This document shows, piece after piece, positions 1 to 64,000 of a stretch of 64,000 nt of DNA. Numbering within the stretch: position 1 is the first letter of the stretch; each line of letters opens with the position of its first letter. A model generated the notes under the pieces. The model was not told where the DNA came from, ran no database searches, and saw nothing but the letters and a program-made list of their open reading frames with translations. Location: the sequence record NC_041974.1; one strand, 5' to 3'. A program made the translations under genes and the position numbers.

Positions 1-618
1 AAACAAGGGTTCATCTTTGTGTTTGATCCCGAGTCGTGGGATAAGGTGAACAGGGCGTTGGATATCCTGGACAATAACCGCGGGATCTGGGGGAAGAACG
101 TTGGACAGTTCACCACCGCCGGCATGACGTCCTACGGGCCGGTGTCAGCGAGGCTTAAAGGGTATATCGTTATTGCCGTCCATTTCACGGGTGGGCGTAA
201 GCTGTTCAATCCAGGGTATCTGCAACATGTTTTGAATACAGCGACCCATGAGTTGGTCCATGCTGCTCAGTTCGCTGTTCGGGCGCAGAGCTACCATGAT
301 CCGTTGATTGCTGTAGAACCACTGGCTTACCTGACCGGTTGGTTAATGGAGAAATGGATTTATGCAGTGTGGGAGAAGTTTAACGTCACCATCTCAGTAA
401 CCCCTGCTACTACCGGTCCACTGTCGTACAACATCCTGTTTGACCTGTTGTATCGGTTCAATGAACAGCGGCTGGCGCACCGGATGGGTGATCTCACCAT
501 GACACAGATTCAGAGTGCTTTAGTTAGGGAGTCGATTAACAGCTTGAATAACGTGGCAGTGGTAAACGATATCGGTTGGTCATCGACGACGTATCTTGAT
601 GGAGTTAACAAGAAATGA
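1..618 (+). CDS. HExxH zincin-like protein, paralog 1 (5'-truncated by window edge)
   Basis: Frame is open from base 1 (KQGFIFVFD...). Contains THELVH plus downstream EPLAYLTGWL. Aligns by eye with the next gene, whose RHFIFVT lies about 20 aa in, so the true start is upstream of the window. Confidence 0.7.
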   Translation, partial: KQGFIFVFDPESWDKVNRALDILDNNRGIWGKNVGQFTTAGMTSYGPVSARLKGYIVIAVHFTGGRKLFNPGYLQHVLNTATHELVHAAQFAVRAQSYHDPLIAVEPLAYLTGWLMEKWIYAVWEKFNVTISVTPATTGPLSYNILFDLLYRFNEQRLAHRMGDLTMTQIQSALVRESINSLNNVAVVNDIGWSSTTYLDGVNKK

Positions 619-1241
619 AGATGCCGGTCAGTCAGTATGTAGATAAGTTTCTATTAAGGCTGTTCCCTTATCCGCGGCATTTTATCTTTGTCACCAGTGT
701 TGCGGATTTTGATGCGGTGGTTACCGAACTGGCACGTCGGCAGACTGCGGCTGGGATTAGTAATAAATGGCTGAGTCACAGAGGGCATTTCAAAGGGAAT
801 GGGATTTGTGCTTCGGGGAATCAGATCTGTGTATTAGGTGCGCTTTATGATACCGGCACGCAGCTCAGCCCAGCTAACATCGCCGGGACGATCGGTACCA
901 TGCAACATGAAATCCAACACATGTTACTGCATACCTGTGCACAGATTGGTTATAACCCGATGCGCGAACACGAACCGTTTACGTATTTAACGAAGTGGGT
1001 GTTTGAGTTGTTCCTGGCGTTTATGCGTAATTACCACGGTGTGATGATCACCGATGTGCAGCGGCAAGATACTGGTATGCTGAGTCGGTTGCAGAAGGGA
1101 GGGGCTTTTGAGTTACTGCACGCCCTGCCCGTTGAAAATGTTCGAGATTCATTAGCAAGAGAATCTCGTGCATTATTAAACAACGCGGTGGTCGTCAGTT
1201 CTATTGGCGCATCCCGTTCCACAACCTATTTCGAATTATAA
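615..1241 (+). CDS. HExxH zincin-like protein, paralog 2
   Basis: QHEIQH and EPFTYLTKW motifs. C-terminus LARESRALLNNAVVVSSIG matches paralog 1 LVRESINSLNNVAVVNDIG. ATGA overlap with the previous stop. Confidence 0.75.
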   Translation: MKMPVSQYVDKFLLRLFPYPRHFIFVTSVADFDAVVTELARRQTAAGISNKWLSHRGHFKGNGICASGNQICVLGALYDTGTQLSPANIAGTIGTMQHEIQHMLLHTCAQIGYNPMREHEPFTYLTKWVFELFLAFMRNYHGVMITDVQRQDTGMLSRLQKGGAFELLHALPVENVRDSLARESRALLNNAVVVSSIGASRSTTYFEL

Positions 1242-1289
1242 TTAACCCGGCCAGGGAAACCTGGCCTGTATGTCAAAAAGGAAAGTAAC

Positions 1290-1991
1290 ATGGGTATGTA
1301 TACCGGCGTCTCATTTCGTTTAAAGGTCAGAAAAAATGCACCCTTGCCGGTGTTAGAATTCATGGATAAGTTCTTCATGGAAGGTGAAACACTGCAAGCA
1401 GTGAAAGACCTACAGAAAGAAACGGGTATCCAGTTCCAATCCACAGCCATTGCATTACCGGGTGATCAGTTTCATTACAGTGAAATTGCCGATATGACCA
1501 TGATGGTTCGCGGGCACTCTTCCAGTTTTGAAAGCTGGTACTGGCGTGTTAAAGAAGATAAGGGCGACTACTGGTTGTATGAAACCCGTGCCAATACCAA
1601 GCGACCTCACCATGACCTGGCCGCCAACCTTATCCAGGCGTTATTGCCGTGTCTGGTTATCGAGGAAGGTGATGTGGTACTGCGCTCCATTTATGAAGAC
1701 AGCGCCCAAGAACGCGTTCTGGCATTGGTAAATGGCAAGATTATTGAGGAACGTGGTTATGAGTACGAGGATGAATACAATAGCCCGTGGAATGAAAAGG
1801 CGCCAATAGATTATGTCAAGGGTGATTTTGGTGCAATTGCACATATTCGCATCACCGAGGAAGAAGAGTTCACGCCACCTTGGACTTTACAGGAACTGCG
1901 GGCCGGTGAAGAAAAAGCACGGTTAGAGAAAGAAGCCGAGCACGAACGGATACGGGCAGAGGGCGGTGGTTTCGGTTTCGGTGGTTGGTAG
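1290..1991 (+). CDS. Hypothetical phage protein (MGMYTG... N-terminus)
   Basis: 233 aa ORF with SD-like AAGGA upstream, following a hairpin at about 1249-1270. Confidence 0.75.
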   Translation: MGMYTGVSFRLKVRKNAPLPVLEFMDKFFMEGETLQAVKDLQKETGIQFQSTAIALPGDQFHYSEIADMTMMVRGHSSSFESWYWRVKEDKGDYWLYETRANTKRPHHDLAANLIQALLPCLVIEEGDVVLRSIYEDSAQERVLALVNGKIIEERGYEYEDEYNSPWNEKAPIDYVKGDFGAIAHIRITEEEEFTPPWTLQELRAGEEKARLEKEAEHERIRAEGGGFGFGGW

Positions 1992-2056
1992 TTTTAATTA
2001 ATTTAACCTGACGTACAGCACAGCAAACAATAATCCAATTTAAATAAGGGTAGTTT

Positions 2057-2758
2057 ATGAACGGTATGAAGATGATGATTGGTTCCCTGCCACTGAGCAG
2101 CATGATGGGTGGTAGTCGTTCAGACGCGGGGACTTTCAATCCTGCACCGCACGCTGCCCCTTTCCGCGCAGTTGGTGAGTACATCGCGGATGCGGCATTT
2201 GAGGATCGTGGGGTGTTGGTTTCTGCAGACGGGATCGTTGCTACTGTGCGCGCCAAAAAGATGACTTTCCAGGAAGCCGCAGATGCCCGCGGTGCAGCCA
2301 CCGGACTGTATGCCATTATGTTCCCAGTCGCTAACGGGGCGAAAGACGATACTGTCGTGATCACCACTACCAGTCAGGCTGTGTTGTTTAACTTACTGGC
2401 AGTTGAAGATCTCCCTGATGAACTGTTTGTGCAGTTTGGTCTGGCAGCGACTGCCGCGACGGTGAAAGCCATGACCAATGACAACAACGACCATATCCGG
2501 GTACTGGCCAATGCCGGCGGTATCGCCCCAAGCAATACCTCACCGTCCCATTTGATTGTGGATAAGCAGCGCAATCTGATCATTGGTCATATTGTAAAAG
2601 AAGGTGATGATCAAGCAGACTTCAGTATCTTCGCCGCCTCACGTAAATCCAAATCATCACAGGACTACATTATCAACGTGAGTACCGATGATAGTGATAT
2701 CATCAAGCATATCGTCCAGGCTACAGTGGAAGAGATTGCACTGGGAGACGCGGTCTAG
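2057..2758 (+). CDS. Hypothetical protein
   Basis: 233 aa ORF, SD AAGGG upstream, co-oriented with neighbours. Confidence 0.75.
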   Translation: MNGMKMMIGSLPLSSMMGGSRSDAGTFNPAPHAAPFRAVGEYIADAAFEDRGVLVSADGIVATVRAKKMTFQEAADARGAATGLYAIMFPVANGAKDDTVVITTTSQAVLFNLLAVEDLPDELFVQFGLAATAATVKAMTNDNNDHIRVLANAGGIAPSNTSPSHLIVDKQRNLIIGHIVKEGDDQADFSIFAASRKSKSSQDYIINVSTDDSDIIKHIVQATVEEIALGDAV

Positions 2759-2826
2759 TCTGTAATTGCAGACAAAACCGGCGGATGATATAGCACCAGA
2801 AATTAACCGGAAGTAGGAGTAAAAGA

Positions 2827-3474
2827 ATGTCAGTCATGACAGGTGGTTTTGGCGCAATCAATGCGCTAATGTCCAACGGCCGCCCGACTCAGGGTGCCAT
2901 GGAGTATTTTAACAATCAGTATCAGGGCATGCTGCAAGCAGCGCAGCAAGTGGGTAGTGTAGCGATGCAGCAGATCTATCAGATCGCAACACACACCTAT
3001 GAAAACCTGATGCAGACCCGTCCGTGGGAACTGGCAGAAGCAGCGTTGCGTCAAACAGTGCACATGTTTGACCCGAACACGGTTCGTCAGCTTCTCAACC
3101 TGGCTGATATGCAAACCGCCAAACCGATCATGCAGCGGTGGGTGATGGCGCAACCGGATATCCGTCAGATGTATCATCAGCAGCGTATCGATGGTTACAG
3201 CGAAACGTATGAAGATGCCCAACCAGGGATGGTAGGTGCAGACCATTATGATTATCGTCGTGCAGCAAACGGCATGTTGCAGTTTGCACACACTGAAGAG
3301 GTGCCGATGGCGTCTTGGCAGGCGACGACCTATTATGAGCGTCTGGTAGAAGGTGATAACGAACTGTCGTTCCATGAGAAGCGTGACATCCATGTAACCT
3401 GGGATGCGTGTCTGAATCTGATGAACACACAGGCGTATGATCCGACCTCCATCTTCAACATGAAGCTGGCGTAA
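2827..3474 (+). CDS. Conserved phiKZ-like core protein (positional candidate for phiKZ gp59/Imp3 type)
   Basis: SD AGGAG. The segment VMAQPDIRQMYHQQRIDGYSETYED...HYDYRR resembles a Chimalliviridae core family from memory. The gp59 assignment is synteny only. Confidence 0.5.
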   Translation: MSVMTGGFGAINALMSNGRPTQGAMEYFNNQYQGMLQAAQQVGSVAMQQIYQIATHTYENLMQTRPWELAEAALRQTVHMFDPNTVRQLLNLADMQTAKPIMQRWVMAQPDIRQMYHQQRIDGYSETYEDAQPGMVGADHYDYRRAANGMLQFAHTEEVPMASWQATTYYERLVEGDNELSFHEKRDIHVTWDACLNLMNTQAYDPTSIFNMKLA

Positions 3475-3482
3475 GTTAATCG

Positions 3483-3510
3483 GAGGAGGGGTAGCCCTCC
3501 TCTTATGCCG
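3483..3510 (+). terminator. Hairpin GAGGAGGG-gtag-CCCTCCTC followed by TTATGCCG
   Basis: Perfect 8-bp inverted repeat after the stop at 3474. Confidence 0.7.
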
Positions 3511-3522
3511 TTTGAGGGTAGC

Positions 3523-3747
3523 ATGGCAAAAAAGGAACTCACGATGAAGCGACTTCAGATAGACATCTCTGAACAGGGCTTTAGCAAACTCAATGCACTC
3601 AAGGTGAAAATGGAAACCACTGCCATGGGTAGCGTTGTCAGCCGCGCCTTATCGATTACCGATCGTTTGTTCACCGCCAAGGAGAAAGGCAGTAAGATCC
3701 TGATCGTGGATAAAGATGGTAATGTCACCGAAATCGAATTACTGTAG
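3523..3747 (+). CDS. Ribbon-helix-helix (CopG/Arc-like) DNA-binding protein
   Basis: SD GAGGGT before ATG 3523. Alternating strand KRLQIDIS, helix EQGFSKLNALKVKM, second helix MGSVVSRALSITDRL; pattern read by eye. Confidence 0.6.
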   Translation: MAKKELTMKRLQIDISEQGFSKLNALKVKMETTAMGSVVSRALSITDRLFTAKEKGSKILIVDKDGNVTEIELL

Positions 3748-3755
3748 AGGTTAAC

Positions 3756-3983
3756 ATGGCTTGGTCCAAACGCCGTGCAAAGAAACGCATCATTCACTTA
3801 CGTGGTTTTCATTATCGTGTTCAATCACGTAGTATCGCAATCTGGGAACAGTATCGCGAATATCATCAAAATCGACCATTTGGATCTGGCGTTGGTTTAT
3901 TGATGTTACTTGACCCTGAAACTGGTTGTCCAATAGGAGCTCATCGTGGCCTTAAGCAAAACAAAAATAAAGCGTCGTACTAA
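3756..3983 (+). CDS. Small basic hypothetical protein
   Basis: SD GAGG, 75 aa, co-oriented. Confidence 0.55.
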   Translation: MAWSKRRAKKRIIHLRGFHYRVQSRSIAIWEQYREYHQNRPFGSGVGLLMLLDPETGCPIGAHRGLKQNKNKASY

Positions 3984-4230
3984 TGCGCTGTATAACTACA
4001 AAACGCTGGTTGAACGCATTAGCTATAAATGCATGATAGCCCACATCGATGCTCAGGGTATCAAGCTTGAATTGAACCGCACGGGTTCGTCAATTAAAAG
4101 TGAAGACATTCCTGCTGCAAAAGAAGCCCGTCTTGCATTGAAACGCGAAATCGTCCGTCTGCGGAATATCCAGGGGCGTCGTCGTATCGTGAATGCCGGT
4201 AAGATCAAAGCGGCAATCAGCCAGTATTAA
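3946..4230 (+). CDS. Small basic hypothetical protein
   Basis: SD AGGAG before GTG 3946; followed by a terminator. Confidence 0.65.
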   Translation: MALSKTKIKRRTNALYNYKTLVERISYKCMIAHIDAQGIKLELNRTGSSIKSEDIPAAKEARLALKREIVRLRNIQGRRRIVNAGKIKAAISQY

Positions 4231-4233
4231 TAG

Positions 4234-4263
4234 AAGGGACTTCGGTCCCTTTATTTTTTTTTT
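4234..4263 (+). terminator. Intrinsic terminator (AAGGGAC-ttcg-GTCCCTT + T tract)
   Basis: 7-bp stem, UUCG tetraloop, long T run. Confidence 0.9.
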
Positions 4264-4289
4264 GTCTTGAATAATGAAATTTTTACGCT

Positions 4290-4326
4290 GTAGAAAATCT
4301 TAGACCTATATAACGGCACTGATAGA
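4290..4326 (+). promoter_or_regulatory. Putative early (virion RNAP) promoter, repeat copy 1
   Basis: GTAGAAAATCTTAGACCTATATAACGGCACTGATAGA aligns without gaps to copies at 4896 and 27215; intergenic, upstream of an accessory gene. Confidence 0.7.
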
Positions 4327-4354
4327 GTAATCTAAATTAACTTACGAGGTTATC

Positions 4355-4885
4355 ATGAAAAACACTACTTTTCTAATTGAGACCCTGAAACGTACCTTGG
4401 AAGAGCTGGACCAGGCAACGTTATCAACTGAAGAAAAAATTGAATTAACCACCATGGTTGAGAAAGAACATTTTGCTAAGCTGTTCGGTGTCCGCGCAGA
4501 AGAAACCACTCAGTTAAGTGAGCGCGATTTCTCTAAACTGACCGGTTATCAGTACAACAGTGTTTACGCGGGGTTAGATTTGGTTGGTAATTTTGACTGG
4601 GTGATCACGGCGGATGGCGCAGTCGTAACAAGAGAAATGCCTCATCACGGCAGTAACCATTGGTTGCCACCGCACAGGCAATTTATATTCAGACTGATCG
4701 ATGAAGGTCGTGAAATATTTAATGAAGGCACTAGACTGCTTGTTATCAGAATTGAGAACACCATCACCAAAGAGGTCTTTTCAATTAACTTTGAAGTTGC
4801 TGATATTCAAATCGGCAGTGCGGTTGTTAAAATGGTTGAGCGTTATCTGTTCGATTATTACAGGGTCAGCGTCAAGAAACTGTAA
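4355..4885 (+). CDS. Hypothetical early protein
   Basis: SD GAGG, 176 aa, behind promoter repeat. Confidence 0.75.
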   Translation: MKNTTFLIETLKRTLEELDQATLSTEEKIELTTMVEKEHFAKLFGVRAEETTQLSERDFSKLTGYQYNSVYAGLDLVGNFDWVITADGAVVTREMPHHGSNHWLPPHRQFIFRLIDEGREIFNEGTRLLVIRIENTITKEVFSINFEVADIQIGSAVVKMVERYLFDYYRVSVKKL

Positions 4886-4895
4886 AATATGAGTT

Positions 4896-4932
4896 GCAGA
4901 AAATCTCAGACCTATATGACTGGGGTGATAAA
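4896..4932 (+). promoter_or_regulatory. Putative early promoter, repeat copy 2
   Basis: GCAGAAAATCTCAGACCTATATGACTGGGGTGATAAA. Confidence 0.7.
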
Positions 4933-4988
4933 GAGTAGTGAATACTCTTAACCCCTAACCCAATTAACCTTAAGTATGGAGTAGTATC

Positions 4989-5279
4989 ATGACTGTAACT
5001 TTCTCTCAGCAAATGCAGGTTGTCGAATCTATCGCTGTGATGCAGGAAAAAGCAATGGAACTGCAAGTTGCTACCAAAGCGTGTTACGACGAAGTCACCC
5101 GACTGGCCAACCGACTGGCTGACATCAACGATCCACTCGGCTTTCAGAAAGCCTATGAAGAATATCGTGCCAAGCTGGCAGAAGCGGATGTATTAGCCGA
5201 TGCTACTCGCCTGGCTTACAACATGTCAGACGCTGCACTGAAAACCATCCTGGGTGAAGCTAACCCAACCTTTCATTAA
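4989..5279 (+). CDS. Small helical/coiled-coil hypothetical protein
   Basis: SD GGAG, 96 aa, A/E/K/L-rich. Confidence 0.7.
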   Translation: MTVTFSQQMQVVESIAVMQEKAMELQVATKACYDEVTRLANRLADINDPLGFQKAYEEYRAKLAEADVLADATRLAYNMSDAALKTILGEANPTFH

Positions 5280-5318
5280 TAGTTAATTACTCATCGTCAT
5301 TACGCCTCGGAGAAACTC

Positions 5319-5528
5319 ATGAGCGATTTTATTAGCAACCTGTTCGAAATCGCTATTGCAGTTTCTTCTGTAGTGGCGATGGTTAAATTGATTAAATCTG
5401 ATAATGCCTATATTGCAGAAACAGTTCGTATCATCGATGCCTGCGCTTCTTTACAGGAAGGGCAAGTAATTCAGGGCGAAGTGGTTAACACCAAAGCCCA
5501 CACAACCAACTTATACATCACCCATTAA
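5319..5528 (+). CDS. Small membrane-anchored hypothetical protein
   Basis: SD GGAG; hydrophobic N-terminal stretch LFEIAIAVSSVVAMVKLI. Confidence 0.6.
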   Translation: MSDFISNLFEIAIAVSSVVAMVKLIKSDNAYIAETVRIIDACASLQEGQVIQGEVVNTKAHTTNLYITH

Positions 5529-5550
5529 TCTACTTGTAAGGAATACACCT

Positions 5551-6012
5551 ATGTCAAACTCTATGTTCATCTGCCTGTCACTGTTAGCGGTTATCTCTGT
5601 CTCTGGTGGTATCGCCTTTGCCAAGAGCCTGTCACCGACCCATGCCATGATGACCGCCTTTGCTTACTTACGTGAGCAACTCGGTGATGACGCAGCACAG
5701 TACGAATACGATAAACGCTCACACCTTCTTTGCATGACAAACCTGGTGGAAACTAACTATGCCCTGGTCTGCGGTAAGCACTTTGAACGCGCAGAACAAA
5801 AACGTGCATGGTTAGTTAAGGAAGCAGAAGAGATCCAGCTCACCCCGCGTCAACAACTGATGCTACTGGACTCCTTACTGAACCTGAACACCCGTCCTGA
5901 ACAAGCAAAGAAAATTGTTAAAGTACGTTCAACCAAAGAGATCGTTGACTTGGCTGCGAAGTATGCGAGCGACAACCGTCGTATCGAAGCTCCGCTGGCC
6001 TTGTTCCGCTAA
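5551..6012 (+). CDS. Hypothetical protein with N-terminal signal/TM segment
   Basis: SD AAGGA; MFICLSLLAVISVSGGIAFA. Confidence 0.7.
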   Translation: MSNSMFICLSLLAVISVSGGIAFAKSLSPTHAMMTAFAYLREQLGDDAAQYEYDKRSHLLCMTNLVETNYALVCGKHFERAEQKRAWLVKEAEEIQLTPRQQLMLLDSLLNLNTRPEQAKKIVKVRSTKEIVDLAAKYASDNRRIEAPLALFR

Positions 6013-6046
6013 TGTAAGCTGTAGTGTATTGGTCACCTCATGACCG

Positions 6047-6096
6047 GAGCTCACCCTAACCGGTGGGCTCTTTTTTTTTGTCTTCTTTTTTTTTTT
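6047..6096 (+). terminator. Intrinsic terminator
   Basis: GAGCTCACC...GGTGGGCTC stem followed by two long T runs. Confidence 0.85.
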
Positions 6097-6105
6097 GTTC
6101 GGGGA

Positions 6106-6112
6106 TTATATG
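6106..6112 (+). promoter_or_regulatory. Candidate late promoter core (TTATATG; phiKZ late TATG type)
   Basis: Similar WTATATG motifs at 61466-61472 (+), 30011-30017 (-) and 32632-32638 (-), each intergenic or just upstream of a gene. phiKZ nvRNAP late promoters have a TATG core. Confidence 0.45.
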
Positions 6113-6138
6113 TAGTCCATATTAGCTAAGAGGACATT

Positions 6139-6543
6139 ATGGCAGAGCGTGTAGTTCCAACCATGTCCGTAACCGGGTACGTAACCGGCGTGACTGAAAC
6201 CATTGACCGGATGTTTGCCTACTGGCTGACCGCACAATACTCTCAAACGTATCTTGCGCGCGGTAACATCCACTCCCTTCAATATTTGATCCAGCAGTAT
6301 GACGGTAACCCAGAACGTCTGTGTGATGCGGTGGTGAAAGACCTCAAGAACTATTTTACGGGTCCGTTTGATGCCGCCACGGTTACCTGTAATCCACGTT
6401 ATGCGACCAGTGAGCGTGATGAGAAGTTCTATATGCTGGAGATCGATATCAAAGTCTCTAATGGCGATATCGGTTATGATGTTGGTCGCCGTCTGCTAGA
6501 GATTGAAGACGGTATCTTTAAACGCATTGTAGGTACTCTGTAA
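6139..6543 (+). CDS. Conserved phiKZ-like core protein (gp62 type; possible gp25-like baseplate fold)
   Basis: SD GAGGA, 134 aa, two genes upstream of SbcD as in phiKZ-like phages. Fold call is tentative. Confidence 0.55.
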   Translation: MAERVVPTMSVTGYVTGVTETIDRMFAYWLTAQYSQTYLARGNIHSLQYLIQQYDGNPERLCDAVVKDLKNYFTGPFDAATVTCNPRYATSERDEKFYMLEIDIKVSNGDIGYDVGRRLLEIEDGIFKRIVGTL

Positions 6544-7145
6544 TGGCACAAACCGAACACGATAAAATGATGCACCAACGGGCAGGGTCGATTGAGCGCC
6601 GACTGGCACAGGCCGCCCAGCATGAACGTAATCCCCAGATCCAGGAAGCGGAGTTCACCCGGGTATTCCTGCCGATGTTTGTTGGTGGGGGTGAATACAT
6701 TAATCAGGATGCCTGGGTGGCAGTTGCCGGCTCTGTTAATAATGAAGTCGATGTCTTCCGCGGGCAAGAGTACCTTTATACCCTGCCAGCCTTAGCCATC
6801 CCGATTCGCTCTGAGATCTCCAGTCGTAGCCAAAATGGTCGCATGGGTGATAACTGGATGGGCACAGGCTTAAACGCCGCAGACGATCCAGGCTCAATTG
6901 AGAGCGTGATGTCGATCGATGCCAAGGGTAAGCAGGTTGCGTTAGCCAGTACTGCTGAGGAGCACATGGCACGCTGGGATGAGGTGTTCAAACGTTACGG
7001 GCTGGACTACCGCGTAATCCGTGCTGACCTCCATGAACGTAAAACAGGTCAGAAAGTTAATCCCAACATTATCGATCAATCAGATAAGGCATTAGCGACT
7101 AAACAGGTTGAGCTCGATGACAACGGTGATTACGAAGACTACTAA
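6543..7145 (+). CDS. Conserved phiKZ-like core protein (gp63/64 type)
   Basis: TAATG coupling; position directly upstream of SbcD; acidic C-terminus. Confidence 0.6.
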   Translation: MAQTEHDKMMHQRAGSIERRLAQAAQHERNPQIQEAEFTRVFLPMFVGGGEYINQDAWVAVAGSVNNEVDVFRGQEYLYTLPALAIPIRSEISSRSQNGRMGDNWMGTGLNAADDPGSIESVMSIDAKGKQVALASTAEEHMARWDEVFKRYGLDYRVIRADLHERKTGQKVNPNIIDQSDKALATKQVELDDNGDYEDY

Positions 7146-7155
7146 AAAACCTGGC

Positions 7156-8262
7156 ATGGTACGGATTATTCAGACAGGCGATATTCACCTCTGTCATAAG
7201 CGCACCCCAACGGCGAACATTATCCGTACACTGAACTACATCTTCTATGAAAACGAATCCTTGGCTGAAACCGACCTTATCATCCTTGCCGGGGATGTTT
7301 GGGATACCCTGGTGACCATGCCTAATGACGATGCATTATTAGCTCGTCAATGGATTCGTAAGTTTGTCGAAGATTGCGCATACCACAATGTAATCTTAGA
7401 TGTGTTAGAAGGCACTCCTGATCATGATTGGGAGCAGTCTTCTGAGTTCACCCTCTTTGAAACCAATTGTGAAGTGCGCTACATCAAAACCCTGCAGATT
7501 GTCCGTCACGAGCACTTGGATTTAAATATCCTTTATGTGCCCGATGAATGGCGCCCAACCATCGAAGCGATCTGGGAAGATGTGTGTGTGGCAATGACTG
7601 AAGCTGGACTGGACAAAGTGGATGTCGGGGTGGTGCACGGGGGATTCGATTTTAACTTCCCGCCAGAGTACAACATCAAAGGCCACAGTGCTGAGCGCTT
7701 TAGCAGTATTGTCAAACATGCGGTGTTTGCTAACCACATCCACAAAGCCCAGAGCTTTATGAAAGTGCACGGCCCAGGTTCACCGGATCGATTAGCACAG
7801 GGTGAGGAAGGGGACAAAGGTTACCATCGGGTGGTGATTGATCAGAAGACCGATCAGATGCGTATCCAGTGGATTAAGAACCCACACGCCTGGACCCATA
7901 TCGCAATCAACGTTGCAGATATGTCGGTTGAGGAGATCGTCGCCAAAGCCAAAGCGATCGCAGCACCACTAAGAGCCGGCAGTTATCTGCGTTTTGATAA
8001 CGGTGATCCCTTAGTGGTGAAAGCGGTACTGTGGGCATTGAAAGCAGAAATCCCGCATGTGATATTGGAATACAAAAACAAGAAGCAAGCAGGGATCACG
8101 CAAACGCACCAAACTTATGCCAAGAAGTTTTCTGGCACCCACATTAACCGCAACAATGCCAAAGAGTCGATCGTCGGCTGGTTGCAGGGTAAAGGGTTAA
8201 CGGACGACTCACAGGGTCAGTATTTAAGCGATATCTTACAGCGCGCCATGGCGCTGAAGTAG
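7156..8262 (+). CDS. sbcD: SbcD/Mre11-like metallophosphoesterase nuclease
   Basis: Motifs GDIH, ILAGDVWD, EGTPDHD, VHGG, NHIH, GSPDR. ATG 7156 preferred over TTG 7108. Confidence 0.9.
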   Translation: MVRIIQTGDIHLCHKRTPTANIIRTLNYIFYENESLAETDLIILAGDVWDTLVTMPNDDALLARQWIRKFVEDCAYHNVILDVLEGTPDHDWEQSSEFTLFETNCEVRYIKTLQIVRHEHLDLNILYVPDEWRPTIEAIWEDVCVAMTEAGLDKVDVGVVHGGFDFNFPPEYNIKGHSAERFSSIVKHAVFANHIHKAQSFMKVHGPGSPDRLAQGEEGDKGYHRVVIDQKTDQMRIQWIKNPHAWTHIAINVADMSVEEIVAKAKAIAAPLRAGSYLRFDNGDPLVVKAVLWALKAEIPHVILEYKNKKQAGITQTHQTYAKKFSGTHINRNNAKESIVGWLQGKGLTDDSQGQYLSDILQRAMALK

Positions 8263-8272
8263 TGAGGGTGTT

Positions 8273-9073
8273 ATGGCTGACAGGACCATGGGGATCTTGC
8301 CGATGTCAGTCGGCACCTCCCTTTCATTTGAAGCATTAATGGCAAAACCCATTGAACCGATTGAAACCTTGGTGTTGAACATCGGGACCATCTTTCGTAA
8401 TGTCTATCAGGCGTATGATACCGATGACCGCGATCGCTTAGGGATTGATAAGTTGCATGACGATGTGATTGCAGACATGTCAGCGATTTATGACATCTTA
8501 AAAGATATCGGGAAAGCGGGGGTGCCAGATTACAAACTGTATCACGGGCGTTATGAACGGTTAGCTTCCGCCTTTCCACTGGCGAAGATCTGGGAGCCTT
8601 CTTCGGATATTCAGAAGACGTACGCACGACTTGAACGCAACGTCCTGGAGAAGGTGATCAAGACAATGCGGGGGTTAGTGCAAGAGGTGGATCACACCTT
8701 ACCGATTTCCGTAAAGAATACCTATGTGATGACCCATCACATCGTAGACCTGGTTGTGCCGGCTGGTTACGGTGAGATTACGTTGGTGGAATCCCATACA
8801 GGCGCCTTGAAGAAGAAACCGTTATGGCACACCAAACTCACCAACGGGCGTTCGCTTGAACGTATTCCGTTTAACCGACTGACCTTGCAGGTGTTCGGTG
8901 ATAATTCTGTGAACTTCAAAGCCAACAGCTTTAAATACAAAGCGGCACTGATGAAGCTTGCAGAGGAGAACAAGTGGACACCCATGGCAACCCGTGATCG
9001 TATCAAGCTTGGCATTGAAACGTTAAAGGACGCGCAGCTGAAAGCGGACTTGTCAAAAATGCTCAGTGTATAA
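8273..9073 (+). CDS. Conserved phiKZ-like core protein (gp66 type)
   Basis: SD GAGGG; lies between SbcD and the ChmC-like gene. Confidence 0.65.
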   Translation: MADRTMGILPMSVGTSLSFEALMAKPIEPIETLVLNIGTIFRNVYQAYDTDDRDRLGIDKLHDDVIADMSAIYDILKDIGKAGVPDYKLYHGRYERLASAFPLAKIWEPSSDIQKTYARLERNVLEKVIKTMRGLVQEVDHTLPISVKNTYVMTHHIVDLVVPAGYGEITLVESHTGALKKKPLWHTKLTNGRSLERIPFNRLTLQVFGDNSVNFKANSFKYKAALMKLAEENKWTPMATRDRIKLGIETLKDAQLKADLSKMLSV

Positions 9074-9136
9074 ATCAACATAACTGCTCTAACTTTATAG
9101 AGCAGTATAACTAATTAGTCCTAAAAGGAGCAACAC

Positions 9137-9907
9137 ATGGCTGGTCCACAGCGTCAATTTAAAGCTCGTGAAAAATCTTACTTGAGCGAGTACTCGATGA
9201 ACCTTCAGGGCCCGGTGCAAGCTGGCGCTCAGTTCCCTGCTGAATTCCGCATGGCCTTTGCAGCCAACAAAGTGGCCATTCAGGTTGAAACCAAAAACCG
9301 CGATAACAAAAATAACGGTCGCTTTGAAATCGTTGTTCCTTATCTGGGCGCTATCGGTGTGCTGAATACGATCGACAAGCTTATTCAGGACAAAGCACGC
9401 AGTAAGCTGCAATACAAAGTGAAAGACTTCGTTTACTTCGGTAAAGGTAACAAGTCTGACTCGCCAATGATCAAAGGCACCCTGACTGTAGGGCGTGATA
9501 ACGAAGGCTGTCTCTATATCGGCATGTCCGGTAAAGACATCACCCCAATCAAATTCATCTTCACCCTGCCGGCGCATGATGAACTGTGCGATGACTCAGG
9601 TCAACGTCTGGGTGAAGCTGAGCACTCTGAGTTTGCTGCGAAGAACTTCGTGGTCGGTTACCTGGGCCTGCTGCCAGTGGTGATGGGTATTCACTATACC
9701 CCACCTGAACCGAAGAACCCAGATGGCGGTAATGGCGGTGGCGGTGGTCAAGGCGGTGGCGGCTGGGGCGGTAATGGCGGCGGGAACCGTGGCGGTGGTA
9801 ATGGCGGGGGAAACCAGTACAGCCAAGGCGGCAATCAGGGCGGCGGGAACGCCTCTGGTTCTGGTAGCAGCGGCGGCGGTGACTTCGCAGATGACCTGCC
9901 TTTCTAA
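9137..9907 (+). CDS. chmC: ChmC-like phage-nucleus-associated nucleic-acid-binding protein (phiKZ gp67/Imp6 type)
   Basis: SD AGGAG. Beta-rich N-terminal domain plus G/N/Q-rich disordered tail. Sits upstream of the gp68-type subunit and PicA, the position known for ChmC. Confidence 0.7.
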   Translation: MAGPQRQFKAREKSYLSEYSMNLQGPVQAGAQFPAEFRMAFAANKVAIQVETKNRDNKNNGRFEIVVPYLGAIGVLNTIDKLIQDKARSKLQYKVKDFVYFGKGNKSDSPMIKGTLTVGRDNEGCLYIGMSGKDITPIKFIFTLPAHDELCDDSGQRLGEAEHSEFAAKNFVVGYLGLLPVVMGIHYTPPEPKNPDGGNGGGGGQGGGGWGGNGGGNRGGGNGGGNQYSQGGNQGGGNASGSGSSGGGDFADDLPF

Positions 9908-9984
9908 ATAGACAGGACGATGAATTCAGCATAAGTCATTGTCTGGGTTCATCCACAACAGAGGAGGGTGAAAACCCTCCTCTT

Positions 9985-10308
9985 GTGCCGTCCACGGACT
10001 GGGCTATAGCTCACGCTTACTCCCCAGGGTATGGGCGATTCAAACGCCGACATTTCAGGAAGAATACGCGCAAGCGACCCCCACGGCCATGTAAGAATAA
10101 AAGTAAGTTGATGAAGGTGGCTCAGAGTAAGTTGGGTTATGCGATCATGACAGGCAGGGTAATCAGGCAGGCAGTATGTGATGAGTGTGAGGCGGATGAA
10201 CGTATCGAGCCTTTGCAAGTCAATTATGCTAAGCCGTATATCGTGCTGTGGCTTTGTCCACGTTGTCATGCTGACTGGTACCTGACAAATGAGCCGGCGT
10301 ACAGCTGA
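9985..10308 (+). CDS. Degenerate small HNH-type zinc-binding protein
   Basis: AIMTGRVIRQAVCDEC...NYAKPYIVLWLCPRCHADW resembles small phage HNH proteins (CxxC...HHxDYxKPLxVxWLCxxCH), but the HH is replaced by LQ. Start uncertain. Confidence 0.5.
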   Translation: MPSTDWAIAHAYSPGYGRFKRRHFRKNTRKRPPRPCKNKSKLMKVAQSKLGYAIMTGRVIRQAVCDECEADERIEPLQVNYAKPYIVLWLCPRCHADWYLTNEPAYS

Positions 10309-10345
10309 GGGTTTCGGCCCTCCTTTATGATACCAAGAGGTGACA

Positions 10346-10738
10346 ATGTTTGAAGAACCGACACATGTTCGTTATGCATTGGTAACCCGCCCTCAACACG
10401 ATGAGAAGGTAACACTGACACCCTGTGATAATCTGATCGAAGCGGTACACAAACAAGACCGTTACGATTCGATTGCTTCCGTGGTGATCTGTGATGACTT
10501 CAAAGCGCAGGCGGTGGATGTCCGGTTACACTTTATCACGGGTCCGGATGACTCGGCGTACCGTGCAAAGGAAATGTTACTGGCTTCTTTTATACGCCAG
10601 AACAATGGTTGGATTCCCCGTCATGTTACGGGTTGTATGATAGACGCTTTTGATGACGAGACCCTTACCTTCATCCAAAGCCTACTATCTTTCTTTGATT
10701 CACACAGAACCAATTTTGCTCGTTCGCTTGCTTCGTAA
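10346..10738 (+). CDS. Hypothetical protein
   Basis: SD GAGGTG; about 130 aa. Confidence 0.65.
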   Translation: MFEEPTHVRYALVTRPQHDEKVTLTPCDNLIEAVHKQDRYDSIASVVICDDFKAQAVDVRLHFITGPDDSAYRAKEMLLASFIRQNNGWIPRHVTGCMIDAFDDETLTFIQSLLSFFDSHRTNFARSLAS

Positions 10739-10843
10739 TTTTTATTGCTGGATGCGGTAAACCCGCTCCAGCCCTTATGCCGCCTGTAATATCGTACATT
10801 ATTCTACTATCTATTAGAGGAACAAATAATCTTAAATATTTAC

Positions 10844-10857
10844 AAGCCTACATTATC
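10844..10857 (+). promoter_or_regulatory. Putative early promoter core AAGCCTACATTATC
   Basis: Near-identical to 15985-15998 (AAGCCTATATTATC) and 34918-34931 (AAACCTACATTATA). Two of the three precede nvRNAP subunit genes. Confidence 0.6.
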
Positions 10858-10915
10858 AACATGTCATAGCAGTATGTGATTTAACCTACCGTGTGATCAC
10901 CGGGAGCAGCCACCA

Positions 10916-12460
10916 ATGATGTTTAAGTACACCACCAAATCGACCTCTGAGAAGGTATGGTTAAACACAATCATAGTTGTCAGTCGTCATGGCGAAGAGA
11001 TTGTGTTTAACGAAAACAACTTCTTCAAGTCGGAAGAGAAGGACCATAAAGGAACCTTCGACGAACTGAATCTCTATCTCTTGCGTTGCCTGAGTAACGA
11101 GCAACGTGATCGGATGTTTGAGTTCTATAAGCAAATCAGTTATATCCTGAAAACGGAACTGTCGGTCACGAAGGTCCTTCTGCCAAAGTTGCAGCCTTTG
11201 GTTAAAGGGATCTACGACCTGGTTAGCTTAAGCGACCTGAACGTCTTCATGTATGAAAACAAACTGACGCACATCCCGAACAGCGTACTGGATACCATCC
11301 CGTCCTCGAAAGAGTACCCGACGATGACCACGTATGTGAAAGCGGATTACGTCAAGCTGGTTAACCTGTCGGTGTTGTTGCATCTGATGGCGCCGATCAT
11401 TGCGGACTATGTCAGCAAGGTCAGTGAGTCAACCGGCAAGCAGTTTAAAGAACACGCCGCCTTACCGTTATTGGAATACACCAACATCATGTATTCTGAT
11501 GAGATGGTCAAGCTGCGTAACTTCGTGACCGCCAACTGCAGTAAAAAGCCAGTGCCGTTATCAGCCACCTTAGAAGGGATGTCAGAAGAGTCGTTCCCGG
11601 ATTGGATGCTGGCGTCGGTCATTGCACGTAAGCTGTGTATCAACCATGTACGGCGTGGGGATGAGAACGGGCATCTGGTTGCTGCGGTGTTTGCCTACAT
11701 CAACTACAACATCAAACTGGATGGTAAGTTTGGTGGCGGGGTCATGCCAAAGAAAGAGCGTCGGGGTCTGGGAGAAGATGAACGCGAGAAAGCGGTCATT
11801 GATAACTGGAAGATGAAAGAGGATGTGGACAAGATCGATATCTTAGCCTGTGCTGTTGGCTTTGATGATCCGGTTGCTGCTGCCAAATTCATTGAGCCTG
11901 ACATCGATCCAAACATGGTGATCCGTTGCCTGAATGCGATTCCACAAGCCTGGAACTTCAGCATGACTCGTCATCAGAGCATTCTGTTGCAGTGGGTAGT
12001 GGGTGAGCTTCTGCCGCATATAGGTGATACGTATGTGCCGCCGTTGACCGTTGAGTATTACGATTACGATGTCTGCGTGAAGTTGGTCGGGATTGCACAA
12101 GCGGTACTGTGGCATCGGGGTTATCCGAAGCTTGCAGTGTTTGCTGCGACTTATCCGTCTGAAGTGGATGCCGGGGGGATGCCGAATGCCGTGATGCCAT
12201 TAGAACTGAAAGTGATGGCAGAGCTGGAAGCGTATTACGGTAATGTGCGTCTGGGTAAACGTCAGGACAGCAGCGATGGCTTGGTGCATAAAACCATCAA
12301 CACCATGGTTACCTCATTGTTAGAAGATGATTATCAGGTCGTAGGCCCTGATGAATTGTTAGCGTTATCTGGGGTGGTAGATTTCGAACGTCGAATCGTC
12401 ATTCCTGAAAGCCTATATTACGATATTGCTGGCTACATTCGTTTCTTAGCCACTCGTTAA
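10916..12460 (+). CDS. nvRNAP fifth (promoter-specificity, sigma-like) subunit, phiKZ gp68 type
   Basis: 514 aa; position between ChmC-like and PicA-like genes matches phiKZ gp67-gp68-gp69. Confidence 0.7.
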   Translation: MMFKYTTKSTSEKVWLNTIIVVSRHGEEIVFNENNFFKSEEKDHKGTFDELNLYLLRCLSNEQRDRMFEFYKQISYILKTELSVTKVLLPKLQPLVKGIYDLVSLSDLNVFMYENKLTHIPNSVLDTIPSSKEYPTMTTYVKADYVKLVNLSVLLHLMAPIIADYVSKVSESTGKQFKEHAALPLLEYTNIMYSDEMVKLRNFVTANCSKKPVPLSATLEGMSEESFPDWMLASVIARKLCINHVRRGDENGHLVAAVFAYINYNIKLDGKFGGGVMPKKERRGLGEDEREKAVIDNWKMKEDVDKIDILACAVGFDDPVAAAKFIEPDIDPNMVIRCLNAIPQAWNFSMTRHQSILLQWVVGELLPHIGDTYVPPLTVEYYDYDVCVKLVGIAQAVLWHRGYPKLAVFAATYPSEVDAGGMPNAVMPLELKVMAELEAYYGNVRLGKRQDSSDGLVHKTINTMVTSLLEDDYQVVGPDELLALSGVVDFERRIVIPESLYYDIAGYIRFLATR

Positions 12461-12495
12461 CTTAATTTAATCTACACCGTTAGGAGTCACCCAAG

Positions 12496-14013
12496 ATGTT
12501 ACCTACCCAAAACATTCAGTTCGAAGGCTATGTTGAGAAAGCTGCTATCTGCCGTACACCAGCTTATCAGGACATGTACCGTCGACCGTACAGCATGAAT
12601 ATCAGTCAGGACACCGCATCCGTTATTGGTAACATGAGTGCCGGTGTGGATTATTCTCGTGAGCGTTTAGCGCCGATTGCCGCATCGGTCATTGCGCCAC
12701 AGACTTACGTTGAATCGGTTTGTAACGTACCAGAGGGCTGGGGTTCTGAGCGTTGTCTCTTCATTCTGAAGATCGTTCACGGTCGTCCGGGTGACCAGGG
12801 TCTGAACAAACGTGTGCAGTATCTGACCGGCTACACCAGTCACATGGGCATGATGCCAAGTCAGATGCGTGCGAATGATGTTGTTGTTGATGACAACATG
12901 CGTCTGTTCTTTAACACCAGTATGCTGTTTAACGAAACCAGCCATATCGATGGCTATGGTCGTAAGCTCGTCACCGCCATGCCGTTGATGGCAAGTCAGT
13001 TGGTAATGGGTCAGCACGGTGGGGTGCATGGTCATAACGATCGTACGTTGCGTCCTGAAGATGTTTACTCAGCAATCAATGTTGGACAGCTGATTCAGCA
13101 GAACAACCAGTATGATCAAAGCCGTGGTACCAATGGTCCGATTGGTCAGCTGTATGATGGTCGTACTGCTTTCCAACCTGGTCAGCCGTATAAGCTTTCT
13201 CAGCTGAATAACCTGGTGCCTTCAAACTACCTCAGTAAAGTGCTGACCGGCGCAGCCACCGAACAGCTGACCTTAGGTGGTCAACGTGCAAACCCAGCGG
13301 ACACCAGCAATCAGATCGCAACTGGCCTGAACGAAGGTTATCTGTCTAACGACCTGACCCTGCAGCACATCCTGGATCGCACCGGTCTGCGTGAAAACTG
13401 CTCAATCACATTTGGTGAATTGCGTCGTATTCTGCCGAACATTGATGCACCGGGTATTTTGACCAAAGCGGGTATGGAAGGTGTCGGTACTGGTCAGGTT
13501 GCCGGTGCAGTAGGTGGTGCTGGTTCTGAACATCATCAGGGTTCGAACTATGAAACCGTGATTGCCAACATGCTAAACAATGTGACCACTGCACTGATGA
13601 TGGATCTGATGATCGGTGAGATTCATTGTAATGGCGGTAACATGACCGTAGCCGATGTGGCGACTGGTACAATGAGCGGTCAGTTCCTGTTGAACACACC
13701 GTATGCAACTTCCTTCGTGGATGGTCGTGATGCGGTGGCGTTGTGTGAATCGTTTAAGCTGCGTCTGGTGCGTGAGTTCCTGTCAAGCTTTACCGGCCAC
13801 AACCATGTGCCAATCGGTTTTGCAATCCATGCAAGTCTGATGGCCGAAACGGTTATTGATGTCTCTTACAATAACCAACCGAAGATTCGCTTCGTGTTCC
13901 CGGTCTTTGCGAACGCGTCGTATACCCCGATTATCACTGGCGATCAGAACACTCTGAACTCCATTGCCGTACACACACGTGAACTGGTCCAGCAGCTGAC
14001 CAACGTCTTTTAA
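12496..14013 (+). CDS. picA: Phage-nucleus protein import factor PicA/Imp1 (phiKZ gp69 type)
   Basis: 505 aa; SD AGGAG; follows the gp68-type gene. N-terminal YQDMYRRPY...FILKI...YLTGYT pattern recalled for this family. Confidence 0.7.
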   Translation: MLPTQNIQFEGYVEKAAICRTPAYQDMYRRPYSMNISQDTASVIGNMSAGVDYSRERLAPIAASVIAPQTYVESVCNVPEGWGSERCLFILKIVHGRPGDQGLNKRVQYLTGYTSHMGMMPSQMRANDVVVDDNMRLFFNTSMLFNETSHIDGYGRKLVTAMPLMASQLVMGQHGGVHGHNDRTLRPEDVYSAINVGQLIQQNNQYDQSRGTNGPIGQLYDGRTAFQPGQPYKLSQLNNLVPSNYLSKVLTGAATEQLTLGGQRANPADTSNQIATGLNEGYLSNDLTLQHILDRTGLRENCSITFGELRRILPNIDAPGILTKAGMEGVGTGQVAGAVGGAGSEHHQGSNYETVIANMLNNVTTALMMDLMIGEIHCNGGNMTVADVATGTMSGQFLLNTPYATSFVDGRDAVALCESFKLRLVREFLSSFTGHNHVPIGFAIHASLMAETVIDVSYNNQPKIRFVFPVFANASYTPIITGDQNTLNSIAVHTRELVQQLTNVF

Positions 14014-14027
14014 GGAAAAGATAAACC

Positions 14028-15572
14028 ATGACAACTCCACTTATTAACTATTACACGGGCTTCCTGGAATCGACGGGCGCTGTGATTGATCAGTCCACCG
14101 GTGTGGTGAGCTATGAACGTTCCACCGGTTTAAAGCCGGTGTTAATTGATGGCAAAGAGCTGATCCTGCCCATCCGTGCGTTTCAGGATAAGCCGGACTG
14201 GACGCGTTATGTGCCATTCCATCCGCTGTCTGAATCGATTGCTCGTGGTGAATCGGAAGTGCTGCAGAAAGCCAAAGAGCTTATCAGTCTGAAGCTGTTC
14301 CTGAAATATGCGGAACTGTCTGAAGCGCTGCTGATGCTGGCAGTGAACTCTGAATCGCAGGCGAAGCTCACCCCTACCCAGATGAAGTTCCTGGAAGGGC
14401 TGGGTGATGCGGATGAGAAAACGGTTGAGAACTTCTCAAAGATCCTGGCGAAATCCAAAGCGACCTTTGAAGGTGGTGAGAACCGTTGTCTGGTGTCGTT
14501 GTTCCTGAAACGTGGCGGTACACTCAACGGGCAGAAGTTTGCCCGTCTGTGTGTTGTAGCGTTCCCGTACTACGAAGCGCTGTGTAAGATCGAAAACGAA
14601 CCTGCGGATAAGCGCGTGGTGTTTGGTGTGCCATTGCGTGCCAAAGACATCAAAGTGCTGAAGCGTCTGCATGAAGTGATCGTACCGAACAGCGATGACG
14701 GGATCTACTCGATCGGGACTAACGTACAGACTGCGCCGTACTGGGGTGCATTGATGATGACTTACGTCAACATCCTGAACCAGTTCAACAGCGTAATCAA
14801 ACCGTTCTCGAAAGTGATCAAATCGCTGAAGGCGGTTGATACCTCGTGGGATGTGGGTGATGAGTTGCAACAGTTCCGTGCTGAGATTCCACCGATGCCG
14901 TATAATGAAGGTGCAGATTCCAGCAAACCAGCTGAAACAACCCAGCCTCTGCAGACCCAACAGCAGCCTGTTGCGACGCAGCCACAAACCATCCCACAGC
15001 CAACCGGTAATCTGGTACAGCAGCCAGCAACCATCCAGCAGGCGCCGAGCTTTAACGGTAATCAGAACCAGTCCAGCACAGTCACCCATCCGCCAGCTCA
15101 CAACGTTAAACCATCTAACGGTGGCGGTGTGAACTTCGCTGATGCGATGAACAAGTCGGGCATGGGTATGATGCCACAAATGCAGATGCCGGGTATGATG
15201 CCGCAGATGTATCCTCAGCAGGGTTACCCACAGCAGCAGATGCCAATGTATCCGCAACAGCAAATGTATCCTCAGATGCAGATGCAAATGCCGATGCAGC
15301 AGCTTCCAATGCCACCGGTCTCTCAGCCGCAGGGTCAGCAGCAATTCCCGCAGCAGATGTATTATCAAAATGGTCAGTTGCCAATGCCGCCGGTTAGCCA
15401 GCAGCAACAGCAAGGTTACCCACAGCAGGGCATGTATCCTCAGCAGCAGATGATGCAGCCTCAAATGTACCCGCAGATGCAAATGCCTGGCATGATGCCA
15501 CAAATGCAGATGCCGGGTATGATGCAGCAGGGTTACCCGCAACAGCCACAGATGTTCCAGTTCGGGCGTTAA
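14028..15572 (+). CDS. phiKZ gp70-type core protein with long Q/M/P/Y-rich C-terminal low-complexity domain
   Basis: Synteny after PicA; globular first ~290 aa, then TQP-rich linker and MPQ/QQGYPQQ repeats. Confidence 0.7.
   Translation: MTTPLINYYTGFLESTGAVIDQSTGVVSYERSTGLKPVLIDGKELILPIRAFQDKPDWTRYVPFHPLSESIARGESEVLQKAKELISLKLFLKYAELSEALLMLAVNSESQAKLTPTQMKFLEGLGDADEKTVENFSKILAKSKATFEGGENRCLVSLFLKRGGTLNGQKFARLCVVAFPYYEALCKIENEPADKRVVFGVPLRAKDIKVLKRLHEVIVPNSDDGIYSIGTNVQTAPYWGALMMTYVNILNQFNSVIKPFSKVIKSLKAVDTSWDVGDELQQFRAEIPPMPYNEGADSSKPAETTQPLQTQQQPVATQPQTIPQPTGNLVQQPATIQQAPSFNGNQNQSSTVTHPPAHNVKPSNGGGVNFADAMNKSGMGMMPQMQMPGMMPQMYPQQGYPQQQMPMYPQQQMYPQMQMQMPMQQLPMPPVSQPQGQQQFPQQMYYQNGQLPMPPVSQQQQQGYPQQGMYPQQQMMQPQMYPQMQMPGMMPQMQMPGMMQQGYPQQPQMFQFGR
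15168..15524 (+). repeat. 33-bp exact direct repeat (15168-15200 and 15492-15524) bracketing the Q-rich domain
   Basis: ATGATGCCACAAATGCAGATGCCGGGTATGATG occurs twice, 324 nt (108 codons) apart. Confidence 0.9.
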
Positions 15573-15586
15573 TCTATAAATCTGAT

Positions 15587-15625
15587 CGGCATAAGGAGAG
15601 GCTACGGCCTCTCCTCTTTCAGAGT
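15587..15625. terminator. Bidirectional terminator between convergent genes, flanked by CGGCATAA
   Basis: AGGAGAGGC-tacg-GCCTCTCCT stem. Confidence 0.8.
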
Positions 15626-15960
15626 CATTTTTTATTTGAGTTGTAGAGATCTCTAATAGATGACAGAAGTGAACTGTTTTCATCTATTAGAAGAATGTCC
15701 GTTGTAATGACATCCCATTTAAAGGGATTCATGATGTTGTTGATTCGCATAGTTAACCAATGCATGTGATAAGGAACGCCGTATTCCAGTAGTAGCATGC
15801 GAAAGTCACCACGTTCTTCGTACTGTTCAAGAGGGGTAGGGGGAGTAAACTTAGTTGCATTCGCCCGAAGCAAATCGAGATGATGCACCAGGACCTGACG
15901 AAAGCCGTGATCTTGAAACAGCTTATCGGTCGGGTGTTTGATTTCGTTGCTGACTCGCAT
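15625..15960 (-). CDS. Small conserved phiKZ-like protein on the opposite strand (possible LysM/gp53-like baseplate fold)
   Basis: 111 aa; GDFRMLLLEYGVPYHMHWLTMRINN pattern; own terminator at about 15600. Fold is tentative. Confidence 0.6.
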   Translation of the reverse strand: MRVSNEIKHPTDKLFQDHGFRQVLVHHLDLLRANATKFTPPTPLEQYEERGDFRMLLLEYGVPYHMHWLTMRINNIMNPFKWDVITTDILLIDENSSLLSSIRDLYNSNKK

Positions 15961-15984
15961 ATGCGTAAATACCTATACTTGTTT

Positions 15985-15998
15985 AAGCCTATATTATC
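15985..15998 (+). promoter_or_regulatory. Putative early promoter core AAGCCTATATTATC
   Basis: Matches 10844 and 34918; about 30 nt upstream of the nvRNAP beta gene. Confidence 0.6.
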
Positions 15999-16030
15999 TC
16001 TTGGCAGTTAGGTTGATAAAAGGAATCATA

Positions 16031-18142
16031 ATGAGTCATATTACCGAGGCAAGTGAACTCTCTGCAGAGTTGTTAGGCAGTGTGTTATGTTTGAACCCAA
16101 CCGTACATGGCGATAGCAGCCCACGTTCTGCTATGTTCGGAGGTCATGCAGGACAGGCCGTGACAATCGAGGGTAGCACGCCACGTATGTTAAAAACCGG
16201 GATCGAGTATGAGTACGGTCAACGGACCTTCAAGATTGAAGCGCCGTGTCAGATGCTCGTGATCGGTGTGATTAACCGTTTCGTCACCAACCACGTTGGT
16301 ACTGGGGGTGTGAAAGAGAACCCTGAGAAATATGTGATCTATCAGAACTTAAGTGTAAATACGCCTACACCGACGTTCGGCATTCTGTGTATTCCGACCT
16401 ATCACACACGTAACCACGCATTAGGGTTTAAGTATGTGATGGACAAGAAAGCAATTAACCGTTTGTACAGTGTTGATGGTAAGGCGTATATCGAAAAGGG
16501 TGTGATCTTTGCCCGTTCCCCTAACTTGACCGAAGGTGGCGATTATAAGTACGGTCGTGAAACCAACGTAGCATTTATGTCATTACCGGAAGTCGAACAG
16601 GACGGAATGGTGGTAACAGAAAGCTTCGCACAAGCCATGGCCTGTACCAAGATCGAAAGCCGTATCGCACAGTGGGGCGATGATCAGGTGTTGTTGAACC
16701 TGTATGGCGACGATGAGAACTACAAAGCGTTTCCGGATATCGGCGATAAGATTCGTGAAGATGGGATGTTGTTTGCGGTACGTAAGATCATACCAGGTAC
16801 TGGCATTGTCAATCTGACCCCAAAAGCCCTTCGTACTTACGATCCGAACTTCGACTATCCGCAGTATGCTGAAGCCGGCGCCACGGTGGTGAACGTACAG
16901 GTGAACTCGGACCGCATGCGTACAGGACGTACTGATGTGCAGTTCTATGATAAACAAGCTGAACGGTATGAACGTGCAGCGCGTGAGTTCTCCAAGTCTC
17001 TGCGTAAGATCTACGACGACCTCTATCGTACGTATGGTCATGGCATGATCCTGGAACCTGAGCTCAACCGGATGGTCACGGATGCCATCTCAGATACCGG
17101 CGGCATGGATCGCAAGATGAATAATCAAGGACAGATTATCAGCGTGGACAAAGGCACACAGGTCTATAACAAAGTCCCGATTGGTGACTGGCGTGTGAAG
17201 ATCACCTTTGTTAAACGGATTGAAGCCGGCGTACGCTTCAAGATCACCGATACCCATGGCGGTAAAGGTGTTATCGTAAACGTGATTCCTGACGCAGATG
17301 CCCCGACCGATGATTACGGTAACCGGGCGGATGTGATCATGGATGATGTGTCGATCACCAAACGCATGAACCTGGGCAAGCCAACCGAGCAGTATATCAA
17401 CGGTGCATCAGTATATGCAGCGAAGATTGCACGCCAGATGGCAACCAGCGGGGATCTGGATGGTGCCTGGAATCACCTCATGAGCTATTACCATGCGGCG
17501 GCGTATGAACAGTGGGAAATGATGCAATCACCGACGTACCTGGATAACAAACCGAATCGCGATCATCATGTGCGTTGGGTGTGTGATCACGGTATTGAGT
17601 TGTTTGCACCAACTGACCGTCGCTACTTTGGGGCCGAGCAGGTACGGCGTATCATGAAGGAGCATGACTTCCCGGTTACACCCGTGACGTATCGTGCACC
17701 CGATGGGCGTATGGTCCGTACGCGTGATCCGGTGGTGATTGCACCGATCTATATCATCCTGCTGGAAAAGATGGGCGAATACTGGGCATCGTGTGCGATT
17801 CCAAAACTCACACACTTCGGTACACTCTCATCCTTAACACAGGCGGATAAGTTTGCGTTACCGTGGCGTAACACTCCAACCCGTTTCGGTGAGTCTGAGT
17901 TGCGTCTGTTCTTAGCAGCGTGTCGTGGCTATTATGCGAACCGCTTGCAAAGCATGGCGAACACTCCGGCGATGCAGAAGGAAGCTGCACTGATGTTCTT
18001 GCGTCACGATACACCAATGAACATCCCGAACGTGATTGATGAAACGAAGACACCACTGGGGCGTGCACGTCCACTGCAGATGTATAAGCATAACCAGGGC
18101 TGTCGTGGTATTGAGTTTGAAACAACCGTGTTAAATAAATAA
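16031..18142 (+). CDS. rpoB: nvRNAP beta subunit, C-terminal half (phiKZ gp71/73 type)
   Basis: DSSPRSAM (dna/RpoB-like), EQDGMVV, KITDTHGGKGVI, RADVIMD...RMNLG, RFGESE. SD AGGA before ATG 16031. Uninterrupted. Confidence 0.93.
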   Translation: MSHITEASELSAELLGSVLCLNPTVHGDSSPRSAMFGGHAGQAVTIEGSTPRMLKTGIEYEYGQRTFKIEAPCQMLVIGVINRFVTNHVGTGGVKENPEKYVIYQNLSVNTPTPTFGILCIPTYHTRNHALGFKYVMDKKAINRLYSVDGKAYIEKGVIFARSPNLTEGGDYKYGRETNVAFMSLPEVEQDGMVVTESFAQAMACTKIESRIAQWGDDQVLLNLYGDDENYKAFPDIGDKIREDGMLFAVRKIIPGTGIVNLTPKALRTYDPNFDYPQYAEAGATVVNVQVNSDRMRTGRTDVQFYDKQAERYERAAREFSKSLRKIYDDLYRTYGHGMILEPELNRMVTDAISDTGGMDRKMNNQGQIISVDKGTQVYNKVPIGDWRVKITFVKRIEAGVRFKITDTHGGKGVIVNVIPDADAPTDDYGNRADVIMDDVSITKRMNLGKPTEQYINGASVYAAKIARQMATSGDLDGAWNHLMSYYHAAAYEQWEMMQSPTYLDNKPNRDHHVRWVCDHGIELFAPTDRRYFGAEQVRRIMKEHDFPVTPVTYRAPDGRMVRTRDPVVIAPIYIILLEKMGEYWASCAIPKLTHFGTLSSLTQADKFALPWRNTPTRFGESELRLFLAACRGYYANRLQSMANTPAMQKEAALMFLRHDTPMNIPNVIDETKTPLGRARPLQMYKHNQGCRGIEFETTVLNK

Positions 18143-18152
18143 GGGGTGTGTG

Positions 18153-20120
18153 ATGCAAAGCTATCATTGGCGTGATCTGTTGTCGATGTCTGAGGAGCAG
18201 ATTTGGCAACTTGATCCTGCAATCAACAACCCAATCATTGAAGTGGTGGCAGAGGATGCCACCTTCAAGATTCCTGCCCGGCAGGTTATCGGTAGCTGGT
18301 ATTGCTGGCCGTTTCAAAAGCTCTATCGCAACATGGTGTTGTGTAAGCGTCATTTCATCACAGCGTTTCGTCTGTCGAACAAAACCATCCTGGGGATCAT
18401 GACCAACGGTTATCGTGATTATGATGCGATGATGAACGGCACTATCTTAGATGTCGTGGCATTAAACAGCTTGATTGCGAAAACGGCGAACCGCATTAAC
18501 AATGCGTTTGTCACCAAGATCCCGGAGTATGTCACGACCTCGGGCATGAAGCAGTATATTGAAATCGTGGATGACCCTGAGTTTAAAGCGATTCGTGATG
18601 CAATGGAACCTAACCAGAACTCGATTCGTGATGGTTATGATGCGTCACTCAAACTGCTGATGGACCCGAAGAAGTATGTCGGTAATCAGGTGGCGGAATA
18701 TGTGAAGCAAGGATCAGCATCAGCAGGTCAGGCATTACAATGTCTGGTGGTGCGTGGTTATCTGACTGACCATAACTCGCGTATCTTTGTTAAGCCGGTC
18801 ATGGGTAACTATGTCGAAGGGCTGGGTAAGTTCTACGACTCGTTCGTGGAATCACGCTCAGCAACCAAAGCGGCGTTGTTTACCAAGAAACCCCTGGAAG
18901 ACTCCGAATGGTTTAACCGTAAAATGCAGCTGGTTGCACAAGCGGTGCAGAAGATCCATCTGGGGGAAGATTGTGGGTCGACGATAACAGTGCCTATTGT
19001 TATGCGTCGTGGCTGGGCAAGTGCGATGGCCGGTACGTATTATCTGGATGATGATGGATCGTACAAAATGATCACGGAAGAGGACAAGCATCTGGAGAAC
19101 CGGTTACTCAATATCCGCTCTCCGATGTATTGTAATCATCCTGACCGTACCGGTATCTGTGAGCGGTGTTATGGGAAGTTAGCGGTGTCCATTCCGTACT
19201 TCAATGTCGAAGGGAAAGTTGGGGATAACCAGGTGATCGTGGGACACGTCAGTGCAACGGAAATCGGTGAGGATCTCTCACAGAAGATGCTGTCAACCAA
19301 ACACCTGGATACGTCCTCGACGGTAGATCCGTTTGCTATTCGTCGTGCCGATGCGTTGTATGTGAAACCAGGCTTGCGTGAAAACGCCATTCGCCTGAAT
19401 CCACGTCTGCGTAATGAAAAGGTCACGATGAAGGTATCTTTCGACAAAACTACCGCATTATCTGATATCGCAGTTGCCGAAAACTTAGATGAAGTAGCAA
19501 CGCGTGTTTCCGGTTTCAATGAGATCGTGCTGGAGTTTGAGCGTGAAGATGGGGGTAAAGAGTCTATCCCAATCAACACCACCCAGGGTTCTCGTCAGGG
19601 TCAATTCACTGTCGACTTCCTGCGTTACTTGCAGCGCGTAAGCTGGACGAGTGCGGACAAAGATTATATCTCTATCCGTCTGGATCAATTTGAATATGAT
19701 TGCGATGTGGTTGAATTGCCGTTAGTGCATGAAGACATGATGGCGTATCAGAAACAGATTGAATCCTACATCCGTTTCAGTAAGGAATCAGCGAACTGGA
19801 AAAACAAGTTTGTCACGCCGGATGAAGTGGGTGTGGTACTGGATGAGTTCTTCTCGTTACTGCGTCAGCGTTTGGGTGTGAACATTGTTCATGCACAGAT
19901 CATGCTGTATTCAGTGATGACCATGGACCCAGCCAAAGGCGACTATCGTCTTCCGCGGGCGTATGAACCACGGCAGTTCTCTTCCTATCACGAATGTATC
20001 GAGTACCGTTCTCTCTCGGTCCAGCTCGTGTATCAGGAACAGGCTGCGGTGATGCTGAAGCCGTCCACTTTCCTCAATGACAAACGACAACCGCACCCGA
20101 TGGATGAAATCTTCAAATAA
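18153..20120 (+). CDS. rpoC: nvRNAP beta' subunit, C-terminal part (phiKZ gp74 type)
   Basis: GSASAGQALQC, bridge-helix-like SRSATKAALFTK, EDCG, CERCYG, trigger loop SATEIGEDLSQKMLSTKH. Confidence 0.93.
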   Translation: MQSYHWRDLLSMSEEQIWQLDPAINNPIIEVVAEDATFKIPARQVIGSWYCWPFQKLYRNMVLCKRHFITAFRLSNKTILGIMTNGYRDYDAMMNGTILDVVALNSLIAKTANRINNAFVTKIPEYVTTSGMKQYIEIVDDPEFKAIRDAMEPNQNSIRDGYDASLKLLMDPKKYVGNQVAEYVKQGSASAGQALQCLVVRGYLTDHNSRIFVKPVMGNYVEGLGKFYDSFVESRSATKAALFTKKPLEDSEWFNRKMQLVAQAVQKIHLGEDCGSTITVPIVMRRGWASAMAGTYYLDDDGSYKMITEEDKHLENRLLNIRSPMYCNHPDRTGICERCYGKLAVSIPYFNVEGKVGDNQVIVGHVSATEIGEDLSQKMLSTKHLDTSSTVDPFAIRRADALYVKPGLRENAIRLNPRLRNEKVTMKVSFDKTTALSDIAVAENLDEVATRVSGFNEIVLEFEREDGGKESIPINTTQGSRQGQFTVDFLRYLQRVSWTSADKDYISIRLDQFEYDCDVVELPLVHEDMMAYQKQIESYIRFSKESANWKNKFVTPDEVGVVLDEFFSLLRQRLGVNIVHAQIMLYSVMTMDPAKGDYRLPRAYEPRQFSSYHECIEYRSLSVQLVYQEQAAVMLKPSTFLNDKRQPHPMDEIFK

Positions 20121-20134
20121 GTAAGAGGTTGGCG

Positions 20135-21682
20135 ATGCGCAATACTGCGACAATCACTATCAATAGTCACGGCTTTACAGTCTCTGATTATAATAGTGAG
20201 TTCTACGAGAAGTTGAAGTTGTATTGCGCTCGTTTTGTCAAAACAAAAATGGTCTCTAAGGTCGTCCACGGACGGAGGATCTTGGCTAAAGAAAATGACC
20301 GTGTTTTTGCGAGCGCTCTAAGCAACCGTCGAGAGATCCGCTTTCACATCAACTGCTATGAAGAGTTCAAACGTCATATGCAGCAGTGGGGATATAATGT
20401 CTCCCGCTTTAAGGAAGTGCGAACACCAATTCCAGAAGGCAAAGATGCTAACTTCGAATTCAAGTTCGAAGGTGTGCAGCCCCGTGAGCATCAAGTGGAA
20501 TGGTTGGAGTACCAGTTAAATAAAGACCAGGGTGAAGTCACCACAAAGATCAATACCTTGCAAACCGGTAAGGGAAAGAGCTTCTGCGGTATTTACAACA
20601 TGGTCAAGCTGGGAAAAGTAACGGTCATTGTCATCATGCCAAAATACATCAATACGTGGATTGTGGCGCTGAATGACTTTGTCAAGTTAGGTGAGAAAGA
20701 TATCATGGTGGTGCAAGGCTCGGGTGAACTCAACGGCTGCATGAAGTTGGCTGAAGAAGGTAAGCTTGAATCCCGCATCATTATCATCAGTCTCCCCACC
20801 TTCCAATATTACATGTCGGAGTATGAAGATAACAACGGCGTGATGACGCATTACAACTACACACCTGATCAATTCTGGGCGATGATCCAACCCGGGTTCC
20901 TCATTGTCGATGAAGGCCATGAGTCAATCCACGCGCTGTTCAAGTTCGACCTTTACACCCATGTCAAAAATAAACTGGTACTCTCGGCCACCCTTGAGGC
21001 GGATGACCAGTTTATTAACGACATGTACTTTGTCATCTACCCGAATAAAATCAGGTTCCGTGGTGGCGAGTATGATAAGTACATCGAAGCGATCGCCTTG
21101 ATGTATGGACTGGTGAGTAATAAGAAGGTCAAGACCAAAGGCTTCGGCGGGACGTATAACCACGTCAAGTTTGAGCAGAGCATCATGAAAGACAAGCAGC
21201 TGTTGAAGACGTACCTTACGCTCATCAACAAGGTGTTCTCCTTCTTCTTTATTAAAGTGAAGGAACCCGAACAACGCTGCCTCATTTATTGTGCCACGGT
21301 CGAGATGTGTTTGTACGTGACGGATTATCTGAGCAGTATTCATGATACCCTGATCGTGCGTAAGTATACCCAGGAAGACCCGAAAGAATCGTTGTATGAA
21401 TCTGACGTGAGTGTTTCGACACTGAAGTCAGCCGGTACCGGTGTGGATATCCCAGGACTCCGCACTTGCATCATGACGATCGCGATTGGGTCACGGCAAG
21501 CCAGTGATCAGGCATTGGGACGACTGCGGCGGTTGAAAGACTACCCGGACACCATCCCGACGTTTGTTTACTTCGCCTGCACGGGTATCGAAGCACACAT
21601 GAAATACCACAGCAAGAAACTCGAACTCTTCCCAGTGAAGACGTTGAGTCTGCGTGAGGTGAACAGCGGCTTCTCGTTATAA
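20135..21682 (+). CDS. SF2 DExH helicase (phiKZ gp75 type)
   Basis: Walker A QTGKGKS, Walker B IVDEGH, motif III SAT, motif VI QALGRLRR. Confidence 0.92.
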   Translation: MRNTATITINSHGFTVSDYNSEFYEKLKLYCARFVKTKMVSKVVHGRRILAKENDRVFASALSNRREIRFHINCYEEFKRHMQQWGYNVSRFKEVRTPIPEGKDANFEFKFEGVQPREHQVEWLEYQLNKDQGEVTTKINTLQTGKGKSFCGIYNMVKLGKVTVIVIMPKYINTWIVALNDFVKLGEKDIMVVQGSGELNGCMKLAEEGKLESRIIIISLPTFQYYMSEYEDNNGVMTHYNYTPDQFWAMIQPGFLIVDEGHESIHALFKFDLYTHVKNKLVLSATLEADDQFINDMYFVIYPNKIRFRGGEYDKYIEAIALMYGLVSNKKVKTKGFGGTYNHVKFEQSIMKDKQLLKTYLTLINKVFSFFFIKVKEPEQRCLIYCATVEMCLYVTDYLSSIHDTLIVRKYTQEDPKESLYESDVSVSTLKSAGTGVDIPGLRTCIMTIAIGSRQASDQALGRLRRLKDYPDTIPTFVYFACTGIEAHMKYHSKKLELFPVKTLSLREVNSGFSL

Positions 21683-21694
21683 ACTGACTGTGTA

Positions 21695-21731
21695 AAAGAC
21701 CAGGGGGATTACTCCTTGGTCTTTTATGCTT
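21695..21731 (+). terminator. Intrinsic terminator ending the core operon
   Basis: AAAGACCAGGGG...CCTTGGTCTTT stem, then TTATGCTT and T-rich run. Confidence 0.75.
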
Positions 21732-21766
21732 TCTTTCCTTTTCTTTTTGTTAAGGATACACAGCTT

Positions 21767-22093
21767 ATGAATGGTAACCGGCCAGTAATGGTGATTGGCA
21801 GCATGGGGTTGAGTCCTGCATTGATTGAGCGCTTACGACAGTTAGACGACCTGGAGATCAAGTTGGTGGCCGATGTGGCAATCAGTGATATCCTGGAGTT
21901 TGAACCGGGTTATGCTCGCGGCTTGGTTCAGGCGATTCAGCATCAGCAACAACGTGAGTGGAATCCCTTCCGGGAAAGCTACTGGGATAACTTCATTACC
22001 CTGCGACGTAAAGAAGTCAACGGACATACCCGCATTCCTCCCAAGAAAGCCACCTGCAGCTCCCGTCGTAAGGGACGGAGGTTCAAGGGATGA
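21767..22093 (+). CDS. Hypothetical protein with basic C-tail
   Basis: SD AAGGA before ATG 21767; ends SSRRKGRRFKG. Confidence 0.7.
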   Translation: MNGNRPVMVIGSMGLSPALIERLRQLDDLEIKLVADVAISDILEFEPGYARGLVQAIQHQQQREWNPFRESYWDNFITLRRKEVNGHTRIPPKKATCSSRRKGRRFKG

Positions 22094-22413
22094 GCGAGAT
22101 CGATTATCGTGCATTGAAGTATTGTGTCACCAAGGTTAGTCGGCGTATCCGCGACGGGGATTCCCGTAACGCGTCACGTTGCCTCTTCCAGTATGTTGAG
22201 ACGCATGCCGCATTACAAGACATGGCCGCCATTGATCGTCTTTTAGCACAGTGCCGAGAAAATAAGGTACCCCTAAAAGAGATCAACAAAGTCTCGTTAC
22301 TGCGTGCATGCTCATGTTTACGCCCCCACCTTACAGAGTATCAGTCGTGTATGGACCTGTGGCGCCAGGACATTAAAGCGGCGGGTATGGAAAACTTATT
22401 AATAGGATTGTGA
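22090..22413 (+). CDS. Hypothetical protein
   Basis: ATGA coupling, SD AAGGG. Confidence 0.7.
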   Translation: MSEIDYRALKYCVTKVSRRIRDGDSRNASRCLFQYVETHAALQDMAAIDRLLAQCRENKVPLKEINKVSLLRACSCLRPHLTEYQSCMDLWRQDIKAAGMENLLIGL

Positions 22414-22414
22414 C

Positions 22415-22777
22415 ATGTCTGATTATTGTGCGGATATCTTTAAAGCGATCAGTTGCAAAACCCCCACCAAAGGCAGTGAACTTTACATCGATGATTTCGG
22501 TGATCTGTGGATGTTGATTCCCAAGCTTAACCGCTTCGGTGAACAGTCAGTGTTTCGTCAGTATGCCGGTAACCTTGCGTTGATGGCTGACCGCGGGCAG
22601 ATGTATCAGGGTCAGTTATATGTGTGTGAGTTGATCCCGGGATATCACTTGGTGTTAACCAACCAAGCCGTGATGGTCAACCAATACAGCCTGGTGCAGT
22701 ATGTGAAGACCCGTGCTGCGAAAGTGGAAGCGCGCTACCGTAAGAAACCCAAGCCGATGAGCCGAGCTTACGCGTAA
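22415..22777 (+). CDS. Hypothetical protein
   Basis: Starts 2 nt after the previous stop; 120 aa. Confidence 0.7.
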   Translation: MSDYCADIFKAISCKTPTKGSELYIDDFGDLWMLIPKLNRFGEQSVFRQYAGNLALMADRGQMYQGQLYVCELIPGYHLVLTNQAVMVNQYSLVQYVKTRAAKVEARYRKKPKPMSRAYA

Positions 22778-22807
22778 GCAACCTGACTGACAAGAAAGGA
22801 TAGACCT

Positions 22808-23317
22808 ATGTTCGAATGGTTCTCTGTGTTATTGATGAAGTGGCAGACCCGAAAGGAAAAGAAACACAACAGGACAGTGCGGGTAGAACCGGTGGTGTTT
22901 GAACCGCAACTCAAACCCACCCCGCAGCCGTTGAGTAACGCGTTAAAAGAAGAAGCGCAGCAGATTCGGGACACCCTGCTGTTTGAGTCGCCGTTGAATA
23001 AATCCCGACCGATCCCGACCAAACCCACCTTACGGGTAGTAAGACCCAGTACAAGCTCCTCACGCCCACACGGTAAGGCGAACGATGACAGCATGCTAAC
23101 ACATGCCTTATTGATGCAGCAGGTGTTAGCAGACGATACAGCGGCGTCTGATCGTCATCATCGTACCCATACCCCTCAGGATAACCACCGCCATGAAGAC
23201 CGACCCTCGTACCATTCCACGCCCACTCATCATAGCAGCCCTAGTAGTAGTCGCGATGATGATAACGGGAGTAATGATTACAGTAGCGGACCTAGTGACA
23301 GCGGTTCGTCTGATTAA
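22808..23317 (+). CDS. Hypothetical protein with H/S/D-rich disordered C-terminus
   Basis: SD AAGGA; tail HHRTHT...HSTPTHHSSPSSSRDDDNGSNDYSSGPSDSGSSD. Confidence 0.7.
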   Translation: MFEWFSVLLMKWQTRKEKKHNRTVRVEPVVFEPQLKPTPQPLSNALKEEAQQIRDTLLFESPLNKSRPIPTKPTLRVVRPSTSSSRPHGKANDDSMLTHALLMQQVLADDTAASDRHHRTHTPQDNHRHEDRPSYHSTPTHHSSPSSSRDDDNGSNDYSSGPSDSGSSD

Positions 23318-23356
23318 CACCCTCGATTAACCTTACGTAATAAGGAACGCCTCACC

Positions 23357-24265
23357 ATGACAGATCCCCACCCCATTCTCGCCGCAGCCATCGGAGAGCC
23401 CCAGGATGACGATTGCTGGGATTTTCCGGGCGAGACTGTTGTTGGTCACGGTGACTTGATGTACACCAACGTCCATAAGCCTCAGGCGTTATGGAACGGT
23501 GTTATCCGGTCACTGCGAAAACGTTTCCTTACTGAGCCATCAATTAACCAAAAGGATACTTGTATGACCGAGCAATACAAGCCATTACCTGACACCGGGT
23601 ACCAAAACCCTTTCTGCGAGCCCGATGCTCTCAACACAAACGACCGGATTTATCCCCGCAAGAGTCTGGTGGCCTTACTGGAGAAATTCCCCTCCGATAA
23701 TTTTCGTGGAACACCCGCAGTTCGCTATCCTTTTATGCGCCGTCTGGCGGTGTTGTTTAAGATAGCGTTCTTACAGACCAGCCTTGACCAGAAAGCTTTA
23801 TCCTTGAATACACGCCAGACCGGTAAGCCACGGATCACGCAACATTCATTAACCAGTATCTGTAATTTAATGCACCAGCTGCATTATGAGCTCAGAGAGC
23901 TTCAGTATCAGAACCCCAATCCGATTGACCTGACCCGTTACCTGAAACTTTTAACCGGTAAGGATGTCTGGGAGAAGCCGGCTGTGGCTGCGTGGGCTAG
24001 TGAATTTACCGAGCTCTATTTTCATAGACATCAAGCAGGTGTTGGTAAGTCAATGTTCTACAACATGCTACCAAAAATCAAACTGCACCTGGCGGGTATT
24101 CATGCGACGTTCGGTGGTCGGCCGTGGATCTATGAGAGTAATTGCAGGGGTCCTGCTGGCTTCTGGCCTGCCACGATTGAATACGGCATGGCGCATAATG
24201 GACCGGCCATCACTGCTCAGTTAAATCGCGAGCGTCTGGTGAAACCTAAGAAAGGAAAAGCATAA
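23357..24265 (+). CDS. Hypothetical protein
   Basis: SD AAGGA; 302 aa; possible second start at MTEQY. Confidence 0.7.
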   Translation: MTDPHPILAAAIGEPQDDDCWDFPGETVVGHGDLMYTNVHKPQALWNGVIRSLRKRFLTEPSINQKDTCMTEQYKPLPDTGYQNPFCEPDALNTNDRIYPRKSLVALLEKFPSDNFRGTPAVRYPFMRRLAVLFKIAFLQTSLDQKALSLNTRQTGKPRITQHSLTSICNLMHQLHYELRELQYQNPNPIDLTRYLKLLTGKDVWEKPAVAAWASEFTELYFHRHQAGVGKSMFYNMLPKIKLHLAGIHATFGGRPWIYESNCRGPAGFWPATIEYGMAHNGPAITAQLNRERLVKPKKGKA

Positions 24266-25404
24266 TGGCACTGGATCAAGAGTATTATGAAAAGGCATTG
24301 GGCATCCTACTGACCAAAGGTTTCTCTAACCAAGAAGCTGACCAGATCGCCACCACGCTTTCGGTATATCTCCCGATGCGTTTCATCAAAGCTGGTGTAT
24401 GGGCACTCATGCCTTACGACCAGCATCCGGCTGATTCCCTGGCATTTAAACACATGCGGCTACTTGACCGTATCCCTGAGTTAAAGAAACCAGTGATCCT
24501 TCAAATGCCGACTGACTTTACTTACACCACGTATGGTCAGGAGTATTGCCCTGGTGCTGACGCACCGACATACACCACAGGGCCCGATGGTTATACACAT
24601 CATCCGGTTGGTTGGGAAAGTGGGATTACTGGCATGCCAGGCGTAATGGGTCCGGCTGGGGATGACAATATTGAAGTCAGTGATCTGACCTGTGATCGCC
24701 CCCAAAGCGATTTTAGACTATCGTTACCTGCCGAATCAATGGTTAGACAGTTTACCGTCGTCATGCGGGTTGGTGGTAAACCTATTAAAATGACGCTGGA
24801 AGAACTCATCCAGGAAATTGGAGGTTATGACAAACTTCCTGCTTCTGCACGTGCTGCGATTGATCGTGTTATGGAAGAGCATCGCAATGCCCCTGTATCT
24901 ACCGTATCTGTGCGTACACCCTTACCAGGCGGAGTATCTCAGGAGCAAGCTGACTATCTGAAACTGGGCGACCTCAGCGACATCGAAGGGATCAAACGGG
25001 CTTACCCGATCATCGACGAGAAAACAGCTGAACGGATGTCTAAGTTACATTGTCAGCTTAATCAGCATATCGCGCGGGTTCATCGTGAGCCGAGAGACGT
25101 TGAGGTATTTGATCTGCTTGCGGGCGATCACTCTCAGCGGATATTCCAATCTCGACATGCTAAACGTCAGTACCCAAACAGTTTGTTTGAGAAGTTCCTG
25201 CCGGATCAAGCAGACATCGGTGAACCCGAGGGCATGACTGTTAAAATCAAAACCCACAGTGTACGTCACTTCGGTCACGGTCTTGAAATTAGCACGCCTT
25301 TGTTTGGCCAATCCCACAAAAACCCTACAGGCCCCCAAACCATGCCGGGGCTTGAGAAAGGCCGTGATGGCAAACGTAAACGTAACAAGAAGGGCAAACG
25401 ATGA
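24265..25404 (+). CDS. Hypothetical protein with basic C-tail
   Basis: TAATG coupling; ends GKRKRNKKGKR. Confidence 0.75.
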   Translation: MALDQEYYEKALGILLTKGFSNQEADQIATTLSVYLPMRFIKAGVWALMPYDQHPADSLAFKHMRLLDRIPELKKPVILQMPTDFTYTTYGQEYCPGADAPTYTTGPDGYTHHPVGWESGITGMPGVMGPAGDDNIEVSDLTCDRPQSDFRLSLPAESMVRQFTVVMRVGGKPIKMTLEELIQEIGGYDKLPASARAAIDRVMEEHRNAPVSTVSVRTPLPGGVSQEQADYLKLGDLSDIEGIKRAYPIIDEKTAERMSKLHCQLNQHIARVHREPRDVEVFDLLAGDHSQRIFQSRHAKRQYPNSLFEKFLPDQADIGEPEGMTVKIKTHSVRHFGHGLEISTPLFGQSHKNPTGPQTMPGLEKGRDGKRKRNKKGKR

Positions 25405-26174
25405 TCGATCGCAGTTTTGAAGGTGGCTGGGAGTCTATACTGCAATGGCATGGGTTTGCTGATCGTGCTAAACAGGGGCTGTCTGAGCACTTTGTTATCG
25501 TGGATTACGGAACCCTGGCAGAGGCCGCCGCTTTTGAGCAATTGACGGCGTTGGCGGAGAAAGTGAAGTATGTCTCAGTCGAGCGAGTTAAAGCCGTTGA
25601 CTTTACCCCGACGCTTGTACGTACGCTACATGAACGTGAACATGGCTGGCATTACTGTCATGTCATGGGGCGATGTGGTTACGGCGGTCATGGGATAATG
25701 ATCGGCGCTAATGGCGGCTGGACAGGCGCACACGGCGGTGCAGGTGATGCAGGCCCGCCCTCAACACCTGATGATGGCTCGATACTATACCAGACAGATT
25801 ACAGTAGTCCCGGAATCCAGGGCCGAGGATTTACTACGCTGCAAGACATGATGGAAAACGCCAGCCCTTACGATTACCCTCGGGAGATTCGTATAGTAGG
25901 GGATCGGCATGACCCGGATATCAAAGCGTTAACGCAGGTAGTGATAAAGCTTGTTGGGCGTCGAGCTATCAAAGTAGTTAGCATACCGCATGCCGACATG
26001 ATGTATAGACCCGGCCCGCACCGAACGTATAACCTCGCGCCGGAGAAATACCGGGAGCGATTTGACATTGCTTATAAACAAGCATTAGAAAATGTCAACA
26101 AGGCGGCTACCCTGCCGTATGCCCGTGGGCCATTGCAGTCTGTTCTGGCGACTCAACGCAAGAAACACTTTTAA
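25401..26174 (+). CDS. Hypothetical protein with central Gly-rich segment
   Basis: ATGA coupling; 257 aa. Confidence 0.7.
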   Translation: MIDRSFEGGWESILQWHGFADRAKQGLSEHFVIVDYGTLAEAAAFEQLTALAEKVKYVSVERVKAVDFTPTLVRTLHEREHGWHYCHVMGRCGYGGHGIMIGANGGWTGAHGGAGDAGPPSTPDDGSILYQTDYSSPGIQGRGFTTLQDMMENASPYDYPREIRIVGDRHDPDIKALTQVVIKLVGRRAIKVVSIPHADMMYRPGPHRTYNLAPEKYRERFDIAYKQALENVNKAATLPYARGPLQSVLATQRKKHF

Positions 26175-26201
26175 TCAGTTCCCCTCAACAGGAGAGTAAC
26201 C

Positions 26202-26507
26202 ATGTGTAACATGCGATCGGATTGGTTTGTAGAAGACGAACCGTCCATGAAGGAAAGTGATCCGCATTTCGACAATAAAGCAATGGATGGCTTGATGGCA
26301 AAAATCCGTGACTTTGTTAAAGAGAGTGATGCGGCGACCTATGTCCCGCAAGCCCTGTTTGGCGAAGCCGGTAAAGTTAACCTGTCCAAAGTGGCAGCAG
26401 TAACCCGTCCGGTCGATCACCTCATTACCCTGAACCCAGTGGCCAATGACGGTGATGTGTATCTGGACTTCGCGCGAGGGAAGCGACGTGGATACAAACC
26501 CCACTGA
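26202..26507 (+). CDS. Hypothetical protein
   Basis: SD AGGAG. Confidence 0.65.
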   Translation: MCNMRSDWFVEDEPSMKESDPHFDNKAMDGLMAKIRDFVKESDAATYVPQALFGEAGKVNLSKVAAVTRPVDHLITLNPVANDGDVYLDFARGKRRGYKPH

Positions 26508-26718
26508 AGTTAACATCGAGCAGGCCAATCGTTATGAGGGGTCTACCGATGATTTGGTCCAGCAAGCTAATGATCGTGGTTTTCTCCAGGGGTTTCGTAT
26601 CACTTCTGGCGAGGACATCGATCCAAGCATTTGGACGCCTGAGAAGATCGAAAAGTTGAAAGCTGCACTTCGACATATTCGTGACTCAGAACAACGCATC
26701 AAAGGTAGCCAGGGGTAA
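26488..26718 (+). CDS. Small hypothetical protein
   Basis: GTG 26488 with SD GAGGGA; followed by hairpin+TTATGCCG. Confidence 0.55.
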   Translation: MDTNPTEVNIEQANRYEGSTDDLVQQANDRGFLQGFRITSGEDIDPSIWTPEKIEKLKAALRHIRDSEQRIKGSQG

Positions 26719-26756
26719 CACCCTGGCTTTATGCCGGTTTAACGAGGACGTGTAAC

Positions 26757-27212
26757 ATGGAATCGAGCGGTTTGATTACGCTGGCAATGCTCTTTTTAAC
26801 CTTCGTCATCGGGTTGTGTTGTTGGCTGACACGTTTTGTTCGCTATCACACCAACCGCTACACCGTTGACACCAAGAAGGCGTTAAAGCAATTTGCCTGC
26901 AAGCTTGAAAGAGTACTGGATGTCCCGCAGCCGTATTCGCTGGCACAAAGCGAAATGACAAGGCTGGATAATGAACTGAACGCTTCTCTCTTCCTCTTTG
27001 AAGAGATCACAGGGAAGATCCACGATGAAACCAGTCGACTGTACCTGGAGTCAAGTTTCATGGTGGTGCGCGGCACTCAACACGATACCCCGATTCGTAT
27101 CTGTGTGGCGAACACAATCTTCAGCCTGTCAACGACTAACCACAATCACCACAGCGTCATGAAGGTCATCAACGACTTTAATAACCGCTTGGCTAAAATT
27201 GTAGAAAGTTAA
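26757..27212 (+). CDS. Membrane-anchored hypothetical protein
   Basis: SD GAGGA; N-terminal TM LITLAMLFLTFVIGLCCWL. Confidence 0.7.
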   Translation: MESSGLITLAMLFLTFVIGLCCWLTRFVRYHTNRYTVDTKKALKQFACKLERVLDVPQPYSLAQSEMTRLDNELNASLFLFEEITGKIHDETSRLYLESSFMVVRGTQHDTPIRICVANTIFSLSTTNHNHHSVMKVINDFNNRLAKIVES

Positions 27213-27214
27213 GC

Positions 27215-27251
27215 ACAGAAAAACTCAGACCTATATCACGCCCGTGATAGA
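27215..27251 (+). promoter_or_regulatory. Putative early promoter, repeat copy 3, with perfect TATCAC-N4-GTGATA palindrome
   Basis: ACAGAAAAACTCAGACCTATATCACGCCCGTGATAGA. Confidence 0.7.
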
Positions 27252-27287
27252 CCCCTCAACCCCCATTAATCTTAAGTGAGTTCAATC

Positions 27288-27728
27288 ATGAAATACGTTT
27301 ACGCTATTATCGCTGTTCTTGGTTTCTCTTTTGTGTCTGTTGCATTTGCTGCAGATCAAACCAAAGTGGTGAAAGGCTGGTACGCCGAATACAACACGGC
27401 TTCGGTCCTGTATTCTGCTGGGCCAAAGAAAGGACAAGAATTGACCATGGAATGTGTATTAGGTGGTTGGACGTTTGCGTATGCAGACAAGATGGGTGAG
27501 GAGATAAACTCGGTCGATGATGACATGACAATCCTGGTCGACGGTGCAGCATTTGCTGTGCCGAAGACGCAGGGTCAACGTGAGAAGTTATACGCCGCCA
27601 TTCAGCATGCTAAGAGTGGCATTCAATACAAAACCCACGCCTATGGTGCGTCGGTAGTATTCCCAGTGGATGGCTTGGCCGAGATGTTTCGTGACCTGCC
27701 GTTTGAAGTCAGCCCGTGCATGAGCTAA
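27288..27728 (+). CDS. Sec-exported (periplasmic) hypothetical protein
   Basis: MKYVYAIIAVLGFSFVSVAFA|ADQ has n/h/c regions and an AxA signal peptidase I site. Confidence 0.7.
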   Translation: MKYVYAIIAVLGFSFVSVAFAADQTKVVKGWYAEYNTASVLYSAGPKKGQELTMECVLGGWTFAYADKMGEEINSVDDDMTILVDGAAFAVPKTQGQREKLYAAIQHAKSGIQYKTHAYGASVVFPVDGLAEMFRDLPFEVSPCMS

Positions 27729-27741
27729 AAGGAAAACAATT

Positions 27742-28452
27742 GTGATGACCCCTACCAAACAAATTAAACGCAGCTACCGTCTGATCAAAGTGACTGCCGA
27801 TGTAACACGGGATAACTGGGTCGGGAAAGACATCGACTTCATTGTTCAGCCCAATAAAGACATGATCGATGACACCACACGTGGTGGACCTAATCGCCTG
27901 CTCGCGACATACATCGTGCTGGGTAACCGTATTCCTGTAACCGTTAACAGCCATGCGACCATTACCCGGGAAGAAGGCTTGCAGGATCTGCAGGTTAGTA
28001 TCGTCGATGGTCAGTCAAACTACATTGACATCAGTAATGTGCGTTACGTTGTGTCGTGTGAGTTAGAAGAGCACTTCACCTACGCCCCACCAAAAAAGCG
28101 TTCGCTACTTGATCTTCTTGATCTCCTGGTTGGCGGGCCGATGGGTGACCCGGAGTGGATGTTCATTATTGATGAACAGCACAAGGTCTTTGTGGGTAAA
28201 GACGGCGATGTTAAAACGGACTATGTTTACTGTGGTTATCTGGTACAACAGGAAAGTGATCAGCCTGACCAATTACTAACGTTGGATTGGTTTGGTGTAT
28301 TTGATGACAACTTTGGTAACGGGCACAAAATCGGTTTTGTCAGCGCCGAAGGTTACTTATTTGACAAACCCGAGACCCGGAAGAAAACCTACGAAAAACT
28401 CACCGAGTTAGTTTACTTACTGCTGGCCAAAATTGAACCTGACTCCAAATAG
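27742..28452 (+). CDS. Hypothetical protein
   Basis: SD AAGGA; 236 aa. Confidence 0.75.
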   Translation: MMTPTKQIKRSYRLIKVTADVTRDNWVGKDIDFIVQPNKDMIDDTTRGGPNRLLATYIVLGNRIPVTVNSHATITREEGLQDLQVSIVDGQSNYIDISNVRYVVSCELEEHFTYAPPKKRSLLDLLDLLVGGPMGDPEWMFIIDEQHKVFVGKDGDVKTDYVYCGYLVQQESDQPDQLLTLDWFGVFDDNFGNGHKIGFVSAEGYLFDKPETRKKTYEKLTELVYLLLAKIEPDSK

Positions 28453-28475
28453 CTAGTTGCACAGATCTAAACTAC

Positions 28476-28509
28476 AGGCAGGGGGAATACTCTCTGCCTT
28501 TATTTTTTG
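28476..28509 (+). terminator. Intrinsic terminator
   Basis: AGGCAGGGG...CTCTCTGCCT plus T tract. Confidence 0.8.
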
Positions 28510-28582
28510 TGGTATTCTGCCACAGAAAACTACTGGCCATACTACCAGTGGTATTCACTCAATAGACTGCGAGGAATAAACG

Positions 28583-29140
28583 ATGTTTGATAAAATTGAA
28601 GGATTGGCTGATGTGATCGAGCTGAAGTACGGCTTGCTTGATATCACCTATCACCGTGGTAACGACAAAGACCTCTATGTCGATGTCTTTTATAAAGCCA
28701 CCCGCTTGTCAAGCCGGCGTGATCTAACCGATGCCCTGGACTACGCTTATATCGGTGTGCGGTTGTGTAACCCTCAGTTCGGTGCCTGGTGTTATGGTGC
28801 TGAGCGTGAGTTGGTCATGTCGCATTTAATGGACGCATTGAGAATGGTGGGTAAGCCTGCACCCAGGGCGGTTGAAGACTCACGGTTAAAGACAGGGATT
28901 CATCGTACCATTCAGCTGCTTGCCGAGAACGGTAACCTGCATCCGAAAGAAGATGATATCCGCATCACGATCCATCGTGCGGCGCGAGTGGACTACGGTT
29001 CAACAGATACCATCGAAACAACCATCAGCATGACCAACCACGATATTACTATTAGTAAGCGACGGATTGAGTGTGTTAGTGGTGAGATGCGGGATTTACA
29101 AGCATGGGCGCGTAAGTTATATGCGAGACACTTTGAATAA
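28583..29140 (+). CDS. Hypothetical protein
   Basis: SD GAGGA. Confidence 0.75.
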   Translation: MFDKIEGLADVIELKYGLLDITYHRGNDKDLYVDVFYKATRLSSRRDLTDALDYAYIGVRLCNPQFGAWCYGAERELVMSHLMDALRMVGKPAPRAVEDSRLKTGIHRTIQLLAENGNLHPKEDDIRITIHRAARVDYGSTDTIETTISMTNHDITISKRRIECVSGEMRDLQAWARKLYARHFE

Positions 29141-29150
29141 CGAGGTAGCT

Positions 29151-29552
29151 ATGGGTAGTGCGTACTGTAAGGTTGTGGCAATCCACAGCATCTATGTACA
29201 CAGTGCAGCGATGGAAGCGGTATCCGCTAAATACAGGAGCTGTTTTCGTTTGGCGTATAACTTCGTGAATGCTACGCAGTTAGCCCAACAGCTACGGCTT
29301 GCCGTGAAGAACAGCGAAATCCTGATTGTTGATACCAGCGACTTTACTCGCCGGGCACTTAACAATCTTAATGAGCAGTTCTACTGCATCTATCCGGGTG
29401 AGGAACAACATTCCGATATGTCAATCAAGCATCAGCGTAACTGTCGCATGACGCCTGACTGTATTCATATCGAAATTCAAAACCTCAGCGACTTTGAGCG
29501 CTTAAACTGGGAAATTCGACCCGATGCAGGGTTAAGGATATCACGCCGTTAG
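29151..29552 (+). CDS. Hypothetical protein
   Basis: SD GAGGT before ATG 29151 (preferred to GTG 29067). Confidence 0.7.
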   Translation: MGSAYCKVVAIHSIYVHSAAMEAVSAKYRSCFRLAYNFVNATQLAQQLRLAVKNSEILIVDTSDFTRRALNNLNEQFYCIYPGEEQHSDMSIKHQRNCRMTPDCIHIEIQNLSDFERLNWEIRPDAGLRISRR

Positions 29553-29554
29553 AA

Positions 29555-29610
29555 CGGCATATAGGCCCTCCATTACGGAGGGCCTTTTATGACATCTTTT
29601 TTTTTTGGTT
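29555..29610. terminator. Bidirectional terminator at convergent junction
   Basis: CGGCATAT-AGGCCCTCC...GGAGGGCCT-TTTATGAC plus T run. Confidence 0.8.
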
Positions 29611-29617
29611 TACAGCG

Positions 29618-29995
29618 TTATACCAGGCGCTGAGTTAGCTGCGAACTATATTGAATAGCGTGATAGGTCGCAGGTTTCTCAAGCTGCTCGGTGCAGCGGT
29701 AGACCGGGGTCTTCATAAAAGGACAACCGGCATTCATTAATGCCTCACGGTTGCTGGGCGACTCATCCACGCGAATCACCACATCCGTGGACTGGAAGCC
29801 AAAGACTTCCCGCTTCGTTGCAGTATATTCTGCATCCAGCACCACGATCTTACGGTTGATCACCAGCTTCACGGCCACCGGGTATTTGATTACCAGGTCT
29901 GACCCTAAGCCCGCCAAGACAAACTTAATGACAAACTTCTTAAGTCCATTTAGCAACTGACTCTCACTGGCCCAACTTTTAACAATCTGCAGCAT
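29618..29995 (-). CDS. Hypothetical protein
   Basis: Likely start MLQIV (ATG 29995) with GAGTGGA upstream and a TTATATG motif. Confidence 0.55.
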   Translation of the reverse strand: MLQIVKSWASESQLLNGLKKFVIKFVLAGLGSDLVIKYPVAVKLVINRKIVVLDAEYTATKREVFGFQSTDVVIRVDESPSNREALMNAGCPFMKTPVYRCTEQLEKPATYHAIQYSSQLTQRLV

Positions 29996-30070
29996 GTGTG
30001 TATTTCCACTCATATAAGGGGAAGTTAAGAAAAGCAACCTGAGGGTCCGTCCGTGATCCCTCATAATGTA

Positions 30071-30542
30071 TTACTTCATACCGTCCAACTGCTTTTGAAG
30101 TTCCTTTAACTGACGGCTTGCATCCGGCGTCTCGGCGTCATGGTCTCTGATCGCTTCAATAAACGACTTCCGTTTGCAATAAGGATACTTCATCCATTTA
30201 TCAAATGACAAACCAAATTTGCCCAAGATATCCGCACGCAGATATTCGAGCTCATACTTTCGATACCCAACTAACGCCAGCGAGTCTTCCTGCTCGACCT
30301 GTAAGATTAACGAGAGCGGCGAGGTTTCCACGTTATGGTCAATAATCCCAAACGTGTCATCGTAAAGCTCTGTTAATCGAATTAGTGGATACTCCCAGTT
30401 CTCGGTAAGAAACGTGGGGTTTTCTAACGCGACATCCCAGGCATCGGACCGATCACTTTCGGACAGACCGAAATCCCAATGGATTAGATGTCGGCTTGAT
30501 CGAACGTCTGATTCAGTGTATTCGTCATTAGGGTAAAAAAAA
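30071..30542 (-). CDS. Downstream ORF in the -1 frame of the gp77-type gene (probable frameshift extension; tail-chaperone GT/E'-like)
   Basis: Frame is open through the last 48 nt of the upstream gene; no ATG for about 115 codons after the T8 run; terminator-like hairpin follows at 30040-30062. Confidence 0.65.
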
Positions 30543-32112
30543 CCCGTGCTACGTTCAGCGGGGTGTACGCAGGGAAGGTATTGCTCACCAGCGGCTGACG
30601 CGCCTGGCAGTTCGGGCATTTCCAACGCGGCACCGCAACCACACCGACCGTTACCCGGTTGATGAACTTGTTCAGCTCTTCAAAGAACGGTTTACGCATA
30701 TCCGGGGTTGCACTGAATTGCTTCAGCAGTAATGCCACGTCATCGGCCGACTCAACATAGTTGCCGTCGTTGAACTCGATCTTGGTCACCCAGTGGGCGT
30801 AACCGCGCATGGAGGACAGCGCTGCCTGTTTGTTGATGTGCTGCTCACGCTGCTCACGCGTCATGCTGTCGTTGAAGCTGTCGGTGATCGCTTGTTGAAT
30901 ACCGTTGATCCAGGCATAACCCGCTGCATTCTTATCTTCGAGTGATGGCACCCGCAGATAGAACTTCACATCTTTCACAGTGATGACATTGTCTTTCATC
31001 ACTTCAAAGCCGGTCTGGTAGGCAATGACCTGCTCGACGGTACGGCCGCTGAAGTGAGACATGTGCGCACGCTGGGTTGGTGACAGACGATTGTTGTCAA
31101 TGATCGACAGACGAGAGACGTTAACTTTCGCTGCTTCAACATGCACACACTTCTTCGGATCGGCGGCACAGGCAGTGACCATGTGGTAGCCAGACTTAAA
31201 GCGTGCGCCCAGGTAGGCGTTAGCGATCAGATCAAGATCCTGCTCTTTGATTAACGGCAGCAGGGTTTTCTTATCGGAGACACCGATGCTGCTGTCAGTA
31301 ACCATACCCAGCAGGAAGTCGGTCATGTGCTTACGTACCACGACATCCAGGTTGTTAAACACCAGACCGTTGGTACGACGACCGAGGATCGCTTTCTCAG
31401 CCATGATGGCAGTTTGCATATCCACAAACTCATCATCGCCGGCAATCAGCAACGTAACCCAGATACCGGAATGTGGCAGCGGCAGATGGACATAGTCACC
31501 CATGTTCATTACACCACGTGCCCGCATCACCGCCTGTGGACCGGTCAGTAGTTTAGTGCCTTCGGTACTGCGCTTCACTGGCGGACGAGAGACACCCTGC
31601 ACTTTGTTGTTGTCGAGCAGAACACCCTGCAGCCACTGTGCGCCATCTTGACGAATGGTCAGGTTCAGACCAGAACGGTACGACAGGTTGGTGATGGCGT
31701 TACTGGCCAGGGATAGCCAGATCATCGCTTTATCAGCACCGTACAGACTGACGATCTCTTTTAAGATCTTCTTGTCTTCGGTGTTGGTGTCGATCTCATT
31801 GATCAGCGCCGTCGCTGCATCGTAATCCTGATGCATAATAGACAGCACACCTTCCGTGCCGACATCCTCCATGGAATTCAGCTTTTCAATGATCGGGTTC
31901 TGATAGAGCGGATCGAATGCCTGCTCAACGGCTTCAGCTTCGGGTGCTTCGGCATCGCCCTGCTGACCGGCTTCTGCTGGCTCGAGATCGGTGCCAATAG
32001 TGCCAGTAGCCACCGGGGTAGCAGGACGGCCTGGATCAACTTCAGGGATACCAGAGTGGTTTTCTTCAACAGGCTCTTGCTGTGACAGAATGGATGGGTT
32101 ATCACCGGACAT
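30484..32112 (-). CDS. phiKZ gp77-type core protein; candidate tail/baseplate-hub assembly chaperone
   Basis: 542 aa; acidic disordered N-terminus; C-terminal WKCPNCQ knuckle followed by ARVFF, reminiscent by eye of T4 gp26-type chaperones. Confidence 0.6.
   Translation of the reverse strand: MSGDNPSILSQQEPVEENHSGIPEVDPGRPATPVATGTIGTDLEPAEAGQQGDAEAPEAEAVEQAFDPLYQNPIIEKLNSMEDVGTEGVLSIMHQDYDAATALINEIDTNTEDKKILKEIVSLYGADKAMIWLSLASNAITNLSYRSGLNLTIRQDGAQWLQGVLLDNNKVQGVSRPPVKRSTEGTKLLTGPQAVMRARGVMNMGDYVHLPLPHSGIWVTLLIAGDDEFVDMQTAIMAEKAILGRRTNGLVFNNLDVVVRKHMTDFLLGMVTDSSIGVSDKKTLLPLIKEQDLDLIANAYLGARFKSGYHMVTACAADPKKCVHVEAAKVNVSRLSIIDNNRLSPTQRAHMSHFSGRTVEQVIAYQTGFEVMKDNVITVKDVKFYLRVPSLEDKNAAGYAWINGIQQAITDSFNDSMTREQREQHINKQAALSSMRGYAHWVTKIEFNDGNYVESADDVALLLKQFSATPDMRKPFFEELNKFINRVTVGVVAVPRWKCPNCQARQPLVSNTFPAYTPLNVARVFFTLMTNTLNQTFDQADI
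30535..30542 (-). other. Candidate -1 ribosomal frameshift slippery site (GTT TTT TTT; U UUU UUU)
   Basis: A8 on the + strand. Reads CGG GTT TTT TTT ACC in the gp77 frame and GGT TTT TTT TAC in the downstream frame. Confidence 0.7.
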
Positions 32113-32129
32113 TATGCTTATCCTTACCT

Positions 32130-32597
32130 TTACTTTTTAGTGGGGTCGACCTGAACCGGGTCATTGAGTTTGCTTGCTGCGCCAGCGGCAACCGCGTTAG
32201 CATGGGCGCTGTCTGACATGGTCAGAATGGCAGCACCGTGACGCTGCATCGCATCCAGCAATTTACTTTGCAGGACGATGTATTGTTCGTGCACACTGAG
32301 GAAGTCAGCGATGGTGCTGTCATGCAAGGCATAACCGGTTTTGCCTTGATGCTGCTGCTTGATCATCGGCAGGGTTTCATCGATCTCTTTGACTACAGCC
32401 AGCGCCGCTTCGATGTGCGAGCTTAACGCAGAGGGGTTTGGCTGAAAGCGAATGATGTTGGTGTTGACGGCCATGAGACAAGTATTGCTCAGCTCATTGC
32501 GCAAATTAATCGTATAAGTTGCCGCAGAATCCAGGTACTCCCAGAACTGATCGGGCTGATGGACCTCTGGTGCGAGAGGCGGTTCATTGGTTGACAT
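32130..32597 (-). CDS. Conserved phiKZ-like protein (gp78 type)
   Basis: SD AAGGA; same operon as the gp77-type gene. Confidence 0.65.
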   Translation of the reverse strand: MSTNEPPLAPEVHQPDQFWEYLDSAATYTINLRNELSNTCLMAVNTNIIRFQPNPSALSSHIEAALAVVKEIDETLPMIKQQHQGKTGYALHDSTIADFLSVHEQYIVLQSKLLDAMQRHGAAILTMSDSAHANAVAAGAASKLNDPVQVDPTKK

Positions 32598-32689
32598 AAC
32601 GGGTCCTTGAGGTGATTTATCTTGTGGCTTACATATATTGACACTACTAATGTCAACAATTACAACGTTTATACGGAAAAGGCACGGTC

Positions 32690-33601
32690 ATGAGTGATTT
32701 TACTGACTTAACGAAATTGAAGACCGAATTACCACAAAACATCCAAAAGATTGATGAGCAGGATGATGTGGGTGACTTCAGCGATCTTAACGACTACCTC
32801 ATGACCATCATTCCGGATGAACGGCGTGAGCGCTTGATCGCGATCTGTCAAAACCTGAGCACCCTGCAGTATCATCAAGTCCAGCCCGATGTGGATCGGT
32901 TACTGATGATGGCCAACGACGGTGAAGCGCCGTCGGTACTCGATGACCTGACCCGGTTGTTATTTGAACACGCTTATGACTTAACGAAAAACATGGGCTT
33001 TAACTGGGCTGATGAGATTGAGTTTGATCAATTATTCCTGCTCGGTGATGTAATCGAAGGCGCCATGTTGATTGATGGCATGGAAGACTACGGCGACCTC
33101 TCAGCGATCCTGGATGGTGATGACTCAGTTGAAGAGAAGGTGGTGGATATCTGGGGCCTGGTGCTCGACAAAGACATGCACCATCTCTTTGAACAGATCC
33201 AGTCCATTGAACCGGCAGTGATCAGCGGGATCAAACAAGTCACGACCCGCCCGTATGCCGAAGACGATTATGCGGATGTCCAGCGTCCACTTGAGTTCGT
33301 GGTTGAGCGGTTGGTGAAAGTTCGTGAGATGATGAAGACCGATGGCATTGCTTACCAGCATGTGGCCAAGGGTGGAGCATTAGGCGTTGAGCTCGATTCA
33401 CTGATTACGCTCTACACCCCTGAGCTGAATGCCGTGACCGATCCGATCGAACTGACCGACCTGCTGGTTGCCTTTACCCTGATCAGCAACACCCCAGATG
33501 GTTTGGTGAAATCCACCGCATCCCGGCTGGCAGAAAAATGGATTGATGATATCGAAGTCATCAATGTGGTAGGTAAACATATCGACAGGTATCCCGTGTG
33601 A
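32690..33601 (+). CDS. Conserved phiKZ-like acidic protein (gp79 type)
   Basis: 303 aa, immediately upstream of and coupled (GTGA) to the vRNAP subunit gene. Confidence 0.7.
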   Translation: MSDFTDLTKLKTELPQNIQKIDEQDDVGDFSDLNDYLMTIIPDERRERLIAICQNLSTLQYHQVQPDVDRLLMMANDGEAPSVLDDLTRLLFEHAYDLTKNMGFNWADEIEFDQLFLLGDVIEGAMLIDGMEDYGDLSAILDGDDSVEEKVVDIWGLVLDKDMHHLFEQIQSIEPAVISGIKQVTTRPYAEDDYADVQRPLEFVVERLVKVREMMKTDGIAYQHVAKGGALGVELDSLITLYTPELNAVTDPIELTDLLVAFTLISNTPDGLVKSTASRLAEKWIDDIEVINVVGKHIDRYPV

Positions 33602-34908
33602 ATATTCGCGACTATTTAATCATGGCCTTTCGGGCAGGGGCTTACAAGCAACGCCAGTGGGTGTTGAGTGTCATGAGTATCACCCAGACCCCGGATGGTA
33701 AATCCGTAGCAGACAGTATGATCCCGTATCAGGCACACCGCATCAACATCGGCGCGACCCTCGATTGGGCTTACTGGGACGACTTCAACAAAACCTTTGT
33801 GCCGATTGAGGGAGTGGATGTTAACTTCCCGTTGTTTCGACCCGAGGATCAATACACACTACAACCTGGGGATTTTGCCAATGTCACTGAAGAAGTTACT
33901 ACTACTTTCGGCCGTATTCTGGCTAACCATTATTATTTTATCGATGTGGTCGGTGAACGTGTCCCATTTCAGAACGTAGAATTCAACCGTGGGATGTTGG
34001 AGAAGATCTACAAGGCCCGGGTATTAGAAGATGCCCAGGACTTGCGGCGCTCTGATCCGTTCTACCTGACCGTCGATGAATTCAAACGCTCCGTGGATAA
34101 TGGCTTTGCCTTGGGTGGGTTGTCGAAACTCTGTGTACCGACTGCTTGTCCGGAAACCATGTATCCGCCGAAGTTCATCATCGAGATGCGTGACCGTCTG
34201 TTTGAAGAGCACAAGGATGAGCTCAACAACCCGGTGGTCATGGGGCGTATTCAGGATGAGCTGTTAAAGCATTATCGTGAGTTCCTGATGTCCACCCCGT
34301 CAGCCAAGTTCTTTGTGATCAAGAAGACCATCGACCAGGCCTTCAACAACATGTTCCTGACCGGCGGTATTGCCGGGGCTTTTGGCGGTAACACGGTTAT
34401 TACCAACTCGCTGTACGAAGGCTGGAACCTGAAGAACTTCCCGGCGTTAGTGAATGGCTCTATCGAAGCTTCCTTTGACCGCGGTGCGGCTACAGCCGAC
34501 GGTGGTGAGAAAGTGAAGATGTTGATCCGTGCCACGCAGAACATCCGTATCACCGATGATGATTGCGGGACCCAGCTCGGGGTGCCGTGGGTGATTGAAG
34601 ATGCCGGCAAGGCACGCTTCATTAACTCTTACATACTGGATAAAGGTGTGACGATTCTGTTAACCCCGGAGAACATTGATAAGTTCGTCGGTAAGCCGGT
34701 CATGACCCGATCACCCAGCTTCTGTAAGAAATCCCATGGCGACTCCTGTAAGTTCTGCGTCGGGGCACATAACGCCACCAACCCACGCGGGATGTCTTCT
34801 GGCACCTCGAAGATCGGTTCTACCCTGATGTTGCTCAGTATGAAGGCAATGCACAAGGGGTCAAAAATAGACTTAATTGAATATAATCTCGATGAAGTCT
34901 TCAATTGA
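33598..34908 (+). CDS. rpoC: Virion RNAP beta' middle subunit (phiKZ gp80 type)
   Basis: Bridge-helix-like SFDRGAATADGGEKVKML, ITDDDCGT, Zn-site C..C..C (SFCKKSHGDSCKFCVG), trigger-loop LLSMKAMH. Confidence 0.85.
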   Translation: MNIRDYLIMAFRAGAYKQRQWVLSVMSITQTPDGKSVADSMIPYQAHRINIGATLDWAYWDDFNKTFVPIEGVDVNFPLFRPEDQYTLQPGDFANVTEEVTTTFGRILANHYYFIDVVGERVPFQNVEFNRGMLEKIYKARVLEDAQDLRRSDPFYLTVDEFKRSVDNGFALGGLSKLCVPTACPETMYPPKFIIEMRDRLFEEHKDELNNPVVMGRIQDELLKHYREFLMSTPSAKFFVIKKTIDQAFNNMFLTGGIAGAFGGNTVITNSLYEGWNLKNFPALVNGSIEASFDRGAATADGGEKVKMLIRATQNIRITDDDCGTQLGVPWVIEDAGKARFINSYILDKGVTILLTPENIDKFVGKPVMTRSPSFCKKSHGDSCKFCVGAHNATNPRGMSSGTSKIGSTLMLLSMKAMHKGSKIDLIEYNLDEVFN

Positions 34909-34917
34909 GGATATCTG

Positions 34918-34931
34918 AAACCTACATTATA
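34918..34931 (+). promoter_or_regulatory. Putative early promoter core heading the accessory island
   Basis: AAACCTACATTATA matches 10844 and 15985. Confidence 0.55.
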
Positions 34932-34962
34932 AGAGGGAGATATCTTTTATAAGGAACGTATC

Positions 34963-35679
34963 ATGTATGGTTTATTAATCCTCGCCTTGCCTCTGTCACC
35001 GTACGTCCACATGAGTGCGATGACTGAGGAACAATTCCAGAAACGCCTCCCGCAATTCATCAAAGACCTGGAAGCCGACATCTTCCCCAACGTCTGTTTC
35101 CAGGGTGCCTTTAACGTCAGCAACACCCGCACGGTCACTCAGCTGTTCATTCCGTGTAACGGCTTGGTGTCAGCACGGGAACTGGCGTATGAACAGATCC
35201 GTAATATTCTTGCTAACCCAGAGAAAGAAGTCCAGCACGTCACCAACATCGGTGATTGGTTAGGTCGTCCGGGTAAGGTGATGTTTGATAATGCGGATGG
35301 GTCTGTGGATGAGGTCGTTGTGACCGACATGTACAAATATCTGGTACACGAGAGAAGAGAGCGTTCTGTCTTTCGGTTCAGTCCGGTTGATCTCAGTATC
35401 ACCGATACCGAACCATTACCAACTCACCTCTACCCGCGTGATCATTTCTACGACCAGGTCTACATCGACAAAGACGGTGAGCGTGCTTTCCTGTCTTACG
35501 GGTCGTGCGGTGAGGAAGGCTGTGCCATAGAGCCGGGCGAAGAGAAGCCCGTGCAAGTGTACGGCGTTACCTACTCGTCACTGGATGAAGCGGCCCGATG
35601 CTATAACCTGCCTGAGCAGTACGTGAAAGAACGCGTTGAATCTGACAGCCTTGAATGGCTGGAGTGGTCATATTTGTAA
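34963..35679 (+). CDS. Homing-endonuclease-derived protein A (NUMOD4/HNH/NUMOD1-like remnants)
   Basis: QGAFNVSNTRTV (NUMOD4-like), VTNIGDWL, C-terminal KPVQVYGVTYSSLDEAAR. Paralog of 39225-40007. Confidence 0.5.
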   Translation: MYGLLILALPLSPYVHMSAMTEEQFQKRLPQFIKDLEADIFPNVCFQGAFNVSNTRTVTQLFIPCNGLVSARELAYEQIRNILANPEKEVQHVTNIGDWLGRPGKVMFDNADGSVDEVVVTDMYKYLVHERRERSVFRFSPVDLSITDTEPLPTHLYPRDHFYDQVYIDKDGERAFLSYGSCGEEGCAIEPGEEKPVQVYGVTYSSLDEAARCYNLPEQYVKERVESDSLEWLEWSYL

Positions 35680-35807
35680 AAGTATTTGGGGATGAGACGC
35701 AGAGCTGATTCCCATCTACGGTAAGTTGTTCAAGGAAGCAGCAAACCGGTTATAAAAAATGAAAGGGTTTTCGTAAGATAGTCAGTGCTCCGTACCCGAG
35801 ACAATAC

Positions 35808-36005
35808 ATGACCACAAACCCGCAGTTTATTTTCGTGGCTCAGAATTCTGATGCTACACACAGCGTAGAGAAACTGGAAGTAGGACGCGATACCGATACC
35901 CAGAAGAACCTCACGGAACTTCGTAAAGGTTTGCCGTTCGACTTCTCGTTTATCATGTCTGAAGAGGCGATCTATCAACTTCGACAGGCAGGGCACATCA
36001 ACTAA
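35808..36005 (+). CDS. Small T5orf172/GIY-YIG-like remnant
   Basis: FIFVAQN...LEVGRDTDTQKNLTELRKGLPF resembles YVY...IKIGxSxxPxxRLxxLxTGxPF without the Tyr/Arg residues. Confidence 0.4.
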   Translation: MTTNPQFIFVAQNSDATHSVEKLEVGRDTDTQKNLTELRKGLPFDFSFIMSEEAIYQLRQAGHIN

Positions 36006-36020
36006 ACTGCTGAGGTAGTC

Positions 36021-36473
36021 ATGACGAACAAATCGGAGATCTCACACGGTGGTGGTGATCAGCCTATGGAAAAAGAGCAAAGCAACTTATCCGTACTGGT
36101 GAACTACTCCACAGGTGTGATGGAAGGTGACCGTTTTAATTACTCGGTTGCATTGGCGCTGTTGAAAGACGGCATCAAAGTGAAACGCGAAGACTGGAAG
36201 AACGCTTTCCTGGTATTCGTCCCGGGTAGTCAGAATGTTGAACTGCCAAAAGGGTCGCCGTATGAAGTCGCACTCCACGGTAAGAAGTCCGTTGCCAATA
36301 TTCGTCCGCACATCGATCTGTACACGGAGTACGGTGAATTCGAAGTCGGTTGGACCGCCAACCAGGAAGACACCAACGCCGATGACTGGATGATTGTCTT
36401 AGACAAGAACACCAATCAAGACGACAGTGCCGACGAAGAGAAAGAGTCTTCACAAGACGACTCGAAGTCATAA
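36021..36473 (+). CDS. tad2: DUF2829 / Tad2-like anti-defence signal-sponge protein
   Basis: FNYSVALALLKDGIKVKREDW...FLVFVPGS...RPHIDLYT...VGWTANQEDTNADDWMIV follows the DUF2829 pattern (FxxALxxLKxGxKVxRxxW...PHID...WxxSQxDxLAxDW). SD GAGGT. Confidence 0.75.
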   Translation: MTNKSEISHGGGDQPMEKEQSNLSVLVNYSTGVMEGDRFNYSVALALLKDGIKVKREDWKNAFLVFVPGSQNVELPKGSPYEVALHGKKSVANIRPHIDLYTEYGEFEVGWTANQEDTNADDWMIVLDKNTNQDDSADEEKESSQDDSKS

Positions 36474-36479
36474 ACTCCA

Positions 36480-36506
36480 GGAGAGCTTCGGCTCTCCTTT
36501 TATGCC
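36480..36506 (+). terminator. Hairpin GGAGAGC-ttcg-GCTCTCC + TTTTATGCCC
   Basis: 7-bp stem with UUCG loop. Confidence 0.8.
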
Positions 36507-36522
36507 CATTAAGGAACATGTC

Positions 36523-36882
36523 ATGAGTGAAAAGAAAGCGTTCGAAGTGGTATTGGATAGCCGTCATGAACCGTACGAGGCTTACCAGTTATTAGTGGCG
36601 CGTATCAATACGTTATTACGCACCGGTCAAGGCTACCATGAAGTGAAACTCACGAAGTGGCAGCTTTACGATAACGGTCTTCTTATCAAAGGAGATGATG
36701 ATGTGCATATCTCCTTGTTGCGTCATTTCTATTACGACGAACAACGCAATACGTTTGGTGGTGGCTTCATGGCCTTTGAGATCCTGGAAGATTTGGGTCG
36801 GTACTACAAAGTGCCCGATATCACAGAAGGGATGGGCGAGAACGTTGGCCTCGTCTTCACGGTCACGGTAACCACACCATAA
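36523..36882 (+). CDS. Paralog array member 1 (hypothetical)
   Basis: SD AAGGA before ATG 36523; motif VKLTKWQLYDNGLLIKGDD. Confidence 0.7.
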   Translation: MSEKKAFEVVLDSRHEPYEAYQLLVARINTLLRTGQGYHEVKLTKWQLYDNGLLIKGDDDVHISLLRHFYYDEQRNTFGGGFMAFEILEDLGRYYKVPDITEGMGENVGLVFTVTVTTP

Positions 36883-36888
36883 GAGGTT

Positions 36889-37257
36889 GTGATGAAACCA
36901 CTCTTCGCCATGAAGTTTGATACCCGGGATGCGGGATTAGGGGATCAACTCGATCTCTTGCAATCACGGGTGAAGGCTTACTCTAAACACGGCACCATGA
37001 TCAAAGATGTGGCGGTGACTGCCTGGGTGGTCTGTTCGGATAACATGCCAGTTGCCGGTGATGACCCTGCTCATGTCAGCATTATCCACCGTTACCGTTA
37101 CGACATCGAACAGCAGTGTGTGGTCGGTGGGGTCAGTGCCATGGATGCTCTGCGTGAGATCTGGTCGGCGTATGGTCCTGACTCTACCCTCCCACCGTTC
37201 AGCCGGATACCCGGTGCTGTCGATATGCAATTTACCTTAACTGTGTTCACTATTTAA
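36889..37257 (+). CDS. Paralog array member 2 (hypothetical)
   Basis: Motif VAVTAWVVCSDNMPVAGDD; SD GAGG. Confidence 0.7.
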   Translation: MMKPLFAMKFDTRDAGLGDQLDLLQSRVKAYSKHGTMIKDVAVTAWVVCSDNMPVAGDDPAHVSIIHRYRYDIEQQCVVGGVSAMDALREIWSAYGPDSTLPPFSRIPGAVDMQFTLTVFTI

Positions 37258-37270
37258 AGGAGATACCCTC

Positions 37271-37660
37271 ATGGGAGTTTCTGCTGCTGCTCGTCGTTCT
37301 AAAGAAGGGGTGTTTACCCGTAGCATTGAAGTGCGTCCAGACCACTGGAAACGGGATATCACTGATTTAGGACTGGATGTCCATAACCTGGTGTTGTGTA
37401 AACAGGAGATCGTGTCAGTGACCGTCACGGCTTGGCGGGCGTATGACGAGTGCGGGGTACTGCGCGGCAGTGCCAAAGAGTTGAAGTTAGACATTACGGA
37501 ATGGTTCCTCGGCGACAAAGGCCCGGTCATTAATGATGCGATCAAACCTCTCACGTTTGCCTTCATCATTAATCAACAACGCAGCCAACGCACGCCCTGG
37601 GTAAAAGATGTCCGCTTAGGGCTTAACCTGTCCATTGTCTACAAGAGGATTCAGCAATAA
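37271..37660 (+). CDS. Paralog array member 3 (hypothetical)
   Basis: Motif VTVTAWRAYDECGVLRGS; SD AGGAG. Confidence 0.7.
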   Translation: MGVSAAARRSKEGVFTRSIEVRPDHWKRDITDLGLDVHNLVLCKQEIVSVTVTAWRAYDECGVLRGSAKELKLDITEWFLGDKGPVINDAIKPLTFAFIINQQRSQRTPWVKDVRLGLNLSIVYKRIQQ

Positions 37661-38004
37661 TGGAAATTGTCCACCAACTCGATCTTAGCCACGGCTGGGA
37701 ACCCTTCAACCGCCTGAAAGCCGCCTTTGCCAAGAAACCCCCGGAGGCAATCTACATCACTGCCTGGGTCGCTCATGGCTATAAAGGAAACCTCATCGGT
37801 GATGAGCAAGTGGTGAAAGGGTCGTGCCAGGAGTGTCGGATTGATGTGACCCACATCTTCTTCCCCAGTCGGCCTGAGATCTTGATTGGTTTGTCGAGCT
37901 TCATTAACACCATTAATCGTGACGGGCCGGTGAAGATCCCGGCCTGGACCGGATCGATTACTCTTTGTCTTGAATTAGCGATAAGTTATACGGATAGAAT
38001 TTAA
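37660..38004 (+). CDS. Paralog array member 4 (hypothetical)
   Basis: Motif IYITAWVAHGYKGNLIGDE; TAATG coupling. Confidence 0.65.
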   Translation: MEIVHQLDLSHGWEPFNRLKAAFAKKPPEAIYITAWVAHGYKGNLIGDEQVVKGSCQECRIDVTHIFFPSRPEILIGLSSFINTINRDGPVKIPAWTGSITLCLELAISYTDRI

Positions 38005-38111
38005 TCGGCATATATTCTGTCTCGTTAGCGTAAGCTCGCTAAAAACCCTTTTAAAGTTTTGTATAACAAACTATCAACTTTGTAGAAAGAAACAAATAGG
38101 AAATTAATCTC

Positions 38112-38822
38112 ATGTTGCATGAAAACTTTGAAGCCTTAGTGGCGAACATCGCCAACCAAATCAATCAGCTGGAACCCGAGGATCTGCCGTCACTGATCCT
38201 GACCAAGAGCGGGGTCTACATCAACGACAAGCGCCACGATCGCACTCGTCTACTGCTGAACCTGTTTACCCCCCAGCCCGGGCACACGCACGACGTGACC
38301 TTCGATCAAGAGCTGCAGGATGCCTTCGCTCACAACAACCTGGAGTTTATCAAAGTCGGTGAAGGGATCGCCTACGGACTACTGCGTACCAGTATCGTTA
38401 ACAACGAACCCGCGGTGTTCTGGATTCACGCCGATGTCTCCGATGATGCATCATTACTGAAGCAAGCCTGGGATATCATCACCGACCTGAAGAAGAATGC
38501 GGGTTACCCCCAGGCGTTTAACATTGACGTGCTCGACGTAAGCTGGCATGCGTTAAGCTGGGCACAACTGCTGGGGACTTTGCTTGACCGCACTGACCCG
38601 ACACGCCGGTTTCGTTTGGCAACTAACGCTGACTACGATTTTGTGTTATCCCAGAAAGCCATCACGTACTACCAGGAGACGTTGAGTAAACGTCCGATGG
38701 CACCGGTTGCTTACCTCGATGACACTAACTTGTTTAACGGTGGCGACTTTAACGACAGTGATCGCAACTGGGCAATCGCCCCGAACGACAGCACCCGCCC
38801 TATCGTGAAGGTGTATGTTTAA
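38112..38822 (+). CDS. Hypothetical protein
   Basis: SD AGGA; 236 aa. Confidence 0.75.
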   Translation: MLHENFEALVANIANQINQLEPEDLPSLILTKSGVYINDKRHDRTRLLLNLFTPQPGHTHDVTFDQELQDAFAHNNLEFIKVGEGIAYGLLRTSIVNNEPAVFWIHADVSDDASLLKQAWDIITDLKKNAGYPQAFNIDVLDVSWHALSWAQLLGTLLDRTDPTRRFRLATNADYDFVLSQKAITYYQETLSKRPMAPVAYLDDTNLFNGGDFNDSDRNWAIAPNDSTRPIVKVYV

Positions 38823-38880
38823 ATAAACACAAGCTCCAGATGGTATACTTGGAAACATTTATTGATCTGGAGCCCCAGCC

Positions 38881-39180
38881 ATGCAAAACAATGACGATGT
38901 GGTGCCGATGCACTATAACCACAACGTGGACATGAATAACCCGCTCGACGTGGATGAAGAGGCGTTAAAGGTTCGCTTCGCCGCGCGCCTGTGCAGCTTC
39001 CTTGATCTTGCCGAGCAACTGAATAAGGATGACTTAACCCAAAACGATATCAGTCAGTTCACCGTCGGTATCGTAAACTTAGTGTGTGACTCAATGGGCA
39101 GTAGTCCCAAACGAGACCTTTACAGGAGACAGATGGTTGACAAACTTGAACCTGTTCTGTCGAGGCATCTGATTAAATAG
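38881..39180 (+). CDS. Hypothetical protein
   Basis: SD GGAG; 99 aa. Confidence 0.65.
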   Translation: MQNNDDVVPMHYNHNVDMNNPLDVDEEALKVRFAARLCSFLDLAEQLNKDDLTQNDISQFTVGIVNLVCDSMGSSPKRDLYRRQMVDKLEPVLSRHLIK

Positions 39181-39224
39181 TCGGAGGCGTGACGGAACGC
39201 GACTACATTGCAGTATAAAAGGAT

Positions 39225-40007
39225 ATGGCTATGACGTTCGAAAAAGAAGGGGACACGTTGCACATTGTGCGACTGAGAACCAAAGGCTGGTACCACATGA
39301 CGGTAACCAGCGATCCTGATGCGAGTATGGATATCGTTAACACGAACTTACGTCAGGGCACTTTTACTGATCCACTTTTACAACACCAGTACGACATCTG
39401 TAAAAAAGAGATGGGGCAAGATCCCAATCCAAATGACATCGTTTTCCACCAGTTCGTGACCACGCCAGACCAGACCGGATATCAGTCTGGCCACTGGATG
39501 ATTCGTGATCACATTCGCCACGGCTATTCACTGAAGTGCCTGACTAACATCGGTGACTGGCTTTCGACCGCAGCCTATCTTTATATCCCAGACCCTGATG
39601 ATAAAGAGGGTGGTGAGAGAAAATACAAAGTAACTGACTTAGGCAAGTATCTCGACAAGGAAGAGTTGTTGGGTCACTCCGACCACCTGCCGATGTATTT
39701 CTTGCCTGATGAGGAACCGGGTGACAGCTATGATGAGTTGATTGAAACCCATCGTCTTCCGCAACCTGACAAAGGTTACTCTTGTGTGGCCATCAAGAAC
39801 GGTATGTCGTTTAGTTTGCTGACGTACAACAACTCCAAGCGGGTGCTTTCAGAAGAGGAAGAACTGCAAACCACAACCGTCCCAGTCAGGGCAGATGGTT
39901 TGCTGTACAGCTCCGTCTTAGAGTTGGCTATGGCTAAGAACGCCCCAGTCTGGTTTGTCTTGGAGATGCTAACCTCCGAAACCGACCCAAACTGGCATTT
40001 CGTCTAA
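39225..40007 (+). CDS. Homing-endonuclease-derived protein B
   Basis: IVFHQFVTTPD, LTNIGDWL, YKVTDLGKYL, C-terminal VRADGLLYSSVLELA...DPNWHFV. Paralog of 34963-35679. Confidence 0.5.
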   Translation: MAMTFEKEGDTLHIVRLRTKGWYHMTVTSDPDASMDIVNTNLRQGTFTDPLLQHQYDICKKEMGQDPNPNDIVFHQFVTTPDQTGYQSGHWMIRDHIRHGYSLKCLTNIGDWLSTAAYLYIPDPDDKEGGERKYKVTDLGKYLDKEELLGHSDHLPMYFLPDEEPGDSYDELIETHRLPQPDKGYSCVAIKNGMSFSLLTYNNSKRVLSEEEELQTTTVPVRADGLLYSSVLELAMAKNAPVWFVLEMLTSETDPNWHFV

Positions 40008-40095
40008 CCGAGATTGGCTGTGGGGAATCCTATGCAATTGCAAAGTGTAGAGAGAACCACGGCCAATCGTAAGCTGTATCATAAGGAGAGAGATT

Positions 40096-41676
40096 GTGAG
40101 TGAAGCTAACCAGAACATCGTAGAAAGCTACGACGACCTGCCGAAGAACGCGCAGAAAGGTGATCGCTATACCGTGCGTGAAGACGCGATCGTTTACGAA
40201 CTCCAGGAAGATGGTTCTTGGAAAGACGTAGACATCAACGAACAGGTTGATCAGGAAAACGAAGAGCAGGCGCAGACCGAAGATGGTCAGCAGTCTGACA
40301 CCGGCGCAACTGATCAACCTGCCTCTGATGAAGAGGGCGATGCTGATTCGTCTAAAACTGCAGCTACCGATGAAGAAGACCAGGTAGATGACAACGGCGA
40401 TGACAAGCAGACTCCGGCTGAAGAGAAGCAGGAAGAAGCAGCGCAGGCGGTTGATGAAACCCAACCACGTGATGACCCTTACGTACGAGGAGCGAACAGC
40501 GATGCCAATCCGGCACAACCTGAAGATGCGAATCAAACGCAAGATCAGACTGACGAAGCAGGACAAACTCCTGATTCTTCTGACGATACCAACGCGCAGC
40601 AGGAAAGCACTGATGGCGTTGCGACGCAGGATGCGAAAGAGCAGGCTAACATCCCGGAAGGGGTAGATCCTGAAGAAGCGCAACCTGACAACCAGCCACT
40701 GGCAGTAGCACCGGTTGAGCAGCCCCCTGTCCAGCACGAAGCGGTCGCGGTTGATCCTAACGCTGACCAGCCATCACCTGAAGCGCGTCCAGACAGCAAG
40801 ATCGAAGAAGCAGCTGAACTGAACGCACAGAAAGAAGATGCGGCTCGTGATGAGATCGCTGAAGCCGGTGCCGATGCGCAAGCTGCGACCTCTGCTGAGC
40901 AGACTGACGCTGGCAAAGCCAAAGAAGACGCACAGGCTGAAGGCCAGTTGCCGAACGATGGTGCTGCTGATGATGTTGCAGCCGGTAAACCACGTAATGA
41001 CCAGACCTACACCGAAGATCAGAAAGCAGCGAACACGCCAGCTCCTGAAATCGTGCAGGCTCAGGAAAACCATACGTCAGAGCCCGATCCGGTAGTCAGC
41101 CAGGAAGAGACCCATGTGCAGAACGCCACGGACCCTGACCAGCCGACTATTATCCCGCAGGAAGCGAAGTCTGAATCACTGGCGCATCAAGCGGCTGATC
41201 CAACGCAGGAAACTGTGTTTGTTAAGCAGGATGAAAACCTGGACCCGGAAGTGCGCGTGCTGCAACAGCGCATTGAAGAGTACATCGGCAACATGGGTGT
41301 GAACGGTAAGCACGATCGCCGTGACGGTCCGAAGTATCAGGCTCGCCTGTACAAAGACCTGCACTCCATCATGGCGCTGGAGCCAGTGAAGTTCAAGCAA
41401 GTGATGGACTACCTGCTGAACCGTGTGTATGAAGAACGTGCCGGTGCTTTCTCCGACACCTATACACGCCGTTACTTTGATCAGCTGTCACCGATGCACA
41501 TGCAGACCGATCGCGTGCGTGAGTTTGACAACATCCTGTCGCTGGTAACCACTGTGGGTCATTCCAAAAACCGCAGTCGTGCCCTGCAGCAGGTTGATCT
41601 GCAACGCGCCCTGAAGAACATTCAGGATGCCGGTAAGCAGCAGCGTATGGCGGCGTACTTTGATGCTCTGCGTTAA
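40096..41676 (+). CDS. Large acidic, mostly disordered protein with conserved-looking helical C-terminal domain
   Basis: SD AAGGAG. N-terminal YDDLPKNAQKGDRYTV...YELQEDGSW motif, about 330 aa E/D/Q/A/P linker, about 140 aa helical end. Confidence 0.8.
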   Translation: MSEANQNIVESYDDLPKNAQKGDRYTVREDAIVYELQEDGSWKDVDINEQVDQENEEQAQTEDGQQSDTGATDQPASDEEGDADSSKTAATDEEDQVDDNGDDKQTPAEEKQEEAAQAVDETQPRDDPYVRGANSDANPAQPEDANQTQDQTDEAGQTPDSSDDTNAQQESTDGVATQDAKEQANIPEGVDPEEAQPDNQPLAVAPVEQPPVQHEAVAVDPNADQPSPEARPDSKIEEAAELNAQKEDAARDEIAEAGADAQAATSAEQTDAGKAKEDAQAEGQLPNDGAADDVAAGKPRNDQTYTEDQKAANTPAPEIVQAQENHTSEPDPVVSQEETHVQNATDPDQPTIIPQEAKSESLAHQAADPTQETVFVKQDENLDPEVRVLQQRIEEYIGNMGVNGKHDRRDGPKYQARLYKDLHSIMALEPVKFKQVMDYLLNRVYEERAGAFSDTYTRRYFDQLSPMHMQTDRVREFDNILSLVTTVGHSKNRSRALQQVDLQRALKNIQDAGKQQRMAAYFDALR

Positions 41677-41689
41677 TTGATCATTTGAT

Positions 41690-41739
41690 CAGCATAAGGA
41701 GAGGCCTCGCGCCTCTCCTGTTTATGCCGTCTTTTTTTT
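41690..41739. terminator. Bidirectional terminator with CAGCATAA / TTATGCCG arms
   Basis: AGGAGAGGC-ctcgc-GCCTCTCCT stem, T run. Confidence 0.85.
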
Positions 41740-42243
41740 TTACACTAAAATACCGTTAAAAGCCACCGGGTCATTACCCAGGAACGGGTTGTACCGAACC
41801 ACAGACCCTAATGTGTAATCGTAGTAGATAAAGTCCAAGCATTGCGCACCCTGATAAGTAGTCCATGACTTTGATAGATAGCCATTGCGGTCTAACGCAA
41901 CGTAAGCTGGCCGACTCGATAACGGGGTAAACTTCATCAACACTTGTGGCTGGTTGTTGAGGTTGTTTGTAAATACAGGCAGGGAAGGATGCGCGTGCCT
42001 TGCAATGGAGCACAACCAAGAGTCGTAGGTAAACCACTCTTTATACGACGTGCCGTACATGTTGTTGGATGTGTTCAATGTAGTATTAACATATTTACCG
42101 GCAGTAGCAGACATGCTGGTACTCGCGTTCGCTACCTTCGTATATTTGGCGGCATTGGCCGCAAGCCACGCCTCGAATTGTGCATAGGTCATCTTAGTAC
42201 CTATCTGTGGCTGTGACTTACTGCCCATTAACATCTCTAACAT
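41740..42243 (-). CDS. Putative tail-associated protein, paralog 1
   Basis: Aligns over full length with 42256-42765 (IARHA, RNGY, LDFIYYD, PVxFNGxL). Confidence 0.7.
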   Translation of the reverse strand: MLEMLMGSKSQPQIGTKMTYAQFEAWLAANAAKYTKVANASTSMSATAGKYVNTTLNTSNNMYGTSYKEWFTYDSWLCSIARHAHPSLPVFTNNLNNQPQVLMKFTPLSSRPAYVALDRNGYLSKSWTTYQGAQCLDFIYYDYTLGSVVRYNPFLGNDPVAFNGILV

Positions 42244-42255
42244 GGTAACTCCTGA

Positions 42256-42765
42256 TTAGATCAACACCCCGTTAAACGGTACCGGTGTGCCGCCATTTAA
42301 CGGAGTCCACCGCATCACAACACCCTGGGTATTGTCGTAGTAAATAAAGTCAAGCACAGTACGACCGTTAAATGATCCGTAAGACAAGCTGGTGTAACCG
42401 TTACGATTGAGGCCTGAATAGGCACTTTTGGTAACATAAGGTCCAAGCTTCATTAAACAAAACTGTTTATTCGCCAACATGTAATCAAACATCGTTTGTG
42501 CCGGACACGCATGTCGTGCGATCCTTGCCCAAGTTGAATCGTGAGTACAGGAGTTTAAATAGGGAGTACCCCACATGTTACCGCCATCAGCCGTCATGGA
42601 GATCCTGGCATAGCCGTTCGTAAACGTGGTGGACGAAGGGGTGCCTGTATTCGACGCTGCACTGACCGCACTGTACTTAGTGGTATTGGTATTTAACCAA
42701 GTAACAAAATCCGCATAGCTCATCTTTACAGTTTTCTTGCCAGCGTACATTAATAACTCGAGCAT
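42256..42765 (-). CDS. Putative tail-associated protein, paralog 2
   Basis: See paralog 1; SD GAGGTGG. Confidence 0.7.
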   Translation of the reverse strand: MLELLMYAGKKTVKMSYADFVTWLNTNTTKYSAVSAASNTGTPSSTTFTNGYARISMTADGGNMWGTPYLNSCTHDSTWARIARHACPAQTMFDYMLANKQFCLMKLGPYVTKSAYSGLNRNGYTSLSYGSFNGRTVLDFIYYDNTQGVVMRWTPLNGGTPVPFNGVLI

Positions 42766-42906
42766 AACTCCACCTCAAAATAAAATCCCGTTAGCAAGGG
42801 TTCTGGTTCTCTAATACATGACTTATAGGATTTAGCCGGCATAACGGAGCAGGCAACGCCTACTCCTGAATCCTGGTGTGAATAACGGTTGGTCGATTGG
42901 GGTATT

Positions 42907-43884
42907 TTAACCCGCTGTAGTTTGATCTGGGTAACCTCGACCTGTCCCCCAGACAATACGAACAATACCATCAGCACCACTACCTAACAAACTGGTGCCG
43001 TCACTCTTGTACTGACTTGCCCCGCCGCCTCCTGCACCCCCGCCTGGAATCGCGGTAGGTATCCCCGCCCCTGATCCTGGCATATCCTTGATACGTCCTG
43101 TCGATTTAATTCCCCCACCACCTCGACCAGTATAGATCTTGGTAGTGCCTTGGGTCGTCAGGGTAACATTCCCACCATAACCCGCTCCCGTATCCGCAGG
43201 GTTAGTGGGGGTTGCGCCATAAGCACATCCTGCGCCGCCATCGCCCATGTAACCGCCTGCACCGCCACCGCCGACCGCACGTGTCGTTAATGACCCGGTG
43301 CCACCCTTTCCACCTGTACCACCCCCAACAATAGGTTTGGTAGCAGGGTTCTGGATAGGGTTGTTCGCGATCCCGGCTAACACACCGCCGACGACATTTA
43401 ACAGCCCGCCGACCAAACCGCCTACTAATCCCCCTACTATATCCACCAATACCAGATCCAGGAGATTACCGGAAAGTCCATTCGACTGCGGCATGACGGT
43501 AACTGCCGTGTTACCGGATGCGTCCTCCCCGCCACCCACTGCTTTTAACAGATAGGTGCCATTACGCGCTATCCCGGAGAAAGACCCTTTATTCGCCGTG
43601 AAGGCGGTTTTAACGGGTGTTGGTGTACCAATCCCACCTTGCCCTACCACAACCGTCATCTTCTCACCAGGAGTCACAGGGATCGCATTACGATAACGTA
43701 ACGTCCCGCCATTCCCGCCGGTGTGTACAAGGGTAGTGCTACTGGCTGATTGCCCACCCCCTACTGCGACGGCACTCATGCTCGTTGCCCCTTCTGGCAC
43801 AATCAGTTCGTACACCCCCGCCTTTGTGAAGAGCGTCTCTAGGGGTAACTTAATGTGTGTCTTGTTTAACAATAACCCAATCAT
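42907..43884 (-). CDS. Glycine-rich tail-fibre/adhesin-like protein
   Basis: GVYELIVPEGATSMSAVAVGGG...GGNGG.LRYRNAIPVTPGE...VVVGQGG and C-terminal GADGIVRIVWG match the glycine-rich receptor-binding domain pattern. Confidence 0.7.
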   Translation of the reverse strand: MIGLLLNKTHIKLPLETLFTKAGVYELIVPEGATSMSAVAVGGGQSASSTTLVHTGGNGGTLRYRNAIPVTPGEKMTVVVGQGGIGTPTPVKTAFTANKGSFSGIARNGTYLLKAVGGGEDASGNTAVTVMPQSNGLSGNLLDLVLVDIVGGLVGGLVGGLLNVVGGVLAGIANNPIQNPATKPIVGGGTGGKGGTGSLTTRAVGGGGAGGYMGDGGAGCAYGATPTNPADTGAGYGGNVTLTTQGTTKIYTGRGGGGIKSTGRIKDMPGSGAGIPTAIPGGGAGGGGASQYKSDGTSLLGSGADGIVRIVWGTGRGYPDQTTAG

Positions 43885-43993
43885 GCATCATCCTTCTAGA
43901 ATGAGTACCTTGACGACCTACTCGCGTCATAGCATTCCAGCCGGCATAAGGGAGTGGATACCCTGACCGTAGCCAAGGTATCCACGTGGTGCG

Positions 43994-45715
43994 TCAAGCC
44001 GCAGCCATGAAATCGATCTCGATGTGTTTTTCTACCATAAAGTCTTTCAGTAACGTAATGGTCTCAGGTGCTTTGTACAACTTACGTGCAAGTTCACCGG
44101 CATTGTTCATACCACCGGCTGCCAGGTTTACTGCTACCTGACGATACTCCGTATCATCCAATCCTTCGATCTGGGTCATCTCAATCCAGGTGGTTTGTTT
44201 CCCCACATTCATGATGACCGTACCGGTCGGGTATGCTCCTTCTACGTCGATGTCGTTCGTACCTGTTCGCACATAGGACTTGACATTCGGCAGTTCTTTA
44301 AACATCGCTTTGCCGTTTAAAGCAACCAGCTCTGTTGGCAGCATGACGATCCAGCCACCCAGCCCCTGAATGTGATCATCCAGTTCGGTACGCATCTGAT
44401 CTGATGTAGTACCCCAGATATACCCTTCTTTCATTACATCGTAATGCATCGCCTCAGCGATACGTGTCGGCTGCGATATAAAGTTACGGTAGTCTGACAC
44501 CCCGCAGAACGTTGGAACCGCTACAGAGAGATCTGAGGTCTTCTCGTCCATCATTTCAACCACGATGCAGTCGAAGATGTTATACATCACATATTCGTAC
44601 TTGTAGTTGCTCTGCATGAACTCATGCCAGTCTGCCCCGTGGTACCCTTCAGCTTCACTGAACTTCATCTTGGTCACACCGAGTACTTTCTCAGCGATGT
44701 TATCCAGTTTGTAGTTCAGCTCTTTACCGTTCATGGTACGCAGGTAGTAATAGGCTGACATCGATTCAGCCCAACGGAACGACGCAGGGGCATTGACGTA
44801 AGGCCACTTCTCATAGTTAGCTAATGATGTCTTGGTGACTTCTTTGCCATCATTTTTTACTTTGTGGGTTTTGCCCTCGTAGTAATAAACGTTACGGTAC
44901 TCTTGGGGTACCGAGGGATCGCAAATAACGTCAGCAGGGTTGATGCCGGCATTAGTTAATGTTTGGGTGAGAACCTTGTAGTCGAACTCGAGCACGTTCC
45001 AGCCAGTGATGAAATCGGGCATCCACTCATGGGCGCGTTCAAACAGTTTGACAAAGCCATCTGCAGCACTGTCAACCAACACGAACTCTGGGTTGGTGAT
45101 GCTGCGTTTGGTTGCCCACTCGCCCAGGTATTTATCCCAGGCCAGTTTCAGCTTCTGATGAATACGTTCATCCGCTTCCCCGCCAAAGTAGCGACGGATC
45201 ACAAAGGTAAAGGTGCGTTCTTTAAAGGTTAAGGATGCCATGATCGGCTCACCCTTATACCGCTCGTCTACCATTTCGGTTTCGATATCGAACACACTGA
45301 TTTTGTACGGAGTAAAGGTATCAGGAAACTTCGCTTCGTACATCGCTTTGACAATCGAGGAGGGTTCGATGTCAGCGCCATACACGTACGGACTGCGACA
45401 TACCCGACGCAGTTGCTGATCGGTGGCACCTTTTCCCAACATCTTTGAGATGTGGTTAGGAAGATCCCACTGCGGGCAACTGAACTTCTGCAGCTTGGAC
45501 AGCTCTTCGTAATCTTTCTTATCCTGGTGATTGCGGTACGCCGGTTTGGTGAGGTAGTAATCACGCTTCATGTCTTTGATGATGCGGGTGTGGGGTTTGC
45601 TGTTCCCGTTCTCGTCAATCACATTCTCTTTCACGAAGATGATGTCTGATTTGCCGCGCAGAGAAAGGGTATAGATCGCGTGCTTGCATTCGAAACGAAG
45701 GTTATTGCTGCTCAT
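43994..45715 (-). CDS. Split family-B DNA polymerase, 3'-5' exonuclease-containing half (phiKZ gp82 type)
   Basis: ExoI VFDIETE, ExoII TGWNVLEFDY, ExoIII YNIFDC, then palm motif-A-like DIDVEGAYPT. Ends before motifs B/C. Confidence 0.85.
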   Translation of the reverse strand: MSSNNLRFECKHAIYTLSLRGKSDIIFVKENVIDENGNSKPHTRIIKDMKRDYYLTKPAYRNHQDKKDYEELSKLQKFSCPQWDLPNHISKMLGKGATDQQLRRVCRSPYVYGADIEPSSIVKAMYEAKFPDTFTPYKISVFDIETEMVDERYKGEPIMASLTFKERTFTFVIRRYFGGEADERIHQKLKLAWDKYLGEWATKRSITNPEFVLVDSAADGFVKLFERAHEWMPDFITGWNVLEFDYKVLTQTLTNAGINPADVICDPSVPQEYRNVYYYEGKTHKVKNDGKEVTKTSLANYEKWPYVNAPASFRWAESMSAYYYLRTMNGKELNYKLDNIAEKVLGVTKMKFSEAEGYHGADWHEFMQSNYKYEYVMYNIFDCIVVEMMDEKTSDLSVAVPTFCGVSDYRNFISQPTRIAEAMHYDVMKEGYIWGTTSDQMRTELDDHIQGLGGWIVMLPTELVALNGKAMFKELPNVKSYVRTGTNDIDVEGAYPTGTVIMNVGKQTTWIEMTQIEGLDDTEYRQVAVNLAAGGMNNAGELARKLYKAPETITLLKDFMVEKHIEIDFMAAA

Positions 45716-45815
45716 GATGAATGATAATCCTATGTCAAAACACTACAAAGTGCACCAGTGTTTAATACGCGTTATAACATCAGGCGTGCAACTACATTTA
45801 TACAAAGGAGATCAC

Positions 45816-47078
45816 ATGATCCTATCTAGCGGTCTGGAAGCGATTAGCTTTCAAAAGAATCCGCTCTTTTACAAACAGCTGGTTGTCGAATTCGGCCGTC
45901 TGATGGAACTTGCTAAAGCCAATGGTAAGAAGCGCTTGACCGAAGAGATGATGGCGCAGTCTAACCTGGCAAAAATCACCATGGCGAACACCGGCATCAA
46001 AGTCTCGCCTGGGGTGGATACCCGCATGCAGTGTAATGCGTACGTTATGATTCCGAGCATCAACTCCTATCACGTCTTCAATGACCGCATGCGTCAGATC
46101 TTCTCAGGGTATGCCGAATCGTTTGAGCAGTTTCGTAAAGCCAACGATGTGTTGATTGGGTTGGTTGATCTGCAGAACTCCAAAGTGGGCGGGGTCTTCT
46201 CGACTATTGATCACCGCATCTGTCTGTCGTACGATATGATGACCGACTATGACATGACCCCGGGTGAAGTCGCAGCCATTTACATGCATGAAGTCGGCCA
46301 TGCCTTTACCTTCCTGGAGATGCTGCATTATACCGCTACCACCAACCTGGTGCTGACCGCTGGCATTGAAGCGATCATCAAATCAGAAACTTCTCGTAAG
46401 CATGTCATCTTAAGTGATATCGAAAACTCCTTAGGGATTAAGATCGATAATAAAGATGAACTGGTCGCTTACGACAAGTATGAAGATTATGCTGTCACGA
46501 TCCTGTCGAAGTACAACCGCACCTTAGCTGCGGCCCTGGGTTCACCGGCACACGATGAATCGATGTCTGAGCAGATGGCAGATATGTTTGCCACCCGACA
46601 TGGCGCGGGATTGGATCTGGCGCGGGGATTGTCCCGTATTCACAAATATTACAATTCACCGAAGTTTAAGTTTGCCCGCTATCTGGAGATCTTTGTCGGC
46701 ATCCTGCAGACCATGGGCTTGTCCCTGGTGTTCGATGTGTTGGGAGTAATCGTTGTCCTGACTGTCGGTAACTTCTTTGGTGGGACGTATGACCGGGCGA
46801 AAGACCGTTTCATCCGCATGCGTAACGAAATCGTGGTCGGCCTGAAAGATGAAGAGATCAGTGCAGCTGACCGCAAACTCTTGATCAGTCATATCGCCGA
46901 GCTGGACAAGATCATTGCCCAGGCCAAAAACGAAAGCTCCTTTGTCGAGCAGTTGTCTCTGGTGGTGCGCGCCAGCCAGCGTGAGCGTTATGCCAGCAAG
47001 TACCTGCAAAAGGATCTTGAAGCCCTTCTTAATAATCCGCTCTATGTCAGTGCGGCCAAACTGAAAACATTGCAATAA
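45816..47078 (+). CDS. Virion head protein with M48-like Zn-metallopeptidase motif (phiKZ gp83 type)
   Basis: SD AAGGAG before ATG 45816; YMHEVGH...SEQMADMFATRHG; N-terminal SGLE processing motif. Confidence 0.7.
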   Translation: MILSSGLEAISFQKNPLFYKQLVVEFGRLMELAKANGKKRLTEEMMAQSNLAKITMANTGIKVSPGVDTRMQCNAYVMIPSINSYHVFNDRMRQIFSGYAESFEQFRKANDVLIGLVDLQNSKVGGVFSTIDHRICLSYDMMTDYDMTPGEVAAIYMHEVGHAFTFLEMLHYTATTNLVLTAGIEAIIKSETSRKHVILSDIENSLGIKIDNKDELVAYDKYEDYAVTILSKYNRTLAAALGSPAHDESMSEQMADMFATRHGAGLDLARGLSRIHKYYNSPKFKFARYLEIFVGILQTMGLSLVFDVLGVIVVLTVGNFFGGTYDRAKDRFIRMRNEIVVGLKDEEISAADRKLLISHIAELDKIIAQAKNESSFVEQLSLVVRASQRERYASKYLQKDLEALLNNPLYVSAAKLKTLQ

Positions 47079-47091
47079 GGATTCATCAGAA

Positions 47092-47598
47092 ATGATTATT
47101 GACGTAGCAGAATTAAAGAAACAGATCGTGTCGGTGCGTTCTATTGCAGAGATCCCAACTACCCTGCGTACTAAACTGATTGAAACCGGTCTGGCCCGTG
47201 CGGTAGCTTATGGTGTTGATCTGCCAAAAGAGCTGGTCGGCAACCCGGTCTCCTATTTCGCCAGCAACGCCACTGATGCTAAGCAGGCACTGGCGGTGAT
47301 CAACGAAACCAACGTGATCAACATCTCCCGTATCCTGTCACTCGCCACCATCATCTGGCAGGCACGCTACAACATGGTTTATCTGCCAGCCACTCGCGAG
47401 TCCATGGAGTTGACTCATCAGGTGTTGTCCGATCAACGCGAATGGTTGTTCGATGCAGAGCAGCAGGATTTCCTGTCGGCGACCATTGGTGACGGCACGG
47501 TGCAAGACAGCCTGAAGCTGGCTCTGTTAAACTTCACCTGCCCGGCTGTGATCAACCCTAACCAGGTAGCACCAGTCACCACCGCTGACGAGGAGTAA
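47092..47598 (+). CDS. Virion structural protein (hypothetical)
   Basis: SD AAGGA; within the structural operon. Confidence 0.7.
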   Translation: MIIDVAELKKQIVSVRSIAEIPTTLRTKLIETGLARAVAYGVDLPKELVGNPVSYFASNATDAKQALAVINETNVINISRILSLATIIWQARYNMVYLPATRESMELTHQVLSDQREWLFDAEQQDFLSATIGDGTVQDSLKLALLNFTCPAVINPNQVAPVTTADEE

Positions 47599-47600
47599 TC

Positions 47601-49067
47601 ATGTCTATTGATCTGATCGCTTCCTTTATCGACGATTCGGGCAATGTCCCGATGACGGCGCTGACCGTGGTAAAGAAAGAGAACGACGAAGCCAACGCAC
47701 AACTGCCGAAACAGGTAGCGATGCTGAAAGCCTCTAACGAACGTATCGTTGAACTTCAGTCTGTGATTGAACGTGTGCGCCGTGAAGGCATGAGCCGTGA
47801 AGTCGCCGCGATTGTTGCCTCGATTGCACCCGAAGCGTTGCCGGTTGGCTACGGTGCTGAAGGTTTCACTGAGCAACCCTCAAAGCTTGGGATGGCTGCT
47901 GGTCTGGAATCGATCACCGCCTATGTGATTGATGGTATCAAACGTCTGATCGCATTCCTGATTGATAAGGCCAAGAAAGCCGCTGCCTTTATTGTGGATC
48001 AGTATCGTCGTCTGACGGGCATTGCTCCCACTGCGTACAAGATCGATCGGCGTGCTGCTTATCTTACGGCGATGTCTGCCCGGTTTGCTCAGCATTTCGG
48101 TACGGATCTGGCGACCCTGTTAGAGCAGGATATCAATGCCGGCTTTACCAGTATCGAAAGCACCCGCATGGTATTAAGCGGTATGTTTGCTGATGCGGAA
48201 GTGCTGCAGGCGGATCTGTCTAAATATGGCAAGCACATCAATGTCATGTCCAAACAGATCGAAGCGTTACTGGCAGATGCGCCAGCACGTGTGGTGCGGG
48301 TCAATGCGATTGTTAATGATGTCACGGTATCGCGCAATGGCAGCAACGATCGCAGTGCAGAGATCCTGCGTCTGATCGACACCCGTAACCTCGATGCCCT
48401 GGTCAGTACGTTGCGCAGCGTCAGTAAGTTACTGGTCAGCAGCCCGATGTACAAATCCACTGGCACCGGTAAAGACGGCAAAATCAAACAGACTATCCTT
48501 GAGCAGTTAAACAGCGATGGTTTCCGTGAGATGATGTCCGGCCTTTCCATGGCTGCTAATGCTGGCATGACCCACACCATGGACATGACCGATGCCTCGG
48601 CGATCATTCGTTCACGTAATCTGGCTGAGGCTGTTAAAGAGCTCACCAATTACGAAGAAGTGAAGAAGCGTTCATTGGATGACCTCAAGTCTGCTACTGG
48701 TTCGATCAACAGCAACAAATATGTGCAGGCCGCTGAACAGTCACCGGGTGATGACCCGACCATGGCAGCTGTGGTGCAGTTTAACCAATACTGGGATGAT
48801 GTCACGACCGCCGTAAAAGTGGCACAGGACATCACCACCGCCTACGCGGAGACGGTATTCAAACTGCAGCTGTTCTCGGTGCGTTGTCAAGACCTGGCGC
48901 TGGTACAGTGGTCCGCTAACCCAGCCAATGCCGGTCTGGCAGAAGCCAATGCGGCGACTGAACGTCTGCAGGCGGTGGTCAAGCAGTATCTGGATAAGGT
49001 CGTGAAGAACACCACGGGCTTGAAAGGTGCGCTGGATGACCTCGGCAAACTGGTCAATCAACTGTAA
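47601..49067 (+). CDS. Virion head protein (phiKZ gp84-86 type)
   Basis: GAEGF and AGLESI protease-site motifs followed by IKRLIAFL amphipathic helix. Confidence 0.7.
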   Translation: MSIDLIASFIDDSGNVPMTALTVVKKENDEANAQLPKQVAMLKASNERIVELQSVIERVRREGMSREVAAIVASIAPEALPVGYGAEGFTEQPSKLGMAAGLESITAYVIDGIKRLIAFLIDKAKKAAAFIVDQYRRLTGIAPTAYKIDRRAAYLTAMSARFAQHFGTDLATLLEQDINAGFTSIESTRMVLSGMFADAEVLQADLSKYGKHINVMSKQIEALLADAPARVVRVNAIVNDVTVSRNGSNDRSAEILRLIDTRNLDALVSTLRSVSKLLVSSPMYKSTGTGKDGKIKQTILEQLNSDGFREMMSGLSMAANAGMTHTMDMTDASAIIRSRNLAEAVKELTNYEEVKKRSLDDLKSATGSINSNKYVQAAEQSPGDDPTMAAVVQFNQYWDDVTTAVKVAQDITTAYAETVFKLQLFSVRCQDLALVQWSANPANAGLAEANAATERLQAVVKQYLDKVVKNTTGLKGALDDLGKLVNQL

Positions 49068-49076
49068 GGAAATCGC

Positions 49077-50333
49077 ATGGAATCCACATTACTTCAAACG
49101 ATCAATGAAACCACGGAGTTGTGTGACTCTTTGATTTCGTTGTCACAACGTCTTGAGATGTTGGGTCCCATTGCTGCTGAGTCTGTTAACTTCGCAAAGA
49201 TCCATGAATCGATTAACCTGAAGGTGGCGAAGATTGCTGCTTCGATGGAGTCGATTGAAGCTAACGGCATCAACCAGGAGGCAGTGTTAGAAATCAATAC
49301 TGCCATGCCTGGTATCATTCCCAACACCATCCCTCTTAATGGATACACCAAAGCCCGCAGTCAGATGAATGTGGGGTTTGCCTTAGAGTCGTTGGAGTCA
49401 GGTAAAGCAGCAATGATCTCCGGTTCAGTAACAGGGATCGTGGCCGTGATCGTCAAACTGTTTCGTTGGGTGGTCATGACCATCAAGCAGTATGTCAAAT
49501 CACGCCGTGATGCGAACCGTCTCGGTGTCTCTGTGACACAAGCGCTGCAACGTGCGGGGACGATCAACGAATACCTGTTAGAACAGTTGGCGAAAACCCC
49601 TGAAGCCAAAGCCGCCCGTCCGGGCTTTGAATGGTTGGTATCGATCTGGCGTCCGCAGGCTGGGATCTTTAAGTTCAATGAAGATGCACTGGTGCAGTGG
49701 TGGCCAGAGCTCGTCAATGAACTGGAGTACGAATACAACCAGATCAGCAAGGCGTTTGAAACACTGCGTGGCGGTGGGTCGTTTGTCCCGAACATTGCGA
49801 AAGCGCATCAGTCACCCTCCATGAAGCGTTTCTTTGAAGCCTTACCGCAAGGGACGGATCGTCAAGGGAATATCGTTGAGGTAGAGCTGGCGAAGAAGCA
49901 GTTCCAGGAGAACCCACAGCGTGCGTTGTTCCAACTGGCTGAGCGTCTGCGCTACATGATCATGCGTGAGCCTAAATCAAAAGGTACTGACTTTGGGCAA
50001 GAGCTGATCTCAGTAGGTCGCAGTATTGAAGCTTACACCAATGTGGATCGTCTGGTGTTTGATCAGCTGAATACCTACGACACCAACAACCGATTAGGGA
50101 AACTGGAAGAGGCGTTTGGTGCGTTGTATAAGCAAGTCCAAGCCACACGCTACACTGCAGACAAAGCCCTGGTTGATGAGTTCGTGGGTTACCTGAACCG
50201 TTATTCAGAAAAGCTTAACTGTTTCGTGCAACTGATCACCATTGTGAGTTACCTGGATAGCTGTAGTTTCCAGATCCTTGACAATGTCTCCAAAGCCACC
50301 ATGAAGTACGTTGATATTGCTGCCAGTAATTAA
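49077..50333 (+). CDS. Virion head protein (phiKZ gp84-86 type)
   Basis: SMESIE and ALESLES motifs; N-terminal region parallels the previous gene. Confidence 0.7.
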   Translation: MESTLLQTINETTELCDSLISLSQRLEMLGPIAAESVNFAKIHESINLKVAKIAASMESIEANGINQEAVLEINTAMPGIIPNTIPLNGYTKARSQMNVGFALESLESGKAAMISGSVTGIVAVIVKLFRWVVMTIKQYVKSRRDANRLGVSVTQALQRAGTINEYLLEQLAKTPEAKAARPGFEWLVSIWRPQAGIFKFNEDALVQWWPELVNELEYEYNQISKAFETLRGGGSFVPNIAKAHQSPSMKRFFEALPQGTDRQGNIVEVELAKKQFQENPQRALFQLAERLRYMIMREPKSKGTDFGQELISVGRSIEAYTNVDRLVFDQLNTYDTNNRLGKLEEAFGALYKQVQATRYTADKALVDEFVGYLNRYSEKLNCFVQLITIVSYLDSCSFQILDNVSKATMKYVDIAASN

Positions 50334-50335
50334 AT

Positions 50336-50387
50336 CGGCATAAAGGCCTGGCCTTCCTTGCGGAGGGCCAGAGCCTTGCTTATGCCG
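50336..50387. terminator. Bidirectional terminator with exact CGGCATAA...TTATGCCG arms
   Basis: Long stem at a convergent junction; right arm overlaps the TAA of the minus-strand gene. Confidence 0.85.
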
Positions 50388-53337
50388 TTAAGCTTGACTT
50401 CGCTGAGGTATGTTTCAGGAAGGTGATGGAGATGTCTTCTTTCACCGTTAAGGTTTCATCCGACGCCACATCTACCCGTTTCTTGATGGCACACCGCATG
50501 GTGTCATCTAATGCGGTCATGACTTTGATATCACCGTTCACCCCGAGTGCTTTAAACTCGATGTCAACCACATCTGACGTTCGATACGGTTTCAGCGCAT
50601 CAACCAGATCTGTCAGACCAAAGGTTGCCCGGGCAATCACTGCGGCAATCGCTGGACTCACTTTCGCTGACAGGTTGTCACGCAATGAGGTGTTCTTGTA
50701 ACCGTTGTCGGTCATGTAGAAGGTTACGTCAAAACCAATCGCGGCGGAGATCTGACGAGACTCTCGTGCATTGGCAATCACATCGATCAAGCCCAGGGTT
50801 TGTTTCGGTCGTAACGACACCGTGGTCTTCTCAAGCAACTGCCGCTTCACCGTGACCATGTCTTCTGTCACCCAGTCAACCAGATCAGAGATCACATCAG
50901 TGATGTATGTCTTATCCAGCGGGTTACCGGTAAAGTAGTAGACACCATCCAGACCCACCACATCGATCTCACGCACCACCACACGTTCATTAAGCGGGAT
51001 AGGGTTACCTTGCTCATCCGACTTAATGTCACCCACCCGATAACGATAGATGATGTTGTTATCAGCGTCATACATGATGTCGCCTTTGGCGTGCAGGATG
51101 ATCGGTTGGTTGTTGCTGTCAAACACCAGTTGGTTAGTGACCGCATCACGTTGATACACCGTCTCTGCATAACGCCACGGCACATCGACATCATACTTCT
51201 GATACTCGATGTCAGACACCACTGAACGTGACCGCTGATACAGATAGGTCAGGGCTTTGCCCATCACCACATCGTAGGACTGCTCCGTCACCACCACGAA
51301 CTGCTGATCCAGGTAGAAACTCCCCAGCTTCTTATCACTGTCGCTGTACACCACGTCGTTCGGTGATTTGGCCACAGCAATACAGTTTAGCAGGATGAAG
51401 TTCTTTTCCAGTACCGAGCGCAACTTAGACGGCGCATTACCAAACTGACCAAAGGAGGTCAGGATGATCTCGTCCTCATTGGTGATGTCGAGATTACTGT
51501 CAATATCAAACTGCCAGACACGTTCGCGGGTTGCTGTCCGACCGATCATCAAGCCATTGAGGTAGCCGTAGTTGCTTTCCCCTTCCGGCATGAACAGTAA
51601 CTGACACGCCACATCGCTGTCTGCCAGGTCTTTGTAGTAATCACCTGAACTCGTCACCACGGTTGCTCTAAAGCCATTGGTGGTTTTGGTAAAGGTAAAA
51701 CTGTCCGCCACAAGTTCAACACCGATGGAGTTGTTCTCATAGCTGAATACCCGACCTGCTACAGAAGGACGATCCAGATCATAGACCCGAGTGGTAAACG
51801 CATCGTTATTCGCATCCAACACCATGTAGAAAGGTGAGAACATGAACACGTTGTTGTTGACCGTCAAGGCACGACTGTCTAATCCCGCGCCGTTGATCGT
51901 AGCCAGCTCCGCATCGGATACCATGTTGTAGATACCGTTGACCAAGCGGTATAAGGCTGTCGGAGTGATGGTGATGCGATTGCCGTTATCACGCACTGCG
52001 GTATTACTGACTAACTGCAACATCGATGACTGCAGGGTAATAATCCCGGTACCGGCCGGTGTATTGATGCCAGACTTGTTGGTCTGCGGATTCAGTGACC
52101 GGGTCGCATGGTAAATACGTTGCGTCACTGTGTCTTCTGATTTCAATGCCCCGTAGCCTAAATCGACCAGGGTTTGTGAGACCTGCGCTTCAGTAATCGG
52201 TAAGACCGTTTTGTTGGCCGAATAGATCACCGCTTCACGCAACGCTTCAACACTGAGGCCGTTCACCCCACCGCTGACACCGCTGCTGATCGACATGGTC
52301 TTTTCATTAAAGACGGTCAATGGGGTAGAGTACTTATCCAACACCCGATCTTCGTAATTGAAGTCACGGTAGACCGCACTGATCGAAGAAGACTGCAGCG
52401 CCAGCGTTTCGATAACCAGGTTACCTTTACTGGTGTAGACATCTGCCCGCACCTGACGACCCACTGCCAGATTGTTGGAGATGTAGATTTCCGGTAGCAC
52501 AACCTTCACTGAGTCTTCTAACACCTGGGCGACGAAGGTCAGCTTGGTGTTGTCATAGACCAGGTCATCATGGGTGACGTACGCCTCTTCCCACTCATCA
52601 GTCACATTCGCCCGTGTAAAGACACGCAGGTAATAGAACTGGTCACCTTTTAATGGATAGGTATTGCGATACCCACTCATGCTGGTAATCTGACCGTAAT
52701 AAGGCTGGGCTTTGAACTGACGTAAAGGTACCGTGATGTAGAGCAGTTCAACCCCGTTGAAGATCGCAGTCCGCCAGGTTAACTGGTTGGTCTCAACCGT
52801 CAGTAACGGACTGGGTTGCGACACATCGTACACCACCACAAAGCCGCCATGTTTCATCACCCGGATTTCAATCGGATACTCCAGACTGAAGGTGACGTCC
52901 ATCACCGTGATTTCCGTGTTGCGTGGAATCACCATCTTCGAGTAGATGCTGTCGATGTCATCGTTGCCACTGCTGTCGAGCTGCACTGCACGCGCCCGAA
53001 TCTCATCGGCATTGAAAATGAAGTTGGTGGTGATACGTGACGGGGTACAGAAACGGTTCTTGTAATCCTCATCACTCATGTTGCGATACAGATCTTCATA
53101 CGTCCGCGCCATCTTCGGGTAGTACGCCGTATAAAGGTCTTCATGGTTTTGCATCACTGCTGAACCGGTCAGAGCAACCAGCTCAAAAGCAAACATCGCG
53201 GGGTTGGTGGCATTCATGATATCAATCGTGCCATCCATGTTTTGATCTAACAGATCGAGTGTGTAGTCCATCATCAAAGATGGATCATTACGCAGGTCGA
53301 TCATTTTCTGTTTACGTACGTCGATGCTGTCGCTCAT
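50380..53337 (-). CDS. Large virion structural protein, baseplate-wedge-like (phiKZ gp87 type)
   Basis: 985 aa; SGGVNGLSVEALRE resembles the baseplate J/gp6 SGGxDxES motif; synteny. Confidence 0.7.
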   Translation of the reverse strand: MSDSIDVRKQKMIDLRNDPSLMMDYTLDLLDQNMDGTIDIMNATNPAMFAFELVALTGSAVMQNHEDLYTAYYPKMARTYEDLYRNMSDEDYKNRFCTPSRITTNFIFNADEIRARAVQLDSSGNDDIDSIYSKMVIPRNTEITVMDVTFSLEYPIEIRVMKHGGFVVVYDVSQPSPLLTVETNQLTWRTAIFNGVELLYITVPLRQFKAQPYYGQITSMSGYRNTYPLKGDQFYYLRVFTRANVTDEWEEAYVTHDDLVYDNTKLTFVAQVLEDSVKVVLPEIYISNNLAVGRQVRADVYTSKGNLVIETLALQSSSISAVYRDFNYEDRVLDKYSTPLTVFNEKTMSISSGVSGGVNGLSVEALREAVIYSANKTVLPITEAQVSQTLVDLGYGALKSEDTVTQRIYHATRSLNPQTNKSGINTPAGTGIITLQSSMLQLVSNTAVRDNGNRITITPTALYRLVNGIYNMVSDAELATINGAGLDSRALTVNNNVFMFSPFYMVLDANNDAFTTRVYDLDRPSVAGRVFSYENNSIGVELVADSFTFTKTTNGFRATVVTSSGDYYKDLADSDVACQLLFMPEGESNYGYLNGLMIGRTATRERVWQFDIDSNLDITNEDEIILTSFGQFGNAPSKLRSVLEKNFILLNCIAVAKSPNDVVYSDSDKKLGSFYLDQQFVVVTEQSYDVVMGKALTYLYQRSRSVVSDIEYQKYDVDVPWRYAETVYQRDAVTNQLVFDSNNQPIILHAKGDIMYDADNNIIYRYRVGDIKSDEQGNPIPLNERVVVREIDVVGLDGVYYFTGNPLDKTYITDVISDLVDWVTEDMVTVKRQLLEKTTVSLRPKQTLGLIDVIANARESRQISAAIGFDVTFYMTDNGYKNTSLRDNLSAKVSPAIAAVIARATFGLTDLVDALKPYRTSDVVDIEFKALGVNGDIKVMTALDDTMRCAIKKRVDVASDETLTVKEDISITFLKHTSAKSSLTA

Positions 53338-53346
53338 CGTAGCCTC

Positions 53347-54372
53347 TTATTTTTGATCCTTCGGAACCCACCACTGGAATTCGTTCGTCATCACGTCGAT
53401 ATAAGGATAACCAATAAAGTTGTAGCGCTGCATTTCACCCGGGGAGATTTTGCGGAAGAACGTGTTACGGTTCGCGGCTTTCATCTGCGGGTTAAATAAC
53501 TCGACACAACTGTTGAAATCCAGGATCAGGGATTGCGTGTTATAGCGCCAGCCCACACACTGCCAGTTACAACTGATTTGGTTATTGTTCTTGATCAGTG
53601 GGGTGTCTTTGGTGGTGCCAAAGTCAAACGCATTACCAATCGGGTTGGTGGTACAGATTGCTGCGTAGGGTGCACCGATCTTTGTCACATAGCGTGAAGT
53701 CTGATCCAGGATGATGCGATAGAAGCGCATGGTGTAATCAATATAGTTGTTAACAATGGCGTCCCAATAGGGAACCATGTCGCCAAGGTATACCGATGAG
53801 CTGTACGTTTGCAGCAGATCCAGAATCATGGTGATCGGGTCACCTGAGATGTTGGTGTGCGTTGATGTCACCTGATAGGCTTCATTAAACTCCGACTGAC
53901 CATCAACCATCGACCAGGTTTCTTTACGTGAGCCTGGTGGTGCAGTAAAGGTATCAATCACGATATCGGGAAAACCGGTCATCGATTCCAGGGTGTTTGA
54001 TAAAATGGACACGAAGGCCTGTTGGTTATCAAACAGTCTGGAGTAGCTTTTTCGATCAATTGTGCCGGTCGCATCAAACATCGAACGGATCGCACCTGGG
54101 ATCGTATCGGCGTTGTTTGAAGCAAGCGAAAGCAGCTTTTCTTGTCGATTCAGATTATCGTATGACAGGTTAAGGATTGGGCGTGTGAAAAAGGTATACC
54201 CCATGACGTCTTTGTTGATGGGTAGAAAGGCGCTACGGTTACTGAATTTGTTCAAACCCCAATAGTTATGCGCAAGCGATGAGGTTACACTACCATACCC
54301 GGACTCCCTTGCAGCCGAGTCAATACTCTCGGTCCACAACCCAGGATTGTAGTCGTCATTGTCATTGGCCAT
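53347..54372 (-). CDS. Virion structural protein, tube/baseplate-like (phiKZ gp88 type)
   Basis: 341 aa; GYTFFTRPILNL pattern; synteny. Confidence 0.65.
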   Translation of the reverse strand: MANDNDDYNPGLWTESIDSAARESGYGSVTSSLAHNYWGLNKFSNRSAFLPINKDVMGYTFFTRPILNLSYDNLNRQEKLLSLASNNADTIPGAIRSMFDATGTIDRKSYSRLFDNQQAFVSILSNTLESMTGFPDIVIDTFTAPPGSRKETWSMVDGQSEFNEAYQVTSTHTNISGDPITMILDLLQTYSSSVYLGDMVPYWDAIVNNYIDYTMRFYRIILDQTSRYVTKIGAPYAAICTTNPIGNAFDFGTTKDTPLIKNNNQISCNWQCVGWRYNTQSLILDFNSCVELFNPQMKAANRNTFFRKISPGEMQRYNFIGYPYIDVMTNEFQWWVPKDQK

Positions 54373-54425
54373 TACTCATCACCTCTTTGAAATAGAATAT
54401 CCGTTGAATCCATAGGAGTACTTTT

Positions 54426-55592
54426 ATGTTACCATTAGTTACGGGGGCGATTACACTGGCCAGTTCGCTTGCGCTTGTCGCCGAACGTATTCTGGCAGCC
54501 AAGAAAGCTGCTGGTGAAGTCGCTGGTACTGTTGACAATACGTTGGCCACGTTAGGCCAGATGGGCACACGTGATTTGGTAACCTTTACCAAGGTGACCC
54601 GCATGGAACCTCTGGTGTTGTTAGATGATCGTTTGAAGTTTGATCCTTCGACCCCGGAGATCCTGCAAGTACTGACCAGTTTGATTGCCGGCTACTATAC
54701 CCAGGCGTTTGCCCTGCTGGGCCAGGTCGACGGTATTGACGTCATCGGCACCCTGGATAAGCTGAACCCGTCACGTACTGGTATTGGCCTGAACAACTTT
54801 GAAGGTGATCTTGAGAAAGACGGCCTCCATAAATTTAGTAACCAGTCAAATACCCCTCTCTATAGTATCGGGCTGGAAGCACTGACTGAAGTGCAGAGCG
54901 CCGAGAACAAGCCGGTTAAAATCCAGACCGATAAAAATGTCGTGGCTGATATTTCGGCACCGACTAACCTGGCGCTGGGTAAGATGATCAAGGTGACCTT
55001 GTCAGCTAATGGCAACACCATTGAGATCCCAATCACCATCCGTGTGAAACCTGTCACTACCGGTAGCGATGCCGTTACGGCGATTCTGGCCATCGGTACC
55101 ACGAAGAACACCGTGGCTGAGCGCTGGAACCGTTTCAAAGCTGGCGAGCTGACCTTCACTAACCTGGCCACTGGTGATGACGTGATTCGTCAACACAAGA
55201 AGATCCTGGTGCAGGATACCTCGGGCTTCTATGCCGAGATCACCCGTCGTGCCCGTGGTAATGCGAAGAAAGGTGCCCTGTCCGGTAACCTGTCGCTGGC
55301 TACGGATTCTAACGTGGTAATGATCTCTTCAGCCACGGCGCTGGATGTGGGTCGCGAGCTCGGTGGTGAACTGTCCAACTTCCGTATCCGTGAAGCGATG
55401 TTCGCCAAGGTGTACTCTAACATGCTGATCATCGTGGATGACCTGCGTGGCATGGTCTCCTTCTACTACCGCGGTGAGTCATTACCAAACGTGCTGTCGC
55501 TGCAGGATATCAAACTGTATAACAAAGGCAGCGGTCCAGACATCATGTCGATCTTCAGTGCGTTTGCTGAAAACAAAATCCCTTCCCTTTAA
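54426..55592 (+). CDS. Inner-body/head protein (phiKZ gp89 type)
   Basis: SD AGGAG; divergent from gp88-type gene; GLEAL motif. Confidence 0.7.
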   Translation: MLPLVTGAITLASSLALVAERILAAKKAAGEVAGTVDNTLATLGQMGTRDLVTFTKVTRMEPLVLLDDRLKFDPSTPEILQVLTSLIAGYYTQAFALLGQVDGIDVIGTLDKLNPSRTGIGLNNFEGDLEKDGLHKFSNQSNTPLYSIGLEALTEVQSAENKPVKIQTDKNVVADISAPTNLALGKMIKVTLSANGNTIEIPITIRVKPVTTGSDAVTAILAIGTTKNTVAERWNRFKAGELTFTNLATGDDVIRQHKKILVQDTSGFYAEITRRARGNAKKGALSGNLSLATDSNVVMISSATALDVGRELGGELSNFRIREAMFAKVYSNMLIIVDDLRGMVSFYYRGESLPNVLSLQDIKLYNKGSGPDIMSIFSAFAENKIPSL

Positions 55593-55604
55593 GGATCTCG
55601 TTCG

Positions 55605-56498
55605 ATGAACATTTTTAACTACGTCAAAGGCCTGATTGGTACGGTTGACAAACGCGATGTCCTAAGCGAGATCGATGCCCTGCGTGATGAGCTCACCCGG
55701 TTCACCATTAACAACTATGCGAAAGCCATGGATGTTAATGTCAACACCGACGGCAGTAATTACTACGTAAAACAGATCAGCCGTGAATTCGCGAAAGTGA
55801 AACAGGTTGAAGGTTTACGTGGTCAGAACCTGATCGCTCAAACGTACATCTCCTTAAAGCAGCTGACCCTGACCCTGGAGTGGATGCGCAAACAGGTTGA
55901 GCGTGAGTACGGTGGTCGTATTGCCCGCGAAGCCGTTGACTTTAAACAAGCCAACTTCCTGCGCTATATCGACTCGATCGACTTCTACCTGCGTTACGCT
56001 CGCTCCATGCTGCTCGTGGTGACGTCCCTGAATGCTAACCCATCAGCGGATATCACCAAAGGCTTCACGGTGCATGAGATCCGTTTCCTGACCGATACTG
56101 CTGTGCACTTCATCTACCTGACCTCGCTGTTCTCACAGCCGGTGAGCGTGACTGAGAAAGTGTTCGATGCGGTACCGTCGGTTGTGGTCTCCGATGCGGA
56201 TCAGCAAGCGATCGAAGCAGTACTGGGTAACAAGACCGATGTGGCGAGGTCTAACTTCATCCCACTGGGTTACAACCCGTTCTTCCTGATTGGTCGTCTG
56301 CGTGCTGAACGTCGTGTGAAACGCCTGCGGGCAGCTGAAGCGGCAGCCATTGCCACTGAGCTGACCTTGAGCAAGCTCATGGACAAACAAGCAGGCGGGT
56401 CAGAAGACCCCACCATTCAGAAACAAATTGATCATTATCAGAATCAGTTGAACCGACTGAACTTTGAGATCGATCAGATCAAATCCGAAGTCGAGTAA
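55605..56498 (+). CDS. Inner-body/head protein (phiKZ gp90 type)
   Basis: Synteny; C-terminal coiled coil. Confidence 0.7.
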   Translation: MNIFNYVKGLIGTVDKRDVLSEIDALRDELTRFTINNYAKAMDVNVNTDGSNYYVKQISREFAKVKQVEGLRGQNLIAQTYISLKQLTLTLEWMRKQVEREYGGRIAREAVDFKQANFLRYIDSIDFYLRYARSMLLVVTSLNANPSADITKGFTVHEIRFLTDTAVHFIYLTSLFSQPVSVTEKVFDAVPSVVVSDADQQAIEAVLGNKTDVARSNFIPLGYNPFFLIGRLRAERRVKRLRAAEAAAIATELTLSKLMDKQAGGSEDPTIQKQIDHYQNQLNRLNFEIDQIKSEVE

Positions 56499-56508
56499 GG
56501 AGTCCGTC

Positions 56509-57048
56509 ATGGCAGATCGTGTTAGTACTGGTGCAGAGATTATCTACGGCACCGGCTTTACCTCCCATGGCGGTCCAGGACAGCAAGGTGTAAAGATCAA
56601 CGTCGACAACAACGTCATTGATCTTTACCAGCGTTTGGCAGGCAACATCACGCTCGCCGGTAACTTTAACTTCCGAAAAGAAGTGTGTGTTACTGCTGCA
56701 CGACTGTTACTGCCATTGCCAAACTGGCTCCTGGCCACCCGTAGCAATTACCTGCACTCCAAACACGCGCTGTTGTTCGCCCGTGACCTGGGGTTGATTG
56801 CAATGGGTAAGAGTCCGGACATGAGTGTGATGACGCGCATGCGTCTGTTTTCACCCAGTTCTGTGAAGTCCAACCCGGGTGAGCTGAATGCGTCGAATTA
56901 CGATGCACTCTCGTTGATCCCTAATAAGTTCATTGATGAGCTGCGTACCTATTCCAATGGTGCACAGCTGGCTAACCTGACCCGCGACGCACAGCATGTG
57001 AAAGACCTGGTCACGTCATTATATGTCATGTTTGGTTCTGTTGAATAA
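56509..57048 (+). CDS. Conserved head-region protein (phiKZ gp91 type)
   Basis: SD AAGGAG before ATG 56509. Confidence 0.65.
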   Translation: MADRVSTGAEIIYGTGFTSHGGPGQQGVKINVDNNVIDLYQRLAGNITLAGNFNFRKEVCVTAARLLLPLPNWLLATRSNYLHSKHALLFARDLGLIAMGKSPDMSVMTRMRLFSPSSVKSNPGELNASNYDALSLIPNKFIDELRTYSNGAQLANLTRDAQHVKDLVTSLYVMFGSVE

Positions 57049-57085
57049 CAGGCCTCAAAATCGGAATGTAGAGGATACGTAAAAA

Positions 57086-58675
57086 ATGAGTAAAGCATAC
57101 CTCCATACCCTGCTGACTGCAGGTAATGAAGCGTTTGATGCAGCCGGCGAACCAGTGGGTGTGACTGTGGTTGATGCCCCGATCGAAGTGCCTGTTGTTG
57201 CAGACCCAGCAGTTGAGCCAGAAGCCCCAGCGGTAACTGACGCGCCGGTGGTTACGCAGGACCCGGTTGAGCCTGATCCAGAACCAGCAGCGGTCGTCGT
57301 TGCCATCAACGAAGATGAGAAAGAGCTGGTCATTGCGTCTACTGAAGCGGCTGCGGCCGAAGTGGTTGTGATCGAATCTGATTGCGCGCTGGAAGAAGTC
57401 GAAGACCTGCTGGACGACCAGATCCAGGTTGTGGCGGAAACTGAAAACATCGTCGCCTCTATGGAATCGTTCGTCGGTTCTGCGATGACCATGCAGGATG
57501 CGCAAGCCCTGCAGCAGTGGGTGCATAACGCCACCCGTGGTCAGTATGACCAAGCTAAAGTTGTCGGCTCTCTGGAAGCGTTCGGTAACGACGTCTCTAC
57601 CGATGATGCGCTGAACGCTGGCCTGGAAGGGATCGGTGAGTTCCTGAAAGCTGCCCGTAACAAAGCAGCTGATCTGCGTAAAGTCATGGTTGCGCGCTGG
57701 AACGCTTTCTTCAAAGATGTGTTCGTGGGCTTTGATAAAGTCGCACGTCGTGCTGATGCACTGGGTAAACTGGCGAAAGGTACTTCAGGCGAATCCAACT
57801 CCTCTACTATTCAGCTGCCGCTGGATACTGCCTGGCGTCTGGTGAAAGATGGTAAGGTTTCTCAGAACCTGCCGAAAGATCTGGGTGACCTGGGTAAATT
57901 TGCCAAGGCCGTCTTTAAAGACAACCCGGAAGCGCTGCTGGTTCATCGTAAGAAACTGGTTGACATCGCTGTTCGTCTGTCTACTGCTGACTATGACGAC
58001 GCGCTGAAGATCGGCAAAGAGCTGGTGAACTTCGAACTGCCAAGCGTTGGCGTGTGCAAAACCAAAGTGGTCAACAACTCCAACACGGTTGATGTGTATC
58101 GCTCTGATGAGTTCCTGGGTGCGCTGTCTATTTTCTATTGCAAACCTGTTGACAAAATCAATGCGCAGTTACCACTGCCGCGTCAGCTGTCGGACAAGTT
58201 CAACTCCATCATTGCGATCGATGTGAGCGTGTCTGAAACCGGTAAGAAAACACCGAAGCTGGATGTCTCTATTGATACCCTGCAGCCGGCTGAAATCGCC
58301 AAAGTGGCTGATGATGTTAACGCTATCCTGGGTGACATCCGTCAGTACCGCACCAACTACGGCGAGTGGTATGCGGCCAACAGCGATCTGGATCGTGTGA
58401 TCGGTATCCTGGCGAACGTACCATGGTCTGGCGATGCTGGCACCACTACTGTCGACAGCACCACTGATGCCGAGGGTAATACCTCAACCACCGTAAACAT
58501 CATCGGTCTGAACCGCGACCTGGCGGATGTGATTGAAGGCATGCATGACATGTATAGCTACCTGTCTGTAAGCCCGATCCGTGTCCTGTCTGCTGAACTG
58601 CTGCCAATCCTGAACCGTGCACTGGAAGTGGGTGAACGTTCTCTGGCAACCTACAGCGACAACAACCTGGCGTAA
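57086..58675 (+). CDS. Processed head/ejection protein paralog (phiKZ gp93/95/97 family)
   Basis: Acidic propeptide with AGNE, SME, SLE and AGLE sites matching the S/A/G-X-E prohead protease consensus. Confidence 0.75.
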   Translation: MSKAYLHTLLTAGNEAFDAAGEPVGVTVVDAPIEVPVVADPAVEPEAPAVTDAPVVTQDPVEPDPEPAAVVVAINEDEKELVIASTEAAAAEVVVIESDCALEEVEDLLDDQIQVVAETENIVASMESFVGSAMTMQDAQALQQWVHNATRGQYDQAKVVGSLEAFGNDVSTDDALNAGLEGIGEFLKAARNKAADLRKVMVARWNAFFKDVFVGFDKVARRADALGKLAKGTSGESNSSTIQLPLDTAWRLVKDGKVSQNLPKDLGDLGKFAKAVFKDNPEALLVHRKKLVDIAVRLSTADYDDALKIGKELVNFELPSVGVCKTKVVNNSNTVDVYRSDEFLGALSIFYCKPVDKINAQLPLPRQLSDKFNSIIAIDVSVSETGKKTPKLDVSIDTLQPAEIAKVADDVNAILGDIRQYRTNYGEWYAANSDLDRVIGILANVPWSGDAGTTTVDSTTDAEGNTSTTVNIIGLNRDLADVIEGMHDMYSYLSVSPIRVLSAELLPILNRALEVGERSLATYSDNNLA

Positions 58676-58693
58676 CCGTCATAAGGCAAAGAG

Positions 58694-60079
58694 ATGTCTT
58701 TACATCAAAAGCTCCTCTCTGCCGGGCTGGAGGCGTTTGACGCGCCTCCGGCTGCTCCGGTAGTAGCGGCAGTAGTACCTGCTCCATTTGATAACAACGC
58801 CCCGGTTAGCGAAGACCCGGAACTGCTTCGTGAAGAGACCGCTGCCCGTTTAGCGCTCGTGTCGATCATCGAAGCGGAGCGTGACGAAGAAGACTCGCGG
58901 TCTGCGGTTTATGAACTGCGTCGTCTGTCTGATGGTTTGGAAGGGTTGATGGTTGAGATTCAAAACGTCAACAACCCAGAAGAACCGACTGAAGACGAAA
59001 TGGCGATGTTGAAAGCCACCGCCCAGCAAGTACGTAAAGAGCTGCTGGAAGATGGTGAGCAAGAACTCGTCATCAATGTCGAAAACGGCATTCTGGTTGG
59101 TTCACAGGAAGGTCTGGCTGATGCCCTCAGTAATGTGGCGAAGAAGATCGGTTTTGCATTAGGTAATGCAGCGAAAGGTTTACTGAGCAAAGGCGAGCAG
59201 GCGAAAGCGCCGTTGTCTTATAACCGTAAACTGGCAGCTGAACTGAAAGCGAAAATCGATAAGCTCGGCACGACTGAATTTGACTTTACCATGCCAGCTG
59301 ATCTGGTCCGTCAGATTCGTGTGAGCGATACCGGTCCGGTTGATGCACTCAAAGCAGTAGCAGACTTCCCGGCAGCACTTGATGCCTGGTATCTGACCCC
59401 TGCTGATGCAGCAATGAACCTGTTTGAAAAACACGCCAACATCGTGCAGGCGATTGCCGGTAGCAAGACTCTCGAAGAGTTCAATACGAATTATGCGAAA
59501 CTGAGCTCACTGGCGCCACCGCTGCCTGCAGGCGCTAAACGCCTTGATCCGATTAACACGCGGGATTATATCTTCGACGTTAATGAACATCACCCAAGTA
59601 TGGGTCGTGTGGCTCGCTACTATTATGTTGCGCGTCCGGATGTGGGTAAAACGCCTGAAGATAAAGCGCTGGATAATGTCATTGCTTTGGCGCAGTATTC
59701 GACCGGGATCTATCCGTTCGATAAGATCTCTAAACGTAAAGCAACTGATGAGCAGGTGAAGTTCAGTGCGGCTGAAGTCAAAGGCTTGCTGGATGACATG
59801 CTGAAAGCGTGTGACGTGGTTGATAAGTACCTTTCACGTCTTGCAGTCGCCAGCACAATGGATAAGCGCTACAACGCTCTGGTTGATTTACTCAATAGCG
59901 ACTTGCGTAAACAAGAGTGGTGTTCCACAGAAGTCAACCGCATGGCACGCGTTGCGTTGATCTCAATGGATGCGTATTATTCATACGGGTTTGCTTATAC
60001 CAGTCGTGCTTACGAACTGATGGACGTGATCGTCAAGTTGGTGAAGAAAGCCGTGTATAAATCTGACCTCAGTAAGTAA
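58694..60079 (+). CDS. Processed head/ejection protein paralog
   Basis: AGLEAFD N-terminus; GSQEGL. Confidence 0.75.
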   Translation: MSLHQKLLSAGLEAFDAPPAAPVVAAVVPAPFDNNAPVSEDPELLREETAARLALVSIIEAERDEEDSRSAVYELRRLSDGLEGLMVEIQNVNNPEEPTEDEMAMLKATAQQVRKELLEDGEQELVINVENGILVGSQEGLADALSNVAKKIGFALGNAAKGLLSKGEQAKAPLSYNRKLAAELKAKIDKLGTTEFDFTMPADLVRQIRVSDTGPVDALKAVADFPAALDAWYLTPADAAMNLFEKHANIVQAIAGSKTLEEFNTNYAKLSSLAPPLPAGAKRLDPINTRDYIFDVNEHHPSMGRVARYYYVARPDVGKTPEDKALDNVIALAQYSTGIYPFDKISKRKATDEQVKFSAAEVKGLLDDMLKACDVVDKYLSRLAVASTMDKRYNALVDLLNSDLRKQEWCSTEVNRMARVALISMDAYYSYGFAYTSRAYELMDVIVKLVKKAVYKSDLSK

Positions 60080-60090
60080 ACGGAGAAAAC

Positions 60091-61461
60091 ATGTCCGCGA
60101 TTAATGACTTTCTATTTACTGCGGGCATGGAGGGGTTTAACGACCCCTCCTCTATACCGCCCGTTGGTATAGTTGTGCCCTTTTTTGGTGTTGAAGAGTT
60201 CGCTGAAGCGGATGCTGAACAATCTGTACGTATGACAGAGATGAACCAGCAAGCTGAAGCAATTCAACGTCTGCAACAAACGCTGGTCTACATCAACGCT
60301 CACCGCCCAACCTTTGACCGTGAGAACGCCGCTGTCGTGCAGCAAGCGCTGGGTGAAGTACAGGTACTGATGCCTGACATGGAAGACCCGGTCACCATCA
60401 TGGGGTCGCTGGAGCATTATACCCCGGCTTACACCAACCACTTGCTTGCGCACGGTATTGAAGGCATTGGTGATAAGATCCTGAGCGTGGTCAAGAAGAT
60501 CATCGAACTCTTGAAGAAAGGTTATGCCTTCTTGAGTAAAGCCATCCAGGCAAAGGGTGTGGTCTTCGGTAAACAGAAGCGCGAACTCGATGAGCTCAAT
60601 GCATGGTTTAAAGATCAACGCAAAAGCAACGATAAACCCGCTACCACCACCGGTAATGAACCTAAGGTTGTTACGGTCACTGCCCCGACCTATCTGTACA
60701 CCGTCGACAGTAACAAACCGTTAGCGGCGGATCGCTTAGCAAGCGAAGTGGCGAAGTACAACAAATTCCTGCAGGCCTTCTCGGTTGATTTCATCCGGGC
60801 GCATATTACCCTGGGTGATCTCTATATTCGCGCGCTGGGCACGCTGGATATTGCCAGTACCAGTAACGAAGAGTTGTTCACCAAGATGTTTAAGGGTCAG
60901 TTTAAATACCAGGCCTCGGGTGCAACGCTGTACACCAAACGCAATGGCGAAATGTGCGATATCGAAACAGTCGGGTTGATTGGTGGGATTGGCTTTAAAG
61001 CCTCCATCGCGAATATCCTGGTCGCACCGCTTGAGATGACCGCAGACGGCTCTAACCAGCGTAAGTTCTTTAAGCAGATGAACGGGCTGTATAACTACAG
61101 TTTTGTCTCCAAAATAAAAATGGATGGCAGTACGGTGGGTAATACCCCAATCTATGCTTGCAGTCTCGCTGACGCTGAGCGGTTGGTGAATCAACTTGAT
61201 ATGCTGACCAACTGGATGATTAACAGTCAGCACGACGAAGAGATCCGTGACTTTAATAAACGGGTGACTGAGTGTGTGGATAAGCTGGCTGATCGTGCTG
61301 GTCGTCTGGGTAATGACCGCAGTGATTTTATCACTACTGTGATCAATGCCTTGTCTGGTATCTCCAGTGGTCTGGAAAATGTGTCTCGTGGCATGAATCA
61401 GCAAACGAACACATTGATCAACAACTTGCGTGAGTACGTTACCAAATCCACGAAAGCGTAA
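60091..61461 (+). CDS. Processed head/ejection protein paralog
   Basis: AGMEGF, GSLE, GIEGIGDKILSVVKKIIELL. Confidence 0.75.
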   Translation: MSAINDFLFTAGMEGFNDPSSIPPVGIVVPFFGVEEFAEADAEQSVRMTEMNQQAEAIQRLQQTLVYINAHRPTFDRENAAVVQQALGEVQVLMPDMEDPVTIMGSLEHYTPAYTNHLLAHGIEGIGDKILSVVKKIIELLKKGYAFLSKAIQAKGVVFGKQKRELDELNAWFKDQRKSNDKPATTTGNEPKVVTVTAPTYLYTVDSNKPLAADRLASEVAKYNKFLQAFSVDFIRAHITLGDLYIRALGTLDIASTSNEELFTKMFKGQFKYQASGATLYTKRNGEMCDIETVGLIGGIGFKASIANILVAPLEMTADGSNQRKFFKQMNGLYNYSFVSKIKMDGSTVGNTPIYACSLADAERLVNQLDMLTNWMINSQHDEEIRDFNKRVTECVDKLADRAGRLGNDRSDFITTVINALSGISSGLENVSRGMNQQTNTLINNLREYVTKSTKA

Positions 61462-61554
61462 ATTATTATATGTGTTAATGGCCCTGCAGGAAACGCGGGG
61501 CCTTATCACAATACGATCGTATTTAATTTCATGAAATTAAGGTAGAGACTCACT

Positions 61555-62910
61555 ATGTCTATTCAAGCATTTTTAAACCTCGGCGCCGAGGCTTTCGAAG
61601 ACGCACCGGTAGTTGAAGAAGCACCGGTTGTGGTTGTTGCACCAGTGCCAGAAGAAGTGATCGAGCTGATTGCCGAGCGTGATGATTCGAACATCGCCCT
61701 GGCCATTGCTCAGGATGCGGCGGCAATGTCTGCTGCCGAGCGTCAGGTGGAAGAGTTTGCTTCCGCAATCGAGCGCGTTGAAAATGTCCAGGCATCAATG
61801 GAACACTTTATCGAAGCGGGCCTGTCACAGAAATCAGCAATGATGCTGCATCGCCAGATCACAACTGTCATGGCATCTGTCGGCAAGGATGGCGCTGCCA
61901 TCGGTGGCGGTCTGGAAAACTTCGACAACGAAGAAGCCAGCATTGCACTGCTGACCGCTGGTCTGGAAGCACTGGATGCCGAGAAAGCCGATCTGTCCTC
62001 CCGTGCCGGTGCATCCATTGCCGGTATCGCTGGTAACATTAAAAGCTTTCTGGGCAACATCAGTACTCAGGCCGGTCGTTATAAACTGCGTGCTGAAGCG
62101 ATCGTTAAATCTGCTGACGGCGCTGAAGCCAAGTCCGGTACTGTTGAAGTAAAAGATAAACACCTGGTTGTAAAAGGTGGCAATCCATCAACTAACCTGA
62201 AAGGCGATCTGGGTAACTTCAGCAAGCTGGTTGGTGCGGCAATCGCTACCTTCATCGAAGGCGATATCGTTAAAGAAGGCAGCGCTCTGGCAAAAGCTGG
62301 CGAGACCATCATTAAAGCGACTACCGCTGATGTGGCAGTGAAAGCTGCAATGGGTGTGAAACACAATCCATTCCCGGGCGCAACCATCGCAGTGCAGGAC
62401 AAAGACACCTTCAGTATCAAACGTACTGAAGTGGTTCTCGGCGGCTATGCGGTATTCGATCTGCAATATAAAGCCACCGGCGGCGAAGGTGCTGAAGCAG
62501 CTGTTGCGCATCTGAATGCACTGAGCAAAAACCGCGTTACTCTTCGTCAGGCTCCAGTTGAAGCTGGTAGCGAGAAAGTATTCTCTGCCACTATGTCTCC
62601 GGCCGATGGCGCAGCACTGGCGAAAGATGTTATCGCAATGCTGGACAACATCACAGCGGTCAATAACCGTAGCCTGGGTGCGGTAAGTGGCGCACTGGCC
62701 CGTCTGGGTACCAGCGCTGTGTTGAAAGGCGCTGTGGCGAAAGACGCAGACAAAGACGTGAAGAAAATTGCTGGCGCCATGGGTAAAACCCTGGTTGGTT
62801 CTATCCAGGCTGTTAACAGTCTGCCACGCGATGCCCTGAGCGCTGCGCTGAAAGTGTCTGATGCTGTACTGAAAGTTGCTAAGAAAGCTGCTGCAGGTCA
62901 AGTAGACTAA
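61555..62910 (+). CDS. Processed head/ejection protein paralog (Ala-rich, strongly biased codons)
   Basis: GAEAFED, SMEHF, GGLENF, AGLEAL. Confidence 0.75.
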   Translation: MSIQAFLNLGAEAFEDAPVVEEAPVVVVAPVPEEVIELIAERDDSNIALAIAQDAAAMSAAERQVEEFASAIERVENVQASMEHFIEAGLSQKSAMMLHRQITTVMASVGKDGAAIGGGLENFDNEEASIALLTAGLEALDAEKADLSSRAGASIAGIAGNIKSFLGNISTQAGRYKLRAEAIVKSADGAEAKSGTVEVKDKHLVVKGGNPSTNLKGDLGNFSKLVGAAIATFIEGDIVKEGSALAKAGETIIKATTADVAVKAAMGVKHNPFPGATIAVQDKDTFSIKRTEVVLGGYAVFDLQYKATGGEGAEAAVAHLNALSKNRVTLRQAPVEAGSEKVFSATMSPADGAALAKDVIAMLDNITAVNNRSLGAVSGALARLGTSAVLKGAVAKDADKDVKKIAGAMGKTLVGSIQAVNSLPRDALSAALKVSDAVLKVAKKAAAGQVD

Positions 62911-62934
62911 TCGAGTAACTTGATAACCTTAGGG

Positions 62935-62964
62935 GGAGAGGGGTTTCCCTCTCCTCTTATACCG
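62935..62964 (+). terminator. Hairpin followed by TTATACCG
   Basis: GGAGAGGG-gttt-CCCTCTCC stem. Confidence 0.7.
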
Positions 62965-62981
62965 ACCAAGAAGGTGAATGC

Positions 62982-64000
62982 ATGTCAACCATGACAGAAC
63001 TGGGTCCGTCACAAGGCACACTCCTTGCCGATGAGAAAGCAGTACACGATGACGCGGCCACCGAAGCCACCGAAGTTGCACTCCACGTATTAAAGAAGAT
63101 TGGTAAGAAGAAAGAGAAAGATGACGAGGATGAAGAGGTCGTGCTCTCCTTTGGTAGCGAAGGCTATGCCATGCTCACCAGTATGTCATTTGATCTGACT
63201 GAGAACACCGATCTGGCCGTACAGGAACTCCTGGATAAGATCACCACCATCGTCATTGAAGCAAATGGCAATCTCACGCAGAAAGATCTGGAGAAGATCA
63301 AGAGCGTGGGGAATGAGTCGTTATTAGGCGATGGGAATGAAGACTATAAAGAAGTCGTCACCATGGTCATGAAACGGATCATGCAATTCATTCGCTGGGC
63401 GATCAACCAGGGTAAGCAAGGGATCAAACGGGTTGCTGACCGCTTGAGTCGTCTGAGCGTGAAGACGATGTATGTTGAGCGTAAGATCGATATCTCCACT
63501 GACAACTCATTGCCGACTGACAAGTTTGTGTTACCGCGCAGCTATCCAATGCTGATGATGGTGAACAAACCACCGGCCAATGCCATGGAAGTGATTAACG
63601 CCGTCAACCGCACCAAGTATCTCTTCACCACGCTACATAACGACTACCAAGGCTTCCAGGCGTTGTTTAAGGCAGCGGTAGCCACTGGCTCTCGGGCTGA
63701 CACCTTAGAGATGATCAACAACTATCTCAACGGGTTGATCAGTAAGCTCTCAGCACGCCCTAACCCACTGTTCGATAACCGCAATACCTTTAACCAGTTA
63801 CCGGGTGGGTATCGTCTGGTGTTCTCAGAAGGTCAGTCGTTTGCGGATTGTGGGGCAACGATCCTGCGTACGCCGGAGAAATACGAAGCCGCACCGGCGG
63901 TTCAGCGTCCAGATAAAGCGAGTCTGGTACGGTTGGTCAGTGAGATCAAAACCTACCTGCGGGTGATTAACGAAGTCTACGGTAAAGTCTCCAGTCGGTT
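62982..64000 (+). CDS. Head/ejection protein paralog (3'-truncated; not in the ORF track)
   Basis: Hand translation from ATG 62982: MSTMTELGPSQ...GSEG...GNESLLGDGNEDYKEVVTMVMKRIMQFIRWAIN. No stop seen in the part translated; assumed to run off the window. Confidence 0.7.
   Translation, partial: MSTMTELGPSQGTLLADEKAVHDDAATEATEVALHVLKKIGKKKEKDDEDEEVVLSFGSEGYAMLTSMSFDLTENTDLAVQELLDKITTIVIEANGNLTQKDLEKIKSVGNESLLGDGNEDYKEVVTMVMKRIMQFIRWAINQGKQGIKRVADRLSRLSVKTMYVERKIDISTDNSLPTDKFVLPRSYPMLMMVNKPPANAMEVINAVNRTKYLFTTLHNDYQGFQALFKAAVATGSRADTLEMINNYLNGLISKLSARPNPLFDNRNTFNQLPGGYRLVFSEGQSFADCGATILRTPEKYEAAPAVQRPDKASLVRLVSEIKTYLRVINEVYGKVSSR

What the first reader, a model, noticed from the sequence alone, without database searches (positions are those of the whole stretch)
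36021..36473. Tad2/DUF2829-like immune-signal sponge in a nucleus-forming phage
Seen: a core of about 90 aa matching the DUF2829 pattern (ALALLKDGIKVKREDW...RPHIDL...WTANQEDTNADDW), with acidic extensions at both ends and its own terminator. Established: Tad2 proteins are DUF2829 members that sequester Thoeris gcADPR, and some also bind cyclic dinucleotides. The phage nucleus shields DNA from nucleases but not from small-molecule abortive-infection signalling. Inference: this gene covers that gap. Substitutions in the conserved tail (NQED-TN-ADDW versus the usual SQxD-xL-AxDW) might shift ligand specificity.
Basis: partly seen in the sequence, partly recalled or inferred. Interest (0 to 1): 0.75.

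Follow-up and report, generated by a model that had tools for sequence, protein, structure and literature searches.

The report
Tad2-like gene in Erwinia jumbo phage
A small, expressed gene of a nucleus-forming Erwinia phage belongs to the Tad2 family, whose members soak up bacterial alarm molecules, but its binding pocket is altered, so the molecule it captures, if any, is unknown.

Summary
Window 36021-36473 (+) is a real 150-aa gene: gp278 of Erwinia phage vB_EamM_Simmy50, a chimallin-encoding Agricanvirus. Residues 38-127 match Pfam PF11195 (Tad2-like/DUF2829) at E 4.5e-14. The predicted fold matches only solved Tad2 structures (TM up to 0.89). Both ends are acidic, and a conserved hairpin follows the stop codon. 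The orthologue RAY gp273 was detected by mass spectrometry in a phage lysate.

The family call is not new. UniProt already names this protein 'Thoeris anti-defense 2-like domain-containing protein'.

The gcADPR-sponge reading is only partly supported. Both ligand-sandwiching Trp and the key Asp are kept. The turn that supplies the phosphate-binding Asn-Gly is two residues shorter. The Ser and Thr positions are Asn and Glu. The insertion is too short for the known cyclic-dinucleotide pocket.

Within the Erwinia jumbo-phage clade almost all radical substitutions fall in these pocket segments. The rest of the protein is under strong purifying selection.

Thoeris is not mentioned in the main text of a 317-genome E. 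amylovora survey. PhiKZ Tad1 already shows that a nucleus-forming phage can carry a signal sponge.

Verdict: a new, divergent member of a known family, probably a sponge of undetermined specificity. Interest is moderate.

The parts
36021..36473 (+). Gene gp278 (FDH99_gp248), 150 aa including stop: Tad2-like/DUF2829 protein
   Evidence: ORF list. RefSeq annotation. Pfam PF11195 E 4.5e-14. PHROG 1048 E 2e-47. The orthologue RAY gp273 was detected by LC-MS/MS (PMC6690015).
36012..36015 (+). GAGG ribosome-binding site, 5 nt before the ATG
   Evidence: Read from the sequence. Invariant in Simmy50, Ea35-70, RAY, Mortimer and AH06.
36021..36131 (+). N-terminal extension, residues 1-37: predicted disordered, clade-specific, strongly conserved
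   Evidence: pLDDT 51-57. 34 of 37 residues are invariant in the clade. dN/dS is 0.05-0.08. Only one 50%-identity cluster in 1.84 billion representatives shares it. No alignable similarity to the N-terminal domains of other relatives.
36132..36401 (+). Tad2/DUF2829 core, residues 38-127 (helix 1, beta-sheet, short helices 2 and 3)
   Evidence: Pfam envelope 40-126. AF2 pLDDT 85-98. The top 24 Foldseek PDB hits are all Tad2 structures, with target-normalised TM up to 0.89. The family profile hits solved Tad2 chains at E 6e-30 to 8e-22.
36195..36203 (+). Shortened beta1-beta2 turn, W59-K60-N61 (pocket wall). It is two residues shorter than in most relatives and lacks the Asn-Gly pair.
   Evidence: Alignments to SPO1, Spt and Mod Tad2. 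Column counts in 152 relatives. Pocket residues from 10.1101/2023.05.01.538930 and PMC10680739.
36351..36389 (+). Pocket helix segment W111-W123. W111, Q115, D117, A120, D122 and W123 are kept. N114, E116, T118 and N119 are atypical and variable within the clade.
36402..36470 (+). Acidic C-terminal tail, residues 128-150 (net -6). Its sequence and length vary between relatives but it is always acidic.
36479..36505 (+). Hairpin (8-bp stem, UUCG loop) plus TTTATGC tail: terminator-like element between gp278 and gp279
35808..36005 (+). gp277, 65 aa, function unknown. It lies 15 bp upstream and is always syntenic with the Tad2-like gene. It is probably co-transcribed and may be a partner.

Best explanation
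gp278 is a divergent member of the Tad2 (DUF2829) family. It is made during infection by an Erwinia chimallivirus and most likely acts in the host cytoplasm as a small-molecule sponge. By analogy with solved Tad2 proteins it would assemble into a homotetramer whose inter-protomer pockets enclose a nucleotide-derived immune signal, so the host effector is never switched on. Its pocket has been remodelled: a shorter beta1-beta2 turn without the Asn-Gly pair, Asn and Glu in place of the usual Ser and Thr, and polar residues in place of two hydrophobic helix positions. The ligand is therefore probably not bound in the way SPO1 Tad2 binds 3'cADPR, and it may be a different ADPR-derived or other nucleotide signal.

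Shown: the gene, family, fold, expression of the orthologue, purifying selection, and pocket differences.

Inferred: tetramer formation, sponge activity, cytoplasmic site of action, and the identity of the ligand.
For: Family and fold:
- Pfam match above the gathering threshold.
- The family profile hits all solved Tad2 chains.
- AF2 core pLDDT is 85-98, and the top 24 Foldseek PDB hits are exclusively Tad2. The best is ModTad2, TM 0.89, rmsd 1.2-1.3 A.

Scaffold of the pocket:
- The near-invariant family columns are all kept: R56, W59, H97, D99, W111, Q115, D117, D122, W123.
- These include the counterparts of SPO1 W25, W73 and D79, which carry most ligand contacts.

Functional constraint:
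- dN/dS is 0.13 against AH06 over the whole gene, and 0.02-0.05 in the core outside the pocket.
- The RAY orthologue was detected by LC-MS/MS.

Pocket-focused change:
- 8 of 11 pocket-segment positions vary in the clade against 8 of 79 elsewhere in the core (Fisher p 2e-5).
- dN is 0.33-0.62 in the pocket segments against 0.02-0.04 elsewhere. This is what changing ligand specificity would look like.

Family precedent:
- Tad2 proteins bind 3'cADPR/2'cADPR, His-ADPR, N7-cADPR, cUMP/cCMP and cyclic dinucleotides.
- PhiKZ, another chimallivirus, carries the sponge Tad1.
Against: - No binding or oligomer data exist for this protein, and only a monomer could be modelled.
- The Asn-Gly pair that contacts the phosphates is absent, and Ser76/Thr78 are replaced.
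- Hydrophobic helix positions are polar here. Hydrophobic residues occupy the T118 column in 147 of 152 relatives, and Leu occupies the N119 column in 116 of 152. This could disturb the protomer interface.
- High dN in the pocket helix could equally mean relaxed constraint. dS is saturated, so positive selection is not shown. The segments were defined from published pockets, but after the alignment had been seen.
- Thoeris does not appear in the main text of a 317-genome E. amylovora survey.
- 19 of 84 sponge homologues tested by Hadary et al. inhibited none of seven systems.
- The conserved N-terminal 37 residues have no place in the sponge model.
Confidence: 0.45

Rival explanations
1. Canonical reading. 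The protein binds 3'cADPR/2'cADPR (gcADPR) in the same pocket as SPO1 Tad2 and blocks type I Thoeris. The substitutions are tolerated.
For: Both Trp and the Asp of the gcADPR pocket are conserved. The Thr78 column is naturally variable in the family: Thr 57, Ala 32, Ser 23, Glu 14 of 152. Some Tad2 proteins are broad inhibitors: Tad2_71 inhibits Thoeris types I, II and IV. Li et al. judged only about 1% of short Tad2 proteins non-functional for gcADPR.
Against: The turn is two residues shorter and lacks the Asn-Gly pair, which is present in about 75% of relatives and contacts the phosphates from both protomers. Ser76 is Asn here (Ser in 120 of 152). The nearest non-clade relatives keep the usual turn, so this is a derived change. 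Thoeris is not mentioned in the main text of the E. amylovora pangenome survey.
Confidence: 0.2
2. Non-sponge role. The DUF2829 fold is kept as a scaffold, and the protein works through its conserved N-terminal segment and acidic tail. It could, for example, bind a host or phage protein, or be a packaged or early-delivered factor.
For: The N-terminal 37 residues are clade-specific and as constrained as the core (dN/dS 0.05-0.08). The pocket positions are the least constrained part. The tail is always acidic although its sequence varies. The protein appeared in a lysate proteome dominated by virion proteins. It is always paired with gp277. PhiKZ Tad1 is reported to be injected with the phage.
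Against: No DUF2829 protein has a demonstrated non-sponge function. The AcrIIA7 anti-CRISPR activity could not be reproduced. The ligand-sandwiching Trp residues and the Asp remain invariant in the clade, which is hard to explain without a ligand. The proteome came from a crude lysate, so it says nothing about packaging.
Confidence: 0.25
3. A decaying or neutral accessory gene with no current function.
For: It is an accessory gene found only in Agricanvirus-like phages among chimalliviruses. Its pocket is altered.
Against: The reading frame is intact in every orthologue. dN/dS is 0.13 overall at dS 0.65 against AH06. The ribosome-binding site and hairpin are conserved. The protein is detected.
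Confidence: 0.04

Closest known systems
ModTad2 / MoTad2 (Myroides odoratus prophage Tad2; PDB 8v3e, 9eib)
   Same: It is the best structural match: target-normalised TM 0.81-0.89, rmsd 1.2-2.4 A, 30-32% identity. Sequence E-value is 3e-5. It has the same helix-sheet-helix core, a short insertion, and Pro at the position after the second Trp, as some clade members have.
   Different: ModTad2 has the full-length turn with Asn-Gly and has no N- or C-terminal extensions (87-89 aa). [quoted passage not shown] Neither has been tested for gp278.
SPO1 Tad2 (Gp34.65; PDB 8sme/8smf/8smg), founder of the family
   Same: Same fold (TM 0.65-0.81). The insertion length is similar, 24 against 25-26 residues. 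The W25, W73 and D79 counterparts are conserved.
   Different: Pairwise sequence similarity is marginal (E 0.36). The N26/G27 turn residues are absent in gp278, S76 is Asn, T78 is Glu, and H71 and D67 are not matched in the alignment. SPO1 Tad2 is 89 aa with no extensions.
SptTad2 and HgmTad2/AcrIIA7 (PDB 8wjd, 8kbi-8kbm)
   Same: SptTad2 is the best pairwise sequence hit (E 1.1e-5). Same fold (TM 0.67-0.73).
   Different: They carry a 35-41-residue insertion that forms the cyclic-dinucleotide pocket, whereas gp278 has 25-26 residues. Their gcADPR pocket uses W21/N22/G23 and S90/T92/D93.
Tad1 of phiKZ and of phage Ahti (sponge carried by other chimalliviruses)
   Same: Same proposed biological role in the same kind of phage: a cytoplasmic signal sponge that complements the DNA-shielding nucleus.
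   Different: It is an unrelated fold and a hexamer. No sequence or structural similarity was found, or expected.
Short-turn DUF2829 proteins from metagenomes (for example P0129, P0039, P0034, P0012)
   Same: They also have a turn of 4-5 residues from the Trp to the next aromatic residue (18 of 152 relatives). They often have Pro/Thr/Asn/Glu at the helix positions where gp278 is atypical.
   Different: They share only 30-45% identity with gp278, lack its N-terminal segment, and have not been characterised. The nearest relatives of the Erwinia clade have the usual turn, so the shortening probably arose independently.

Membership tests
Pfam PF11195 Tad2-like (DUF2829) | Match to the family HMM above the curated gathering score | tested here: met
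   53.2 bits against a cut-off of 25, E 4.5e-14, profile positions 2-73 of 73.
Pfam PF11195 Tad2-like (DUF2829) | Tad2 fold: N-terminal helix, antiparallel sheet, two short helices in the loops | tested here: met
   AF2 secondary-structure elements H41-49, E54-56, E63-67, E70-74, H80-84, E91-94, E97-101, H115-119, E123-125, with core pLDDT 85-98. The top 24 PDB matches are all Tad2.
Pfam PF11195 Tad2-like (DUF2829) | Near-invariant family columns retained | tested here: met
   R56, W59, H97, D99, W111, Q115, D117, D122 and W123 each match the residue held by 136-152 of 152 relatives.
Functional Tad2 (gcADPR sponge) | Two Trp that pack against the ligand (SPO1 W25, W73) and the Asp that binds the ribose hydroxyls (D79) | tested here: met
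   W59, W111 and D117 by alignment.
Functional Tad2 (gcADPR sponge) | Asn-Gly after the first Trp, contacting the diphosphate (SPO1 N26; HgmTad2 N22/G23) | tested here: not met
   The turn is two residues shorter, reading W59-K60-N61-A62. Relatives have Asn in 116 and Gly in 114 of 152 at these columns. A full-length turn occurs in 116 of 152 and a short one in 18 of 152.
Functional Tad2 (gcADPR sponge) | Ser and Thr of the pocket helix (SPO1 S76, T78; HgmTad2 S90, T92) | tested here: not met
   N114 stands where Ser occurs in 120 of 152. E116 stands where the column reads Thr 57, Ala 32, Ser 23, Glu 14 of 152.
Functional Tad2 (gcADPR sponge) | Homotetramer with two inter-protomer pockets | not testable with these tools
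   The structure tool predicts single chains only.
Functional Tad2 (gcADPR sponge) | Binds gcADPR and prevents effector activation | not testable with these tools
   No biochemical data exist for this protein or its orthologues in the papers searched.
CDN-binding Tad2 (HgmTad2/SptTad2 type) | Insertion of 35-41 residues between beta2 and beta5 that forms the cyclic-dinucleotide pocket | tested here: not met
   The insertion is 25-26 residues. Among 152 relatives the median is 25, and 2 reach 35 or more. The criterion comes from PMC10680739.
AcrIIA7 anti-CRISPR | Inhibition of type II-A Cas9 | not tested
   It is the same domain family. Li et al. could not reproduce the activity. The survey lists type I-E, not type II, as the CRISPR system of E. 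amylovora.
Chimalliviridae (nucleus-forming phages): the genome that carries the gene | Encodes chimallin and split multisubunit RNA polymerases. Nucleus seen by microscopy. | tested here: met
   Simmy50 gp227 matches phiPA3 PhuN at E 1.4e-31 and chimallin at 3.8e-24. RNAP beta fragments gp253, gp254 and gp275 lie in the window. The nucleus was shown for sister phage RAY only, by literature and not for Simmy50 itself.

The most novel reading that the evidence does not exclude
The Erwinia jumbo-phage clade has re-tooled the Tad2 pocket (shortened turn, polar helix face, fast-evolving specificity positions) to capture an immune signal that is not among those known so far. The signal would be produced by a defence system of Erwinia or Pantoea that has not yet been characterised. 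The conserved N-terminal segment, perhaps together with gp277, would add a second activity. The protein would then be a handle for finding a new signalling molecule, as Tad1 and ModTad2 were for 3'cADPR and His-ADPR.
Probability: 0.15. Interest if true: 0.7.

Novelty: new member of a known kind. Interest (0 to 1): 0.35.

Why it matters
Nucleus-forming phages are shielded from DNA-targeting defences. Their remaining weak points are RNA-targeting defences and those that work through small-molecule signals. A 2026 review states that Tad1 of phiKZ is the only anti-defence protein described in jumbo phages (PMC13282480). A second, unrelated sponge family in a different chimallivirus genus would show that signal sequestration is a recurrent complement to the nucleus.

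These phages infect the fire-blight pathogen and are considered for biocontrol, so knowing which host defences they can neutralise bears on their reliability.

The altered, fast-evolving pocket, together with the lack of a reported Thoeris system in E. amylovora, leaves the target open. That is the only part with real discovery potential. The family assignment itself is routine and already in UniProt.

Tried and rejected
- PADLOC scan of the protein: no hit. This was expected, because the library holds defence models, not anti-defence models.
- Consensus terminator scan: it did not flag the hairpin. Folding, my own hairpin scan and the orthologue alignment were used instead.
- Idea that gp277 is the missing N-terminal part of a longer PHROG 1048-type protein, because the profile is 211 positions long and gp278 matches positions 66-210. 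Rejected: gp277 fully matches its own 65-position family, PHROG 11788, and a stop codon plus a ribosome-binding site separate the two genes in every genome.
- Idea that the N-terminal 37 residues are a remnant of the N-terminal domains fused to many relatives. No alignable similarity was found.
- Paralogue of the Tad2 core elsewhere in the window: none (tblastn).
- Recent horizontal acquisition judged by composition: gene GC is 0.490 against 0.497 for the window, so there is no signal.
- Other chimalliviruses carrying a homologue: tblastn against 50,697 phage records gave 96 records. None of the 60 records listed outside the Agricanvirus group was recognisable as a chimallivirus; 36 records were not listed. 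The large Vibrio hits look T4-like from the one context checked (F86).
- Anti-CRISPR (AcrIIA7) reading: set aside, because the published activity was not reproducible.
- Supplement look-ups: the supplements of Hadary et al. are not held, and the supplement of Sharma et al. holds no gp273 peptide data. I could not check whether any experimentally tested Tad2 has the short turn.
- The TIR-systems preprint (10.64898/2025.12.03.692087) has no Tad2, Erwinia or Pantoea text in its main body.

Full report
**What the window is.** Window 35000-38000 is 100% identical to Erwinia phage vB_EamM_Simmy50 (NC_041974.1, 271 kb, genus Agricanvirus). Window position equals record position minus 186000. Fifteen further records of sister phages are 93-99.7% identical over the full 3 kb, and AH06 matches 23% of it at 87%. 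The finding's ORF is gp278 (YP_009606061.1), annotated 'hypothetical protein'. Simmy50 gp227, 2.3 kb upstream of the window, is annotated 'nuclear shell protein'. It matches phiPA3 PhuN at E 1.4e-31 and chimallin at 3.8e-24. The window holds three RNA-polymerase beta fragments. Sister phage RAY was shown by microscopy and tomography to build a phage nucleus (PMC10299810). 'Nucleus-forming phage' is therefore justified, by homology for Simmy50 itself.

**The observation.**
- The 150-aa ORF at 36021-36473 is real and has a GAGG ribosome-binding site 5 nt upstream.
- Residues 40-126 match Pfam PF11195 'Tad2-like' at E 4.5e-14, 53.2 bits against a cut-off of 25, over the whole profile.
- PHROG 1048 matches at E 2e-47.
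- Pairwise searches of solved structures find SptTad2 (1.1e-5), ModTad2 (3e-5) and Tad2 8v3e (3.4e-5). SPO1 Tad2 and HgmTad2/AcrIIA7 are marginal.
- A profile of 130 relatives hits all of these at E 6e-30 to 8e-22.
- An AlphaFold2 model has mean pLDDT 82.9, with the core (about 31-130) at 85-98 and both ends low.
- Its top 24 Foldseek matches in the PDB are all Tad2 structures. The best is ModTad2, target-normalised TM 0.89, rmsd 1.2-1.3 A. Nothing significant follows.
- Both ends are acidic: net -4 for residues 1-37 and -6 for residues 128-150, with pI 4.5 overall.
- The hairpin after the stop (36479-36498, UUCG loop, then TTTAT) lies in a stretch that folds well below all shuffles. It is invariant across orthologues apart from one wobble-compatible change in AH06.
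- Similar hairpins are frequent in the window, 16 on the + strand and 8 on the - strand. It is normal punctuation, not a special feature of this gene.

**Is the gene used?** RAY gp273 is the orthologue and is 100% identical over residues 1-132. Table 3 of Sharma et al. 2019 lists it among proteins detected by LC-MS/MS of a crude RAY lysate, retrieval number 68, 18.7% coverage (PMC6690015). Against the more distant AH06 the gene shows dN/dS 0.13 at dS 0.65. Among the E. amylovora Agricanviruses the gp277-gp278 pair has very low synonymous divergence (0-0.055). Its neighbours reach 0.38 (gp276) and 1.2 (gp280), a mosaic pattern. The 100% protein identity there therefore reflects low divergence of the locus as well as constraint.

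**Distribution.**
- HMMER against 1.84 billion representatives found 324 proteins at E <= 1e-3. Only one 50%-identity cluster (P0002) matches the full length, including residues 1-37. All others share the core only, and 84 of 153 carry unrelated N-terminal extensions of 30 residues or more.
- P0002 sits in a 288-kb contig with the same gene order: RNAP beta, a 216-aa gene, a 65-aa gene, the Tad2-like gene.
- tblastn against 50,697 phage records found 96 records. None of the 60 records listed outside the Agricanvirus group was recognisable as a chimallivirus, and 36 records were not listed. The large Vibrio genomes look T4-like from the one context checked (F86).
- The gene is thus an accessory gene of one chimallivirus genus, not part of the chimallivirus core.

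**The pocket.** Published structures give the ligand contacts.
- In SPO1 Tad2 these are W25, N26, I63, T65, D67, H71, W73, S76, T78 and D79 (10.1101/2023.05.01.538930).
- In HgmTad2 they are W21, N22, G23, W87, L88, S90, T92 and D93. The W21A/N22A and S90A/T92A/D93A mutants lose binding (PMC10680739).

Mapping through the alignments and a 153-sequence alignment gives the following.

| Reference position | gp278 | Residue counts in 152 relatives |
|---|---|---|
| SPO1 W25 | W59 | Trp 151 |
| SPO1 W73 | W111 | Trp 151 |
| SPO1 D79 | D117 | Asp 152 |
| other near-invariant columns | R56, H97, D99, Q115, D122, W123 | same residue in 136-151 |
| column after first Trp (SPO1 N26) | K60 | Asn 116 |
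| next column (SPO1 G27) | N61 | Gly 114 |
| SPO1 S76 | N114 | Ser 120 |
| SPO1 T78 | E116 | Thr 57, Ala 32, Ser 23, Glu 14 |
| helix position | T118 | hydrophobic 147 |
| helix position | N119 | Leu 116 |

- The stretch from the first Trp to the next aromatic residue is two residues shorter than usual. It is 7 residues long in 116 of 152 relatives, and 4-5 residues long in 18, gp278's own clade among them.
- The nearest relatives outside the clade have the usual turn, so the shortening is derived.
- The insertion between beta2 and beta5 is 25-26 residues. That is like SPO1 Tad2 (24) and unlike the 35-41 residues that make the cyclic-dinucleotide pocket of HgmTad2 and SptTad2.

**Where the clade varies.** Four distinct sequences were compared: the Simmy50 type, AH06, P0002 and P0004.
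- 8 of the 11 positions in the two pocket segments (residue 60 and residues 112-121) vary, and all of these changes are radical.
- 8 of the other 79 core positions vary, and all of these changes are conservative.
- 3 of the 37 N-terminal positions vary. Fisher p for pocket against the rest of the core is 2e-5.
- dN is 0.33-0.62 in the pocket segments against 0.02-0.04 in the rest of the core. dN/dS is 0.02-0.05 in the rest of the core and 0.05-0.08 in the N-terminal segment.
- dS is saturated, so positive selection is not demonstrated.
- The segments were taken from published pockets, but only after I had seen the alignment.

**Interpretation.** The family is well established as signal sponges with varied specificity: 3'cADPR and 2'cADPR, His-ADPR, N7-cADPR, cUMP/cCMP and cyclic dinucleotides, sometimes in two separate pockets. 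About a quarter of tested sponge homologues inhibited none of seven systems.

gp278 keeps the scaffold and the three most important pocket residues. It has lost or changed the phosphate-binding turn and the specificity positions, and these are exactly the positions that change within its clade. I therefore rank the explanations as follows.

| Explanation | Confidence |
|---|---|
| Tad2-type sponge with non-canonical, undetermined specificity | 0.45 |
| Non-sponge role built on the conserved N-terminal segment and acidic tail | 0.25 |
| Canonical gcADPR sponge | 0.20 |
| Neutral remnant | 0.04 |

The main text of a 317-genome E. amylovora survey mentions CBASS type I, Pycsar and Lamassu-Cap4 and never mentions Thoeris. 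Its phage anti-defence list does not mention tad2 (PMC13480210). These phages also plate on Pantoea, and AH06 infects E. billingiae, so the relevant host range is wider than E. amylovora.

**Novelty.**
- UniProt already names the Simmy50 protein (A0A173GDK2) 'Thoeris anti-defense 2-like domain-containing protein'. The Ea35-70 GenBank record already notes DUF2829. The family call is not new.
- Sponges in chimalliviruses are known: Tad1 in phiKZ and Ahti. The 2026 review says Tad1 is the only anti-defence protein described in jumbo phages.
- None of the 12 papers listed (of 64 matching) in a search for papers linking Tad2/DUF2829 to nucleus-forming phages contains either term.
- This is a new, divergent member of a known kind.

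- In notebook entry 2 I wrote an eight-residue majority motif for the family's turn. I noted the slip, deleted nothing, and give only counts here.
- No gene in or near the finding is broken.
- No repaired, consensus or ancestral sequence was built.

Noticed in passing
window 35808-36005 (+): gp277 is a 65-aa protein of unknown function, 15 bp upstream of the Tad2-like gene. It is syntenic with that gene in every Agricanvirus-like genome, including AH06 and a 288-kb metagenomic contig. Its last 23 residues are invariant. It matches only PHROG 11788, with no Pfam or PDB hit. It may be a functional partner.
   Followed up: partly
window 34963-35679 and 39231-40007 (+): gp276 and gp285 are paralogues (29% identity over 154 aa) that flank the block of small accessory genes gp277-gp284. 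gp276 has a sub-threshold match to the I-TevI DNA-binding domain (E 0.0045). It is extremely divergent between phages (dN above 1 against AH06). It may derive from a homing endonuclease.
   Followed up: no
window 36523-38004 (+) and 41740-42765 (-): Arrays of duplicated small genes: gp279/gp280 (27% identity, both PHROG 6658), gp281/gp282 (26%) and gp287/gp288 (41%). gp280 has dS 1.2 between Simmy50 and Ea35-70 but 0.08 between Simmy50 and RAY, which indicates recombination mosaicism.
   Followed up: partly
window 35808-36473: The gp277-gp278 pair has near-zero synonymous divergence among the E. amylovora Agricanviruses (dS 0-0.055). The flanking genes reach 0.38 and 1.2. This looks like a recently shared or swept segment.
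   Followed up: partly
window + strand 3485, 10307, 21696, 26708, 29563, 36479, 41697; - strand 41718, 9105: GC-rich hairpins followed at once by T(T)TATG recur in intergenic regions. PhiKZ late promoters have a TATG motif whose G is the start site (PMC4666361). These could therefore be combined terminator and late-promoter modules. Two of them sit between convergent genes, so the motif may simply be the U-tract.
   Followed up: partly
BFVD entry A0A223LII1 (Erwinia phage vB_EamM_RisingSun), not in the window: A 123-aa protein annotated 'putative thymidylate kinase' gives a weak structural match to the gp278 model (E 3e-3, target-normalised TM 0.49). It may be a second Erwinia jumbo phage with a Tad2-like fold. 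The annotation looks doubtful.
   Followed up: no
L010 (Pectobacterium phage Momine) 3001-3276: The closest phage homologue outside the clade (42% identity) is a 91-aa Tad2-like gene in a 43-kb Autographiviridae phage. It lies just before a large gene annotated 'diguanylate cyclase/phosphodiesterase'. This is an odd neighbour for a family in which some members bind c-di-GMP.
   Followed up: no
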